From: Pseudogymnoascus verrucosus
Lineage: Eukaryota
Strand: one strand, 5' to 3'
Length of the DNA: 64,000 nucleotides
Assembly (NCBI GenBank): GCA_001662655.1
Contig: KV460212.1
Shown here: positions 1 to 64,000 of the stretch, in pieces
How the letters are laid out: every line of letters begins with the position of its first letter
Numbering within the stretch: the stretch's first letter is position 1
Made by a program: the position numbers and the translations under genes
Notes under the pieces: model-generated
Databases searched by the model: none
Seen by the model: the letters and a program-made list of their open reading frames with translations, nothing else
Told to the model about the DNA's origin: nothing

Positions 1-1
1 C

Positions 2-193
2 ACGTCGATGGAGCATGTGGAGTCCAAGGAGACAGATTGGGCGAATCGTAGACCGCTGGAGGTGTTCTGGGCGGATATTGAGCCGGTTGTTGATACGCTG
101 AGTGGGAGGCCTGAGATCCCGAGGCCGGAGCCGGATGTGAAGGGGCAGAGGGCGAAGGATATTAAGAGAGGGCTTGTGAGAGGCCCTGTATAG
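2..193 (+). CDS. 3' end of a gene starting before the window; hypothetical protein, possibly paralogous to the downstream 1240-3819 gene
   Basis: Open frame from the window edge to TAG at 191-193, with the G-rich 3' coding composition typical of genes here. TDWANRRPLEVFWADIEP resembles NDWARTRFLNFFLADVPD in the next gene. Confidence 0.5.
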   Translation, partial: TSMEHVESKETDWANRRPLEVFWADIEPVVDTLSGRPEIPRPEPDVKGQRAKDIKRGLVRGPV

Positions 194-1239
194 AGCTAGA
201 AATAGGGTTGTTTCAGTTGGGCTCAAAATTTGCACCTGTAGCACCTTTAGAATATGATGAACGAAAATATTTTTAACGGGGCTGGCTAGTTGTCGCGATA
301 TTTCAGTATATTTGGAGTTGTTCCTGGCACTCATGTCACATGTCTTGGCGCTAAAACCGCTGCATTTCAAAATACATCGCCAAAACTCCTTTGGCTTCTC
401 AACAACAACTGGACACCTGGCCATACGGCTCGGTATTGCGCAACGAATAATGACAACCAGTTTATCTCTCAGCTAAGTTCACGTGGCATGCAATCCGAAT
501 CTCTCCTCTTTGTCTTTTTTTCTTCCGTTGCCGCTCGCGTCAGCACCGTTTCTTTGTTTTTCGAAGGTGTTGGGTTGAAATCACTCGCAACCTGCTACAT
601 ACAGACTCTGCCTTTGAAGCAAAGATCTATATCGGACTGCCGTTTGCGGATTGATCTTATGGGTTACTCCTGCTTTCCAGATTGGCTTGAAGATGCAACT
701 TGGAAAGAAGAACTGTCTACAAGGCCAAGCCGCAAGAGTAACCCATGAGATCGATCCTATATACTCGCGGTTGTAGAACGACCGCGAGTATTTAGGGGTG
801 TCGATTGACTATCCTTCAAATGTCCCCAATACAATAGCATAGCTATGCTAATGCATCCCAAACCATGATACTGACTCTCTATTTCACCGCTTCCCTGTTA
901 TTTGGCTTGTGTGCTTTCAAATGTACGAATTCGGAGTCTGCACCATTGACTTGGCTTGCGGTGGGCGACAATGGCACATCTCCTTTCAAAGAGTTATCGA
1001 GTTATTTCTTTGTCAACCTTCCGGATGCGTCGATCATTCAACTCTCATATGCACTCCTACGAGTTCCTCGCAATGTTATAATGGCGTCCTGGCCCCCTTC
1101 AAAGATTTAAAGAATTGGCCACTGCAGCAAACTTTGCGATCGGCTGATTCTATTGTCCATACATACTTGACATTATTCCCAAATCTCATTCAATCGTCAA
1201 AACACTTTTTTGCAGTCGCATAGGTCGACATCTATCCCA

Positions 1240-3819
1240 ATGGCTGCCATCCCGATAAGCCCTCCTCCATATGCCGAAAAAAGCCCCAGAACACCGCGGA
1301 AATCCAATACGAATCCCCTCGGAATTCTCAACTTTGGGACCCCAGGGAATACACCGAGGAAAATAACGAAACAACGCTCTCGACATGACACTCCAGGCTC
1401 GGTGGCCAATAAGGCATACTTCAGCGCTAGTCCTGATGTCGTAAAGGAATTCTTGGTATGCCTAGCAAAAGGATGGGCCCCTGAGCACACAAGTGGAGAT
1501 AGGCACCTTTGTGGAGTGTATGCTCTGCACCAATCCTTCCGAAGCATGATGGGCGGGACCCAAGCCTTGCGGGGATTCGGATTCAAGGCCTTGAAGGATG
1601 AAATCGGTAGCGAGAGGTTCAAGACATTTCACAGAAACGCCATAAGAAGCCGGATGGAAAAGTTCGGCTTTCAAGGGGCTGATTTGGATGAAGCGGTGAA
1701 ACAAGCAATAGACCAAGCAGGTTTTGGGAACAACGACTTCTATAGTGTCGAGGAATTGTCAGAGTTTGTTCGATATATCAACAGGATGTATAACGTTCAA
1801 TATCGGCTTGGAATCGTCTCAAAGTTTGACAAGCGGATACCATCGGCTTACATTGTCGAAGGCGACGACCCCCTCAACCAGCTACATTACCGAGTTATTT
1901 GGCTCTATAATATCGATAACAATCATTGGGAAAGCTTCGGCCCAAAGTCTAGCGAGGATGGCCGGAAAGCTCGACGCAAATGGAGGCTTCTAGAAAACTT
2001 AGAGACGGTGGTGAATAACGGCCTCTATAGAGTCACGGTTGCCACGGAAGGAGTCCCGGCCGAGTATACCCTGACAACCCTTATTGACCAGTGGGTGTTT
2101 CAAGTGGCACCCCCAGAGGGCCTCGAGCCAAGAGAGGGCCTCATTTATGTCCACACCACCAAGGGCCCCAATTCGGACAGCTGGCGCGTCGTCGGCGAGT
2201 CGTCCATGGAGACGATTCGCCATCAAGAAGGATTCATACCTTTAGCCAACCTCGAAGTAGTCAACACCTACATAATTCCTCATGATCGAAGAGGGATGGT
2301 GGAGAAATCCAGGAAACCTACAAATATTTTAGACCAGCGAACGGGAAAGCGAAAGCGGACGCCACCACCCCCGGAACAGCCACCTGCCCCAGGCGGGACT
2401 TCCGGTGCCGCTCCTGGTGCTACTGGGGGATGCACTACAATCGGGGCTACCACAGAAGGTCAGGAACAGCCTGGTCAGGAGCAGCCTGGTCAGGAGCCAA
2501 TACCAACGGGGTTGCCTGGTCGCGTTACGGGCCCTCAGAACGATCTGCCGATAACCCCCGGGAATGACGGCCCAACTGTCAGAGGGCCAGTCGAAACGCC
2601 TACCTGGATTGAAGGGCCACAGGCCAAACGGGTAGAACCTCGGATCCAGCTGCCACCAACCCCCGGGAGTAATGGCATAACTTTCAGAGGGCCGCAGACC
2701 AACCAGCCAGGGGGCCTAATTATCCAGATTCCGGAGCCAGTGATTGTACAGCCAATCCCGCCGCCTGACCCGCGCCCAAAGGTAATAGGCCCCAACACGC
2801 CCCTCACAATCTCGACATTTGTCAACCGCCGAGCATTCGCCCCCCGCCCCCGCCCCGACTCGACACGCGGCCCATCCCTCGGTGCGCACCCCCGCCTCCC
2901 CCCCGGCCGCCCCAAGAGCAGAACAATGGCCGAGTTCACGGCAACGCGCAACCTGAAGAACGACTGGGCGCGTACGCGCTTCCTGAACTTCTTCCTAGCC
3001 GACGTCCCCGACACCGACGCAGACGGGAAGCGCTTCAGCCCCAATCACGACCAGCCATACCACCAGGACCAGGTCCTGCTCGCCCTCGACGAGACCTATG
3101 AGCCTGGTATCCCAGGGCCTGTGCGCGTGCGCACCTTCGATGAAGATGAGGGGTGGGCGCACTCAGCGAACTTGCGGAAAATCACGGATCCATTCGGCCT
3201 CGATCTCAATAGCGCTACCACGCAGTATAGTATGGACCCCAACGAGGCCTTCCGCGAGGACCTGTACCCGACGGCCTTCTTGAGGGGTCTATGCCAGGGC
3301 TCGCGCATCGATCCGAATGGAAGCAGACAGGAGATCATGGCGGGGCTGGCGGCGCACCGGATGGAGCTGGGGGTGCCGCTTATCTTGTACCGCCTCGTTG
3401 AGGCGGTGGGCGTCTTCTTCAAGGACGACTTGGTGCGTGTTCCCGGCGATCCGCTGGCGAATCCAGACGAGAAATTCCGGGCGTTTGGGCTGGAGCCGCA
3501 TAAGCGTGGATATGTGAGGGGACGAGATCTAGTAGCGGAGCCGAGGTCATGGGGTGCGCGGGTGAGGCCTCATGTGCATGGGTTGACTGCGCCGTTCGAT
3601 GTGAAGTGGGCGCTGCCGCCAGGGAATGTTAAGGATTTGGTGCCGCTGGGGTCGAAGTTGTCGTTGCATGGGTTGAACACGCCGCCGAGGGAGGAGAATG
3701 GTGAGGTGGAGGTTGGGGGAACGGGTTTTGCGCCTGCGGGGCCGGTGGTGCCTTCGCGACGCCCAGGGCAGGTTTATATGACAAAGGATGGAAGACCGAG
3801 TTTTTTCACTCCCGAGTGA
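1240..3819 (+). CDS. Large hypothetical protein (~860 aa): putative OTU-like cysteine protease domain, SH3-like segments, Pro-rich linker and SAP-like motif
   Basis: Uninterrupted 2.6-kb ORF (track 1210-3819; first ATG 1240, preceded by a TTTTTTGCAG acceptor-like site). Motifs: TSGDRHLCGVYAL, IWLYNIDNNHWESF, EGFIPLANLEVV, EGWAHSANLRKI, RGYVRGRDL, YPTAFLRGLCQGSRIDPNGSRQEIMAGL. Coding status is well supported; domain calls are by eye. Confidence 0.75.
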   Translation: MAAIPISPPPYAEKSPRTPRKSNTNPLGILNFGTPGNTPRKITKQRSRHDTPGSVANKAYFSASPDVVKEFLVCLAKGWAPEHTSGDRHLCGVYALHQSFRSMMGGTQALRGFGFKALKDEIGSERFKTFHRNAIRSRMEKFGFQGADLDEAVKQAIDQAGFGNNDFYSVEELSEFVRYINRMYNVQYRLGIVSKFDKRIPSAYIVEGDDPLNQLHYRVIWLYNIDNNHWESFGPKSSEDGRKARRKWRLLENLETVVNNGLYRVTVATEGVPAEYTLTTLIDQWVFQVAPPEGLEPREGLIYVHTTKGPNSDSWRVVGESSMETIRHQEGFIPLANLEVVNTYIIPHDRRGMVEKSRKPTNILDQRTGKRKRTPPPPEQPPAPGGTSGAAPGATGGCTTIGATTEGQEQPGQEQPGQEPIPTGLPGRVTGPQNDLPITPGNDGPTVRGPVETPTWIEGPQAKRVEPRIQLPPTPGSNGITFRGPQTNQPGGLIIQIPEPVIVQPIPPPDPRPKVIGPNTPLTISTFVNRRAFAPRPRPDSTRGPSLGAHPRLPPGRPKSRTMAEFTATRNLKNDWARTRFLNFFLADVPDTDADGKRFSPNHDQPYHQDQVLLALDETYEPGIPGPVRVRTFDEDEGWAHSANLRKITDPFGLDLNSATTQYSMDPNEAFREDLYPTAFLRGLCQGSRIDPNGSRQEIMAGLAAHRMELGVPLILYRLVEAVGVFFKDDLVRVPGDPLANPDEKFRAFGLEPHKRGYVRGRDLVAEPRSWGARVRPHVHGLTAPFDVKWALPPGNVKDLVPLGSKLSLHGLNTPPREENGEVEVGGTGFAPAGPVVPSRRPGQVYMTKDGRPSFFTPE
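2458..2499 (+). repeat. 15-bp coding tandem repeat (GQEQP x~3)
   Basis: ggtcaggaacagcct ggtcaggagcagcct ggtcaggagcca. Confidence 0.8.
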
Positions 3820-4190
3820 ACGGAGCGCTAGAACGATGTTATTATTTTGTTTTTGTAGTTGGTTAGATTCATAGTTATACTCGGCAATCTTTTAAATGCT
3901 AGCTTGTCCATGGGTTCGAAAGTGACACTTCGAATGGAAACATACTGACAAGAAAACATCAATGGAAAGACATCATAGGATTCTCTAGTGGAGCAATTTG
4001 AAATCGTTTCCTGAGTATTCATGATCCTCAATAAATCAACGAATCTGATTGTTAACAAACTATGCACGTTACTACGCTGCACAGTATAAATTATTTATTA
4101 ATTTGGGTATGACCACCGACGCCCCCATTTAACCGACAAGACTATATACATATATACATCATAACATTAACGAGATACGGGAACCATTCC

Positions 4191-5958
4191 CTAAACTCCC
4201 TGGTCCCACGAGGTCTTCCCCGTCGTGAGCGTGCTGCAACTACTACGGCCCTTCATTTCCAAGCTCGCAGCCCTATCAGCAGGGCTAGTTTCCGTAACCC
4301 ACGACTTCTCCACGCGGATCACGTTGTCTGCCGCCGTCAACCCGTCGCCGCCTTGGCTGTGGAGCTCGAACCTGTTACTGGTATGCCGCATTTTGCTGGC
4401 GAGCTTCACATTTATCGATTTGGCCCAGCCGGGTGTGGTGGGGGTGCGTGTTGCTTCACTCATTTCAGTGGAGGGGAACGATTTGGGGATGATCTTTACT
4501 ATCAGGGGGCGGAGGCATATGAGACTCGAGCAGATGACTGCGGTGAATGATTCGAGGATACTCCATATAACAGGGTCGACGTTGGCATCTGTCCGGAATT
4601 AGCAACACAACTACATTGGCATTGTGGGGGCGGGCAGTCAACATACAAGTCAAATCGATAGTCGTGCCATACGAGACAATATATTTGAGACGAATAATGG
4701 AAGTGATGGAAGCGCTACATTTTTCACGTCAGCAAAGATACCGCGAAGACCAGATGGAGTGTACTTACAAAGACCCAATGGCGAACATGAAGACCAAAAC
4801 CAGCCTCTTCTTCAGACTCAGTGTCAATCCATTCAACTCGTAAACTGGGAGGAACATGATAACGATGTCCTCGAAAATGCTCACTGCAGCACCCGAATAC
4901 ACGAATGCCTGCTGATCCGCGCATTTTCCAACTACCGACTGGTCCCACGAGACTGCAACGGGTATGCACTGGAAGACAACGACGCAGACGAAAATAATGG
5001 TGCGGCAAGCCATCCACACAAGTGATATGTGGATGATACGGCGAAACTGTCTGTCAGGGAAAATCCGAAGGTATAAAAAGAGAATAGAGACCTTTGCCAG
5101 GCCTTGTACAAGAAGATAGAAAATTTGGGAAATGTAGTAGAGCTATGCTGATAAGCTGGTGAATGTAAAAGGGGCGGGGGAAGAATTGTACCTTCCTAAG
5201 TATTATGACATTTTTGGGGTCAACGTCCCAGAAGTGCCTTCCGAAGCCGAGTGTAGCATCTAAAGTCATTAGTTTCAACGTGGAACTGGTATGCATCAAG
5301 GAGGGTCATACTGTAAATTGGAATAACAACCATTGGAATCATCAGGATCTGTCCAAGATCGTTAATAAAGGTATCAGTAGATTGGATTTCGGGTCTTCTT
5401 ACAGCTGCAACCACAACTGCCCAATCGTCTAACCATAATCTGTTTGATACAAGGCTCCTGGAGACAAATCTCAGGGCAATAATAGGAAAGGTTATTGCGG
5501 AGATTATGATAACGTCTCGTATAATCTCCGCACTCCGTGAAGGTTGTGGGATATCGTAGCATATTCCATTTTGGAGAATGAGTGTCGCGGCTGTATAAAT
5601 CAGCGTCAAGCCATAGTCAAGGAAAAGACTCGAAGTGAAGTGCTGGGAGTATATACCGGCTTGGTCTTCAACTTTGCATGTTTCCACAACGCAGACTGAT
5701 ACTTGTAATTGCAAGTCCTCATTCGAACAAAAGCAATTTCTAACGTCAAGCAGCTCGCACCCGGCTGCCTTTAGCGTTGTCACACTACATTTTTGCTGGG
5801 GAAGGTGTTAATAAGTTCTCAGGCCGAGTTACAAACAGATATCTTACAGCACATGGCGGCACCTTCGTGAATGCCTCTACTAATCGGTTGGTCTCGGATT
5901 CTGCGAGGGCGACATTGAGCAAAGACGCTATAGATACGAGGATGCCCAGGATGCGCAT
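4191..5958 (-). CDS. CFEM-domain PTH11-like integral membrane protein (fungal rhodopsin-domain GPCR), multi-exon
   Basis: Signal peptide MRILGILVSIASLL. Eight-Cys CFEM pattern PPCA/QKC...GCELLDVRNCFC...C...C...C across introns. PTH11 hallmarks LRFVSR, LWLDDW, GFGRHFWD, FQCIPV..SWD, SIFEDIVIMFLP, LSLKKRLVL..MFAIG. Last exon ends WDQGV*. Confidence 0.88.
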
Positions 5959-8165
5959 CTTGCAAAGCTGATGCAGACAGACACAGGTGCGACGAAAAAA
6001 GAAGGCACAGACATGGTGTTCAAATAGATTCCATAGCCTTGATAATGTATAGGCTGGCAGCTTTGCCCGCAACTGCCCCACAGCGGCCAAGAGCGGGGTG
6101 AACAGGGTGAATAGGGGTCGGGACACACTTTCTAGGACTAAATTGTTGTGAATGTCCGATCATAATCCATAGCATGTGCCGTGGCGTTGATGCCGGTACT
6201 CCACAATCCAGGAAGCGATATGTGGGGAAGGTGGAGTCCCGATCATCCTCGCTCCGTGTCTTGGAGTAGCCTGGCGGAGATCTTCTGTATATCTGGATTG
6301 GTAGACACGGGGATAATCGCACAATAATCCACAATCGAACAACGAACCGACGGGATGGCATTTAGACAGAGACATATCGGTAATTGGGTCTGTAAGCTTC
6401 GATTCGAAGTCTGGTACTCTAACGGAGAACTAAGGCTGATTATCATCAACTCAGCCAACAACTACGGTTTTCGCCTTTGATCTTTCATCATTTATCTACC
6501 TGCACACTACATCGGTTGTCGGCATGACATTACTCGTGTAGCTTTACTCTTCTCTAGCGGTTTGAACCGCGCAAAACTATTGCGGCCCCCGTTCTAGCTA
6601 ACTCATTTTTCTTAAAACCAATATACTTGGCTGCGCTGAAGACTAACACTCTGTTCCGGTGCATATGGCCCAAGTGGATGCGTACCTTGCCCTCTACTAT
6701 GGCCTAACTCGGCTGTGGCGTTGATCAGTGGATTTTTACAAAAGCAGCTGCAAAATTGATGACGCAGGGTTGGGGGGAACTCGTCGAAGGATCTCCAGGA
6801 CCTCGGTAGGGTAACGCAGGGGCACAGGGGTAGGCCAATAGTGCAGGGCAAGGCCGGGGAAGGAAAGACATGGGGAGAGACATGGGGTTGCCCTTCCCAT
6901 CACAATATTTCGCACATCATATTGACAGCGGCACAGTCAGTATACAATTCAGTAGGGGAGGTGATACTATCCGCAAATCACGATTACCCCTTTTATAGTA
7001 AAGGGCGACCGAGCACTCTACATCAACGGAACTCAAGATTCCATAGAGTAAATACAACGTCTAATTATTATGACACCATCATGACCTATGGCTTTGATAA
7101 CTAGGTTGTCGGCTCGATTCGCCTATTTCTCCCGCCCACGCTGGGTTTTTCGCTGTGTTGGTGTTGTGATGTCGGCGCTGTGTTTGTGGCTTGACACCGC
7201 TGGCTTGGCTGCTGGTACTTGTGGGGGCGGGGAACCCATTAACTGCGGGGTCTCCTCTCAAAAATGTCTACATCCGAACTTAACATGTGGAGCTGAGAAT
7301 TGCACTATGAAGACCATGAGACCGTGCTTTTCTTCTCTTACTATTATGTACACCGCAGTTATTTCGTGCTCTGTACATTATATACCGATCGACGCTCCCC
7401 TCGTCCGGCTGAGACCTGTATGGTGTTTTACTCTCCGGATGCCGTCAATAGTCTATCTGTAGCCCTGTCGACAAGCCTTCACCATGCTGTGGATCATGTT
7501 GGATCTTCTGGCCCATGTTACTCAACAAAGCCACGGTGCCGGAAGATGACTGCCCCAAGGATGCAGGACTTCCGTGGCGGGCCGGATATTCCTCCACAAC
7601 TAGCTTGCGATTGACATCGATGCCCTCAACAAACTAGGCGACTACCGACTGCCGGCCTACATGTCTTGCCCTGCCGTGGAAGCATGTCCGGAGTAAGATA
7701 CCGTGCGTCACTGAGACTACTGAGATTATCGGACGCTACTAGAAGTAATCCGAAGCTGTTGGTATTAGCCTGCCCTACTAAATAGATAGCTCCCTATTAA
7801 AGCTTGCGACGTGATGTTTACACCCTATAGTGAGGTCGAGCGTGCTCGCGACATCGAGGTGAACGGTCATTAGCCCTGGCGCAAGGAGCACTAAATATTA
7901 GCATACCGTGCTGCCGTTGGTAATGGGATTCGGGCTGTCTTAGGGTGCCGGCGCGCTCCAAGCTCACGGCACTAATGATTTGAGATCCCATCGGCACTTA
8001 ACAGGGGGTTAATCGATAATCAATTATAGACTTTGTATTCAGAACATGTCTACCCCATTCAGTGACACCTCTCCGTTACGCCTCCCGTCCATCCCCTGAA
8101 CTCCCGCTTAATCAAACAATCCAATGCCCATCATGCCCCCTCCCAGCCAATTCCTCAGACATTCC

Positions 8166-9373
8166 TCAGACATCACGCTTCACCAATGCAGGTCCAAACA
8201 GATCTTCCCCTTCCTTCTGCACCTTCTCCCTCTCCAGCTTCCGCTTCTTCGCCTTCCGCAACTCTTCCTCCCCATCCCCATCCCGCTTGGCCCTCCGCAG
8301 CCCCACCAGATCAGCCTTCTCCGGATCCCTGCACCGAGTCAGCTTCTTCGCCAGCCCCTTGAGCTCTCGCATCTCCGCCTCCCCTGGCTGCGAATCAGGC
8401 GGTACTGCAGCTAGCATATCGGCACAGGCGCGGAGAGTCTCCATCACGCGCTCGAGAAGTGGGGCAGATGGCAACTTGACTGTCATAAACCACCTTGTCA
8501 GTTCCGCATCGGCGAGGAGTAGCGATCCTAGCATGATCTGCGACGGCGTGAAATGGAAGTATGCATCTGTGAGCAGGGCGGATGTCTTAAGACGTTCGCG
8601 TGCGTTGCCGTGGGCATCACGCACCCGCGCCGCCACATCGCCCAGCTCGGGTGGTATCTCTGGATTGTCCATGCCTGGCAGTACAGGCGCCGAGCCGTTG
8701 GCAAGGGCTTGCAGCTCCATGGCTGCGCCCTCGAGGGCGCGGAAGGGATGGCGCACATCGAATGTGAAGCGCAGGGCTTGGGTGAGGAGGAACTCGGAGG
8801 CGAGGACGTCTTCGGGCGTCGTCTTGCCAATCGCGTCGGCGAATTTGGTGAGGCGGTAGTAGTGGTTCTCGGTCTTTGTGGCGAGGAAGAGGCAGGTCTT
8901 GAGGATTGCGGCGGGGGGATAGGTCATCGTGCTGTTGGTAAGGTAGAAGCGCTTCAGGTATTGGATTGCTGTTGCCTAGCGGGGTCAGTATTGGAGTGCT
9001 CAAGGGGACAGGTTGGTGGGGTTGACGGGGGTCAAAATACCTTGACGTCTGTGGGTAGGTTGAGGTGGTCGCCGAGCTGGAGAGCTTGCTGGCAGAAGAA
9101 GCGTACAAGCTTCAACTCCTCATCTGGAGTGAGGAAGTTCACCTCACTAGCCGCAGTGACAGCTGGAGTGCCACTGCGCTCAGCTTCGCTCGTCTCGGCG
9201 CTGGCATTTTGTGATGTTGACGCCGCACGACTGGCCTGAACCCGGGCAATAGCTGCTCGAACTCGCTCTGTTGCTAACTTGTTTGTCTTTGAGCGCAGAT
9301 CTGCCAATCCAGCAGGAGTATAGGACCAGTACCTGTACTGGCTAGAGGTACGGTAGCGATCATCTTCATTCAT
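8166..9373 (-). CDS. CCL1: Cyclin H (TFIIH/CAK cyclin Ccl1/Mcs2)
   Basis: MNEDDRYRTSSQYRYWSY start; FLTPDEELKLV; intron 8976-9040 joins LPTDVK to ATAIQYLKRFYLTNS; LFLATKTEN; EFLLTQALRFTFDVRHPFRAL; LLTDAYFHFTPSQI. Confidence 0.92.
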
Positions 9374-9684
9374 ATTTGCTTCCTGGCATTGTCTGGCAAA
9401 TGCTTCTGATGGAGAGAGGAATTTGGTGATGGGAGCAAGACAACGGATCAACGTTTATCCGGCGAGGCTGTGGTTTGCTGTGGAAGCTCTCGACGACTAT
9501 CATAACGAAAGCATAAATATCGTACATAGATAAATTAACATGTGACTGGTGGCATGTAGAGATGAGGTTTCAGTCCCAGTGCAAATAAAATAAAATGCAC
9601 TTTATATTCAATTTCATATCATTGGGTATTCCTAAATTTCATGTCCGATGTGACCCTCGCGGCCCACCCAAACCCCTATAAACT

Positions 9685-11104
9685 CTACGCCGATGACCCG
9701 TTATGAAGGAAGTTCCACAACCTGGCTAACAAGTTCAGAGCAAAACCAAATCCAGCGACGACCGTAAACACCTTGAACACTTCATACCAATGCGCGGGCT
9801 TCATCTCCGTCTCGATAAAGCCCTTGATGGCCACTGTAGACCCCTCGGAATCCTTCGTCTTGGACTCTAGGTCCTGGGACGCAGGGAATCGTCCTGTGCT
9901 CATATATTCCTCGAGAAACGCATCCTTCTCAATCCAGCGTTCTCGGATCCAGAGATCAAATTCCCCTGCATCATCAAGAGGAATATCGGAGAGCGCAAAT
10001 CGACGCCAATACATGTTCACGGACTTTGGTGGCCTTCCTTCGAAGTAGCTGGACCGAAGAGTGAAGTAGTCTTGGCCAAACTGCCCGCGGCTATCAAATG
10101 ATTAGCGGACGATTATTATAGGAGGTGATGACAATACTTACGCAATACCTTCATATGCCAGAGTGCAGTCGTATACATAATCAACTGTGCCTTTCAGCTC
10201 ATTCAAGCAGAAGAAAGAGCCAGTGCTTCGTGGCAACATCTGATGCTGGAGGTCTTGGAGGCCTTGCTTTGCTGCCCATTTCGCACTGTTGATTCTCCCA
10301 TTGTCGCTCAGATTAGTTCCCTCGGGGAAGAGCATGAGCCACATTGGCCTCAGAAGTTTCGTGCCGGGAATCGGTGTTTTTAGCTTTCTGAGCCTGTATG
10401 CCATCCTAGCCTTGTCCTTGGACCATTTCCGCGACATGAAGATGAAGTTGAAAAGAACCATGCCTTGTCCGAGGAGGGGGATGTACTTTATAGTCTCTTT
10501 CAAGATAATGTAAATGTGACCAGACGTCCTTGGTCTGTTAGCATATCCAATCCACCAAAGATATATCCAGTCAGAGTAGAGCTGCAATGAATTAGTAACG
10601 TCAGCTCTCGGATATATCAGTCAACGTACCTGGTGATTGGCAATCAATACTATCCTTTCGGGGAAATTGCACTCAAGCCTGCCATCTGGTAATTGATGAA
10701 GCTGGCCCCTGACGCTCTCATCACCACTTATTCTGATAACAGTTGGACTCCACCACTTCGTCATGCAAGTGATGGTAGTGCCGAAAGCCTCCTTTGCCAG
10801 AGCTATATTTTTGTAATACCACTCTCTCTTAATCCAGTATAGTGGGATTCCCACGAACTCTGAAATGACAATTCTAATGACTATCAATACAGGTAATCAC
10901 GTGCGGCTGGGGTAGGACATACGTGCAAGCGCAGGACCAGAAGTACGTCATGAAGAGGACGAATCGAATAAGCTGCTTCGGGCCTCCGTGGACGATTTCA
11001 CCAGAAGGATGGTGGTCATCTTGCGCAACTTCGGTGCTGCCTCCGCCGAGATCTGGCATTGGAGCCGGCATCTTCGGCCGGCTCTTGATACGGGAAGCGC
11101 TCAT
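9685..11104 (-). CDS. Lysophospholipid acyltransferase (PlsC family, Cst26/LCLAT1-like), multi-exon
   Basis: Catalytic NHQ-(intron)-LYSDW (HX4D), FIFMSRKW, FPEGT, LPRSTG, VYDCTLAY, and C-terminal VNMYWRRF...WIRERWIEKD acyltransferase_C segment. Confidence 0.88.
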
Positions 11105-11797
11105 GTTTTTCGGTTGCCGAAGAAGCACGTACGGCGTCTTTCACTTTGCTTGCCAGTCTAGAAGGTAGGGATGAATGAGAGACAGCTTTGCTGAAATATA
11201 TACGTGGCGGGGTGGTTTGTCCGGTGAGGCTGTAGCCTATTTTCTTTGGCCACCGCGGGATGCCCCGTTCGACCCTACCTATAGGACAGAGTTGTGGTAT
11301 GTAGTACCTTTGATCGAAAATATCAAAGGATCAAATTCTAGCCGCAGAATGTAATGCAATTATCCATGGCGAGCAATAAAGCAACGGCACAGTTGCGTCG
11401 GCGTTGTGAATATGTGCTGGCGATGTGAATCTTCGATGCCGCTGAGTAAGATGTGTGCAGACGAATGCCGAGAACTAAAAGGGAAATCATCGGCATGACG
11501 CGTGACTTGGCAACCCGAAGAACGGAACTTGTCAAATCGGATCCAGTTGATTTGTCCTTTTGTGACGCAAGGCTGCAGCCTCGGGGATGAGCACGGACCG
11601 AAGCTCAGCTAACTAGCTATACTGTACCAACTGGCATATCTCTGCAACATCCAAGAACCTTATCACCAACTCATATTAGCTTTCTAACCTCTTCCGTGCT
11701 TTACATCCCGGGATTGGTCGAGCTGAATGAGTAGCGACGATGCCTAGTGTTTGTTTACTGGAACTTATAACTCGACTAACTCAACAGTAAGCTCAAG

Positions 11798-13087
11798 ATG
11801 CTGCTGCGTCACTGGCGACTTCGAAGCACCCCGACGTCTTGCCTACGATTATTCTCCCAGTCAAGTCGAAGGCAGGAAATCCGTGATCTCGCTCAGTTGC
11901 CAGATCGAATTATCCCCAAATACCTCGAGAGTCAACAAAGCGACCTCCTCTCCTTACAGTGGCCCTCTCCGCCACGAAACATACTCTTCGTCAAGAAAGA
12001 TGGTGCACCGGCCGTGACAGAGTCGATGATAGAGTACGCGAACTATATACATCAAAATTACGAAAATGTATCTCTGATATTTGAACCGCATGTCGCAACA
12101 TCTGTCCAATCATCCATACCGTTTCCAATCTACACTACCTCCGACAGCTCTGTCCTCTCGAGGAAGGCCGACATGACAACCACTCTTGGCGGCGACGGCA
12201 CAATTCTGCACGCCTCTGCCCTCTTTTCCACAACAACCCATGTTCCGCCACTCCTATCTTTCAGCATGGGCACGCTTGGGTTCTTGGGCGAATGGAAATT
12301 CGAGGAATTCAAGCGCGCCTTCCGTGAAGTCTACATGTCGGGCGCTGCAGCTGGTTCGCACCTCTTCCAGGACCAGCAGCACCCCCACGTTCAAGACATA
12401 GCCGGCGGTGAGACGGGAGATGTGACCGGCTGGTCATCTATACGTGGGAAGTCCATGGGGACATCCAGGCTATCAAAAGTCTTGTTGAGGAACAGGCTGA
12501 AAGTAGGCGTGTTTGATGCGAATGGGCAGAAAGTCAATAGCGATGGTACAGTTGAGAGTGAGGTGCGCGATATCCACGCCATGAACGAGGTTATCATCCA
12601 CAGGGGCGCAAACCCTCACATGGCCATCATTGAGATCTTCGTTGGTGGAAGATTTTTAACTGAAGCAGTAGCTGATGGGATGATCATTGCCACACCGACG
12701 GGTTCTACAGCGTACAGTCTTTCGAGTGGGGGTAGCATTATTCACCCCCTCGTGAGTAGCCTACTCATGACACCTATTTGTCCGAGAAGTCTCAGTTTCC
12801 GACCGCTTGTCTTACCGGCAAATACGCCACTGACTCTGCGGTTAAGCGAGAAAAACCGTGGTCGAGAGTTGGAGGTTAGCATTGACGGAAAGCGTAGCAG
12901 CATGGGTGTTGCCTGTGGCATGGAAATTCGGGTTCTGGGGGAGGATATTAAGCGTCCGGATGGGGCCTGGTCTGGCGGCGTACCATGCGTGATGCGGGGG
13001 ACGAAGAGCGGGATGAAACATGATGATGGATGGGTTGGGGGGCTGAACGGGCTGTTGAAATTCAACCATCCGTTCGGCGAGGAATAG
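11798..13087 (+). CDS. POS5: Mitochondrial NADH/NAD+ kinase (Pos5-like)
   Basis: Arg/Ser-rich presequence; NAD kinase motifs LGGDGTIL, GTLGFL, AMNEV, ADGMIIATPTGSTAYSLSSGG, TPICPRSLSFRP. Single-exon 429-aa ORF. Confidence 0.93.
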   Translation: MLLRHWRLRSTPTSCLRLFSQSSRRQEIRDLAQLPDRIIPKYLESQQSDLLSLQWPSPPRNILFVKKDGAPAVTESMIEYANYIHQNYENVSLIFEPHVATSVQSSIPFPIYTTSDSSVLSRKADMTTTLGGDGTILHASALFSTTTHVPPLLSFSMGTLGFLGEWKFEEFKRAFREVYMSGAAAGSHLFQDQQHPHVQDIAGGETGDVTGWSSIRGKSMGTSRLSKVLLRNRLKVGVFDANGQKVNSDGTVESEVRDIHAMNEVIIHRGANPHMAIIEIFVGGRFLTEAVADGMIIATPTGSTAYSLSSGGSIIHPLVSSLLMTPICPRSLSFRPLVLPANTPLTLRLSEKNRGRELEVSIDGKRSSMGVACGMEIRVLGEDIKRPDGAWSGGVPCVMRGTKSGMKHDDGWVGGLNGLLKFNHPFGEE

Positions 13088-13644
13088 AGGATTGTGACAC
13101 TACCATGGGACTCAAGAGACGGGAATACTCTGGTTTTAGAACTACCAGGCGCTGTTCAGATTATCTTGCGAGGTATCTGTGGACCCCAATGAGAGAAAGT
13201 CGATCTATAGGACCTATGATATAACGGCCTCTCATCATACGGTGCTAGCATTTATAACGCCAATATGCCGAATCTTACCACTGAGAATTATGACTCATTG
13301 GTAAGGTCGAAAGGCTACCGCTTATGCCGTGGGAGGAGACCTCCAATTCTGAACTTACTTGTGGGATGTCCTCTGGCTAGTTGGACTCATAAGAAGTCAT
13401 ACATATAACCCATTGCAATGGGGAGATAAGCATTTATTTCGTTAATTTAGCAGGAGTTTCAGGGTTGGGTGGGAGGCGCAACGGAGATGAGAAACCCCTA
13501 TTTAATAATCTCTATATATTATTTTACCGTGCATAACATATTCCACCCGAAATTCTCCTCCGTAGAAAATAGAAAACTAATGATTATTAGTAAAAAATTT
13601 TGACCGACCACAATCCCTGAGAATGGTAATAAGAAGCCAACAGT

Positions 13645-14170
13645 CTATTGCAGCATTTGCTCAGAGCACAGGGCTACAGGGTTAGATCCTGCGGCGGAAA
13701 CATAGGTCGATAGGACCAAGCTCGCGAATGGCGTGAGGCGAGCATAATGCTAGAGCTGGGAGCATGGTGATTTAAACACTGAGTAAAAGCTTCCATGACG
13801 ATGTCAGACTCCTCAGGCTCGATGTTGACAGTGTAGGTTATTCTGCCCCACCAGTTCCCGCAGAATACAGGGTCGGAGGTTTGATCGAGGAAAATCGGTG
13901 GAAAGTGGAGCTTGTAAGAAAGTTAGCAGTAGCAACCCCGGATAGGAGGTTCTTAAGCTGGGGAAGGTTTACTTGGAGGCCTTGAGTCGCAAGAAACAAT
14001 ACCGTGCTCGTTATTCTTGTGTATTGTGCGGCTCCCTCAAGTGGCTCAAGGTCATGGAGTAGGATCTGAACCACAGGCCCTGCAGGATCAACCAAGTCGC
14101 AAGTCATATCTGTAGGACTTCGTGGATTTTTCAGAAGGTTAGATTTGCCTTCAAGATTCAGATGGGAGAA
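13645..14170 (-). pseudogene. Possible degraded gene relic in an AT-rich intergenic block
   Basis: Intron-like GTAAAC...GCTAAC...ACAAG flanked by short protein-like frames (e.g. FCGNWWGRITYTVNIEPEESDIVMEAF). No clear start and no recognisable family. Confidence 0.2.
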
Positions 14171-15907
14171 AGTAAAATAGAGGATAGGGTATAGGAGAAC
14201 GTTAAATAATTAGATTTTAATAAAACATGCCATGCATTTAATGTAAATTAATAAGAGTTATATTATAATATGATCTGATTCATGACATGGTAGAAACTTG
14301 TCTAGGCAGTTAGTATGGTAAACCAGAAAATACCACTAGATTTCGATGTGTATTTCTGTATTTAATAATTGCTCTAATAAGCAGTGGTGCGCCTGATCTT
14401 ATATAAAACGAACACTCGTAGGGGCCTGTTTATGGCTATTTATGACTGTATATGACAGAGAATTTATAGTCGCAATTTAAGCTGATACGATCCCTCTCTT
14501 AAACTCTTTTTCCAAGTAGCTTATAATAAGTTATATCAGCTAATAGCTTTTATTTTAATTGCAGCTACTATAAACACCGATGTCATGTACAGCCCTTATT
14601 CGGGCTTTTGGGCAGCACGAGTACTCATACCCATACCGCCTAAATGTTTGAAGTGATAAGATAAGATCTGACAACACTCCCAAGAGGGAACAGACCCCTA
14701 TTAAAGTGGGGTGCGCGCCCTGAACCGGAAGCTATCCCTTTCGGGATGTGACGAGTTCAAATAAACCACTTGAAGCCGAATCCTACTTCAAGGACAAGCC
14801 ACGGGCGGCTATATGATTGATATCGGCAAGATATGTTATTCGGTTGCAAAGCGAAGCTCATTAGATCACCGGACCCACCATCTGCGCGTCCTGGTCGAGC
14901 AAACGGACAAAAAGGACGCAAATGGGGTATTCATTGCGGCAGCCTGATTATGGGAGGAGCCACTACTGTGCTGCGAGACATTGTTATCATGCTCCGTCCG
15001 CGAGGTGATGTGATGGAAAATCCCCCATGCCCATGCCGAAATCTCGAAATGTCTCACACGTCAAAGGCCCTTCCCCTCATCCTCCAGTAAGGCTCAGGAG
15101 GAGACGAAACGTCCCCACTAATAGCACAATTCGAGGGTCTTGAGTTCGCCGATCTACGAGGTTGAAAGTCAGCTTCTCTGATTCTATGATATCATGTTGC
15201 TAATATGGCAATAAAGCCCGAGACATGGAGGACAAGGAGCCCATGATGAGCACTAAGAACCGCGAGCGAGACTTCGTGTCACAGAATGTAATGACCATCA
15301 CGTGGCACATATACTCTCCCCCTCCACTTCCCGCCTCCGGGTTCCCATTCCTGCGCGCCCCGGGCGGTTCTTTGTGCTGAAACTGCCCTTGGACTCTCCC
15401 TCTCATCACCCGGCGCCAACGCAGGTACTACACAAGTGGGACGATCACTTCCGCTCGTGCCCTGGCTGCCGCCACCAGCCCGCCGCACGTCCTCACGCTA
15501 GCTGCTCTGTGTGACCTCTGCATATCTGCATGGTTATGGGCCAATCGGGACCTACGCCTTGTCATGCGCGGAGAACACGCCACAAAGACCGTAATTGCGA
15601 TGTTGGAATGGGTGCACAAAGTTCGTTGTCTGAGTGCAACATGCGCCACTGCGCTGCTCCGTTTACGGCCAGGGATGTGGGTGCCTGGGGTTCTGATCTG
15701 GGACCTGGGGGTCTATCCTGGAATCGCGGCTGCTGGGGTTCTTTTGAATCCGCATTCCACGCTTTGGACTGACCTACATGCATCCTAAGAAGCAAGGGTT
15801 GTCAATCAGTTGCAGGACGGTTGCGTAAGAGTGCATCCACGGATCTCACTCTGAATCACGGCTCATTCAGCAAGGGCTGTCTATAACTGCCCCAAGGCCG
15901 CGCCAGT

Positions 15908-16780
15908 ATGGCTCCTTCAAATTCAAAGATCGCTGGTGCTCGACTACAGCAGCTTCAGCGCGTCATGGAGGAGAGCTCACGAAGACCATTCATTCGGGCC
16001 TATGGCCAAGCAGATCTCGAGGCTATCATGCACATTGTGAGTTTTTGGCCCCATTTGCTCCCCCCCAGAGCCCAAATCCCATGCCACCTATAACTTACAA
16101 ATCCCAATATGAAACGAGCACAGAAAGCTAATCCGCTCCAGTGCCGTGTTACTGCCCACTCAGCCGCAGCCCAGGAACCAGCCAACACCATCGTTCCTCT
16201 CATCTTTGCCCTCCCATATGTCATCCTTCATCCTGAATACACCTTCGTCCTTGACAACGGACATGGTGACTGCGTGGGCTACTGCGTCGCCGCACCATGT
16301 TCAGCAACCTACCTGGAACGCTACAAATCCGAGTACCTCCCCACCATCGACCGCTCACTCTACCCACCTCCACCACCTTGTCCTGGGGCCATAGCCGGCA
16401 ACGAGATCGAGCGCATAGGCAAGAATGGAGACGTGGCCGCCGCCCTCATGCAGCGCCTATACTACCCGGACGAATCGGTGCTACATAGCAAATGGCCGGG
16501 TCTACTTAAAGACTATCCAGCCCACCTCCATATCGATATCCTACCCGAGTACCAGGGCCACGGCGGAGGTAAGAACCTCATAGCAGCACTCTTGGCGAAA
16601 CTCCAGGCCGACAGCGTGCGTGGCATCCATCTCATGAAGTCCGGCGAGAACAAGGGCGCCGAAGTATTCTACGGTCGAATGGGATTCGAGCGATACCCTG
16701 TTATCATGGATGGGGGTGAGAGCGGGGAGATCGGGCGTAAAACCGGGGGAGGAGTTTGCATGGTTCAGAAGTCGAGCTAA
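15908..16780 (+). CDS. GNAT-family N-acetyltransferase
   Basis: Exon 1 ends FIRAYGQADLEAIMHI; intron 16037-16141; exon 2 has YPAHLHIDILPEYQGHGGGKNLI (motif A QxxGxG) and FYGRMGF. Confidence 0.88.
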
Positions 16781-19354
16781 TGGGTTTACTTGCACGGCTT
16801 CAGCTGAATGGGAAATGGAGCTAAAGAAGGGGCGTCGGGGAAGTGCCGGAGCACACAGGAAGGGGAGTTCTGGCTTACTATTTCTTCTGTACACGAGGTG
16901 ATGGCGCGAGCCGCAGGTTCCGACGGCGTGGTAAGGTGTTTAGCTGCTTTTAATGGAAGATTTTTGATTGGTCTGATGCATTCTTCGCCGTATCCATGCA
17001 TGCAATCATTTCGCTGATAACGAATCGGAGGGTGGCGCCCAGGATGCTTGCGCATGCCACCTGTACAAGGCCAGAGAGCCGGGACTTCGTAGTTTGTTTC
17101 GAAGAGCGCAAGGCTTGCAAAGCGAGAAGTTGTGCCGCCAGTGGGCTGTGAGGTGGGATGGTAGGTGTGGTGGGGGCTTCAGGGGCGCATGCGGGCGCGG
17201 GGATGTTGGAGCGCCCCGGGACGATCACCCATTTACCCGATCACGATTGCTGGTACGAACATGCGAGCAAGCTGTAGGGATTTGTCTGTTGGGACTCAGC
17301 CGTAAGGGTTCAGCTGTAGATTTACCTGTAGGGATTCTGTAGAGTAGGTTACTTCCAATTTCGAAATACACCAGGAGTTATGGGTTGTGATGGGTGGGTT
17401 CGACTACAGAGCGTGTTCTGGATTCCCTTGCGTGGATCCCGCGCGAGGATCCCTTGCATGAGGGAAATGGCGTGTGCGCGGGATTGGCCAGCTAGCAAAC
17501 GAAGAGGATATCGGTTCCGTTCCACCCGTGTTTGCTCCCGTGGGGAATGGCTCCTTCGGCCGTGTTTGCTCTATCGAGGGCAGCCTTCTGCCGACCCTTT
17601 CCCGTGGCTCCGTCCGCAGCCTCTCTAGTATCACGAACGCCAAGTCTAGATGCCGCGCTATTTGTTTCATATCTCATTATTTGGTACTAAGATTTACGTC
17701 GCGGGGCTAGCGGACTGATACTGGAGGGAGCACCACCAAATGGCAAACACAACCTAGACATTCCTGTTTTTGTTGAGCGAGTACAGTAGAGTACCTCAGC
17801 TTAGCGTACCAATTTAGGGCGCGAGGGTGGGAGCTGAAAACCATATGGGATTGCGACCCTCGGAGATGAGGGGGGTGTAAGGATGTCGTGGGGTCTGTCT
17901 GGGGTCAGGGACTGGGGTCGGGAATGAAATTTTGGGGTCAGCTGGGGTTTTATAGAGTATGATTGAGCCCAAGGATCTGGGTGTGAAGAAGAAAGAACCC
18001 GGTTTTAGGGGTATTAATTAACACAATATACGAGTTGCCCAGATAAGAAGATGCAGCATGTGCAGTAAGCCTTGCAATACTTATAATGGGTCATCTGGGC
18101 AGTCGCTATGGGGCGGGTTAAGTAAATTTCCGACGACCATTGCCTTGACACATACATTTGTTTTCATTGTTTGTACGCACTGTACCTAACAATAAAAGCG
18201 TACAATATAGCCAGCTTCCGACGTCGTATTTACTCCAAGATGAGAACAACTTCCGATGAACTTCTGATTCGTGCTCAGCTGTGTGCAGATGCTGTCACCT
18301 CGCCATGGCTGGTGTTCTCGTATCAGTTGTCCCAGTTTGTCGTTGGTTTGGCCGTACCGAATACGTACCCGCACCTCGGGCAGGGCCGGGCCGTCGCGTG
18401 GGATGTCCAAAATAGAAGCTTCAGCACACAGTCATGCGCTAGGGCCCAAGTCTCCGAGCTGTCGGAAATGAAACAGAGATCAAAGAACTATGGTCGTTCG
18501 CTCCGTATACGAATGTTATATCCCCGCATCTATTTCGCTGGGTATATTGAGGTGGTGACAAAGCGACCGCAAACTCTCGCAGTCAAGCTGATAATCCGCA
18601 ACAGTACCGAGCATTTCTCCCGGTTATTTGTCAACATTCCCCACAGCAGTGAAGTTGATGCATAGGTGAGACAGTAAACTTGGGTTTACAGACTCGACAC
18701 AGTTTAAAAGGATTATAGGAGGCCAGTCTGTTGCCGGTGGTATCCACTAGGGTAAAACTATTTGAACTATAGGGCACTATGGTAGCCTGATCCTGCGCCT
18801 GCCGGTTGTTACACAGCAATGCTAGCCATCGATCTTGCATTCTGGCCGAAAAGCCCCCGCTACTACAGAACCTGTGTCCTGAAAAAGATATAGTGGATGT
18901 GCCACAACGAGCACTCTTCTTTAAATTTTATCGCGAATATTGAGAGGCAGCTCCGTCTCCTCCTTTCCAACCATCCTGCCATCTCTTCAATTCCCACAAT
19001 CAAGACACTAGCTGTTTCAGGCTGGCACAGGCTCTCTCAGCTCGAGAGCGACTCAGCCTTAATGAAGAAGACTGCCAAGAAAGCAAATGTGAGGTACTGT
19101 AAGTCACTCGTACTATACTGGACTGTGCAGTATAGAACTGCGCTAGGCAGCGTGGGCGATGGGAGATCGTCCCTTGAGCACATGGCAGGTGCGGAACAGC
19201 TCAAAGTCTTTCTTCATCCCCTCCCCTTTCTCCATCTCTGTCAATATGCTCGAGTATCCCATTGTCATTACAAGCCCCTCCAACCCTCGCCATGGAAGCC
19301 CGCGCCTCAATGTTCTCTAGGCTCCTGCCAAGGCTCCTATCGCAATGCATGTAC

Positions 19355-19364
19355 TATATATAAA
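19355..19364 (+). promoter_or_regulatory. TATA box
   Basis: TATATATAAA about 220 nt upstream of ATG 19582. Confidence 0.45.
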
Positions 19365-19581
19365 TCGAGTCGCTTCCCTGTAAGCCTCGTTTTTGAAATT
19401 CCACCTCTAAAAACCCCAGCTTATAACCACCCCTTTCTCTTCTCCCTCGCGCCCCCAAGGCTGTGCACAGCATCCGTATTCTTATATTTAATTACCCCCC
19501 AGACACGATGCTACAACCTTCGGCAGCTAGTATACTTTTTTTTTCATTTCATCAAGTCTCCGATCGTCTTTGTCGCCAACC

Positions 19582-20586
19582 ATGACTAAACTTCTCATCA
19601 TTTTGTCACTATTTACATACACGGTCTCAGGTGCTCCTGATCATTTCAGGCTGTGGTTTCCTCAATATGGCCCAACATTTGAAGGTTATGTGAGGTCATG
19701 CAAAGAAACATATGACGCCTACAGAGAGGATAAACCTTGTCGCCCGGTAAATTATGTAGGGTGCCAATCTGGAAGAATGATCCATTGTCTCCTAAGCCAA
19801 GCCACCGAGTCTTTGAAAGCAAACATGGCGTCGGCTGGCGTTATTTTAGGGCTCCTCCCCACTACACTGTGTCTAGTCGGGTTGAGCACCGTTGAGACTG
19901 GTCTTTTAGCCTATCGGCGGCCTTTATTATCGCTGCTCCTAGCTTCTGGAGCACCGGCAATTTCTCCAAGCCGAATTTTTGACTATCGAGACTCAATAGA
20001 GCTACTCCGAAATAGGTCTACCTACATCAATACACCTAAATTTACACCAACGTGGGCGGCAATAATAGTCACCCTCCAGTACATACTCGCATCCGTTGCA
20101 ATTGCCAACTTAGCGCACGTTAGCTGGGAACTGTGTATCAAGACAGTTTGCAGTTTCTCTTCGGACACAGCGTTCCAACCCGCACTCTGGGCGTTTGTAG
20201 CTATACCCATCCATCTAATGGGACGACTTGCAGTGGCACTCCGTTTCCGTTGCGAAATATCGGAGTTAGAACCTGGAGAGCGTTCATGGGCAAGGAGGCT
20301 TCGAGAGGAGTTTCAGCTGACTGCAAGACACTCGCCTGCCACACTTCACACTAAACAGGAAGCGTATTCGTTTATATTTTGCTCCTGGTGCACATCAACT
20401 GGGGCAGTCTTGCACATCATGTACGGCACACTTGTTTTCTCAAGCATTTTGTTCATTAGTGCACAGGACGCAATAAAGGTAGCGGCGAGGTATCTATGCT
20501 CTACTCTTATCTGCAGGATCATTCTTAAGTTCGAAATTATAGGGATGCGTGGTGTGATGGAGATTGAGAAAGAATCTAAAGAATAG
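19582..20586 (+). CDS. Conserved fungal hypothetical membrane protein with signal peptide
   Basis: Single ORF: MTKLLIILSLFTYTVSG signal peptide, Cys-containing luminal N-region, KANMASAGVILGLLPT, RRPLLSLLLASGAP, about five hydrophobic helices, YGTLVFSSILFI. Confidence 0.8.
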   Translation: MTKLLIILSLFTYTVSGAPDHFRLWFPQYGPTFEGYVRSCKETYDAYREDKPCRPVNYVGCQSGRMIHCLLSQATESLKANMASAGVILGLLPTTLCLVGLSTVETGLLAYRRPLLSLLLASGAPAISPSRIFDYRDSIELLRNRSTYINTPKFTPTWAAIIVTLQYILASVAIANLAHVSWELCIKTVCSFSSDTAFQPALWAFVAIPIHLMGRLAVALRFRCEISELEPGERSWARRLREEFQLTARHSPATLHTKQEAYSFIFCSWCTSTGAVLHIMYGTLVFSSILFISAQDAIKVAARYLCSTLICRIILKFEIIGMRGVMEIEKESKE

Positions 20587-21668
20587 CTTAGTAAAGAACA
20601 CAAGTTTGTGCGTGAAACATTAATGAATCTAACCGTCATGCACCTAATAACGGCGTGAAAAGGTTGTTCATGGAGGACTTCGCCCAGAATGGATCCGGAG
20701 TGTGGATAATTGGAGGCCGCCACACCCTTTAAATTGTAATATGTGCCGCCCCAACTGACGAAAGAAGTCGATAGATTTAACTAAGAAACCAACAAGGTTC
20801 GAGGATAAATATTAGTTGCAAGGCATTGGTAGGGTGTATATAATTGAGCGAATTTCTTGCACGGAGGACGCCCAACCATGAAATGGTAAAAAACGAGGCC
20901 AATTTGTACGTGGTTTCCGTTAGTATTTATTTTGCGTCTTCACAAGAAACTGTGAAGGAAACTTAATAACTATAAGTCTACATCGATCTAACAGTCTAGA
21001 GTATTTCCCTTCTGTTGAGTTATTGTGGTGTTTGTCTTTGCCTCTGTTAGAATTTGCGGGGTTGGCATATGGGATGAAACCTTCGGTGGATAGCTGTCCT
21101 GAGAGGAAATTATCCCGGCCCCTTCAATAGGTCAGTTTGGCCAGTACACCAAAATTGCAATATATACGGCTCATCAGGCCGAATGTGTGGGGTTGTCACT
21201 AGATCACAAGGTTTCCCCATATTAATTAAAGCGCGGCGCCGTCGGCCCTTGCTCCTCTAACCGGAGGACGACGAGTAACGCCACGACACACCTCCGTAGC
21301 CCTCTTACTTACCTGGGCTTTTACGCCACGATTCATTCCCCATACTTAAGCTTATCACTCTGCCTGGAATTTACTGGGCAATCCTGCGCGGTAGCCCGGC
21401 AGTGATTTTGGCAGGCCAAAAGTACAATGGGAAAATAAGCTCAACATGACAGATTTCCCAGATGGCTTGGGCCTCCCGGCTTGGCCATCCGGATCAGCGT
21501 CACTTATAGTATTTACCAATGCCCGAATGACGCTAATCTTGGCCAGATTGAACCGTTTCAGGGTTTAATAAGCTTTAATCACAACCTCGGAGGTCTGGTT
21601 CCGTGGCATCATGGCAACTCGAGCCTGCTCCTTGAGCGGGGCTGGCCGAGAAGTCCAGCACGTCTCTC

Positions 21669-21676
21669 TATATAAA
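21669..21676 (+). promoter_or_regulatory. TATA box of the cellulase gene
   Basis: TATATAAA about 75 nt upstream of ATG 21748. Confidence 0.55.
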
Positions 21677-21747
21677 GAGACTTACGCCTCCACGATCACT
21701 TCGTTAGCCAAGGTTTTATTCATATCTGCTCAATCGCCTTTGAAAAA

Positions 21748-23014
21748 ATGAGGTTTTACCAGCCCTTAGCCGGTGCGTTGCTCATCGGTGCTGCCCAAGC
21801 ACAGCAAGGAGCATGGGCTCAATGTGGAGGACAAGGTTGGACTGGCGGGAAAACATGTGTGTCAGGTTACCAATGCGTTTATTCGAACGACTGGTACTCT
21901 CAGTGCCTCCCTGGTACTGCCTCAACGCCGACTACTACCGCTGCTCAAACTACTACCGCTCCTGCTCAAACCACTACTGCAACGAACCCTTCAGCGACAG
22001 GCTGGAAGTGGCTTGGTGTCGATGAGTCCGGTGCTGAGTTCGGACAAGGAAGCCTTCCCGGTGTCTATGGCAAGGACTTTATCTTTGCTTCGACCGATGT
22101 TCTTGGTGTATGGACTCCCCAAACGATGACATACCTTTCAACTAACCATTTGATAGTCGCTTATGAAAGAAGGCTATAACATTTTCCGTGTGCCCTTCCT
22201 CATGGAGCGCATGGCGCCCGGCGGAGTCGGATCGGCATTCTCAGCGGCCTATCTTGCGAACTACACTGTTGCAATCAACTACATCACTCAGAACGGAGGA
22301 TACGCTGTTGTCGACCCTCACAACTTTGGCCGGTACAACGGTGCTATCATCACGGATACGAATGCATTCGGCACCTTTTTCAAAACCCTAGCAACGGCCT
22401 TCAAGAGCAACGCCAAAGTTGTAAGTCAAGTCCTCCCCTAAGAGCTCTCTCACCCAAACTAATCCAACCAGATCTTCGACACAAACAACGAGTACCACGA
22501 CATGGACCAAACCCTTGTCCTAAACCTAAACCAGGCCGCCATCAACGCCATCCGTGCCGCCGGCGCCACCTCCCAATACATCTTCGTAGAGGGCAACTCC
22601 TACAGCGGAGCCTGGACCTGGGCCAACGTCAACGACAACCTCAAGGCTCTCACCGACCCCCAGAACAAGATCATCTACCAGATGCACCAGTACCTCGACT
22701 CCGACGGATCCGGAACATCGGATGCCTGCGTCTCCTCCACCATCGGCGTCGAGCGCGTGACCAGCGCGACGGCATGGCTGCGCGCGAATAAGAAGATCGG
22801 CATCATTGGTGAGTTTGCGGGCGGTGCTAACAGCCAGTGCAAGACTGCTGTTACCGGCCTGCTGCAGCACTTGAAGACGAACTCGGATGTGTGGACTGGT
22901 GCTATGTGGTGGGGTGGTGGCCCATGGTGGGGTAACTACATCTATGGCTTTGAGCCCCCGAGTGGTACTGGGTATACGTACTACGACTCTACTCTCCTGC
23001 AGTTCCGCCCATGA
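21748..23014 (+). CDS. Secreted endo-beta-1,4-glucanase, CBM1 + GH5 (subfamily 5-like)
   Basis: Signal peptide; CBM1 [21 protein letters not shown]...WYSQC; Thr-rich linker; [26 protein letters not shown] (acid/base Glu), [18 protein letters not shown] (nucleophile Glu). Introns 22108-22156 and ~22421-22471. Confidence 0.95.
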
Positions 23015-23197
23015 TAGGTTTGTCCATTGACAAGGGACGGTACTGAGGGGTGATTTGTAAATAGCCGTTACATTCTTCTCACATATTTTGTGGTAACATT
23101 GGAAGCTTCACGCTGACATCTTTAAATAAAATCCTTACCACTCATTTCCAACAAGAGAGACTAGAATATCTGAAGTTCCTCATCATCAGCTTAGATC

Positions 23198-24126
23198 TCA
23201 AACCACCTCAGAAACGACCTTCCTCGCAACCACAAGCAAATGATCCCCAGTCCCCACATCCAAATCCTCAGCCGCCCCCAACGCAACCTCAAACCACCTC
23301 CTAAACCCCTCCTCATCCAACCCATTCAACCCCGCCGCCAACCCCCCACCCAAAAACGACTCACAAGCCACCATCCTCTCCACCTCCAACCTCACCCCCA
23401 CCTCCCCCTCCCGTCCAACACACGTCCCAAAAAGCGCCCCCACCTCCTCCCGATACGTATGATGCCCTACATTCCTTGGATTCCTCGTATACTGCCCCGT
23501 CTCCAAATACTCCGCATAAAACCCCGCCTCCATCACCAGCCTCAGCGGCTCTCGCTGTGCTAGGTCACGGAGATGCGCGTACTTCGTCACGAAAGCTGCG
23601 ATTACGAATCCACCCCGCTTAGTGGCTGTCATGCATGAGTGTAGGACGTGGAGGCGTTCGTCGATGGAGAGGAGATGGTAGAGTGGTCCCTGGCAGAGGA
23701 CGAGGTCATAGTAGTTCTCTCGGAACACCTCTTGGACGCTGCGGATATCGAGAGCGTTGGCGCAGGTGATATTTGCCAGGGCCACGCCGGATTCTTGAGC
23801 ATGTAGTCTAGCTTGCTCGAGCTCGGTTTGGGAAATATCGACGAGTGTTACATTGTGCCCTTGCTTGGCTAATTCGACGGCTGGTTTGGGGGTGTTAGAG
23901 TCGCGGCGATGCGAGGAGGTGGCGTCTTAGATCACGAACCATAGCGGCCTGTGCCTCCACCGAGATCGAGGATTTCCTTTGGTCCGGTGGTGGGTGGGAG
24001 GGAGGAGAGGGATTGTTGGATTATGTGGAGGGAGATGGCGAATTCGAGGCGGTTGGTGATGAGGCGGTTGTGTTCGAGGTTGGCGTTGGCGTTGTACCAC
24101 CCTGCTACTGTGGATGTGGATGTCAT
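23198..24126 (-). CDS. Class I SAM-dependent methyltransferase
   Basis: Motif I ILDLGGGTGRY; intron 23881-23939; VTLVDISQTEL; YDLVLCQGPLYHL. Confidence 0.88.
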
Positions 24127-24637
24127 ATTGGGGGTTTGTTATTTATGAGGTTCTAATTTTTATGTTCTGTAAATGTGATATATGTGCCTATTTTTTTTAA
24201 CGACGGTCTGAGTAACAAGTTCTGCTGCAAATATTTCTAATTGTTATATCGGTGGTGATGCGGCATTTTTATCATCGTCAAAATGCCTCAATCTAACATC
24301 GTCTCGTTTTATACCAGTTAACATGCGGCTTCTCACCTTTCTAAAATTACGAACACATCTAGTTATTTATCAACTAGCTGCTTTTACGCGTTAAAGTTCA
24401 TCGACGTAAGCACGGAGTATTTATCAACGGGTTAATCTCACAAGACGGCAGCATCTGCAGATCTCCCCTGTCACCACCTTCGCCAAGATCACATGCGGCT
24501 GTACAAGGATATATGAACAACCTTACCCACAAACACGCGGTCCATAAGTGGATAAGCTTTCAAGCACCGTCCACCATGTCGGAAGGTGTCAACTTCCCAT
24601 GCCTCACGCACACAGCTTTTCCGCCAACTACTGCAAA

Positions 24638-26498
24638 ATGGGGAACACGGAGGAGCTTGACCTCGTAGTCATTGGCGCCGGTGAGTTAACCCCCAAAATG
24701 CCGTGCATGAGCACCACCACTGAACCCATCCAGGCTCCTATGGCCTCGCAGCCGCAAAAACATTCCTGGAGGTGAACCCTTCGGCCAGCATCGCCATCCT
24801 AGACTCCGAGGAGACGATTGGAGGAGTATGGGCGGAGCGGAAGCTGTATCCCGGTCTGAAGACCAATAATATGCTCGGGACCTACGAGTTTAGTGATTTG
24901 CCTATGGACACTGCGACGTATGGTATTAAGGCTGGGGAGCACATCAGCGGTGAAGTGGTTCATCGTTACCTCAAGGACTATGCGCGGAAATTCGGCATCT
25001 ACTCTAAGATCCGGTTTCAGACTAAGGTTCTTTCTGCTGAGCAGGCTGGCGGCGAGGGGTGGTTACTCACTGTTACGAAGGGATTTAGTGATAAGGATGC
25101 CCTGAAGACGAGCGAGGTGCTGGCGAAGAAGCTTATTGTAGCCACGGGCGTGACTTCGGATCCGTTTCTGCCTAGGTTTAGTGGTTCAGAATCGTTTGGG
25201 GCTCCTCTGTTCCATACTGGCGATTTCAAGGAGCATGCGGGGACGCTGGAATCAGCGAAGACTGTTGCGGTTTTCGGTGGCACAAAGTCGGCTTGGGATG
25301 CTGTCTATGCCTATGCAACGAGGGGGGTCAAAGTCGAGTGGATTATACGTGGTATGTAAGCCCCAGAATCCAAGTCAAGTGCAAGCATTAAACATCTTCA
25401 GAATCCGGCCACGGCCCGACTTGGATGGCTCCACCATATGTGACACCCTTGAAGAGATGGCTAGAGAAACTCGTACACACTCGCTTCATCACCTGGCTCA
25501 GCCCCTGCATCTGGGGTAACTTCGACGGCTACTCTCGCGTCCGATCTTTCCTCCACGGCACCGCAATAGGACGCACTCTCGTGAACACCTTCTGGGGCAT
25601 CCTAGGCAACGACGTGAAGACGCTGAACAAATACAGTTCGCACCCCGAGCTAGCAAAACTCGAGCCCTGGAACGACGCATTCTTCGTCGGCGCCTCAGGT
25701 ATCTCAATCCTCAATTACGACACTGATTTCTTTGAACTCGTACGCAACGGCACAGTGTCCGTCCACATCGCTGATATCGAGGGGTTGGCTCCTAAAACGG
25801 TCTTACTTACTAAAGGCGAAAGACTGAAAGTCGACGCTATGGTCTGCGCAACAGGGTGGAAACACCGCGTGGCTCTCGATTTCCTCCCAAAAGATCTCGA
25901 TCTCGGACTTCCCCACCACACCACCTCCGCACCCAACGCGCACACCAAACAAGCCAACGAAGAAATCCTCTCCCGCTTCCCCAGACTCAAGCAGCGCCCT
26001 GCTGCACGCCCGAAATACGTCCCCCTGACAGAGAACAAGGGAATCAGCGACGAAGACCTCGCGCCCCCTGAGGAGACATTCGAGCCCTTCCAGCACTACC
26101 GCTTCATGGTTCCTCCGTCGACGATTCGCGATCGGAACATCGCATTCACTGGATTCCAGCTGACTATCAGTACCACGATTATGGCGCAGGCGCAGGCGCT
26201 GTGGATCGCGGCGTACTTCTCGGACAAGGCTGGTGCGGTTGCCATTCCTGCTGATGAGGAGGAGGTCAGGTATGAGGCGGTGCTGCATAATCGGTTTGGG
26301 CGATGGAGGTATCCGGAGGGGTTTGGGGTTATTCCGGATTTTGCGTTTGATGCGGTGCCGTATTTGGATATGCTGTTGACTGATCTGGGGTTGGATTGTC
26401 ATAGGAAGAGGGGGTTGTTGAGGGATATGTTTAGTCCGTATGGGCCGGAGGATTATAAGGGTCTTGTGGGGGAGTGGGTGTCGAGGGTGAAGAGGTAG
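24638..26498 (+). CDS. Flavin-containing monooxygenase (FMO-like, class B)
   Basis: VVIGA/GSYGL FAD motif split by intron 24681-24733; GGVW...YPGLKTNN; IVATG; FGAPLFHTGDF; VFGGTKSAWD; VCATGW. Second intron 25352-25401. Confidence 0.9.
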
Positions 26499-28459
26499 AG
26501 CAATTTAGATAGATGGCGGAACCCAGGGAGTATGTGAAGCAATATACGAAACGTTGAGTGCATCAACTCGCGTTGTAGTCCCAATGAAGCATGAAGTCTG
26601 TATCCAGGCTACCTTATTACACGATCCAAATGTCAAATGGCCTCATTTTGCAGCCATTTTCATTTATATTTCTTCCAAGTTTCTCATGCTCCTGTCAGTC
26701 TCAACTTGGGTTACTTCGCTAATAACTCGAAATATCCACAGAATTTCAGGACAACGACAACTGAGAAGCGTAACGGATGATTTATAGTAAGACCAAGAAA
26801 TAAGGCCTCCCTTTTACTTTCATATAGTAACTGAACAAAGTCCGAACTATAGGTGGTGAATCTAAATAGGCTTTGTCACGTGCTCAAATGCAGGGACTCG
26901 GAGACGCTAAATTAAGCGATTCCGTTTGGGATTAGTATAGTTTTAATATTTCACACGTGATATCGTGACAATAACGACTGACTTTCTGAAGAGTAGGTCA
27001 CATTATAACCATGAAATCTAGAAGAAGCACAGAGTTTCCTCAATCTAAATCCCTCGTCACGACACCTAAGAGTAGCTGCTGTCAGCCAACCCAATCTCAC
27101 GTGAGAGCCGCGTACCACCACCCACCACTACCAAACTACACCCACCCACCTCTCCCGCCCTCGTACCAAAAGCTCATTTCCGAGGCTGACAAGCCCACTC
27201 CACCCTCCTCCCCATCCCCCCTTCTAACTGGCCACACCCTTCTGCACCTTGACGCCATAAACGCGGTCAAAGGCACAGAGGTAATATTGCGCCAAGTCCT
27301 GTCTATGCCGGAAATGAAACGTCTGAGGGGCGGTGGTGGGACACTTGCGGCGCAGCTGGGGCCTTGGCTGCCTGTCAGACTGGGAGGGGATTGGGAAAAG
27401 GAGGTGTGGTGGTTGGTTGGAAGGGGGGGTTGGCGGTGGGAGGGAGGGAGTTAGTGGCGGCGGCTGCCTGGGGCTGCGGTGAGGCTGTCTGTTTTGTGGT
27501 GGAGAGGAGAGGGGTGCGAGGGTGTTGCAGTGTGTGGATGGATGGACGGACGGGATGTGAGGAGGAGGCGTGCTGACTGGCGCCGGTACGGTACGGAGTA
27601 GGGCACGCACGGAGATCGGGGTAAGGGATACGCGGGTTCTCGCAAGGTTTGGTGTTGGTGGGCGTCGTTGGTGGGAGACGTGCAGGAAGTTGGTTGTGGA
27701 AGACCGACCCGTCATGAGCGAAACCCGACGGAATCTCACGAAATCAAGCAAGAGCGGCCGGCACGTACGAACTTCCGATGTGAGGAGGTATGTTGTAGTA
27801 ACTGGTGTAAGTTGGTTACTGAGTAAGTTAGCATACTCGAGCGTCGTTCTGTATGAGTATACACACGGCTAGTTCCAGTACCCGTCCGTCATGGCGTGCG
27901 TGCTTGGCTATTTCAAGATAGGGACTGTGTTGTACGAGCTGTGCGGGCTGTACATGCATGCATGGCGGATTCTCGCCTTTGGGTGCTAAATTATCCAAGC
28001 TCGGTGTGTGTTATGCACGTGGAGATTGTGAGGATTGGGGGGATTGCGATGAAGATCAGCCCCCTTGCGTGTAAAGCATGAACATGTTCTAAAAGAAGCT
28101 CGGAGTAGGTAGTACGACGATAACGGTGTTGACGACGACGTTAACCATCTTCGACTCGATATACGCGTACACACTTTTGTAGCAAGGAGAGGAGTTGTTT
28201 CTGTGCTGTGATACGTGACATTCTACTAGATTACATGCTACTACTAATGCAAACTACTAACTAAAAACTACTAGTAACCTAGCCTCAGGCCGCCGTCGAT
28301 AGTCGTCCTGAATTCAAGTTACTTACTCCAGAAAAGCCTTGGTTACCAGTTTATTAGCAGTTACCACCAGTACTACGTGTATGGTTCCACCGAGTCATGT
28401 ACTAGAGCAGTCGTAAGCCATGGGGAAGACAAGACAATACTCCAGTTATTGATTGAACT

Positions 28460-28585
28460 AAGCCATACTATACCATACTATACTACTGCCATACTTACTC
28501 TCTCTACTCTACTCTGTATACTCCTTCCATACTACGTTCCTTGCATTCCTACCTAGTACCGTACTCTACTCTACTCTACTCTACA
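28460..28585. repeat. CTACT/TACT-rich low-complexity tract including (CTACT)n microsatellite
   Basis: tactctactctactctactctac near 28562-28584, with many degenerate copies from about 28460. Confidence 0.6.
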
Positions 28586-29111
28586 CACGCATGAAAAATT
28601 AATCGAAATAACAAAATACGATAAACGAGAGTGACTTGCTCTCCCGTACACCATCCTATTACCGTACATGTCACTCGGACTGCCTCGGATTATCTTTATC
28701 TCCCTCCTCCTGCTTCCTTCCCTCCCTTTTCCCTCCTAATTAGCGTCCCACACTGCAAAAATGCCTTAAAGTACGCCCTAGCGAATCCCATTAATTGGCT
28801 AACTCCTCTGATGTTCCTACTCCGTGTACCGACACCGCCCCTCCCATCCTTCCACCCCCCCAAAATTCAACCAAAAAACCCCCCAATGGGCCGCGCCTCT
28901 TGCGTTTATAGTGACGCGTAGTTTCCTAACTTGAGAGAGTAACCACTCCCCTCCCCCCAAGTCTCTTACCACTCTCCCTCATCGCCACCACATTCATTTA
29001 CAACCACACCCCCCTCTCCCTCCACAAAACCTAGGATACATACCTACGACGTTCCGATATCCTTAATGTCCTGCCTTTCCGGACGTCCTACTCTCCTTAC
29101 CATATGTTACG

Positions 29112-30153
29112 ATGCGGAAAGGAACGAAGGTCTTCATATTCGTTAATTTCGTCGTTATTTGCCTTCTTGTAAATGCCTTCAGCACACTTATCGCCCTCCT
29201 CTTCGAAGATGGAGCCGTCCACGCCATTCCAGCTGCCGATATCATGAGGCCCAGCGAGGACCATACCGATCGCAATGACAGACAAGTTATCCCTCGAATA
29301 ATACACCAGACCTATGTCAACGACTCCATACCCGCGCAATGGGTGCCCAGCCAGAGATCGTGCATCGACCTACACCCCGACTACGAGTACAAGGTGAGCT
29401 CCCCCCCACGCCTCATCGCCCTCAATTCCCCCAAGATGGACACATACTGACGAAGGCAATCTACAGCTCTGGACGGACACCCTCTCCCGCGAGTTCATCC
29501 GCACGAAGTACCCCTGGTTCCTCGACACCTTCGACTCGTACCCCTTCCCCATCCAGCGCGCCGATGCCATCCGCTACTTCATCCTCGACCACTACGGCGG
29601 CATCTACCTCGACCTCGACGACGGGTGCGCTCGGCGTCTGGACGTGATGCTCGAGTACCCAGCCTGGCTCCGCCGCACGCTCCCCACGGGCATCAGCAAC
29701 GACGCCATGGGAGCCATCCCGCACCACCCCTTCTTCAAGCGCGTGATCCAGAGCCTGGAGCGGTACGCAAACAACTACGGCATGCCGTACATCACGGTGA
29801 TGTCGTCGACGGGGCCGCTCTTCCTCTCCATCATCTGGAAGCAGTACATGTCTGAGGAGCGCCCGGAGCAGGACCACGTGCGCGTGCTGATGCCGCCCGA
29901 GTACCGCAACAACGCGTGGAGCATCTTCTACATCGCCAAGGGGAACAGCTGGCACGGAAAGGACGCACAGACTATCTTCTGGATGGGCAAGCACTGGATG
30001 CTGCTCACCTTCAGCGGGTTCGCGGTGGCGGGCGTGGTCTTCGCGGTCATGTTCTACGCATGGACGGCGTGGATCGGGACGAGCAGGAAAGACAAGAACG
30101 GCCCTGGTTATATACTGCTGCCGCGGCGAGAATGTGTGGATCGGATGGCGTGA
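29112..30153 (+). CDS. SUR1: Mannosyl-inositol-phosphorylceramide synthase (GT32, Sur1/Csh1-like)
   Basis: N-terminal TM; IPRIIHQTY; intron 29394-29466; YPFPIQRADAIRYFILDHYGGIYLDLD (DxD); GISNDAMG..PHHPFF; STGPLFLS; C-terminal TM. Confidence 0.9.
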
Positions 30154-31736
30154 TGACAACTGTTGGATAGAAAAAGAGCGAAGTCGCGGGCCACGCCGGC
30201 CGCGAGCCGCACCACGACAAAGCTGGGTTGGTTGGCTTATTTATTGCCCACCAGCGGTTTTTGGGGAGCGGATGGGGCGGCGCGCCTCTGGAACACCCAT
30301 GTCACACACGATGTATTGTCTACAACGACGAATTGCTCTTCCACGGCCACAGCCACATGTCAAAAAAGCACCACCGCGTGCTGCCGTGAAGGGAAAGACT
30401 GCATCGCCGCCGACGCTGCTATCGCGAATGCTGGCCGGGGGCATCCTTTGTGCGTTCCGTCCGCTTGAGTTTGAGTTTGGAATTGTGCACACACATTTGG
30501 GGCGTTCAATGGAGCGAGTGGGGGTTTATCAGCGGGATAGAATTGTAAATACATACATACATGTAAGAGTAGTCTTTTTTCCTCACCTTCGGACTCGGGG
30601 GTTTTTTTATCCTCCGGAGCGCAGCGCCCGTGGAAGTGGTGGCTGTCTCGTTGCGAGGAGCACGGTCGGATTAATGGCGGGATGGTAATAGAGGGCACTG
30701 GGTTCCTCGGATAACTAGAGTAGAATCTTAATAACTGATATCTACACTCCAACTTCTTGATGCTTGTGATCTTTTTGAAACATACTTGTCTCAGGCCGCG
30801 AAGACAGGGTGTTGATAATCCCTTGGGATACGGAGCTATCTCCGCGCAGAGTCAATCCCTCGACCTCATGACTTAACGCCCATTCAGCAAAATCCCCATC
30901 CTTTCAGCTCAAGCAAAGGCATCCCTACAGACCCAGCCGGTTCTCAGGACCAGGCCTGTGTATGTCATCGAACACCGCCGTCATCGCAGGCGCGTGTCCC
31001 GTGACAATCACGTGACCTACGCTTCCAAGCCTCCCTCCAAGCCTCCACATACCAACTTCCAACATCAACGACCCAGCCACGCCAGCGTCATCACCCTAAC
31101 CCTCTTCCCTCCCCCGCCGAAGGCTGCAAGGCAGCACATACCCCCCAACCATGACTCTATACCCTGCGACCCAACGCAGCGGGAGCGGGTGGCCCCGCGT
31201 TCGCAGGTTAGTGCATGACTGGCAGGGATAATCGAGTGGTAGGTATGAGTGCGCGATGACGGTGGAATTCTACAGCGGGGAGGGGTGGTGGCCGGGCAGA
31301 ATGTTTGGCGGACCTGTGGCATGGGGTTTGTGGTGGATGGGGGGGGTGATTCGGTTCTGGCGGGGGGATGGTAGTGGTGGTCCCGAAAGAAGGGGCCTGC
31401 ACAGCCGTGATGGGGGGTGGGCGGAGTGTGCGGAACGGTTGGATCGGGAGGGGGAGAGTGTTGGATGTGCGGTGGTGCCTGTGGGTGGCGAGCCTGACGG
31501 TGACGGCGAGGGGGTTTGGTGAGTGAAGTTGAGGAGGGTGTGGATGTTGGAGGGGTTTGGTTGTGTTTTGAGGTCTGGAGGGGAGGGGGAAGGCTGGGAT
31601 GGGATGGGGAGTATATATTAGGTCGGGGAGTGCGGTTGTGTGCTTGGAGGTGTTATATCGTGGGATCTACGAAAGATATATGGGTTTATTTAGGGAATTA
31701 TCACGTTACATCTCCAGTATCATTCTCGGATTGAAA

Positions 31737-32728
31737 ATGAGCAGCAGCAGCAGCAGCAGCAACGCCGACCAACAAGCCAGCGGGCGAGCTGGTCCTAGTA
31801 CAGCTCCTAATAACTACGGCCCCGTCATCGTTGGTGAGTCCACCCTTCCCAAATCCCCCGATACCAAACTAACCATCCCACAGACTCAGCAACCTACACA
31901 CTCACCCCCATCCCCGAATCCCCCTCCGAAGACCCCATCTCCAGCGCCGTCGAAGCCCTCGAGCATCTCACCCTCCGCGAAGTCGGGAATAGCTACATCA
32001 TCGACACCCCCCGCGCCATCGGCCACCTCACAGACACCCTCTTGGACCTCCCCACCTCCCCTCCCTCCCTCTACCTCTCCATCTCCGGCACTTCCATAGC
32101 CCGCAATGGCTCCATCTCTCTCATCCAGCTCCTCGTACTTCCTACCAACCGAAATTACCTAATTGACATCCACACCCTCCGCTCCAGCGCCTTCACCACC
32201 GCCGGTCCCCGCGGCCGGACATTCCAATCCATCCTCGAAGACGCCGCGATCCCCAAAGTGTTTTTCGACATCCGCAACCCCTCCTCCGCCCTGCACGGCC
32301 TCTTCGCAATCTCCCTAGCCGGCATCCACGACCTCCAGCTCATGGAGCTCGCCACACGCCGACGCCCACGGAGCAAGAAATTCCTCCACGGCATCGCGCG
32401 GTGCATCACCTCCGACTTGTCCTTGGGAGCATACGAGCAGCGGCGCTGGAGAGAAGCGAGGGCGAGGGGGGAGAGAATGTTTTTGCCGGAGTTTGGGGGG
32501 GGAAGGGAGGTGCTGGAGCAGAGGCCGGTGGGGGAGGATGTGGCGGCGTTTGTTACGCTGGATTTGGGGTTTTTGCCGGCGTTGTGGGGGTTTTATGAGG
32601 CGAGGTTGGGCGGGGGGTGGAGGGGAAGGGTGGGGAGGGAGACGGTTAGGAGGGTGATGGAGGGGCAGAGGGAGGGGGAGGAGGAAGGGAGGAGGGGGAG
32701 AAGGGATAGGGCGTTTGGGCCGTGGTGA
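31737..32728 (+). CDS. 3'-5' exonuclease-fold protein (DEDDy, EXD1/EXD-like) with degenerate catalytic acids
   Basis: ATG 31737; intron 31834-31883 keeps the frame. Family motifs LYLSISG..IARNGSISLIQL, YLIDIHTL, ILED..IPKVFFDIRN, HDLQLMELATR, FLPEFGG...RP. Confidence 0.82.
31740..31760 (+). repeat. (AGC)7 microsatellite encoding poly-Ser directly after the start codon
   Basis: agcagcagcagcagcagcagc. Confidence 0.85.
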
Positions 32729-33094
32729 GGGGGGGATGGGATGGTGTCGCTTGAGATTTTTGGGTTTTGTGTTTGTGTTTGTGGATTGCGATGGATTTGT
32801 TTTATCATGTTGAGATATGGGCGGTTTTTTGGAAGTTCGGGAAAGCAAGAGCGTGGACAACCACAAGGAATAATGGAATTGGGCATGCGTGTATTTAGTA
32901 AATTTGAGTTTATGGATAAATATGGAAATAGATTTACATACGTGATCGGACATTTCCGACAGTTTTCATCTCCAGCATTGTGATTGACATCGCACCTCAC
33001 TATGAGGTTTTTAACAAGTCAAATCGACGCAACCAGAGCGATCGCGAAACATAGAAAACCAACTGCATAATTTGAAACCCGCAGCCGCTGGATG

Positions 33095-33139
33095 TGTAGC
33101 TATGGGGGATGTAGCTATGGGGGATGTAGCTATGGGGGA
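33095..33139. repeat. 15-bp perfect tandem repeat x3
   Basis: (tgtagctatggggga)3, intergenic. Confidence 0.9.
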
Positions 33140-33469
33140 TCGAAATATATCGATTGGTATTGGCGCCTACAAATGAAGGAAGCGCCCAAGCTGGCGAGGA
33201 TGGCCGTGGTTTTTGGCCGCTTGTTTCAGATTGTCGCCGGCGGCTACAGTATGCGACCGCTTCGGCGACAGCAACACACTTCAACACGATTTTGCGCATT
33301 CTAACCCATGCAATATCGCGTTCTAGCCCCCATAGAATTGATCGTAAATAGTTTGAAGTGCATATGCAGGTGGCCGAGGCCATATGCAGGGACTTTAGGC
33401 GCGTAATGGGGCGCTTGCTTTTGCTATTTTCGAAGAGTTAGACATTGATTGATAACTCTGGAGTTTAAA

Positions 33470-33477
33470 TATATAAA
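33470..33477 (+). promoter_or_regulatory. TATA box
   Basis: TATATAAA upstream of the 33661 ORF. Confidence 0.5.
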
Positions 33478-33660
33478 GGCTGCTTTATGCCAGCTACTAG
33501 TAGATAATTTCATCGACAACAAGACAATCTGGCATTGTTATCCTATCGCTCTATCGCTATAAATCAATTCCCCGAAAACCGTTCAATTTCCTGCGAGTTA
33601 CCCATCGCCATATCTATGCGATGAAGATATAACTAACAAACAACAGCCAACCTTGACACC

Positions 33661-34080
33661 ATGTCTGGAAACTCGCAAACCAAAGTTGATATCCACATTC
33701 TTTTCTTCAAATCAACCACCGATCCTCGCAACCCTGGAGATGTTGCCTTGTGGTTCAATTGCTCAGAGCCGTTTCTGATTCACCTTGACGGACCAAACGG
33801 CGGCCACTGCCTCAACGTCAAAGAAAACTACTATCCTTCTGCTAGTAGGCAGTTCCGAAAGTCGGTGATTGTGGGAGCAGGAAAATCCGCCACAAAGGCC
33901 CAGATAGTTTCGGTCGTTTCTCAGATGCGTATCGACAATTCAAGGCCATTCGGTTCCGAGGAGTGGACTGGCAATGCCCTCCACCTGCTGGCCCAGGGGA
34001 GATATGTAGAGCGGGAGGAGTACTTGAGGTCTGTCAACGAGATGATTGATGTAACAAAAGGGGGCGCTGGACGCGCCTGA
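33661..34080 (+). CDS. Small hypothetical protein, probable permuted papain-like (H...NC) fungal family member with substituted active site
   Basis: 139-aa ORF with good ACCATG context and upstream TATA. Layout ALWF...LIHLDG...ENYYPSASRQF...IDN...F-GS-EEW..NAL..LAQ..Y resembles the family I recall as RHxALWF...FNCQxWV.DAL. Confidence 0.7.
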   Translation: MSGNSQTKVDIHILFFKSTTDPRNPGDVALWFNCSEPFLIHLDGPNGGHCLNVKENYYPSASRQFRKSVIVGAGKSATKAQIVSVVSQMRIDNSRPFGSEEWTGNALHLLAQGRYVEREEYLRSVNEMIDVTKGGAGRA

Positions 34081-34151
34081 TTCATGTATTTTAGATCGCA
34101 GGGTGAGCGTGTGGGTGTCGACGACGCATAAGCAATGATGCCGACTCTTCC

Positions 34152-34992
34152 CTACGGAACACCCCATCACAAGACCCCTTGAAATAATGCAAGTTGATCG
34201 TAATAGGTCCTCGGGAAAATATATTTTGCATACTCCCTCCAGTCCTTATTCTTTGCCTAAACCTCAAAGAACTTGACATATTCCCAATACTCTGGAGCCC
34301 AGCCACCGTACTCCCAGTCGATCACACCTGCGATCTCCATATCCTTGATAATAATATTGTGCTGGGATAGGTCTCCATGCGAAAATACTATCAGATGATC
34401 AGTCCGTAGCTGACTATGGAGAGCTCTGTTGATATCTGTCGGGGTCGTTCCGATCAGCTTTGTGACATAGTTATTAAAGGCTGCTTCGTCCTGAAGGGCC
34501 CGCCAGAATAGTGGCCCATGCGCCTACACTCTCGAAAAAGGCCGCCTCCGCAAGACCCTATGGCACCAGTCTTGAATTCAGCAGACTGCATGGTTGATAT
34601 GATTTCTCGTAGTTGCCCGCAGATGTCTTGCCTGTCCTCTTCTGACATGTCTGGCCAAAGTTCTTCGAGGTTCTCTCCTTCTATGTAATCCATTCGTATA
34701 CTTACAATCCCATCTGGTGCCGAGCTAACCTCATAAACTCTCGGCGCTGGAATATTCAGTTCTGCTGCTAGATCTAACGCATGCTTCTCCTTAAGGTGTA
34801 CTTTTCTCCCCGATTTGACGACTGTGTCGTCAGGATGCACAGCTGGACCTTACATCCGTAGTAATCATAAATAAGAAAGATTCCTGACAATAATTAGCTA
34901 GCTGTGATATATCTGCAAGATCAGATGTTACCTCGGGACCCATCTTTCTGTGCCAGAAACTCTTTGGATGGCTGCGGAAGCTCCAGTGTCAT
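34152..34992 (-). pseudogene. Aminoglycoside phosphotransferase/choline kinase-like (APH) pseudogene
   Basis: VVKSG, IPAPRVY, MDYIEG, FSHGDLSQHNIII, GVIDWEYGGWAPEYWEY are present but broken by frameshifts (~34840 and ~34492) and in-frame stops TAG 34257-34259 and TGA 34167-34169. Confidence 0.85.
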
Positions 34993-35602
34993 CTCCTCTG
35001 GCGGTGGATGATGTAATTTATGTGCCAGTAAGGTAGTATATAGAGAAACGGTTTTGCCAGTTGCAGCCATTGTACTACGAGATATAACTTTTTGGTGTGC
35101 GTAAGCAAAGTGGCCAGTCGATCATAGTTCTGTACGAAATGCAACGAGGTTGTCTTGCTCGATGTGCAGTTATTGTCCTTGGAAGAGATTGTGGGGCATG
35201 GGGGAACAAGCTGCATGGCAACACAAAAATATACACAGAGGCGAAGAACACAAAACATAATCCAAACAAACAATTTACCCTCCATTGACCTATGGTTTGA
35301 ACATGATTTATATGAATCACAACAAAGCGCAAGCACGAGCTGTGATTAAAGGATAGGCTGGCTTTCAAAATGACGTTAACGCGTAGCTATATTAAGCCTT
35401 GTAGTTGAAAACGGACAACAATGGTAAGTCTGAGCCTTCCTTGAGGCTTTTTGTTGCTGCCACAGTGGGATTTTGACTTCATCCACTTGCGAAGAAACAT
35501 GTTACACAGCCAGTATCTGACAAGAAATGAGGTTTCTCAGGCTTCTATGGCACATAGCTATTAAAACTTATACGGAGAGCCATCGGACTCTGTTCACAAC
35601 GT

Positions 35603-37326
35603 CTAGTAAACGTATCTGAACGACAAATTCTCCTTGTCCGTCTTGCTCCCCCATTCCTGCCTCCCCTCTTCGGTCGCAGGGCGTGGTCCCAAAGCAGCTT
35701 CTACTCTATCCTTCTTTTTGTTGGCCCAATAATAGTACCCAAACAGCAGTGTCGCAAAGACCGCGCCCCCACCCTGGGTAGCCAGTATCGCAATTTTTGC
35801 TGGCTTATACTCCGGTTTATCTCTATCCTGGAATGTCTGGGGGCCAATTATACTTCCAATTGCAAACGCCCCTGATACAAATGCAGAAGCAAGGACTCGC
35901 TTTGTCTGCCCAACACAGTTTGACATTGCCCACTGGAAAGTCAGCATCAGCGTTGGAATAATGGCATAGACGAGGTGGGTGCCGATGATGATAGCAGCCG
36001 GTTTGCTGAGAGGCGCGAAAGACATCAAGGCGCCGCCGATCATGCCTGGAATGCAGAATGCGGCTATCCAGGCCCAGCGGCGGTTAGAGCTGTAGCGAAC
36101 CCCAAAGCCTGCGATGAGCGAACTGATGATGGTGACGAGGCCACTCGGGGCGGTGAGGAGGGCTGCTTTTGGGGAGGAGAAACCAAGATTCGCGATCACA
36201 ATGGAGGAGTAGGAGGAAATAACGCCGCTGGAGCATGTTACCTGGAGATCAAGGTTAGTTGCGAACTGTGTGTAATGGTGAGTACATACCGAGATAGTCA
36301 TTAACACCAACAACCATATCTGGATATCGAGGACGAGCTCCTTCAATTGACTCCACTTGAAGTGGCGGTTCTCAATGCCAGTTTGGTTGACTGCGATGTG
36401 ATTGAGTAGAGCAACCTTCTCGGAATCGGTGAGAAATTTCGCCGTCATAGGTGATTTGGGCAGGATAATGAAGCCTGCAACTCCTACGAAGGACGTGAGA
36501 AGCCCGAGGCTCAAATACATAATCCTCCATGATGATATCGAAGTTGTACCATGGACGTGTTGGAATCCATAAGAGATGAAGGCACCTGATATCTGGGCCA
36601 GCCCTGCACCGCAGAACCAGAAGCTATACCGCGATGCTTGTTCCTGCGAAGTGTACCATTGGCTGCTTATTAACATCATACAAGGCGAGACGGGCGATTC
36701 AAAAAGTCCGGCAAAGATGCGAGTTACCAAGAGGGAGTGATAGTTGAATGTTGCCGCAGTACAGGCTGTCGCAATGCCCCATAGGATGGCAAGGATACAC
36801 AGCCATTTTGTCACAGTGACCTTTTGGAGTATATACCCTGTATCAAGTTCAGAACTTGAGTCTCATAAAATTGAGGGGGGGGGGGACTAACCGTTAGGAA
36901 CCATCGCAATCAAATAGGATATGTAGAATACAGAAGACGCATTTGAGAAGTCATTCTTAACAAGGTGAAGTTCTTCCCGAATACCCATAACACCTGAATA
37001 CTGTCATCAAGAACATAATTCAGCTGCGGTGGTTTCTAATGCTCAGGGGATATGCTTACGTTGATGAGAACCTTGTCAAGGAACTGCAACCCATAGCAAG
37101 CGCTCATAATTGGGAGGATCCGCCAATCGATTTTTCGTCGCAAAGCTTTAAGGTCCACATTGTGATCAAGGTGGCTCTGGTCCTGACCAGTGAGGTAGAT
37201 GAACGCCCTATCGACATCTTTGCTATCAATGCTCTCAGTGGCGATAGTCGGTGTGGCGCCAAGCCGCTCATCTTCTATAGCTAAAGCTCCAGCTGTTGAC
37301 TTCTCGTCTTCCAGTGAGGTTCCCAT
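35603..37326 (-). CDS. MFS transporter, anion:cation symporter/allantoate permease (Dal5-like) family, multi-exon
   Basis: LRRKIDWRILP...LQFLDK; RIFAGLFES; QWYTSQEQASR; SWRIMYL; FLTDSEK; GQTKR; IIGPQTF; DKENLSFRYVY C-terminus. Confidence 0.92.
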
Positions 37327-39016
37327 CGTCACAGTTAAAAGCTTCTAAGCACGTAAAACGTGGTCGGAATATGGATGATAATGACCTTGGGGTAATCTTG
37401 ACTGACAGGAATGGGCATAAGCTGGCAGTTAAGTAGTTTCTTCAGGCTGTCCCCTTAGATAACATTGTGCTGGAATATATTGCAACATCCTTCTTAGACA
37501 CGTATGGACGCGAGGGCATATTTCTCAACTGCATGGTATGTTGTACACGTACCAGTGCCAAGGAATTTATTTCCAGACATTTATACTCTTTGGGAAGTTT
37601 CGTGAAACCTCAGAACAGACCAATGACATAAACATTGTCACGGTATACCCAACATGATGCACCCCTTGGGTTTAGTTTGCCGATGCAATAGCTTCGAGTC
37701 GATCTCTGGAGGTGGCGTTGTTCGCTAACCCTTACTTTATATTAGCATCCTTACTCAACGTACATTCATCCGATGTCCTGAAATTATTTGAACTATGCGA
37801 GGTGAATGGTTCAAGGTTCAATTTAACAGAATTTAAACCCTAGTGTTTCAAGCAACGTTGTACATGAAATATTATTATATTCATTTTTGATGTTAGGACT
37901 CTGATCCGATTTGATTGCACAAGATTACAGGCGGCCTTTATGTCTGTAGCAGGAAGTTTTATGAAACCTGTATACATAGGAGCAACGAGTGTTTACACGA
38001 CGTCAACTATACTACGCATATGTACATGCGGTGCTACACACCAAGTAAGATATTCACCTTCTTGATAGAGAAGACTTTGATATCCGCCATGGGCAACCCA
38101 CATAGAATCAAGTGCATTCCAGTGTTGATGCCACAGGCCGAAATCCTACAAACAGCGGTATCATGGCTGACTTAGTTACGGAAAATTAAAAGATATTGTC
38201 TTAGGGGTGGATTACTGCAGCCTCCCTACAGTCCCTGCCTTGGCGTTTTTTGTTGTGATCCCTTTATGTTCCACCAAGGAAACCATTATCCCTGTGATTC
38301 GAAAACGATGGATATTCATAGTGACTCTAAATACGGCAGTTCTTATCAAAGAACCATATCTATGTTTCGGCTAATCCAAAGTGTAATCGAACTCAAAATC
38401 ATATTCTCGGCGTGAAATATAAACTCAAAGGCAGCCCAGCGCGACTCCATTGTATACCGAGTCTTTGTGCCACAAAGCCCTCCGTCTATGATCACCACGC
38501 TCCAGGTGACGGATCGAACCAGACCAAAAAAATAATAGAAAATAAAGAAAAATTTGATTGGGTCCAGATTCGAACTGGAATCTCTCACCGTTCCCCAACC
38601 GCTCTTGGTATCCAAGGAAGAGATGCAGGGGTTAGCCCAAAATCGCCTTGAATGGCCCAAAATCGATTGCTTACGGAGGCGGACATCTTACCATTAGACC
38701 ATCCAACCTTTTAATTTAAAGATTGGACGCATATACTGCCGTTTGAGGTATCTATGTAGTTCATAGTTCCCATGCAAATATATCTAAACCTGCCCTGGAG
38801 GATGGGATACTCCTTCCACATACCTCGAATGCCATGTGCCATGCCAACTGTCTACCGAGCTATAATATATCCACAAGAAGGATCACTCTTTTATTGCACA
38901 GCGTCTCATCTGTGCAACTTGTTCAAATGGACTCTCATTGTTTGCTATACACTCCATTGATACGACAGGCTTAGCGCGTGGAATAAATCGCTGGCAGATA
39001 GACAACACCTTCCTAT

Positions 39017-40552
39017 TTATACATTTGCTCTCTTCCTCACGCCAGTAATACACTCCAATGGCTTCCTCAAGAATCCTTCTCTTGTCTCCAGCACATCCTG
39101 GTACAGCTCAAACTCGTACCTTCTGAACACCGTCGCCACAATCAACGCCAACTCCATCTCCGCCACATTCCTGCCCACACAGCTCCGAGGTCCATAACTG
39201 AACGGAATAAATGCACCCTTCTGTCTATCAGTCACCTTCTCCCAACGCTCAGGTCTGAACTCATCCGCGTCTGGGCCCCAAATCTCCGTGGAATGATGCA
39301 CAGTGTACGCCGGAACACTGACGACGCTGCCGGCAGGGAAATGCTGATCCAATATGCGGACCCCCGGTCCAGGAGGCACAACACGAGGGAGTCCAAGTGA
39401 TGACGTTGAGTGGATTCGGAGAGTCTCGTTGATAACGCACTGCATATACTTGAGGTCACGGACTTGCATATACTGTGGCACGACAGTGCCCACAGGGAGA
39501 GCGGCGTCAAGCTCGGCTTGCAGCTTTTGGAGAACACCTGGTGTCTTGAGGACCCAGTAGAGGAGTGCGCAGGAAGTGTTGCTAGTGGTATCGCTGCCAG
39601 CGATCAGCTGGGTGAGGGCTTCTGCGGTTAATTCTGAACGGCCAAGTTTGGCACCAGTCTCGTCTTTACCCTCCATCAGGCGGGCAAGAAGATCAACACG
39701 ATCATCACCTTTGGGTCCTGCATCGAGGCGTGCTGAGACTCGGGCGACTGCCATTCCTGCAAGGTTCTGAACAGCTTCGACACCTTGGAAGAAGAATGGG
39801 TCGGGGAGATATTTGGCGAATGGCTTGATGGCTGGTAGGCATCCGATGGTTCCGCTTACTTCGCCGCGACGGTTGAGGACTTCGACAGCGGGGGCGTAGG
39901 TGACTGGAGAATCTGGAGTTTTTCGGATCTCGACGATATCTTTCCCCTTTTCGACCATGCCGAAGGGTTGTCCGAAGGCGAGATCGCCGATGATATCGAA
40001 TGCAAGGAAGTTGAACCAGTGTAGGGAATCTAGCTTGTAGAACCCTCCATGCGAGAGTTCGGAGAATCTGTCCCACTGCTTCGTGAACGCAGACAGGTTT
40101 GATGTCATGTACTCCTCGAACTGGGAGATGGATTTCGTGGAGAAGGTGTGAGCAATAGTCTTGCGCTTCCGGGTGTGCTCGGCTCGGTCGCGGGTGTTGA
40201 ATAGACCACGCTGGATGGACACAAAGGCATCGTAGTAGTCAGATTTCAAGAAGCCATTGCCATGGCCGTAGACAGATTGGATGGCGGAGTCGTCGGCGAT
40301 GGAGACGTGATTAGGGGCGATACGGACAAGTTTTCCGTACTTCTTGTGGGCGGCATGGACAGATAAAAAGCGCTTTCCTTGCCTAGCTTGGATGAGCAGC
40401 CAGACATTGGAAAAGCTTGCAAAACTAGGGGACGGGATACCACGCAGGTATCCGTAGGTGGTGAAGTATGGAATCAAGAAATAAAGACCGAGAAGGGCGA
40501 TTGGTGTCCAAGGAGTGACGAGAAAATCCAAGATGGATCGTGAGACAGACAT
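39017..40552 (-). CDS. CYP53: Cytochrome P450, CYP53 family (benzoate 4-monooxygenase)
   Basis: YGHGNGFLKSDYYDAFVSIQRGLFNTRDRAEHTRKRK; LIAGSDTTSNT; ETLRIHSTSSLGLPR; FRPERW; FSYGPRSCVG heme motif. Intronless 511-aa ORF. Confidence 0.93.
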   Translation of the reverse strand: MSVSRSILDFLVTPWTPIALLGLYFLIPYFTTYGYLRGIPSPSFASFSNVWLLIQARQGKRFLSVHAAHKKYGKLVRIAPNHVSIADDSAIQSVYGHGNGFLKSDYYDAFVSIQRGLFNTRDRAEHTRKRKTIAHTFSTKSISQFEEYMTSNLSAFTKQWDRFSELSHGGFYKLDSLHWFNFLAFDIIGDLAFGQPFGMVEKGKDIVEIRKTPDSPVTYAPAVEVLNRRGEVSGTIGCLPAIKPFAKYLPDPFFFQGVEAVQNLAGMAVARVSARLDAGPKGDDRVDLLARLMEGKDETGAKLGRSELTAEALTQLIAGSDTTSNTSCALLYWVLKTPGVLQKLQAELDAALPVGTVVPQYMQVRDLKYMQCVINETLRIHSTSSLGLPRVVPPGPGVRILDQHFPAGSVVSVPAYTVHHSTEIWGPDADEFRPERWEKVTDRQKGAFIPFSYGPRSCVGRNVAEMELALIVATVFRRYEFELYQDVLETREGFLRKPLECITGVRKRANV

Positions 40553-41308
40553 TTTTCAACAGATCAATTGTATAATTTGACAATTGTTATGAAATATGCG
40601 ACTTACGGGTATACAGGAAACCCCGTGGGGAGAATCTGGGGTTGTTCATATAGTTAAGTTATAGAGAGACTTTTCATCCAAGAGATCGGGTCGCGAACCG
40701 GAACTTGTGGATTTCCAACCTAGCGGCATAACCCCGCACAACCCCGCGCTCCAACCAAAGATGAGACTAAACTATATCAGGCCAGGCTAGACCAATGGAT
40801 GTGCGACTTCAACTCCCTTCTTTCGTTGCCGGCGCTATGTGGGCGTATTATTTCGGCTCCCTGGTATTTAGTCTCCGGACATTCTGAGGTCGGATATACT
40901 TCACGGCAATAGTTCATGGGCCATGGTGTCATTACACCGTAGGGACCGGACGGAAAACGGCATCAAGGCTATGTGCTGTCACATGGGGATGGTTGGAGAT
41001 TCTGATACTTGTTTTTAAGACGTGGGTTTGGAACTCCGTAAATAGATAGCCCTGTAAGAAGAGATGTGCTACTTGCACCTTACCATACAGTCAGCCCAGG
41101 ACGCACGGCGATGAGCGTATCGACCACGGACGAGCAAGATATAATGCTGTATTTTAAATGACAAACCCATTGTTCATTGTCCATTCTATCTTCAGTGTGT
41201 CAAACTGGTGGTATCTATGCGCCAAATACATGTTAAACTCCAAAATATCAACCAACCGCGTAAGCCCTATTTTACACTTTCCCTTTTCACTTACGTCCTA
41301 ATTCCACA

Positions 41309-43087
41309 CTATCTCCTCGCCTTTTTCTTATCCGGCTCTTCCGCCTCATCATCACTCAATTCAGCATACATAGTGTTTGGTTGCGTTTGCTTCCACGCGT
41401 TCGTAAATAACGGGTCCTTCTCGGCGAGTTCGGCGTATTTCAGCAATGCCTCTCTCGGGTCCTCATCTCTCATACTGCTTAGTGGGATAGTCGAATTGAT
41501 ATGAGCTTCGTCTGGCTGACTCTTCATAAACGGCGTAACAGCAGGCTTCATCGGTCGTCGAGGGTCCCTGCTCTTGCCGCTCGCTGTCAAGCCAATGGTG
41601 GGATGGCGCGCAGCGAACGAGGACGCTGCTGGTCCGCTCTGAAGGATTCCACTAGGGCTAATGATGGTATCGCCTGAAATGCCAGCGGACTGATCTGTGG
41701 TGAAGTTGGGGTCATCATCGACATGGCGCTTTTTGGGAGCCCGTGACATGACATCTTTCGCACCGCGGAAAGATGTATTGGGGTTGTAGAGGACATGCAC
41801 TTCGGCATTGGCTGAGGAGGTAATGATCTGGTTCAGCTTCTCGTGCCATAGAGCGGAGATGAGACAGGAGCCGGGAGTGACGGGTGTGACGAGTTCTGGT
41901 TTGAGATTTCCGGAATTCAGGATATGGAGGTGGCCAGAGCTAGAGCCAGTGATGATGTTGGCGCCATTGGGTGAGTATTTGATGGTCGATAGAGAGTATA
42001 TATCCGAAGTTGACGGGTGAGCGACTTCTAACACTGGAGTCTTGAATTTCCTAGTGTCCCATAGCTTGATCAAGTCATCACCGCCTCGCGTGACAACCAT
42101 ACGCCCGTCTGGGCTAATATCGACGCCTCCCGTTCTAGTATTGGGCTTATGGGCGCCACGGATCTCCCCGGCCGGCCGCGCATGAGGTCCATTGCCACTC
42201 CACATTACTAGACTCCCATCCAGAGCTGTTGCCACCAGTATATTGTTTCCGCCTTGCTTGGGGCTTCCCCAAACGACACCCGTCATTTTGGTCCTTCCTC
42301 CAGACCCAGCCGTTCGATCTTTGTGAACCAGAACCTCTTTATGTGCCCTCTTATGATTTATATCCCATATGCGAATCGTGCTATCCGTCCCTGCCGTGGC
42401 AATAATATTAGGGTCGGTAGGACTCCAAGTGCCAGTAGTGATCGATGAGACATGGCCTTTCGTGTTGTTCATGTCTCTGATGTACATATCGCCCTTCACA
42501 AACTCTGCCAATACCTCGCCATCTCTGCTTAAGATTTTCGCTTGAGGATGCTCTGATATGCAAAGGAATTGGCTGCCAGAGTGAGGGCTGAACTCGATAT
42601 GGTTGATGGGGTGGGATTCGGTGTTATCTGACGGTTTCCCAGCGCTGGGATCCACGCTCTTAAATGCCCGGAGAGTTGTAGGGGTCATTGCCGCAAAATC
42701 GTGAAGTTTTACTGTGCAGTCGGTAGACCCGCTGACGAAACGAGAGCCAGACGGATCGAGGGATATGGTAGTAACGGCGCGGTCGTGAGTCTTGAGCACC
42801 AGCTCGTGGGAGACTGGGAACTCGTCGTCGTCATCCTCATCGTCTTCTGAGCCGGAGTCATCGTCCGAGCTATCCTGTTTCGCAGCTGGCTCTTGCTTCT
42901 TGTACTTGCTGTCTTCGATTTGACCTGCTGGCCTTGTTGGTTCGACCTTTCTTTTTGTCCTGTCGATTTGCGCCGCAACGTCTGCTTCCTTGGTTTTCTT
43001 TCCAAAAGAGGTTGGAAGAAAGGCCCGCATGGGGTCATCAGCCGCCAAGTTTGGGCCCTCCACCTCATATTCATCGCTGTCACTCAT
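41309..43087 (-). CDS. WDR70: WD40-repeat protein WDR70/GAD-1 homologue
   Basis: LPTSFGK; FPVSHELVLKTH; VKGDMYIRDMNNTKGHV; RGGDDLIKLWDTRKFK; EDPREALLKYA...P.FTNAWKQTQP. Start taken as ATG 43087. Confidence 0.9.
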   Translation of the reverse strand: MSDSDEYEVEGPNLAADDPMRAFLPTSFGKKTKEADVAAQIDRTKRKVEPTRPAGQIEDSKYKKQEPAAKQDSSDDDSGSEDDEDDDDEFPVSHELVLKTHDRAVTTISLDPSGSRFVSGSTDCTVKLHDFAAMTPTTLRAFKSVDPSAGKPSDNTESHPINHIEFSPHSGSQFLCISEHPQAKILSRDGEVLAEFVKGDMYIRDMNNTKGHVSSITTGTWSPTDPNIIATAGTDSTIRIWDINHKRAHKEVLVHKDRTAGSGGRTKMTGVVWGSPKQGGNNILVATALDGSLVMWSGNGPHARPAGEIRGAHKPNTRTGGVDISPDGRMVVTRGGDDLIKLWDTRKFKTPVLEVAHPSTSDIYSLSTIKYSPNGANIITGSSSGHLHILNSGNLKPELVTPVTPGSCLISALWHEKLNQIITSSANAEVHVLYNPNTSFRGAKDVMSRAPKKRHVDDDPNFTTDQSAGISGDTIISPSGILQSGPAASSFAARHPTIGLTASGKSRDPRRPMKPAVTPFMKSQPDEAHINSTIPLSSMRDEDPREALLKYAELAEKDPLFTNAWKQTQPNTMYAELSDDEAEEPDKKKARR

Positions 43088-43411
43088 TTTGTCGATTTGG
43101 TACAAAGCCTGGCGGGATTTTGTCGCGACGCGGGTTGATGGGGCAATATAATTCCACGCGGCGATTAGCGCAGCGATGACGAGGGACGGACGGAACGACG
43201 GGCGGTGCTAGTCTTCCGTGCTACCCATCCCAACTTAGGCAGCTTCCTCTACAACTGATGTTACAGATTCATCGTCGGATTCATGTACTCATCGCAATGA
43301 CTTATAATCGATCATTTTCAATCGTTCCGATGATTTAGAACACCCATGCGCTTGACCTCGAAACCTCTGGCCAATACGTCTTAGAGGCGGATCCTTCGGG
43401 ACAAGCCCGCG

Positions 43412-45454
43412 ATGTTCATTTCCAATCCAGATGTCGCAGCCATCACCGCCACTGTTACTCCGTTCTTGAATCAAGATGCTGTCCTACATCACATCGCATC
43501 CAGGAGTTTCTTCTCGGATGACGAGGGCGGTACTCCGATCCAGCGCTGGTCGTCTCTGATCGGGATTATCAGTTCGATTGTGGGGAATATACTTATCAGC
43601 TTCGCCCTCAATATCCAAAGATACGCGCACATACGAATACACAAGGAGGCGGAAGAGAAGAAGCGTCAGCACAGACAGGTTAGCGATCGTTATGGAACAG
43701 CAGATGGTTCCTGGGCAGGTCACAATGGACATGAAGAGACGGAACGACTGAGAAGCTCATTCGACTCCGCAAAGCCAGGGTCCGAGTCTGGCGGCGATAG
43801 TAACGACAATGTCGAGCAGCAATCATATTTGAAGTCGCCATACTGGTGGGTTGGGATTGTACTTATGACAATTGGAGAAACCGGAAATTTCTTGGCTTAT
43901 GGATTTGCACCGGCTTCTATCGTGTCGCCGCTCGGGGTGGTTGGGCTCATCTCGAACTGCGTTATTGCACCTATATTGCTCAAGGAAGAATTCAGGCTCC
44001 GGGACTTCTGGGGAGTCGTGGTTTCTGTACTTGGAGCAGTTACGGTTGTTCTTAGCGCCGAACAAGAAGAGAAGAAACTTGGTCCTCACGAGGTTATCGG
44101 TGCTATCACGACGATGGAGTTTGAAATATATATGGCTGTGACTATCGGAGTCATGTTCATCCTGGCATGGGCATCACCAAAATACGGAAGCAAAACTATC
44201 CTGATTGATCTCGGGCTCGTCGCCTTGTTTGGCGCATACACGGTACTATCGACAAAGGGTGTTTCCTCCATGCTCTCGACCTCATTCTGGGATGCATTCA
44301 CCAACCCAATTACATACGCCCTAGCCGTTGTATTGATTGGCACAGCGGTGATGCAAGTCAAATATATTAACCGCGCTCTTCAACGCTTCGACTCTACTCA
44401 AGTCATTCCAGTCCAATTTGTGTTGTTTACAATTTCGGTGATCATGGGCTCAGCAGTTCTGTACCGAGATTTTGAATCCACCAGCCCTGGACGGGCTGTA
44501 AAATTTGTTGGAGGCTGCCTCCTAACCTTCTTTGGAGTTTTTCTCATAACTTCTGGAAGAGTCATCCACGACGACTTGAGTTCCGACCTCGATTCAGAGG
44601 ATGAGGCAGAGAGCATCTCCCTTACCAACCACGACGATCGACGGGCTAGCTATTATAGCGATAGGAATACCCAAAGGGCGTCATTGAGTCGGGCGCGCCC
44701 ATCTCATGAACTTCTCATCAACGACGAGGCTGCTGAATCTGACGATGGTTTCCCCGCGGACGATATTTCGCGGCGTTCCTCTCGCATCTCTTACGCACAC
44801 CGCCCTCGTCCAATAAGCTCTACTTCTCAGACCCTAGTGCCCGGCTCAGCGCCTGCTTCACATCCGCTGGACAGCGCTTCCCTCGCCGCTCTTCCGTCTA
44901 CCTCTGAAGCTCCCCCCGACAGGCCCGTGCGCCCCGCAATTACGCGGCTCATATCGCAAAATGAATTTGGACAGCCACAGTCTGATACTGCGGTCCTGCG
45001 GCCCATGACTCCTGCACGTCACTCGACTGGCAAGCCTATGACCCCAGGACCGTTCATCTCTCCCCTCTCGTCTTCGGTCGTGGCAGATACGGTTCGCCGC
45101 AGTACCGATATGTACGGCAGTAGGCGCCGGCCACGCCTTGACCTCCACCAGACGCGGAGTAGAGAACGGCGGGATAGCATGGAGGGGTTGTTGACCAGCG
45201 AACAGAATAGCCCGACGAAGGCTTCACGGATGATAGATCGCCACTCGTATGCTGAGGATGGGGACTTTGGTAATGGCAGGAGAAGCCTGGAAATACCTTT
45301 CGAAGAGAGTGGTGGAAGTGGGAGGAGGAGGGCGCAGAGCTTAGGGCAGAGATTGGGTGGATTCTTGCGCAGTCTGGGAGGAACAGCACCCACCACGCCT
45401 GAAGGAGAACAGGAGGCTGAAGACCTCGAACGATTGGCTCGCGAGCAAGATTAA
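43412..45454 (+). CDS. NIPA-type magnesium transporter (DUF803) membrane protein
   Basis: GNILISFALNIQRYAH; YLKSPYWWVG; GETGNFLAYGFAPASIVSPLG; YTVLSTKG; YINRALQRFDSTQVIPVQFV; long disordered C-tail. Confidence 0.92.
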   Translation: MFISNPDVAAITATVTPFLNQDAVLHHIASRSFFSDDEGGTPIQRWSSLIGIISSIVGNILISFALNIQRYAHIRIHKEAEEKKRQHRQVSDRYGTADGSWAGHNGHEETERLRSSFDSAKPGSESGGDSNDNVEQQSYLKSPYWWVGIVLMTIGETGNFLAYGFAPASIVSPLGVVGLISNCVIAPILLKEEFRLRDFWGVVVSVLGAVTVVLSAEQEEKKLGPHEVIGAITTMEFEIYMAVTIGVMFILAWASPKYGSKTILIDLGLVALFGAYTVLSTKGVSSMLSTSFWDAFTNPITYALAVVLIGTAVMQVKYINRALQRFDSTQVIPVQFVLFTISVIMGSAVLYRDFESTSPGRAVKFVGGCLLTFFGVFLITSGRVIHDDLSSDLDSEDEAESISLTNHDDRRASYYSDRNTQRASLSRARPSHELLINDEAAESDDGFPADDISRRSSRISYAHRPRPISSTSQTLVPGSAPASHPLDSASLAALPSTSEAPPDRPVRPAITRLISQNEFGQPQSDTAVLRPMTPARHSTGKPMTPGPFISPLSSSVVADTVRRSTDMYGSRRRPRLDLHQTRSRERRDSMEGLLTSEQNSPTKASRMIDRHSYAEDGDFGNGRRSLEIPFEESGGSGRRRAQSLGQRLGGFLRSLGGTAPTTPEGEQEAEDLERLAREQD

Positions 45455-46019
45455 AGCCCTCAAAAGTTGGTCTGGCCGCGCTGAGGCACGATGCGGCCTC
45501 TGTTACTTTTCAATGATGCGACATAGCGGGCGAATAGTATTTATTCGGCATTTTAGTCCTTGGTTTCCATTGGAGGAGTTTTGGTGTAAGATGATTTACG
45601 GAAGGGGTAGGATTTGCTTGAGCATGCGAAGTTGGGAACGGACGTGTTTAGCCAATTATATAGTACGAATAATGCAAACAAGGGGTTACATATTGGCCAC
45701 GTATTAACCAGCTTTTTAAAAACATATCTTCCCTATTGGCCTCCTAAATAACTGAAGTCGACTCATGGGGTAGATCGACAGGGGACAGCGAAGCCAGTTA
45801 TCACGTGATAGTGTACTGTTTGCTTTGAGTGCAAACAATGCCTGGAGTTGTAACTATTATCTGTCCTTGAAGTAATGAGACCACCGAATACACAGCTTCA
45901 GAATTCACAATACGCCCACAAAGTTACACCAAATAACCCGTCTATATTTATCTTACCGACTCCCCACTACACAAACCAGCTGGTGAAAGTCCACAGTCCA
46001 AACAATATCACTCAGCACA

Positions 46020-46625
46020 ATGGAAGACACCGAGTCCTTCACGCTCCTCCCCATCCACCTGGACCCCAAAAGCAAAGCCCTCTCCACGACCTCGAACTCC
46101 AAGCGCCTCCGCGACGAACTCGAATCCCTCAACGCCCTCCACACCGCCTTCCTCTCGCTCGAGACGCCCGCCCCGCTCCCCCCCGTCCCCGTCAACCCAA
46201 AGCGCAGCGCGCAGATCACCAAGCTCCGCGAGAGTGCCAATGCCGCATACCGCTCTGCGAACTACCCGTCCGCGATACAGCTGTACACTCTCGGGCTGGA
46301 TATGGCGCTGAAGCGCCCGGAGTGGGAGCCCTCGGGACTCGTGCGCGATGAGGTCGCGGGGCTGTTGGCGAATAGGGCACAGGCGCATATGGCGCTGCGC
46401 AGCTGGCCGGAGGGATGGAAAGATGCGGAGGCCAGTGTGGAGGCGAAGAAGGTGGGGAATGCTAAGGCATGGTGGAGAGGGGGGAGATGTCTGGCGGAGA
46501 TGAGCAGGTGGGAGGAGGCAAAGGAGTGGGTTGGAAGGGGGTTGGAGGTTGAGGGGAAGGAGGCGGAATTAGTTGGGCTGCTGAAGGAGATTGAGGGGAG
46601 GGTTGTGGGAACGGTGAAGCCATAG
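46020..46625 (+). CDS. SEC72: Translocation protein Sec72 (TPR subunit of the Sec63 complex)
   Basis: LNALH...PPVPVNPKRSAQITKLRESAN; ALKRPEWEP; LANRAQAHM; KAWWRGGRCL. Confidence 0.9.
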   Translation: MEDTESFTLLPIHLDPKSKALSTTSNSKRLRDELESLNALHTAFLSLETPAPLPPVPVNPKRSAQITKLRESANAAYRSANYPSAIQLYTLGLDMALKRPEWEPSGLVRDEVAGLLANRAQAHMALRSWPEGWKDAEASVEAKKVGNAKAWWRGGRCLAEMSRWEEAKEWVGRGLEVEGKEAELVGLLKEIEGRVVGTVKP

Positions 46626-48685
46626 GGGGGTATTGTTACGTTGTTCGTCGAGGGAGTTTGGCGTTGAAGGACATTGTTGGATGGATAGTGGTCTTAACTG
46701 CGATTTTGAGCGGGAGTGTACAGCACATAGAGTGGGAGCTAGGGAAAAAGACTTCTAGCACGGCACATTGGCCGAGGAAACCTCAACATCACTCATCCCC
46801 GATCTCCATCCGTGTTTGTCGCTCAACTCCGATCTATCTTCTTCAAAGTCGCCTGATTATATAATCCCCCGCTGACACACACTCCCTCCCGCCTTTCCCG
46901 TCAGTTGATGATCCACAATCCAAGGCCACACGTGACCAAACTTCTCTACAAGCAGCCAGGCAACGATTCCAGGGGTCCATATGATTGGCCTGCTGACCCA
47001 TGACCCCTTATTCAGCCTTAGGAGAAAGTCGAAGTAATCGCCGTTCTAACGCACATCAGCAGATGAGGCTGGGCAGCTGATAACGGGACAGCCAGGAGGC
47101 GCGGTTGTGACGGAGAAGGCAATGAAGAGTATATATATGTTGCCGCCCCATCGAGGCTTTTTGTTGCTTACATGATTTATCATATATGCGACAAACTTCA
47201 AATAACAAGCCAAGTCAATTAAACACCAAACACTCAAATCAATATACTCAGGAACAAAGTTCACAAATCAAAGCTAAAGATCCAGCATCCAAGCAGAAAT
47301 AAGCAAAAAACCGTGGCCACATCTGCGGCCATATCACACAAACAACCATGCTAGGCATCTTCACGGCTCTCTTCAGCGAGGTCATGGACCTCTGGGACGC
47401 CTTCCTCTATGGGCTCGGCAGCCTGCTTTCGTGCGATTGAACGTTGCCTTTTGGGATGCTCGAGAGCGCGGATAAGTGCATATGCACGATTCTGCAGCCA
47501 GATAGACAGCAGATGATGCAGACGGGGCGAGGGCACGCAGTATTGAATCGATCGGGGAGGAGTGATCACGGTAATGGAAAGAGCGGGTGGTGGCATATAG
47601 GGTCCCCACCACGTGTACTGATTGGGTCCGAGGACAGAGGACCTGTAACTTGCATATATGGAAACGGATGGCGGCGTTTTGGGATGGAAGATTCCGGGTT
47701 GATTCATGGACTGGAAGATGAAATTATGGATGGTGTTTGAGTTGTGTATGGGTGGGTAAAATGGCGCTTTGTTGCTGTATGGTTCATGTTTGAGACGGGT
47801 GTCAGTCCCTATATTTCAGTGTACCAAGACGTGTAAAAATTACAATATTTTGGAGAACCAACCTTTCTTTCCAGGAGTATTGAAATCCCGAGGGCGGGCG
47901 ATGGAGAAAGTTCCTCAGTCCCTTCTATATCTGATGGGTCTGTCTGTGAATACTTTCGCCCTGTAATTACGCATACCTTTCTCGTAATAGCATGCCTCTA
48001 CCTATCCAAAAGGTTGACTCCTTGTGCCTCCCTATCTGCCATCGATACATCTCTTGTCATTAAATCATTCTCAGTATTTCTTCGTTTGGGGGGTGAGCCT
48101 ATGACCGTAAAGTACTCAGCGGGCACTAATGACTTGATTGTTTGCAACCGTAGTTACAACTCAAGCGTGTCTTCATCCTTCCCCCTGAAAAAATAATACC
48201 TGATCTCCAAAACAAATCCCTTTATTGTCCACCTTTATCATAACAGCTTGGTGTCCAAGCTATACTTATATACGGTGCGTGCTTTTGCAACCTCTGTAAA
48301 ACGGATGCCTCTTATTTACTCTCCTGGACAAGACCATAACCTCAATAACAATCCTTCCGTCGCCTACCGTCATCTCTGGAGCTTATTCAAGCTACTACTT
48401 CATTTATTTCATTTGAGCAGCCAAGGACAACAAAGAATACAACTAACTGCCTGGAAATAGACAATTGGTCATATTGTCTGTTGTAGTGACAGCCAAACTC
48501 GAATATAATGATATGTTCGGGACCACCTGGATCCCTATATCCAAAACTCTTTATCTACAGTAACCTTGCCTCGCTTTTTACTATAGTATACCTTCGGCCA
48601 GGGGCAACAGCCGGTGGACTCCTGTCCTAACTCTTGTGCTGCCTCATGAAAGCTCCTCCGCAAAGACTCGAAAGTCTTGATGTAG

Positions 48686-50164
48686 CTACTTCCACACAGG
48701 AAGAAAGATGAAGACTAACGTCATCGCCGTCGCAAATATTACACCAACAACCACGCTCTGGAACACAATCCTGTGTTGAAGGTCACGAAGTGCGAGGTCT
48801 TTGATACGCACTTTGTTCTCGAAAGGAGACAACCTCTTATACATCCTGATGAGGCTCGACATATTCGAATCGGCGCTGCTACTAGCTTGTTGCTGTTGTT
48901 CGATAGCCTGCTTCTCCCATGGGAGGTGATTCCGACGGCTAAGAAGCAGCATGAAGAAGCATGAGCCGCGGAGACCCGAGAGCAACAGGCCCATGCCAAA
49001 CCACCACATCGGCCACGAGAAGAGCACATCCCACCGTGCGCGCATACCTGGGTGTGGGTAAAATGCGCGCACGAAGACGAGAATGAAGCCGGCTAACGTG
49101 AGTAACGCCCCGAAAGTGGTCGCAGCACACACTGTCTCGAAAGTCCCATTGCTAACGCCAATGCGCACAAAGTTCCTGTGGGAACAGTTCTTTAGGAGTT
49201 GATAGCAGTGCTCGGCGATTGGCCTAAAACGAACAGGCGCGTCATCGTGCTCGAGGGCAAGTAAAACGGCATTTCTCATTCCAGGGGGTATGTTCAACTC
49301 TTTCTCAGAGCCAGGCATGAGGAATAGGTCGACGACTTTTGGCAGGTCGGCGCGCGTCAATGCGGAACCTGGGGATTTGGGATTCCTGCATGTACCGAAG
49401 CTACAGGACTCCATGAAAGACTTCATGAACGAGCGGGACTTTTCCGACTTCGAAGGGGCGCATTTACTTGTTTGGTCAATGAGGGCGGCTATCTTAGCCG
49501 TGATATCATCTGACTCTATAGTGGCGTCAGTAAAGTCTCGGAGGGTATGCAAGGGGGTACTAGGGGCCTACCAGATCCATGTGCAACGTCACATTCTATG
49601 TCTAAGTCAAAGACATTATTGTGAGACTCTGGAAATTTGCATTCATTCTCTGTCAGTCTATGGTGAGATGAAGTGGTGTTCTTCGAAACCTGCGATCCCC
49701 TATCCGACAAGACTGACGATGGGATGGTTGGAAGTGCTTCATCAGGACATGCAACATAGGTGGCCTGGTAGTGAATAAACCTGTTCTCCTGTCAGATTCG
49801 ACGTGTCGCATACGCTTGGCAAGCGGGTGGTGTCACCTACCACATGTAAAACTCGAGGTTTTCGGGAGAATGCTCGACATGCTTGAGGTACCTGTAAAAA
49901 TCACTGAGGGACATTGGACTGCCTACAGGATTGAAGCAGCTGGTTAGATGCGAATGATGAGAGGCAGGATAGCAACCCACAAGTCCAATTTTGGAGGAGT
50001 TGGTCGAGGCCGAGGCGAGTGGGCACTTCTATGCTGCCACGTCGAAGGGTGCTTTCACGCTTCCCATCTCGAACAGCTGCGGAAAATTCTCGGATATCTT
50101 GATAGGAAGGCTTCCTGTACCATTGAATCCAATTTTGGATTTCATCCAAAGTCGGAAGAATCAT
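48686..50164 (-). CDS. RGS-domain membrane protein (Rax1/RgsB-like architecture), multi-exon
   Basis: LDQLLQNWT/CSPMSLSDFYRYLKHVEHSPENLEFYMW; FLMPGSEKELNIP; CSHRNFVR; three C-terminal TM segments (GSCF..LL, IVFQSVVVG..FIFLPVWK). Internal exon boundaries not all resolved. Confidence 0.8.
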
Positions 50165-52244
50165 CTTTGGTAGCAGCACCGTCGACCGGGAATAGGGAGA
50201 GAAAGGCTGCCAGCTCGGTCGTCAGGGCGTATCAGGCGGTTTGACTTGGACACATTGAAGTTTGAAGTTTGAAGAAGTTGGATACGAGGAAGTGGAAGGG
50301 GGGGCGTTATTATTAGTATTGGATAGGCCGCTTTTACACTGAGGGTTATCGTGCCGAGGTGTCTCTAACAGCGGCGCTGTGAGCTTGGAGAAAAAGGGGG
50401 GAAGGGGGAGGAGGAGGCGGTGGGAAAGTAGACCGGACAAAGGCTTCCTATTGTACACATTACTTCTCTCGTACCACGGGATAAGCTCTCTCGCATTGGT
50501 TGCAATGTCTACTTCCAGCACCGAGACAAGCCAACACATCCATGATTCTTGTGTTCGGGTGTTCACAGTGCATGTGTCCAAAGCATGTCTACCATGCGTC
50601 CTTGCCAACTTCTCCGACGAAGGGGGAGCTTCTGTAAGATTAGAAGGCGCATGGTCAACTGCGACAATGCTCTCCGTTGCCTTGCTGACGACATGCACAT
50701 TGCAGGAAGCAGACGGTTTTCTACCTCTTGTAGAAAGCAGCCCCTTGGGTGCTCACAGCGGGAAGCAAGGAAGCGCGGGTGCGGAAATCAAGTCCCCGGC
50801 TTTGGGGGACAATACTTTGTGACCCATGCGGATCACCACCGAATGTGATAAGAGTCTTCGTCCTTTTCGGTGACTCAGATACGTAGTCTTCTACCGATCT
50901 GACACAAATATTGCAACACTACCAGTAAAAATGCTGATTTATTGTGCCGTGCGAAGCAAGGTAGCACAATCACATCAGTCAGCCCATGTCGTGCATCCCT
51001 CAGCTGCGACTGAGAGAGTTGGGGTCTAAGCTATGACCCTGATCTGCGTCTACCCGTGCCCCATCTGTGCGCATTGGCTGAAAGCGGGCTGGCTAGCGGT
51101 CGATCAGATGCAGTGGACCCCTCTTAATGGACCCTTGGCCAAGTTAGTTAATCCCGGAACACCCCATCTGTCCCTATTCAGGACAAAGAGATCGCGCTTC
51201 CATCGATATGCCAGTATTCGAGTATTACACAAGCAGTGGGAAATGGCTCAGGATGCTTCCCATTTCCTGCAAAGCATATTGCCAAGTGGAAAGGCGGCAT
51301 ATTGTTAATAAACGGCTTGGGCACAACCGCCTCATCGCATGGTTTCCACAATGACCTAGCATTTATTATTTATCCCGTATCTGTCAGTAATACTACTTTT
51401 ACCATGCTTCTCCTACCTAGATACTGGTGCAGTCTAGAAAGGTACGTTTCTATCACATGACCTTGTGTAATCAGCCTGGTCGAAACAGCACGGCCTGTTG
51501 CACTGCCCCCATGACGGTTTTCATCACCAACTCGACGAAGTGAGCAGCCCACCAGTCCGCCTTGTCAGTTTGTGAAGTTCTCTCAGAATCTGCCACAAGA
51601 CGTCGTTCAGAAGCAAGGTCGAGAGACCTCGCTCGAAGAGTTGCGGTGTAAGTGATGCAAATCCACGCTCGGCGAGGGCCCATGAAATGACCCGAGAGTC
51701 TCGGAAATCGTGACGAGCTGTGGGACAGAACAAATCCTGGCAGCAAAAATCCTTCTTGCAGGACTTTGTTTTAGTGAGTGCACTATTGTATGCAAATAGA
51801 ACATGAATATTGTGTGATGTTTTTTTATTTTTTTCAATTTGAGTCTATATCCACGATACCAATAACTATATTCCTCGTGCCCGATGTCCTGTGTCTATTC
51901 TAATTCCATCCTAGTACCAGTACTCCATATAAATCACACCCAAAGTTGACTATTGCCTCCCGCTCAATCCATATCTCCATATATTGCCCAGTACACTATC
52001 TCCAAACAAGTATATCCTTCAGTCGCAAATGCCGTACACAAAAATCCCCCCTACTCAGCGCGATGTCCGTCATCCACCCCTCCTCCAAAACGCCATAAAA
52101 AAACATGCTGAATATAAAAACCTCCCCTTGAAAAAGTCGGCATCACCCCATGCGTTCCTAGCCCCTGTCATCCTGTATCCCTCGACCGACGCATTTCATC
52201 CTCTCCGAATCCTAATCACAACACAGCGGATCGAAATCAGAGAA

Positions 52245-52466
52245 TTAGAAGCGCGCGAATCTAACGCGCCTCCTCGCCGGAGGAGACGGGCACCTCCATG
52301 GGTCTCGGCGGCCGAGGAAGTACTCCTCCTCTTCATACGATCGTAGCACGCGGTTGCGCCTCCATGGGCCTGTGCCGGTGGTGAGGCGGATGGAGTAGTA
52401 GTCGTCACAGTCGCAGTCGCAGCATGGCGAGCAGTTCCATCTGGCTCTGATGCGAACACCGCACAT
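52245..52466 (-). CDS. Putative small (73 aa) Cys/Arg-rich protein
   Basis: ATG 52466 in good AATCATG context; TATATAA at 52663-52669 (minus); A/C-rich leader. Sequence MCGVRIRARWNCSPCCDCDCDDYY...RRRVRFARF*. Confidence 0.45.
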   Translation of the reverse strand: MCGVRIRARWNCSPCCDCDCDDYYSIRLTTGTGPWRRNRVLRSYEEEEYFLGRRDPWRCPSPPARRRVRFARF

Positions 52467-53619
52467 GATTTCTGTGTGTTTGGTGGAGTGCTTGAAAGGT
52501 GGTTTGAGGTGGCCTTGCACTGGTTGTAGAGTTGAAGGCGTGAGGCGGTTGAGGCGGTTTGTAGATTTGATTTGTAGTACTGTAGTATTGCAGTATTGTA
52601 GTAGCGAAGTAGCTGAGTGATTTGAATCAAGAAACTCATTTCTGGACGGGGGATCCTTTTCCTTATATACTCCTCCACGGCCCCTGCAGCCTGCACGTCA
52701 CGATGATCTGCGCATCGTGCAGTGCGCCGGGCCGCACGCACGGCCGCCACATGCGCCATGGCCGCAACCCAAACGAATCACTGCCACTCTCACATGATTG
52801 CAAAATCGATCGCTACGGGTGGATGCAAGCCACCAAAGGGTGTCTTCTGATTTGTTGAAGATGCAAATGATGTAGTTACTGTTGGGAGTTCTCGGTGAGC
52901 GGGCCTCGTGATGAGGTTGGAAAAGTTGGATATCAAGGCAGCGGTTGTTGGACACATATAAGATGGGGATGCCTTGGAGAACGACAGTGAGTCAAAAGCA
53001 TGGCATGGAAGAAATAGGAAGTCGGCCGTTGTTGGGAGGCTTTCATAAGGGTCTGACTGCGTTTCGTTTGCGGCTCGAGAGTTGGTAGCCGGGCGGCTGC
53101 GCCTCGTCCGTAACGCAACTTGGCCGGTCTAAATCGGCTGTTTTGGAAAACCAAGGAAATCAGAGCATGGGTTTTCAAATCGGCCTCTATGACGTGTGAC
53201 ATCGCCATGGAGAATGAAAAATGGCGGTGTTGATGTGGAAAACAAGGTTATTATCATATTTTCTTCACCGATATGCGGTGATAGCAGATGCAGTTGTGCA
53301 TACGTATCGCATGTCTACTTGATTAAGCTTTGCAGGCTAATACATGAGCATTGATAGTACTCTTGACATGTTTTTGCCTCACCAATACCCATGTCCTCGT
53401 CTTCCAATAGTGGGGAGTATATTGCCCCGAGCCTTTCCGAGGAAATAGTCGTAAGCACTCAAAAGTACCATCACTACCACGAATGCCTCATTATTTCATT
53501 TTCCCCAGTGATCCCAGAGGAAAATTACTCCTCCGACGCATCCCCAGCCCCAAAGGCAGCCCCTTCAGTTCCCCGTTCCTAATTTCTCCCATCCACATAG
53601 GGAAGTTCTCCAGCTGGCA

Positions 53620-54564
53620 TCAACCATTAATCTCCCATCCCTCCAGAGAATCCAGGAATAAAACGATATCACGCAGCATATTCCCCGAAAACCAATGATC
53701 AAGCCCCGTATACTCATTCCATCGCGCATCTACGCCCACATGCTTCAGAAACTGGGCCGCCAGCCGCCCAAATTCACACAACACCGTCGCATCGTCGACG
53801 CCATGGCCGAGGAACATCGGGAATTGCTTGAACGGCACAGCAGCGGATTTAGCGCCAGTGATTCCAAGTTCGTTTCTTAACCAGTCTGCGATTCGCTGTA
53901 ATTTAGCTGCTTCCGCTTGTGAGGGCTCGTTGTCAGCAACTGCATTCTCATTTTCGACATCACCGACTTGGCCATTCCCGTTCTCTTGAACTCCGTCGTC
54001 GCCCCTGTCCAGCATCTGTTTCCGAAAGGGGAGCCACCCACACATCCCCACAGCAGCCCCAAGCGGTTCCCCCTGCCACGTCAAGAGCGATATGATAGCC
54101 GCCGCGCACCCCTGACTCAAGCCCATCAAAATCACATTCCTAGCGCCCACAACATCAATCTCCGCCTGCATAAGGGAGTGAACAAAAGACGATGTCTCCG
54201 CAAGTCCCTCAATCATTAGCTCTTCCTTGTACTCGGGAAATATGAGCGGCGACCAGTTGTCGAACCATTGGTGGGTTAGATGGCCGTAAGATGTGGCTCT
54301 GCCGAGACAGGCGGTGGGGAAAATGAATTTGGCATGGGGAAAACAGGCTCGGACGGTGAGGAGTCCACTGAGGCGCCCCAGGTCTTGGGTAGGGGCGATG
54401 GGGTGGTCTAGGAAGCTGGCCGCGAAGCTCTTACCGCTTCCGCCTCGTCCGTGGAGGATGATGAAGGTTTGTTTGTGTTCTTTTACTGGGTCGACGACGA
54501 AGGGCTCGTAGAATTCAGAGGTGCGTTTGCGGTCGAATTCGTCGTCGGGAGTTTCTGGTTCCAT
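53620..54564 (-). CDS. Phospholipase/carboxylesterase (acyl-protein thioesterase-like, alpha/beta hydrolase)
   Basis: IILHGRG; KFIFPTA; QWFDNWS; GLSQG nucleophile elbow; FLGHGVDD..V; YTGLDHW (Ser-Asp-His triad). Confidence 0.9.
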   Translation of the reverse strand: MEPETPDDEFDRKRTSEFYEPFVVDPVKEHKQTFIILHGRGGSGKSFAASFLDHPIAPTQDLGRLSGLLTVRACFPHAKFIFPTACLGRATSYGHLTHQWFDNWSPLIFPEYKEELMIEGLAETSSFVHSLMQAEIDVVGARNVILMGLSQGCAAAIISLLTWQGEPLGAAVGMCGWLPFRKQMLDRGDDGVQENGNGQVGDVENENAVADNEPSQAEAAKLQRIADWLRNELGITGAKSAAVPFKQFPMFLGHGVDDATVLCEFGRLAAQFLKHVGVDARWNEYTGLDHWFSGNMLRDIVLFLDSLEGWEING

Positions 54565-54901
54565 CGCAAATAGTCACGGTGTTGTATTCCTCTTGGTCTT
54601 TTACATGAAACTAGGCTTGCAAGTTGAGCAAGAGACGTTTTGCTGAGGTGGGGTAAGTAGATATTCGGTTGGTGCCTAATGATCCCCGTCCAAAATCCAA
54701 CAAACGCTCTTTGCGCTCGTATTACGATACTGTCCAGTAATAACAAGGCTCAAGCTGTTCCTTTGAGGCCGGCGCTTAAACAAACCACTAAACCAATTAT
54801 ATTTCGCTATCTTTATATGTTGAATTACTTTCTTTATCGTTGACCTCCCCGCACACACTTTCACAACGGGTGATAAAACACCGGCCTTCCCACATCATTA
54901 A

Positions 54902-56544
54902 CTACTCAGCCGCCTTCAGCACCTCTCGAATAACACTCGTATCCTTCTCAACATCCATCTCCCACCCCGAAACCGCAACCCGCACTGCCGGCCTCCCCTC
55001 CCAACTGGTCCCACTAACATAAATCCGATTCTGGTCGTTAATCCGTCCCAGGAGCTCCTCATTCCTCCCCTGGTCTCTCAGGCGGAAGAGCACGATAGTA
55101 CCCACCTCCGCCACCTCCGCAGTAGGAAGTAACTCATACGCCTCCAGTTCCTTCACCATACTCGCCACCGCCCTCGCGAGACGCACCTGCGTTGCAAACA
55201 ACAGAGCCAGACCCTCACGTCCATGCGCGTGCAGCACAGCATAGATAGGCAGAGCGCTGAAGCGGCGCGAGTTCTCCAAGCCGTGGTTTAGGGGAGAGGG
55301 GATGGGGTCTGTAGCGGACGTCTTGAGGTAGGCTGCTGCGCCGTTGTTGCAGACGTTGTTCAGATCGGTTTCGGTGCGGGTGAGGAGGATGGCGGATGCG
55401 TATGGCTTCGTGGGTTAGCAGGGTATATGCATAGAATGGGGGATAGGTACTGTGTTGAGTGCTTTGTGACAGTCAGCGGTTATGGAGTCGGCGTATTGCA
55501 ACCCTTCGGATGATGCGCGAAGGGAGGCGAACTCTTCTGTTTCGGGGAGGGAACGAGCGAATATCCCGAATGCTGTGATCGTCAGTTTCCAGTCACCAAT
55601 TGGCAAAGAAAGCATGCAACACCCAGCGAACGCAGACACCGAAGATAAAGCCTGTACATACCACCATCAACATGAATCCAAGCCCTCCCCTTCGCAACCT
55701 CCTCCAAACACCCCTTTAACCCCTTCATCTCCTCCTCCCCCCCAAAATACCTCCCCGTATTCACCTCTCCCATCCCCACAACCACAACACTCACCCACCC
55801 CTCCCTCCCCGCCTCCCTCCCCGCCTCCCTCCTCACCTTCTCCAAATCCAGCCTCCACGGCTCCCCCTCAACCCCGACATCCCTCACATTCCCCCGCCCC
55901 AGCCCTAACACCCCGGCAGCTTTGTACACACTACTATGCGCCGCCGCACCGAGGATCTGCACCCCTTTCACCCCGGCTTGCACACACGCTCCTACGATCC
56001 CCGCACTCGCTACTGTCTCCGCGCTTCCGCTAGCCTTGAGTCGACGATCGAGAAGGGCGTCCCGCGCCGTCGCCATGGCGAGGATGTTACTCCCCGTCGC
56101 GCCTGGCGTGATGGCGCGTCCACCCCATACCTCGGGAGACAGGCGCAGCAGCTCAGTCAGCATGGTCAGCGTGTGCGCTTCGATAGTTGTGGCGAGGGAG
56201 GCGCCGCGGTCGTGGACGGCGACGTTGCAATCTAGGGCTGTAGCGAGGTTGTCTGCTGCGGCAGCGATGGGGAGGGTGGAGCCGGTGACGAAGGCGTAGA
56301 AGGCGGGGGTGAGTAGGGGGGATGAGAAGGCGGGGGGGAGGGTGAGGAGGTGGGACAGGGTCGTGGGGGGGTGGCCGGTGGGGGGGAGGTGGGAGAGGAG
56401 GGTTGGGGTGAGGGTCGTGAGGGTCGTGGGGGTGGGGAAGGGGAGGGGGGGGCGGGCAGAGAGGGAGGTGCTGATGAGGGTTGCGACTGTGGTGCGGTCG
56501 AGGGGGGGGGTGGTGAATGTTGAATTGGGGGTTGGGGAGGACAT
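54902..56544 (-). CDS. PLP-dependent group II amino acid decarboxylase-like protein, multi-exon
   Basis: FYAFVTGS; TPGATGSNILA; AHSSVYKAAGVLG; GEVNTG; WIHVDG/AFG; ADSITADCHKALN (PLP Lys); GLENSRRFSALP; IVLFR; YVSGTSW. Confidence 0.88.
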
Positions 56545-56814
56545 GATGGCGGCGGTGTGGGTGGCGGCGTGTAGGTTAGGCGGGGTTGCTTCAAATGGTT
56601 GTCAATGGATGGACGAGGTTGTCGATATTATAGTTCTTGATTATTAGGCGGTATCTTGATCTTCAAAGTCTTCGAGTTTTATAGAAGGGGGGGGTTATAA
56701 GGAGGGACCGGAATTTACAAGTGACTCAAGCTCACGAAGGAGCATGACAACCCCGCTACTGTGATCCTTTAGTGGGGTACGACCCCTGACAACTCTAGTC
56801 CACGCTAGAATATA

Positions 56815-56876
56815 ACGTCTGTCCCTGCATGCGAGAAACCCCTTGTGGCGAGAAAAATGATAGGTACCTTGACTTC
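56815..56876 (+). mobile_element. Solitary terminal fragment of the pogo/Fot1-like MITE family seen at 62481-62878
   Basis: TA|ACGTC...GCGAGAAACC...CGAGAAAAATGATAGGTACCTTGACTT aligns over about 60 nt (roughly 80% by eye) to the reverse complement of 62817-62878. Confidence 0.7.
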
Positions 56877-57831
56877 AAGCAATTCAGATTCTGTGTAAAC
56901 ATCGACAGTTCCCAAAGTTCTGTATCAGTCATATGGTGTGACCATTCCTGAACACTCTTGACCCGGATACCTGGAAAATTATGTTTGTATCATCGTCGTC
57001 GCGTCTGGTTTTCAGAGAGCATTATTTCGTAGCGTAGCAGGACTCCTCTACCACAGTACTACAATCAAACTTCTACCGTTGCTGAAACCTATAAGCCATC
57101 CATATCTTACCCTCCGAGTCCTTCAGGACTACCAAGAAGTTATCGCCAGCCTTGTGGCTGCCGTGTGGCGCAAATTCATTCCATGTCGGTGTGTCGGTTG
57201 GTACCTCTAATCAAATCTTAGGTTTACTTATAGCTTAGAGTAATTTTCTTACGTAATCAACATGTAGAAAGCATGTGGCTGTGCGCCAGGTCATCACACA
57301 TTCAATAAAGTTATTCGTTAGTCCCAGGTATGTTCAGTTCTTACCGCAGATCTTGGGAATGTCTGGAATTCTTACATTATGCTCCTTCGCGCGACTTATG
57401 GAAAGTTGTGCTTCCTGGTTACGATGGTTGGGCAGTGTCGCGATTTAGCCAGCCACACAAAACGAGCGGCGTATCGCCAGCCTTACTTTGGACCAGCATT
57501 GCAACTTTCAGACCACTTATAGTAAGGATAGTGGCAACGCACCCATGCAGCTAGTGGCACTCCTGTTGCCCCCAATAAAGGGCTTGTACGGAAACTGTTT
57601 AAAGACAGCCTGCAACCTGGCTTGCCACAACGAGTTTTTCAAGCTAACTCTATCGCAAACGCTCTTGGTACTCGGCCACACCATACGAACCCACGAACCC
57701 ACAATCTGATCTGGTAGCCACGTCCGGGTACGCAAGTCCAAAAGCCGACTTTCGTGACGCTTTCAAATACTAATTAGTCGTTGTAGTATATTGCAGCCTA
57801 GATACACCCACCGAAATCGCTATCGATTGCA

Positions 57832-60800
57832 ATGTCCGGCGCTGAGGCTGCGTTCGTTGTTGGCCTCATTTCAGGCCTGATCTCGATCATCGAGGCAACT
57901 AAAACGATATATGATGCCGCTAAAGACGCGAAGGGTCAGCCCGAGGCATTTCGCCTGGTGCATGCACGACTAGTCCTAGTGATCGCAATCCTGGACAGAG
58001 CTAGAGAGAGGGCACAGATGGTCGACGAGACGACGCAGGAGACATTGGAACCCATTCTGGAATCATGCAAGGCGAAGGCTGAGAACCTCAACAAAATATT
58101 CAAGAAGGTTATTCGGAAGGATGACGACAAGTGGTACGATCGATACAAGAAAGCCCTCGGTACGCTAAGGAAAGAGTATAAAGTGGAGTGTTTAATGGAA
58201 GAGATATTGAAGGACATCCAAGTGCTTGTATGCGAGAGGCTGATGGGAACCGCTACTGATGCCCAAGTAAAGGAGATACAAGAGGCTATTAAGGAAATGA
58301 ACGAAATGCCTTCTTCTCTCCAGGACGAGGCTGGGAGTGTCACCCAAAACCATCAAGGCACTGGTAACAATAATGCTAACACTGGTAGAGGAGCCCAGCA
58401 TAATGGAATTGGGGATCTCTATCACAATGAGATCAAGGGTGACGCGCATTTTGGCAGTAAGAAATAGTATAATCCGAGACCATGTCTAGATTTGATAAAT
58501 ATGACTTAGGCAACCCCACTTTCAATAATTATGCCGCTCCTAGTGAGTTGCAAAGGGTCCAACCTAACAAGCTAGCGGGTGCTAACGACGGCCCCACCAT
58601 AGAGCGACCAGAGACCCCACCGAACCCGTCGGTCGTCATACCCTTCAGTCGCGACACAGATTTTGTCGAGCGAGGGACAATACTTGATCAGATCTACCAG
58701 AAATGCGATGTATTGGGGTCTCGGACCGCACTCGTTGGCCTGGGCGGCGTCGGGTAAGTACAAACACTTCTGCCATTGCGGGTGGCTAACGGCCGCGAAG
58801 CAAGTCGCAACTCGCCATCGAATATGCCTACCGAACCCGAGACCGATCGCTTGAAACGTGGGTTTTCTGGGTCCATGCAAGCAACACGGCTCGGTTTGAG
58901 CAGAGCTTTCGGGATATTGCAAACTGCGTCAAGATCTCCGGCCGGCAAGATCCAAAGGCCAATATATTCCAACTTGTGCACGACTGGCTGCACAACGATA
59001 GGAAAGGGCCGTGGGTCATTATACTTGATAATGTGGATGATGCTAGCTACCTCGTTGAGCGTCGAAGCACCGGTCAGGATGTGCAAAATAACGGCATAGG
59101 CAGTGGGAACTTACGACCGCTCGTGGAATATCTTCCGCAGTGCCCAAATGGATCGATTCTTATAACAACAAGAAGCAAAACTGCAGCGCTAAAGCTAGTT
59201 AAACCGCGGAACATAATCGCAATCGAACCAATGAGCCAGATAGATGCGCTAGCACTCTTTAGGAATAAGCTTGGCGGGAATGATGGTGGACATGACGCTA
59301 GCCAGCTTGTTGCAGAGCTCGAGTTTATGCCGCTTGCTATTGTTCAAGCAGCTGCATACATCTCCGAATTAGCGCCCCGATGTTCTATACGACAGTACCT
59401 TCAAATGTTTCAAAAGAGCGACAGCAAAAGATCGAGTCTCTTAGAGTACGAAGCCGAAGAGCTACAGCGAGACTCAGAGGCCAAAAACTCCATCATCATT
59501 ACATGGCAAATATCGTTCGATCATATCTGTGAGATTAGGCCGTCAGCCACTGATTTGTTGTCTCTTATGTGTTTTTTTGACCGACAAGGAATTCCTGAGG
59601 CTCTACTTCGAAGTCAAAGCGTGCAGAGCAACTCGGTGCAAGACCAGAACGAGAGCGACGGTGATAAACATGTTAATAGCGATACTAATTATGACGATGA
59701 CGGTAACGATGAAGATGACGATGAAGATAACCTAACACAGTCTAGTGTGAGTGATGGGTTTGAAAGCGATGTCGCAGTATTACGAAACTACTCGTTCGTC
59801 TCTGTCAATGCAGACGGCATAACCTTCGAAATGCACAGGCTGGTGCAGTTAGCCACGCGAAAATGGCTTGAAGCCCATGGGCAGCAAAAGAGGTGGGAAC
59901 AGCAGTTTATCAGGAATCTTAACGCGGAGCTTCCGACTGGAGAGTACGAGAATTGGGTGAGGTGTCAGACGTATTCCCCGCACGTGCAAATAGCGGCAGC
60001 ACAGAAGCCAAAGGAACAAGCCTCTTTAAGAGACTGGGCTTCGATACTATTCAAGGCAGCATGGTATGCGTGCAGAATGGAGAAAGGAATAGAGGCAGAG
60101 AAGATGTCTATTGAGGCAATGAAAGTTCGACAGAGGATTCTGAATCGAGAGCACAATGATACGCTAGAAAGTATGGCAATGGTAGGCTTAGCGTATAAGA
60201 TTAGGGGCCGATGGGATGCTGCGGAAGAGCTAGAGGTGCAAGTGATGGAGATGATGAAGGAGAAACTCGGCGAGGATCATCCACACACGCTACAGAGCAT
60301 GGGCAACCTAGCATTGACGTACGGGAATCAAGGGAAGTGGGACGCTGCGGAAGAGCTAGAGGTGCAGGTGATGGAGATGATGAAGGAGAAACTTGGCGAG
60401 GATCATCCAGACACGCTGACTAGCATGTGCAACCTAGCATTGACGTACGGGAAGCAAGGGAAGTTGGACGCTGCAGAAGAGCTAGGGGTGCAAGTGATGG
60501 AGATGATGAAGGAGAAACTCGGCGAGGATCATCCACACACGCTATGGAGCATAGGCAACCTAGCATTGACGTACGGGAAGCAAGGGAAGTTGGACGCTGC
60601 AGAAGAGCTAGGGGTGCAAGTGATGGAGATGATGAAGGAGAAACTCGGCGAGGATCATCCAGACACGCTATGGAGCATAGGCAACCTAGCATTGACGTAC
60701 GGGAATCAAGGGAAGTGGGACGCTGCGGAAGAGCTAGAGGTGCAAGTGATGGAGATGATGNNNNNNNNNNNNNNNNNNNNNNNNNNNNNNNNNNNNNNNN

Positions 60801-61107
60801 NNNNNNNNNNNNNNNNNNNNNNNNNNNNNNNNNNNNNNNNNNNNNNNNNNNNNAGATGATGAAGGAGAAACTCGGTAAGGATCATCCAGACACGCTGACT
60901 AGCATGAACAATCTAGCATTCACGTTGAAAAAAACTGGCAGAGGAACTGAAGCTGCAAGACTTATGGAAGAATGCATGCAATCAAGGAAACGTATATTAG
61001 GACTTGATCACCCAGATACCCTATCATCTTGCACATCTCTGGCTGCATGGAAGGCAGAGCAAGAGGATGTTGTATTGTCAGTCTCAGTGTTGCCAATAGT
61101 ATATTAG
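57832..61107 (+). CDS. Fungal NLR: SesA (HeLo-like) domain - sigma-like amyloid motif - NB-ARC - high-identity TPR array
   Basis: SesA start MSGAEAAFVVGLISGLISIIEATKTIYDAAKDAKG; N/G/Q-rich motif at 58339-58455; predicted introns 58457-58509, 58543-58602 and 58754-58800. P-loop GLGGVG/KSQLA, Walker B WVIILDNVDD, ILITTR, MPLAIVQAAAYI, MHRLVQ, then LGEDHPxTL..MxNLA TPRs. Assembly gap lies inside the repeats. Confidence 0.88.
60251..60920 (+). repeat. 126-bp (42-aa) TPR tandem repeats, near-identical, interrupted by a gap
   Basis: Units start at 60251, 60377, 60503, 60629 and 60755 (exact 126 spacing); the last unit resumes at about 60856. Confidence 0.95.
60761..60853. other. Assembly gap (93 N)
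   Basis: N run. Both flanks contain the same AGATGATG repeat position, consistent with collapsed repeats. Confidence 0.98.
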
Positions 61108-62380
61108 TCTTAGCAGTATATTGCAATATATATTGCAATATAGGCCTTAGCAATACAATATGGCCTTACGCCATATGACTGTAATACAATACGGCAATAT
61201 CATATGGCAATATATGGCAATATAGTGCCAAGACCTATGTGACTAATTATTACACACGTGATAGTAAATGATGACGAGAATAAGTATGTAATCTATAATA
61301 TAAGTTAAGGCTATTTGAAAACTCTAATTTAATAGTTCTATCAACAATTCAACGTCAATGCCTTTGACAAATGCAGAGTCGAGCGCCTTATCACTAATTG
61401 ATAGCGATGTTTTTCAAGACGATACTGAATTGTCACTCTCCTCACAACTGGATTCTAATAGTACTATAGTACTATCAGTTACATCAAAATCAGGGCGTTA
61501 CAAACGAACTTCATGGATTTGGCAACATGATAGGAATCCTTTAGCAACATACCAACAAAATGGGCACTCAATGTGGCAATGTTTGTATTGTACAAAGCAG
61601 TATAGAGAATCGGGTGGTACTGCAGCTCCAGCGAAACACTTGATGGATTTACACCAAGTAACAGATACTCATATACAAGTACGCAGACAATCAACAAAAG
61701 TCGAATATAGTGTATGGGCAGCAGTTGGCTGGAATTTTAAGAGCCCTTTAATATTTTACAACAAATCAGGAATACGAGGAGGGTTTACAGGTGAAGATAT
61801 CTTCAAGACTGTTTAAAGGGGTTTATTGAGCCGACTTTTGCACAAGGACATAATCGGCATCGCATTTTACAAGAAGACAATGACGGAGCACATGGCACAA
61901 AGACAAGAAATAACCAAATGCAATTTGGAAGCAAGAGCATAATCTTGAGTGCTTAAAATGGCCACCTCAAAGTCCTGACCTTTCTCCAATCGAGAATGTT
62001 TGGCGCATTCTAAAGTCGCGTGTTCGCGCACGTAATGCGCGTAATAGGGACGAGCTACGGAGCTTCATTCTTGAGGAGTGGGATATTACACAGGAGGAAA
62101 TCAATACATTGATTTTAGCAGTACCTGATCGTATGATTTCTTGTAGACTACGAGGACGATTCTCAACACCATATTAATTGTACATAGTTATTACATAGTT
62201 ACAAGCGCAAGTCGCGTATTTCAAGTGTCCGGATAATTTTTCGAACCGCCTTCGATTGTTTCTCTTCAATATATGACTGCAATATATTATATTGCCAAGC
62301 TTTATTAGCGTTATATGATTGTAATACAATATGGGAATTTCATTCCAATATATTGCCAAGACGCACTATTGGCAACACGG
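61085..62380 (+). mobile_element. Non-autonomous hAT-type DNA transposon (1296 bp) with 8-bp TSD
   Basis: TSD GTCAGTCT at 61077-61084 and 62381-62388. TIRs CAGTGTTGCCAATAGT / ACTATTGGCAACACGG, extending imperfectly to about 40 bp. Subterminal ATATTGCAATA/ATATGGCAATA repeats and an internal BED zinc finger. Confidence 0.9.
61358..62177 (+). pseudogene. Degenerate chimeric transposase: BED zinc finger + Tc1/mariner DDE C-terminal part
   Basis: SWIWQH...WQCLYC...GGTAAPAKHLMDLH (BED) runs in frame into VWAAVGWNFKSPL. After frameshifts (~61797, ~61921) come LQEDNDGAHG and WPPQSPDLSPIENVW...EEW...TPY* (TAA 62175-62177). Confidence 0.85.
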
Positions 62381-62480
62381 GTCAGTCTAAAGGCTAGCGT
62401 AATGGACTTGGTTGTAATAACACAATTTTGCTATGCTCGTTCGAAACGAACAAGCTGAGTTCTATAGAATCGCCACAGTA

Positions 62481-62878
62481 ACGTCCATCCTTAGGTGGCG
62501 AGAAACCCACCGTTCTGAGAGATGTTCGCGCACTCTCAAAGCTATGTAAGCATAGTGTAGTTCAGCTTCGCGTCAGCCACAGCCTGATCACACATATGCG
62601 AGATTTACGTGGGGTCGTTATATAGTCACCAAAAATCGTCAGTCGCTTCGACACGAGGTATTGATTTCCATAGCAACCATTCATGAATTTGCCCCGCACA
62701 GCCGCCACATGGCTGATGACGGTCTCCCACACAGTAGTAAGGCCTTAGAGCTCAGTTATAATCGCATTATATGTTTTAGGAATAGTAAGAGCTAAAAGGT
62801 TGAGCTGTAGTGGACAAAGTCAAAGTACCCATCATTTTTCTCGGCACGGTTGGTTTCTCGCTACGTATGGATGGACGT
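62481..62878. mobile_element. pogo/Fot1-like MITE (398 bp), TA target duplication
   Basis: TA|ACGTCCATCC..GCGAGAAACC..CCGT..GAGA ... TCTCGGCACGGTTGGTTTCTCGC..GGATGGACGT|TA; about 40-bp imperfect TIRs; no ORF. Confidence 0.82.
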
Positions 62879-63833
62879 TATACTAGAAAATAGGCTAATC
62901 AAATAAGGGTAGTAAAACCGTTCTACGGAGGTATTTTAAGTAGTTTAACGGTTTCTTAAAAAAATGAGGTGGTTTATTAAAAAAGGAAGGAAATGTTATA
63001 CTCTATCTTATGTACACAAAAATACTACTTACTACGATATAATATGAAATATATATTTATTCTATAAGATCAAATCCTAAGCTTAACTCCCATTTAACAT
63101 GAAGAGAATAGATATAGAGAAAGTAGTGGACATTAAATAAAAGGCTCATAAAGGAAGGTCCATGCGAAGCTGCAGGGGGAGCTGTAGGTGAACCTTATCA
63201 CCATGATATATTAAGTAAAGTGGTTAGAAGCATATTAATCCTCTAATCAATACTCCCAATCGCACAGATCATTCGCTATTTCCCATACCTCCTCGCGTTT
63301 TAACTCCATGGATCTGCTCAACAAGATCCTGGGAGTAACTTCCATAGCGAGAACAGCATTACCAGATCCCAAAGGTATGGGCACGAATTTCAAGCTGTCC
63401 GTTAGGAAATAATCCGGGAATGCAAACTACGGACTTCTCGGGCATACCACCTGTAATATCCGCAAGTTCGGCCATTGCCCGGCCGTGGAGGTGCTCTTCG
63501 GCTGTCGTCGTAGAGGGCCAGGAGTGGCTGGTTGTAGATGGGGGGTCAATCCAAAACCCAATTTCTCAAACACTGCGTAAAAGGGGGAAGAGCAGACCAA
63601 CATCAGCATTTGATCTTGATAACTATGGGTAACGAAGGATACTCGCGAGGAAAGTCCGTGTATTTCGCTCTACATATATTCCATCCGAGATGCGCTAAAC
63701 AAGTTTACAATCAGCACAGAGATACGTTCAAAGCAGTGAATTTCATGGTGGTCCTTAGCTGAGTATCCGAGGGTTATTTCCTACATCAACAAGAGTTAAA
63801 GGAGGCTCTCAAAACCCCACCGATTCCCACCAC

Positions 63834-63998
63834 TATCCTCTCTCTCGTCGGCAATACTTCTTGTCACCACCCCAATTCTCCCCACCGATCCCCCTCCCCA
63901 CCGCCATCACTCCCACCAATCTTCCCTTCCCCACTACTCCTTTCTTCCATCTCATAATAACGTCCAGCCACCCCATTCCGCCCATCAAGAACACCACG
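63834..63998 (-). CDS. Possible 3' end of a gene continuing beyond the window
   Basis: G-rich open frame from the window edge (RGVLDGRNGVAGRYYEMEE...RRERG*) matching the 3'-end composition of genes here. Frame is ambiguous. Confidence 0.25.
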
Positions 63999-64000
63999 CC

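Follow-up and report, generated by a model that had tools for sequence, protein, structure and literature searches.

The question raised by this locus is what is encoded by a long, uninterrupted reading frame (P0001) whose protein family has no Pfam match above cut-off. It lies in a window of 64 000 nucleotides, the whole stretch analyzed here, from contig KV460212.1 of Pseudogymnoascus verrucosus (GCA_001662655.1). An initial annotation had proposed an orphan, lineage-specific protein with an OTU-like protease, three SH3-like segments and a SAP-like motif. The analysis leads to a joint reading to which we give somewhat better than an even chance: an active OTU-fold isopeptidase, likely a deubiquitinase, that is targeted by SH3 and SAP modules and whose protease domain was exchanged with mycoviruses.

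The gene and its protease domain

P0001 is colinear with nine homologues, in which the reading frame is intact. In P. destructans the orthologue VC83_04906 adjoins VC83_04905, which is annotated as 6-phosphofructokinase (Table 1). The strain comparison lists four differences within the protease domain, every one of them synonymous, and no indel anywhere in the reading frame. The P. destructans orthologue does not appear in the mycelial proteome table, although both of its neighbours are present there, and its locus tag was found in no paper text. Among the sequencing runs listed as containing the sequence, none was of RNA. The order of the domains is OTU-fold cysteine protease, SH3, proline-rich linker, SH3, SAP and SH3; literature searches found no paper describing this architecture. 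The Cys and His boxes reported earlier, 138 residues apart, and all of the quoted motifs are present in the translation, and the codons given encode Cys91 and His229.

Table 1. Features of the locus, with positions in the window.
Feature	Position	Strand	Basis or remark
Phosphofructokinase gene, 3' end (neighbour)	1-192	+	Same neighbour in P. destructans
Single-exon ORF P0001, 859 aa	1240-3819	+	Uninterrupted; single copy in genome
OTU-fold cysteine protease domain, aa 62-254	1423-2001	+	Model, fold searches, profile comparisons
Cys loop and start of catalytic helix, Cys91 at 1510-1512	1489-1527	+	Alignment columns
His strand H229-W230-E231, His at 1924-1926	1897-1938	+	OTU-type His-aromatic-acid order
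SH3a, aa 260-341, degenerate PxxP groove	2017-2262	+	Structure search
Proline-rich linker, aa 344-577, probably disordered	2269-2970	+	Low pLDDT, linker lengths
SH3b, aa 580-648, non-canonical	2977-3183	+	Profile comparison
SAP-like helix-loop-helix, aa 673-709	3256-3366	+	Profile comparison
SH3c, aa 714-767, non-canonical	3379-3540	+	Profile comparison
CFEM and fungal rhodopsin-domain (Pth11-like) receptor gene, several exons (neighbour)	4191-5807	-	

The protein is not an orphan, since a family of homologues exists. Its named members are from the Leotiomycetes, together with one fusion protein from Candelina, a distribution from the homologue searches that bears out the proposed lineage specificity. 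No Pfam OTU family (PF02338, Peptidase_C65) was listed for the protein or its parts at E<=10, for ten close members or, at E<=1, for 27 distant ones. A search of the genome with PF02338 returned three ordinary OTU genes, P0001 not being among them. Apyrase, the sole Pfam match of the protein or its pieces, fell below the cut-off and was taken as chance. When metagenome and viral contigs were scanned with the fungal alignments, nothing related turned up, and a protein-cluster atlas gave no usable match with the whole protein as query. With the protease domain as query, the atlas returned one cluster with OTU on 19% of its members (score 0.90) and bacterial clusters at 0.90-0.91, all of which are treated as leads only.

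The protease domain was modelled with a pLDDT of 90.1 and a pTM of 0.87, and in this model it has the OTU superfamily fold, with a catalytic helix and a helical lobe on a central beta-sheet. OTU domains occupied all 34 rows shown by Foldseek, six of them at E<=0.001. In a structure search of 48,161 chains the top 32 were OTU or OTU-like, including five with titles silent on OTU that we take to be OTU; the best neighbour was OTUD1 (Z 9.3, rmsd 3.8, 131 aligned). The OTU-like protease of the initial annotation therefore stands: the predicted structure has an OTU-type papain fold and the Cys and His are conserved. Conservation was counted in a 42-row alignment, the rows of which are 17-80% identical to the query and include cluster mates and fragments. 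Among the rows covering each position, Thr84 was found in 40/40, Cys91 in 41/41, His229 and Trp230 each in 37/37 and Glu231 in 32/37; the Cys, His and Trp are unchanged in members down to ~20% identity.

The catalytic order of OTU enzymes, given as C...H-aromatic-D/N/E in PMC7396840, is found in the P0001 family as C...H-W-E. In the alignment with OTUD3, counted back from its end, His229 falls on residue 182, the position next to the OTUD3 His loop R178-Y-G-E (PMC3705208). Secondary structure and alignment end-offsets fit a Cys and His that may lie within catalytic distance. In OTU deubiquitinases the His loop is preceded by an aromatic residue (PMC3705208), a feature that the family shares: at aa 223, in a register set by sequence offset, it has His in 19, Tyr in ten and Trp in six of 38 rows. 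In catalysis, Cys91 would attack the scissile bond, with His229 as the general base and Glu231 orienting His229.

SH3 domains, linker and SAP-like segment

The three SH3-like segments reported earlier hold up to different degrees: SH3a by structure, and SH3b and SH3c by profile, the latter two lacking a confident beta-barrel model. SH3a superposes on the SH3 domain of STAC3 (Z 7.9, rmsd 1.9 over 57 residues), and all 50 rows shown by its structure search are SH3-containing chains aligned across SH3a. A match of this stretch to an ice-binding protein in a PDB sequence search (E 0.0097) was dropped, as the stretch folds as SH3. Against 11 canonical SH3 domains of the same genome, SH3b reached a profile probability of 94%; in the PDB it gave weak matches to p47phox and other SH3 domains (best E 0.046). 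SH3c reached 56% against the canonical domains and 96% against SH3b, and is probably a duplicate of SH3b. Negative controls for the SH3 profile comparisons stayed below 0.4%. The SAP-like segment seen earlier is a candidate SAP motif, with a profile probability of 89% against three SAP domains of the same genome. The highest Pfam SAP (PF02037) score in the family, 21.3 bits for P0012 (E 2e-4), falls short of the curated threshold of 23.9, and P0001 itself gave no match. The full-length model has a mean pLDDT of 38 and is useful for aa 88-341 only; in this model, the only one to include SH3b, SAP and SH3c, all three lie below 50.

By convention, five positions of an SH3 domain bind PxxP ligands: the two ALYDY tyrosines, the Trp of the groove and, on the last strand, a Pro and a Tyr. 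All five are recognizable in the canonical SH3 domains of the same genome, whereas P0001 keeps one of five in SH3a and none in SH3b or SH3c (the ALYDY register of SH3a and SH3c was set by eye). It had been suggested that these domains bind PxxP motifs in their own linker and thereby control the protease. P0001 does have 16 PxxP motifs, two of class I and two of class II, and in SH3a the groove Pro occurs in 8/20 rows and a Tyr, Phe or His beside the Trp position in 13/20. However, no member has Tyr at either ALYDY position (SH3a 0/20, SH3b 0/18, SH3c 0/15), and the groove Trp is rarely retained (1/20, 3/18 and 0/15, respectively). Furthermore, the linker is long only in close relatives; in 11 distant members it measures 10-51 aa, and several of these have 0-3 PxxP motifs in the whole protein. 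With the groove residues missing and the linker short in distant members, autoregulation of this kind is very improbable. The linker is 27-56% identical among orthologues and contains a KRKR basic cluster at 2347-2358.

The SH3 barrels and SAP segment would probably hold the enzyme on nuclear protein or nucleic-acid targets, the SH3 contacts being made by surfaces other than the PxxP groove. A nuclear location is suggested by the SAP segment and by loose basic motifs, which were counted without a control.

Substrate, viral relatives and direction of the proposed transfer

In the favoured reading the gene encodes a catalytically active cysteine isopeptidase of OTU fold; it would belong to an undescribed fungal subfamily and would most likely act as a deubiquitinase. 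Deubiquitinase activity is predicted, with reasonable but limited confidence, from sequence and model. Some observations count against it. Other OTU enzymes use a Trp to hold the ubiquitin Gly-Gly and support the Cys loop with a basic residue (PMC7396840). At the probable Gly-Gly-Trp column (aa 168, register by eye) the family has Leu in 18, Phe in 12, Tyr in ten and Val in two of 42 rows and never Trp, and aa 115-120 (also by eye) hold no conserved basic residue behind the Cys loop. In addition, each of the nine orthologues shows lower conservation in the protease domain (50-80%) than in SH3a (57-87%), a surprising pattern if the site binds an invariant substrate. The third catalytic residue differs as well, being Ser in 18/20 viral copies and Glu in the fungal ones.

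The apparent replacement of the Gly-Gly Trp would also fit an active OTU-fold protease with another substrate, either a ubiquitin-like modifier (NEDD8, SUMO, Atg8) or a peptide bond, which we consider unlikely; in this reading the viral copy of the domain would trim its own capsid precursor and the fungal copy would process itself or a partner. The viral domain does lie at the C-terminus of the capsid protein, the MoCV1 ORF3 capsid is reported to lose ~200 C-terminal residues (PMC6315753), and OTU-like proteases of plant viruses also act as polyprotein proteases (PMC10318531). However, the structural neighbours are nearly all ubiquitin or ISG15 isopeptidases, capsid processing has been attributed to unknown host factors (PMC10861612), and S1 sites vary widely across proven OTU deubiquitinases (PMC7396840). 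The faster drift of the protease domain than of the SH3 domains, and the missing entry in the proteome table, might instead indicate a catalytically dead or unexpressed relic, at most an SH3/SAP scaffold. This is hardly credible against a Cys, His and Trp invariant to ~20% identity, a frame intact in homologues and strain differences in the domain that are synonymous. A deubiquitinase is the preferred reading.

In sequence comparisons, the closest relatives found for the protease domain lie at the C-terminus of betachrysovirus capsid proteins, in the last ~130 residues (for example P0051, P0052, P0058, P0059, P0060, P0064 and P0065); sequence and structure together demonstrate the same OTU subtype in both. 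The initial annotation made no mention of these capsids. Fungal and betachrysovirus profiles match with a probability of 99.7% (E 1e-25), and a viral structure search puts three putative coat proteins of chrysoviruses first (E 4e-7 to 1e-5). Capsid reading frames found independently of the OTU domain carry it in 4/4 cases. On the fungal profile, all 20 capsid-type proteins found via the domain reach 17.6-60.7 bits, whereas the best of 120 reversed or shuffled controls reaches 5.5 bits; the Cys and the His-Trp are kept in 20/20 of these proteins. The link persists, at 11.6-39.8 bits, with a profile built from 16 distant fungal members only. When the capsid P0052 was compared with the 30-Mb genome, the P0001 gene was the only match (E 0.008). 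Betachrysoviruses have been stated to lack OTU motifs (PMC10861612, PMC5917037), the latter mentioning that two partial motifs had previously been described for one such virus; despite this published absence, their capsid domains keep the Cys and the His.

As betachrysovirus capsids end in a domain of this same OTU subtype, the domain has likely moved between dsRNA mycoviruses and fungal genomes. For transfer from virus to host we see an even chance; a third source of the domain is rather improbable. Transfer from host to virus, in which an ancestral betachrysovirus captured the protease domain alone from a subfamily of fungal origin onto its capsid gene, is possible but not probable. Single viral domains do match best to fungal proteins (P0014, P0038 and P0048), and one tree nests the viruses within the fungal rows, with the Candelina protein as their neighbour, a grouping that the AU test does not reject (p 0.46); however, the outgroup is out of register in the alignment behind this tree. 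Both in-register alignments instead give the fungal rows as one clade, with supports of 100/100 and 99. Viral monophyly is not rejected either (p 0.55) and scores above the free tree by 1.5 log-likelihood units. As the AU tests reject neither topology, the 100/100 support is no proof that the fungal rows nest inside the viruses. The three alignments yield conflicting placements of viral and fungal rows, and the three topologies are indistinguishable with regard to direction. The first tree comprised 51 rows and no outgroup, P0051 being left out for its internal duplication; the outgroup trees comprised 44 rows with seven alphachrysovirus P4 rows, after 14 near-duplicates had been dropped.

Outside the OTU domain, alphachrysovirus P4 and betachrysovirus capsids have no detectable homology (probability 0.3%, from shallow alignments), so inheritance of the domain within the viruses is not demonstrated, which favours capture from a host. 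Against such capture, all fungal rows, including Candelina, are (by eye) ~5 residues longer ahead of the YRLG strand than those of alpha- and betachrysoviruses, and profile similarity forms a chain: fungal-beta 99.7, beta-alpha 95.2, alpha-other viral 99.2 and fungal-other viral 67.6, the alpha and other viral rows having been selected by one shared motif. An ordinary cellular OTU, a single sequence from one of the three genomic genes, gave no detected similarity, a comparison too weak to count.

The fungal fusion would subsequently have been retained at a fixed locus in Pseudogymnoascus, and is also present in Helotiales. It is conceivable, if doubtful, that Leotiomycetes (Thelebolales, Helotiales) domesticated a mycovirus-capsid deubiquitinase and joined it to three repurposed SH3 domains and a SAP segment as a nuclear enzyme, while betachrysoviruses carry an active, cleaved-off capsid-tail deubiquitinase that may affect the host. 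Betachrysoviruses weaken several fungal hosts (PMC10194276). The analysis provides a candidate deubiquitinase subfamily invisible to Pfam and assigns betachrysovirus capsids an intact OTU active site; if transfer ran from virus to host, an RNA-virus enzyme was turned into a conserved host gene.

Comparison with known systems

The deubiquitinases of the OTUD1, OTUD3 and Otu2 types, wMelOTU and nairovirus vOTU (PF02338) share with P0001 the fold, the Cys at the start of the core helix and the C...H-aromatic-acid order. They are 7-16% identical to the P0001 domain in fold searches; P0001 differs in having no PF02338 match, a longer Cys loop, no Gly-Gly Trp (likely column, by eye) and other accessory domains. 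Josephin (MJD), to which the Cys box had also been likened, is papain-like in fold, and its LC..HAL-type box resembles that of P0001 superficially. However, it ranked only 35th in the structure search (Z 4.8, rmsd 4.9, 122 aligned, against Z 9.3 for OTUD1), behind the 32 OTU-type entries, and the likeness is not supported.

Alphachrysovirus P4 likewise bears a C-terminal OTU on a chrysovirus segment product, with CG after the catalytic loop, and matches the betachrysovirus domain with a profile probability of 95%. Its OTU-like motif is PGDG.CG.HA (PMC10861612, PMC5917037); from Gly to Cys the fungal and betachrysovirus loops are one residue longer. P4 has neither this extra residue nor the HW pair, and on the fungal profile it reaches at most 9.3 bits, where betachrysovirus capsids reach 39-50. 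The Candelina amidoligase-OTU fusion (P0022, P0043) has the same fungal OTU subtype (E 2e-7) and matches the P0001 gene (E 2e-8), but its OTU follows an Amidoligase_2 domain, and neither SH3 nor SAP was detected in it.

Neither the fungal nor the betachrysovirus capsid domain has a Pfam match above cut-off, and no tested enzyme activity was found for either in the literature. The two share the Cys loop GW.P..TSG.G.LCG, a helix start of the form hydrophobic-(S/T)-V-(D/E)-(Q/E)-L, the YRLG strand and the His strand HW..GP. The viral domain is ~35 aa shorter, is fused to the capsid and has Ser two residues after the His (18/20 copies), whereas the fungal domain has a larger helical arm, Glu at that position and the SH3 and SAP modules.

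Gene, locus and family

The gene under study is, on translation, a single uninterrupted open reading frame with the Cys91 and His229 codons where the initial annotation had placed them, and it is present in one copy within the 30-Mb genome. Med17 and cyclin genes also lie close by, and no adjoining mobile-element gene was seen; in P. destructans, phosphofructokinase likewise precedes the orthologue VC83_04906. Among the strain differences listed, beyond which there are 28 more, 23 fall within the frame, 14 of them synonymous (4 of 4 in the protease domain) and none an indel. The P. destructans orthologue is absent from a mycelial proteome table that contains both of its neighbours (PMC13208438 supplement), which suggests that expression is low or stage-limited.

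Features of the window and their positions
Feature	Position	Strand	Remark
P0001 gene	1240-3819	+	859 aa
Phosphofructokinase gene	ends at 192		One flank of the P0001 gene
CFEM receptor gene			Other flank of the P0001 gene
P0001 C-terminus	3800-3819		Stops ~45-50 aa short of most orthologues, lacking their C-terminal basic cluster; the relative P0005 is truncated at the same point
Open frame	19531-20586	+	>300 aa; no Pfam match at E ≤ 0.001
Open frame	25392-26498	+	>300 aa; no Pfam match at E ≤ 0.001
Open frame	55582-56601	-	>300 aa; no Pfam match at E ≤ 0.001
ORF with DUF7779 and TPR repeats	58790-60859	+	Like a fungal NLR-type gene; adjoins the lower-G+C stretch
Lower-G+C stretch	60-64 kb

The encoded protein, P0001, is not the orphan it was taken to be. 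A word search retrieved nine homologues (47-74% identity), seven of which are named Pseudogymnoascus (Thelebolales), and a profile of aa 58-345 run against 1.84 billion representatives yielded 29 proteins at E ≤ 0.001, 27 of them new. The 20 new matches looked up for organism include named clusters from Cadophora gregata, Stipitochalara longipes and Phlyctema vagabunda (Helotiales), Phialocephala subalpina, whose genus also belongs to Helotiales, and Candelina (Candelariomycetes). The architecture is established; full-length members align across protease, SH3, SH3, SAP-like and SH3 segments.

In one relative, P0013 (1295 aa), the SH3-SAP-SH3 block is seemingly present twice, as judged by eye; in another, P0033, a canonical SH3 (aa 160-203; Pfam SH3_9, E = 3e-10) is inserted within the OTU helical lobe. 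The Cadophora gregata gene is annotated once as two adjoining models, P0018 and P0041 (163 and 473 aa), and once as a single 651-aa protein, P0042; either a lesion in the strain or a mistake in annotation would explain the split.

Protease and accessory domains

The proposed OTU-like protease fold is established. The model of aa 62-254 (pLDDT 90.1, pTM 0.87), in which the Cys begins a helix and the His lies on the last strand, returned OTU domains in all 34 Foldseek matches listed, and its best 32 structural neighbours among 48,161 chains are OTU or OTU-like, headed by OTUD1 (Z 9.3, rmsd 3.8, 131 aligned). The suggested likeness to Josephin was not borne out, Josephin ranking only 35th (Z 4.8). 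The catalytic pair is invariant in the covering rows of a 42-row alignment (Cys91 in 41 of 41, His229 in 37 of 37), as is Trp230 (37 of 37), and 32 of 37 rows keep Glu231; this C...H-W-E order is the usual OTU arrangement according to the available part of PMC7396840. Certain bacterial Atlas clusters (named YccE or hypothetical), lacking a common Pfam family, gave 0.90-0.91 against the OTU domain and are possibly further unrecognised OTU-like proteins.

With the register set by eye, the column expected to carry the Gly-Gly Trp holds Leu, Phe, Tyr or Val in the family, and the family alignment contains no conserved basic residue behind the Cys loop. Furthermore, SH3a is better conserved than the protease domain in each of the nine orthologues. 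Both features argue against a plain ubiquitin substrate; neither is decisive, since S1 sites differ widely among proven OTU enzymes (PMC7396840, same part). Ubiquitin specificity is predicted for the P0001 protease and is somewhat favoured.

The three SH3-like segments were upheld, SH3a (aa 260-341) by structure comparison (Z 7.9, rmsd 1.9 over 57 residues) and SH3b and SH3c by profile. Against a canonical profile built from 11 SH3s of the same genome, out of 17 loci tried, the probabilities were 94% (SH3b), 56% (SH3c) and 42% (SH3a); SH3b and SH3c matched each other at 96%, and mismatched controls stayed below 0.4%. The SAP-like motif stands as a profile likeness, at 89% against SAP domains from three of the five genomic SAP loci. 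The SH3s of P0001 retain Pro334 alone among proline-binding residues, and no row of SH3a, SH3b or SH3c has Tyr at either ALYDY position. The linker, excluding four fragments that end before it, spans 117-303 aa in the seven closest rows; in 11 distant rows it is 10-51 aa long. The SH3-PxxP autoregulation put forward earlier is therefore unlikely as a family mechanism.

Kinship with chrysovirus capsids

The fungal domain is established as kin to the C-terminal OTU domain of betachrysovirus capsids. Among predicted viral structures, three chrysovirus 'putative coat proteins' matched best (E = 4e-7, 1.3e-6 and 1.1e-5; 14-22% identity), with alphachrysovirus proteases at ~1e-2. Fungal and betachrysovirus profiles matched at 99.7% probability over 128 columns (99.1% in a second comparison). 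One betachrysovirus capsid searched against the whole genome matched the P0001 gene alone, and none of its three ordinary OTU genes. Viral segments were also fetched independently of the OTU domain, by N-terminal capsid peptides and by a 5' motif from the literature, and the domain terminates all four capsid ORFs so found (L065, L084, L088 and L096). On the fungal profile, L065, L084 and L088 reached 39-50 bits, and the next best of the 907 ORFs 10.9. The viral domain, used as a query, retrieved 20 proteins, seven of them named chrysovirus capsid or ORF2; all 20 keep the Cys and His-Trp and score 17.6-60.7 bits on the fungal profile, against at most 5.5 for 120 reversed or shuffled controls. 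As these were picked by the domain itself, its presence in every betachrysovirus does not follow.

The available part of PMC10861612 describes betachrysoviruses as lacking OTU motifs, and that of PMC5917037 reports none in its own virus or relatives, citing two partial motifs in one virus; P0051, a coat protein bearing the species name of that virus, reaches 55 bits on the fungal profile. A capsid protein sheds ~200 C-terminal residues according to the accessible portion of PMC6315753, and the OTU domain would lie inside this piece. Neither the fungal architecture nor the viral link is described in the portions available of PMC10318531, PMC12282112, PMC12470682 and PMC6301774, and a search mostly outside subscription journals found no published description of either.

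In both L096:234-2711 (+) and P0051, the capsid OTU domain has a ~50-aa tandem duplication within its helical part, which is either genuine or arose in cloning; the Cys and His are preserved. Across L013-L054, in addition, many long viral ORFs and two giant-virus-type contigs contain an alphachrysovirus-type OTU motif in frame.

Direction of transfer and proposed role

Transfer of the OTU domain from virus to host is given about an even chance. It is consistent with a chain of profile similarity from fungal to betachrysovirus (99.7), betachrysovirus to alphachrysovirus P4 (95.2) and alphachrysovirus to other viral OTU domains (99.2), with the single clade of fungal rows in both in-register alignments, and with a ~5-residue insertion, seen by eye, that all fungal rows have and viruses lack. 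The reverse route, from host to virus, is possible at a lower probability: one tree, its outgroup out of register, sets the viruses next to the Candelina protein, this grouping is not rejected (p = 0.46), and alpha- and betachrysovirus proteins have no detectable homology outside the OTU domain. Viral monophyly fits equally well as fungal nesting within viruses, these analyses resting on ~130 alignment columns, too few to decide, and a third source of the domain is improbable.

In the proposed working, the domain would have moved horizontally between virus and fungus; the P0001 protease would act as an isopeptidase on ubiquitin conjugates, the SAP and basic clusters would target the protein to the nucleus, and the SH3s would bind partners through non-groove surfaces. 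The origin and the fast-changing catalytic domain suggest a putative role in virus-host conflict.

The P0001 family is a real, previously undescribed OTU variant, tied unexpectedly to mycovirus capsids. Unlike its full-length members, the Candelina fusions P0022 and P0043 have an Amidoligase_2 domain followed by the same OTU subtype, possibly pairing a ligase with an isopeptidase in a single chain.

What the first reader, a model, noticed from the sequence alone, without database searches (positions are those of the whole stretch)
58339..58602. One NLR gene, up to three products: splice-encoded amyloid signalling pair (SesA effector + receptor)
Seen in sequence: the SesA exon ends ...GDAHFG-A|GTAAGA (phase-1 donor at 58457). 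If that intron is retained, translation reads SKK-TAG (58465-58467) and gives a 211-aa SesA protein with the amyloid-like motif at its C-terminus. If the 53-nt intron 58457-58509 is removed (only a weak TTGAT branch candidate), a 33-nt micro-exon (SNPTFNNYAAP) and a 60-nt intron (58543-58602, strong GTGAGT/GCTAAC/TAG) fuse SesA+motif in frame to NB-ARC-TPR. Skipping the micro-exon (58457 to 58602) is also in frame. An ACCATG at 58482, 14 nt after the stop and inside the first intron, is in frame with the NLR and would give an effector-less receptor. Established: fungal amyloid signalling (NWD2/HET-S, sigma/SesA-SesB, PP/HELLP) normally uses two adjacent genes, an NLR with an N-terminal motif and an effector with a C-terminal motif. 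Inference: both components could be produced here from one transcription unit by intron retention, or the locus is a fusion/fission intermediate between the two-gene and all-in-one architectures.
Basis: partly seen in the sequence, partly recalled or inferred. Interest (0 to 1): 0.88.

Follow-up and report, generated by a model that had tools for sequence, protein, structure and literature searches.

The report
Stop-bearing junction intron in fungal NLR
A fungal immune-receptor gene has, exactly between its cell-death domain with a prion-like tail and its receptor body, a short intron whose splice donor and immediate stop codon are both kept in over a hundred relatives, so the gene may make both the full receptor and a free death-domain protein.

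Summary
The gene (57832-61107, +) is a SesA / sigma-like motif / NB-ARC / TPR receptor of a Pseudogymnoascus-like fungus. Three annotated orthologues use exactly the proposed splicing.

- **Motif:** it is a diverged sigma amyloid-signalling motif. Pfam NACHT_sigma misses the window copy. It matches 6 of 29 close and 16 of 20 distant relatives at the same position.
- **Donor and stop:** of 120 listed relatives (64-94% identity), 113 end two or three residues after the motif. Their tails spell a splice donor ([A/G/T]GT-A[A/T]G) plus a stop. In 8 DNA loci the donor is 8/8 and TAG 8/8.
- **Neutral comparison:** four-fold sites are only 71% identical between pairs, so the stop is under selection.
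- **RNA:** one contig from a close relative runs unspliced through the intron, while a 5'UTR intron is spliced in the same study. No spliced junction was seen.
- **Not supported:** the effector-less receptor from ATG 58482 (ATG or frame lost in 2 of 8 loci), and a classical partner receptor with an N-terminal motif.

A fused receptor plus a free 211-aa SesA-sigma protein from one gene is plausible (about 0.45) but unproven. An ordinary all-in-one receptor with a fail-safe stop is nearly as likely.

The parts
57728..57786 (+). 5'UTR intron (59 nt, GT..AG)
   Evidence: A contig of run X2 joins 57726/7 to 57786/7. The loose end of an X4 contig resembles the upstream exon.
57832..58456 (+). Exon 1: start codon, SesA domain (57868-58227), linker, sigma-like Q/N/G-rich motif (about 58339-58455)
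   Evidence: Translation. Pfam SesA E 1.1e-33. AlphaFold2 gives helices to residue 158 and residues 171-211 below pLDDT 50. The profile alignment to sigma-positive relatives is colinear to the last residues.
58457..58509 (+). Intron 1 (53 nt, phase 1): donor GTAAGA, in-frame TAG 58465-58467, ATG 58482-58484, weak branch TTGAT 58492, acceptor TTAG
   Evidence: Sequence. Donor 8/8 and TAG 8/8 in DNA loci. 26 of 53 columns are invariant. Retained in one RNA contig of X1, 58338-58513.
58510..58542 (+). Micro-exon (33 nt), encodes SNPTFNNYAAP
   Evidence: Same peptide in orthologue P0004. An N-x-T-F/V-N core recurs in NACHT-type relatives.
58543..58602 (+). Intron 2 (60 nt, GTGAGT...CTAAC...TAG), open in frame; homology to relatives with other receptor bodies ends about here
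   Evidence: Identity of the window to NACHT-type loci falls from 0.62-0.79 in intron 1 to 0.22-0.33 in intron 2.
58603..58753 (+). Exon 3: NB-ARC leader and Walker A (GLGGVG|KS)
   Evidence: Translation. Orthologue P0004 carries PF00931.
58754..58800 (+). Intron 3 (47 nt, GTAAGT...CTAAC...AAG)
   Evidence: Sequence. Needed to join GLGGVG to KSQLAIEYAY as in P0004.
58801..61107 (+). Exon 4: rest of NB-ARC, DUF7779, TPR_10 repeats; assembly gap 60761-60853; stop TAG 61105-61107
   Evidence: TPR array of period 126 nt, 4.4 copies, 93% matches.

Best explanation
This is one transcription unit for a SesA / sigma-like motif / NB-ARC / TPR NOD-like receptor. Its first coding intron sits exactly at the end of the sigma-like motif and acts as a conserved decision point.

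- **If the intron is spliced:** with the micro-exon and intron 2, the all-in-one receptor is made.
- **If the intron is kept:** or if the transcript is ended inside it, translation stops three codons later. This gives a 211-aa SesA protein with the sigma-like motif at its C-terminus.

Both the donor and the stop are held by selection in this gene family. That argues the unspliced message is translated often enough to matter.

Most likely use (inferred): the short protein is a free effector pool. Sigma-like segments clustered on the activated receptor oligomer recruit or template it, which amplifies the SesA membrane-targeting death signal.

- **Shown:** anatomy, homology of the fused product, conservation of donor and stop, sigma relationship, one intron-retaining RNA contig in a close relative.
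- **Inferred:** translation of the short form, amyloid folding, templating.
- **Excluded:** the ATG-58482 product is not part of this explanation.
For: **Fused product**
- Orthologue models P0004 (94% identity), P0005 and P0006 read HFG|S N(..)PTFN..|E.LETPP across the same junctions.
- Relatives with NACHT-WD40 bodies keep the motif and micro-exon core.

**Donor and stop**
- Of the 120 listed near-length relatives, 105 have a three-residue tail and 8 a two-residue tail after FG. The 120 are those listed from 218 hits among 446 candidates.
- Tail position 1 is S 73, G 30, C 1 (all NGT codons).
- Tail position 2 is K 100, M 2 (AAG/ATG, that is GTAAG/GTATG).
- Tail position 3 is variable (K 63, E 16, D 7, R 5, N 5, G 5), then a stop.
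- In 8 non-redundant DNA loci the donor [A/G]GTAAG is 8/8. TAG is 8/8, at +9 in 7 loci and at +6 in L008.
- Pairwise identity at shared four-fold sites is 0.71. A neutral TAG would be lost in most lineages.

**Receptor body downstream**
- NB-ARC-TPR in the window.
- NACHT-WD40 in L001, L003/L004 and L005; NACHT in L008.
- So the 211-aa database proteins are first exons, not stand-alone genes.

**Sigma relationship**
- PF17106 matches above its cut-off in P0197, P0240, P0215 and P0230 at residues about 170-216.
- It matches 16 of 20 distant and 6 of 29 close relatives.
- hhalign gives probability 100 over 208 columns.

**RNA**
- Contigs of X2 and X4 are spliced at the 5'UTR intron.
- An X1 contig covers 58338-58513 colinearly through intron 1.

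**Precedent**
- Plant RPS4, N and RCT1 need truncated isoforms from retained introns (PMC4100160, passages).
Against: - No run is on record as RNA. The retention evidence is one assembled contig, which could be pre-mRNA or DNA carry-over. No reads were available to count junctions.
- An unspliced message with a stop followed by about 2.6 kb and two introns would be an obvious target for nonsense-mediated decay, unless it ends early.
- Pfam does not recognise the window's own motif as sigma. It carries charged residues, and amyloid formation is untested.
- The whole intron core is fairly conserved: 26/53 invariant columns against 9/31 at four-fold sites, Fisher p 0.11. Part of the TAG conservation could therefore be a nucleotide-level constraint. 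All 8 DNA copies are TAG, never TAA or TGA.
- In a fused receptor the motif could work purely in cis.
Confidence: 0.45

Rival explanations
1. This is an ordinary all-in-one SesA-NB-ARC-TPR receptor. Intron 1 is spliced constitutively, and the sigma-like segment works in cis as the linker or switch that couples NOD oligomerisation to SesA activation. The early stop is a fail-safe: it ends translation of occasional unspliced messages before a junk tail is added to a potentially toxic domain. Alternatively it is a relic or by-product of nucleotide-level signals in a short, constrained intron. The 211-aa protein has no signalling role.
For: - All-in-one SesA receptors are a described architecture (PMC3321046 and PMC5485727, passages).
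- All loci with enough flank carry a receptor body right behind the exon, except L009.
- No separate receptor with the motif at its N-terminus was found.
- Intron 1 as a whole is conserved about as well as the exon: mean pairwise identity 0.75, against codon positions 0.82, 0.87 and 0.75.
- TAG is never replaced by another stop in the 8 DNA loci.
Against: - A fail-safe does not need a fixed position. In the window the next stop in that frame is only 13 codons further on. Yet 113 of 120 relatives keep the stop at codon 3 or 4, while the codon just before it varies freely.
- The donor avoids the consensus T at +6 in nearly all relatives.
- The one RNA contig that covers the site is unspliced.
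Confidence: 0.4
2. There are two cistrons rather than one spliced gene. The SesA-sigma ORF ends at TAG 58465. The receptor is translated on its own from ATG 58482, by a second transcript start or by re-initiation. On this view the fused database models are gene-prediction artefacts.
For: - The ATG lies 14 nt after the stop and is in frame with the receptor in the window. In L008 the ORF from that ATG runs 232 residues into a NACHT domain without interruption.
- The 14 nt beginning with the ATG are the best-conserved part of the intron: 10 of 14 columns invariant, against 9/31 at four-fold sites, p 0.011.
- Several substitutions there are synonymous in the ATG frame, by my reading.
Against: - The donor is conserved at nucleotide level: AGT/GGT and AAG in 8/8 loci, and K-to-M variants that keep GTATG. 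This makes no sense for a mere C-terminal tail.
- The ATG is CTG in L007, and its frame hits TAA before the acceptor in L006.
- The base at -3 is T in most loci.
- Fourteen nucleotides leave no room for a promoter or terminator. Re-initiation after a 211-codon ORF is inefficient (general knowledge).
- Six of the 14 conserved bases are the likely branch site TTTGAC.
- Such a receptor would carry no sigma motif to talk to the SesA protein.
Confidence: 0.07
3. All three products of the first reader are made: the fused receptor, free SesA-sigma, and an effector-less receptor from ATG 58482 that acts as a regulator or decoy.
For: Same as for the best explanation, plus the conserved block around the ATG and the open ATG frame in 6 of 8 loci.
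Against: - The ATG or its frame is lost in 2 of 8 loci.
- An open frame over 9 codons is expected by chance in roughly two thirds of cases.
- No transcript or protein evidence exists.
Confidence: 0.1

Closest known systems
s locus of Nectria haematococca: SesA and SesB with C-terminal sigma motif plus the HET-eN receptor with an N-terminal sigma motif (Daskalov et al. 2012, PMC3321046, passages read)
   Same: SesA domain followed by a G/N/Q-rich sigma-type motif at the end of a roughly 210-aa ORF. The proposed use is amyloid templating between receptor and effector.
   Different: Here the motif is followed, across a stop-bearing intron, by the receptor body in the same gene. No second gene with the motif at its N-terminus was found. 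The window's motif is too diverged for Pfam NACHT_sigma.
All-in-one SesA receptors such as Podospora anserina NWD3 (PMC3321046; PMC5485727, passages)
   Same: SesA as the N-terminal effector domain fused to a NOD and repeats.
   Different: The described all-in-one form is presented as the alternative to the motif-bearing two-gene form. Here the sigma-like motif is kept inside the fused protein, and a conserved stop sits in the junction intron. I did not examine NWD3 itself.
Mid-sequence amyloid-like motifs between BaMLKL and NACHT in Fibularhizoctonia (Wojciechowski et al. 2022, PMC9815663, section 29 read)
   Same: An amyloid-like pattern placed between a HeLo/MLKL-like domain and the NOD of a receptor, alongside proteins with the pattern at a terminus.
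   Different: That case is a basidiomycete with a different motif, and gene structure or splicing was not discussed ('intron' has 0 hits in that paper). The authors considered pseudogenes.
Plant TIR-NBS-LRR genes RPS4, N and RCT1, whose retained-intron transcripts encode truncated proteins required for resistance (PMC4100160, passages read)
   Same: A receptor gene gives the full receptor and an N-terminal fragment through intron retention with an early stop.
   Different: Different kingdom, domains and intron positions. No prion-like motif is involved. In plants the function is shown by experiment; here nothing is.
HET-S / NWD2 of Podospora anserina (PMC4344463 seen in listing only; PMC5485727, passages)
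   Same: The paradigm for receptor-to-effector amyloid templating with a HeLo-family effector.
   Different: Two adjacent genes, an HRAM-type motif, and a HeLo rather than SesA domain.

Membership tests
Fungal NOD-like receptor, all-in-one SesA-NB-ARC-TPR | N-terminal SesA (PF17107) domain | tested here: met
   E 1.1e-33, residues 13-132 of P0002
Fungal NOD-like receptor, all-in-one SesA-NB-ARC-TPR | Central NB-ARC NTPase with a P-loop | tested here: met
   GLGGVG|KS is split by intron 3. DUF7779 E 4.8e-09. The 94% orthologue P0004 carries PF00931. The window pieces alone did not score NB-ARC.
Fungal NOD-like receptor, all-in-one SesA-NB-ARC-TPR | C-terminal superstructure-forming repeats | tested here: met
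   TPR_10 E 4e-64, six stretches. 126-nt tandem units at 93% matches.
Fungal NOD-like receptor, all-in-one SesA-NB-ARC-TPR | Domains joined in one mRNA | tested here: inconclusive
   Supported by orthologue models and frame logic. No junction-spanning RNA was seen.
Sigma amyloid-signalling motif (PF17106; motifs A GxGxQFN and B GGTQNINT, three repeats) | Match to the NACHT_sigma profile | tested here: not met
   No hit for P0002 at E <= 1. 6 of 29 close relatives (best E 0.00055) and 16 of 20 distant relatives match.
Sigma amyloid-signalling motif (PF17106; motifs A GxGxQFN and B GGTQNINT, three repeats) | Positional homology to sigma regions of SesA proteins | tested here: met
   hhalign A1 against A3: probability 100, colinear over 208 columns to the terminal FG.
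Sigma amyloid-signalling motif (PF17106; motifs A GxGxQFN and B GGTQNINT, three repeats) | Forms amyloid or prion-like foci | not testable with these tools
   AlphaFold2 leaves residues 171-211 below pLDDT 50. That fits a disordered tail but is no test.
Two-component amyloid signalling pair (effector with C-terminal motif plus receptor with N-terminal motif) | Effector protein ending in the motif | tested here: inconclusive
   It exists only if intron 1 is retained. The ORF and conserved stop are present. There is one retaining RNA contig.
Two-component amyloid signalling pair (effector with C-terminal motif plus receptor with N-terminal motif) | Receptor with the same motif at its N-terminus, usually encoded next door | tested here: not met
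   No second copy in the 64-kb window. The motif-only search found 5 proteins among 6 candidates, all with SesA in front (low sensitivity). The upstream neighbour in L004 is a NACHT-ANK receptor with a helical N-domain, not sigma.
HeLo/MLKL-like membrane-targeting helical bundle | Fold similarity to MLKL or HeLo N-domains | tested here: inconclusive
   Foldseek against PDB gave 0 matches at E <= 0.001. The MLKL N-domain 2msv was at rank 26, E 0.34. PigL_N/HeLo-like was a weak hit, E 0.0017.

The most novel reading that the evidence does not exclude
A whole clade of SesA-sigma receptor genes carries a conserved switch at the junction intron. The clade includes relatives annotated in Leotiomycetes, Dothideomycetes and Orbiliomycetes. 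The switch is a weakened donor, a stop at +9 and a conserved intron core that may be an intronic 3'-end signal. With it, a single gene expresses both halves of an amyloid signalling pair. The spliced receptor carries SesA-sigma at its N-terminus. Once oligomerised, it seeds the free SesA-sigma protein made from the unspliced message. This would be a one-gene version of the two-gene HET-S/NWD2 or s-locus logic. It would also be a ready route for evolutionary flips between the 'all-in-one' and 'two-gene' architectures.
Probability: 0.3. Interest if true: 0.85.

Novelty: new variant of a known kind. Interest (0 to 1): 0.6.

Why it matters
Fungal NOD-like receptors are described in two forms. Either the effector is fused to the receptor, or effector and receptor are separate and linked by an amyloid motif. 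Why both forms exist, and how lineages move between them, is an open question (PMC3321046 and PMC5485727, passages).

A junction intron that keeps both a working donor and an immediate stop right after the motif would let one gene give both forms. It would also make fusion and fission a matter of one splice site.

The idea is cheap to test by RT-PCR, 3'RACE, tagged expression, or an intron-less against a stop-less construct. Many sequenced fungi share the structure.

It also carries a practical warning. Hundreds of 'stand-alone' SesA proteins of about 210 aa in sequence databases are first exons of receptors. Surveys that sort effectors by length will therefore misclassify them; one survey kept sequences under 310 aa (PMC4518210).

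Tried and rejected
- **Whole genome:** none is held for the window. Paralogues and partner genes elsewhere in the genome could not be searched.
- **RNA:** no RNA holder is listed. The laid runs are contigs only. X1, X2 and X4 have no cover at 58514-58683 and almost none over the NB-ARC part. X2's last contig stops at 58449 and X4's at 58307.
- **Conserved RNA structure in the intron:** rejected. Consensus energy is -2.08 kcal/mol, 0 of 6 pairs are compensatory, and the single-sequence z-score is +0.62.
- **Programmed -1 frameshift into the receptor frame:** rejected by reading. That frame has TAA at 58470-58472.
- **'Intron far more conserved than the exon':** my first impression, and it did not hold.
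  - Exon third positions are 0.75 identical and the intron 0.75 (core 0.83).
  - Invariant columns are 26/53 in the intron against 9/31 at four-fold sites, p 0.11.
  - Only the 14 nt from the ATG stand out, p 0.011.
- **Classical partner:** none in the window. None turned up in the motif-only protein search (only 6 candidates). None lies upstream in L001 or L004.
- **Fold search:** gave only generic helical bundles.
- **Earlier notes of this scan:** three look-ups returned nothing.
- **Literature search:** too broad to be useful.
- **Loci dropped from the DNA counts:**
  - L002 and L004 duplicate L001 and L003 in this region.
  - In L010-L012 (49-55% identity) the frame breaks before the motif.
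  - L013 (40% identity) has a contig that ends 40 nt after the stop.
- **Intronic polyadenylation:** AAGAAA and a TAG..TATG..TTT pattern resemble yeast 3'-end signals as I recall them. This is only an idea and was not tested.
Full report
**What is there**

- An ORF starts at 57832. It encodes a SesA domain (PF17107, E 1.1e-33, residues 13-132). A helical linker follows, then a Q/N/G/H-rich stretch that ends ...HFG.
- The next base pair of codons is A|GTAAGA, a phase-1 donor at 58457. Read without splicing, it gives S-K-K and TAG (58465-58467), that is a 211-aa protein (P0002).
- Removing 58457-58509 (53 nt) joins the frame to a 33-nt micro-exon. Removing 58543-58602 (60 nt, strong signals) then joins it to an NB-ARC leader with the Walker A motif.
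- A third intron (58754-58800) splits that motif.
- The last exon carries DUF7779 and TPR_10 repeats. It holds an assembly gap (60761-60853) inside a 126-nt repeat array and ends at 61107.
- The best database relatives are Pseudogymnoascus proteins.

**The fused receptor is real by comparison**

- Three annotated orthologues (P0004 at 94%, P0005, P0006) use the same two junctions.
- More distant relatives join the same SesA-plus-motif module to NACHT-WD40 bodies. They keep an N-x-T-F/V-N core that is encoded by the micro-exon and is readable only after splicing.
- These are gene models. I saw no junction-spanning RNA.

**The motif is a diverged sigma motif**

- Pfam NACHT_sigma does not match the window protein.
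- It matches 6 of 29 members of the window's own clade (best E 0.00055) and 16 of 20 more distant SesA proteins of about 213 aa. Four of these score above the curated cut-off, at the equivalent residues of about 170-216.
- A profile-profile alignment of the two groups is colinear to the terminal FG (probability 100, 208 columns).
- Sigma was defined on SesA, SesB and HET-eN of Nectria haematococca as three repeats of GxGxQFN or GGTQNINT (PMC3321046, passages).
- AlphaFold2 gives a helical bundle to residue 158 and no confident structure for residues 171-211. Fold search was uninformative.

A near-length search gave 218 hits among 446 candidates; 120 were listed, at 64-94% identity.

- Aligned to the query, 105 of the 120 have exactly three residues after the FG, 8 have two and 2 have one. 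Five differ. The five are two spliced or re-modelled NCBI entries, two in which the stop is lost, and one deletion.
- The tails spell a donor. Position 1 is S 73, G 30, C 1 (all NGT). Position 2 is K 100, M 2 (AAG or ATG, that is GTAAG or GTATG). Position 3 is free (K 63, E 16, D 7, R 5, N 5, G 5, A 2). Then comes the stop.

A metagenome scan returned 13 loci. I dropped duplicates (L002, L004), three loci with broken frames (L010-L012) and one cut short (L013). That left 7 loci plus the window.

- The donor [A/G]GTAAG is 8/8. TAG is 8/8, at +9 in seven loci and at +6 in L008.
- Pairwise identity at shared four-fold sites averages 0.71. An unconstrained stop codon should therefore have decayed in most lineages.
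- The codon just before the stop varies in 40% of sequences, while the stop is kept in 94%.

Every locus with enough flank except L009 has a receptor body directly behind the exon: NACHT-WD40 in L001, L003/L004 and L005, and NACHT in L008. The many 211-aa 'proteins' are therefore first exons, not stand-alone genes. A stand-alone origin cannot explain the stop.

**How conserved is the intron?**

It is less extraordinary than it first looked.

- Mean pairwise identity is 0.75 (0.83 for 58457-58495). Exon codon positions give 0.82, 0.87 and 0.75, the motif region 0.65, the micro-exon 0.50 and intron 2 0.44.
- Invariant columns are 26/53 in the intron against 9/31 at four-fold sites (p 0.11). Only the 14 nt from the ATG reach 10/14 (p 0.011). 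Six of those are the probable branch site, TTTGAC in seven loci and the weaker TTGAT in the window.
- No conserved RNA fold exists.
- Homology to loci with other receptor bodies ends at about intron 2. The N-terminal module, including intron 1 and the micro-exon, therefore behaves as a portable unit.

**RNA**

- No run is on record as RNA.
- Three runs guessed to be RNA come from a 97-98% identical organism. They contain contigs spliced at a 59-nt 5'UTR intron (57728-57786), so they do hold RNA.
- One X1 contig runs colinearly from 58338 through the whole of intron 1 to 58513.
- No contig shows the 58456/58510 joint.
- This is a hint of retention, no more.

**The ATG at 58482**

- It is present in 7 of 8 loci (CTG in L007) and open into the downstream frame in 6 of 8 (TAA in L006). 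In L008 it heads an uninterrupted 232-residue ORF into NACHT.
- The context at -3 is mostly T.
- Nine open codons are expected by chance about two times in three.
- The resulting receptor would lack the sigma-like motif.

I rate this product unlikely.

**Partner search**

- There is no second copy of the motif in the window.
- A motif-only search among long proteins found 5 hits among 6 candidates, all with SesA in front (low sensitivity).
- The receptor upstream in L004 has a helical N-domain, not sigma.
- If the short protein signals, its only visible partner is the spliced product of the same gene.

**Reading**

Two explanations remain close.

- **Dual output kept by selection (0.45).** The fused receptor and a free SesA-sigma protein are both made. 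The free protein is recruited by sigma-like segments clustered on the active oligomer.
- **A plain all-in-one receptor (0.40).** The motif acts in cis, and the stop is a fail-safe or a nucleotide-level by-product.

The fixed position of the stop next to a freely varying codon, the non-consensus +6 of the donor and the unspliced contig favour the first. The second is favoured by four points: no read-level RNA, the decay risk for such a message, the invariant TAG (never TAA or TGA), and the diverged motif.

**Comparison with print**

- The two architectures, pair and all-in-one, and the idea of recurrent fusion and fission are described (PMC3321046, PMC5485727).
- SesA proteins with C-terminal motifs were collected by length under 310 aa (PMC4518210).
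- A mid-sequence amyloid-like pattern between an MLKL-like domain and NACHT was noted in one basidiomycete (PMC9815663, section 29).
- None of the passages I read mentions an intron or splicing at this junction.
  - 'intron' has 0 hits in PMC9815663, PMC4518210 and PMC4986451.
  - In PMC3321046 'splic' has 0 hits, and the single 'intron' concerns the het-eN annotation.
  - 'intron retention' has 0 hits in all 15 papers listed.
  - Searches gave nothing further.
  - I did not read supplements.
- The nearest functional precedent is in plants, where RPS4, N and RCT1 need truncated isoforms from retained introns (PMC4100160, passages).

**Verdict**

I class it as a new variant of a known kind, of moderate to high interest, and directly testable.

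Noticed in passing
window 57728-57786: A 59-nt GT..AG intron in the 5'UTR of the receptor gene, spliced out in contigs of two runs from a close relative.
   Followed up: partly
window 58482-58495: This 14-nt block inside intron 1 starts with the ATG and ends in the likely branch site. It is the best-conserved part of the intron (10 of 14 columns invariant in 8 loci). Its role beyond the branch site is unexplained. An intronic 3'-end signal is one idea.
   Followed up: partly
window 60212-60853: The TPR repeats form a 126-nt tandem array (4.4 copies, 93% matches) that runs into a 93-N assembly gap. The reading frame differs on the two sides of the gap, so the repeat number is unknown.
   Followed up: partly
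window 61328-62174: Directly downstream of the receptor gene lie fragments of a mobile element: a weak BED zinc-finger hit (E 0.00063) and the end of a DDE_3 transposase (E 9e-12).
   Followed up: partly
L004 400-3001: In a related metagenome contig a second receptor gene lies just upstream on the same strand, so the contig holds a receptor cluster. That gene has a helical N-domain, NACHT and ankyrin repeats, and no sigma motif at its start.
   Followed up: partly
L009 2444-2808: This relative has the same exon, donor, TAG and ATG. What follows is not a recognisable NOD: two open frames of about 105-118 aa without a Pfam family.
   Followed up: partly
proteins P0022 and P0030: SesA domains of the same clade are annotated as fused to a cullin domain (PF00888) instead of a NOD, without the sigma-like stretch.
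   Followed up: no
protein P0127: A natural variant in which the stop after the motif is lost and the intron is read through in frame into the micro-exon peptide.
   Followed up: no
window 58543-58602: Intron 2 is a multiple of three and has no in-frame stop, so its retention would only insert 20 residues.
   Followed up: no
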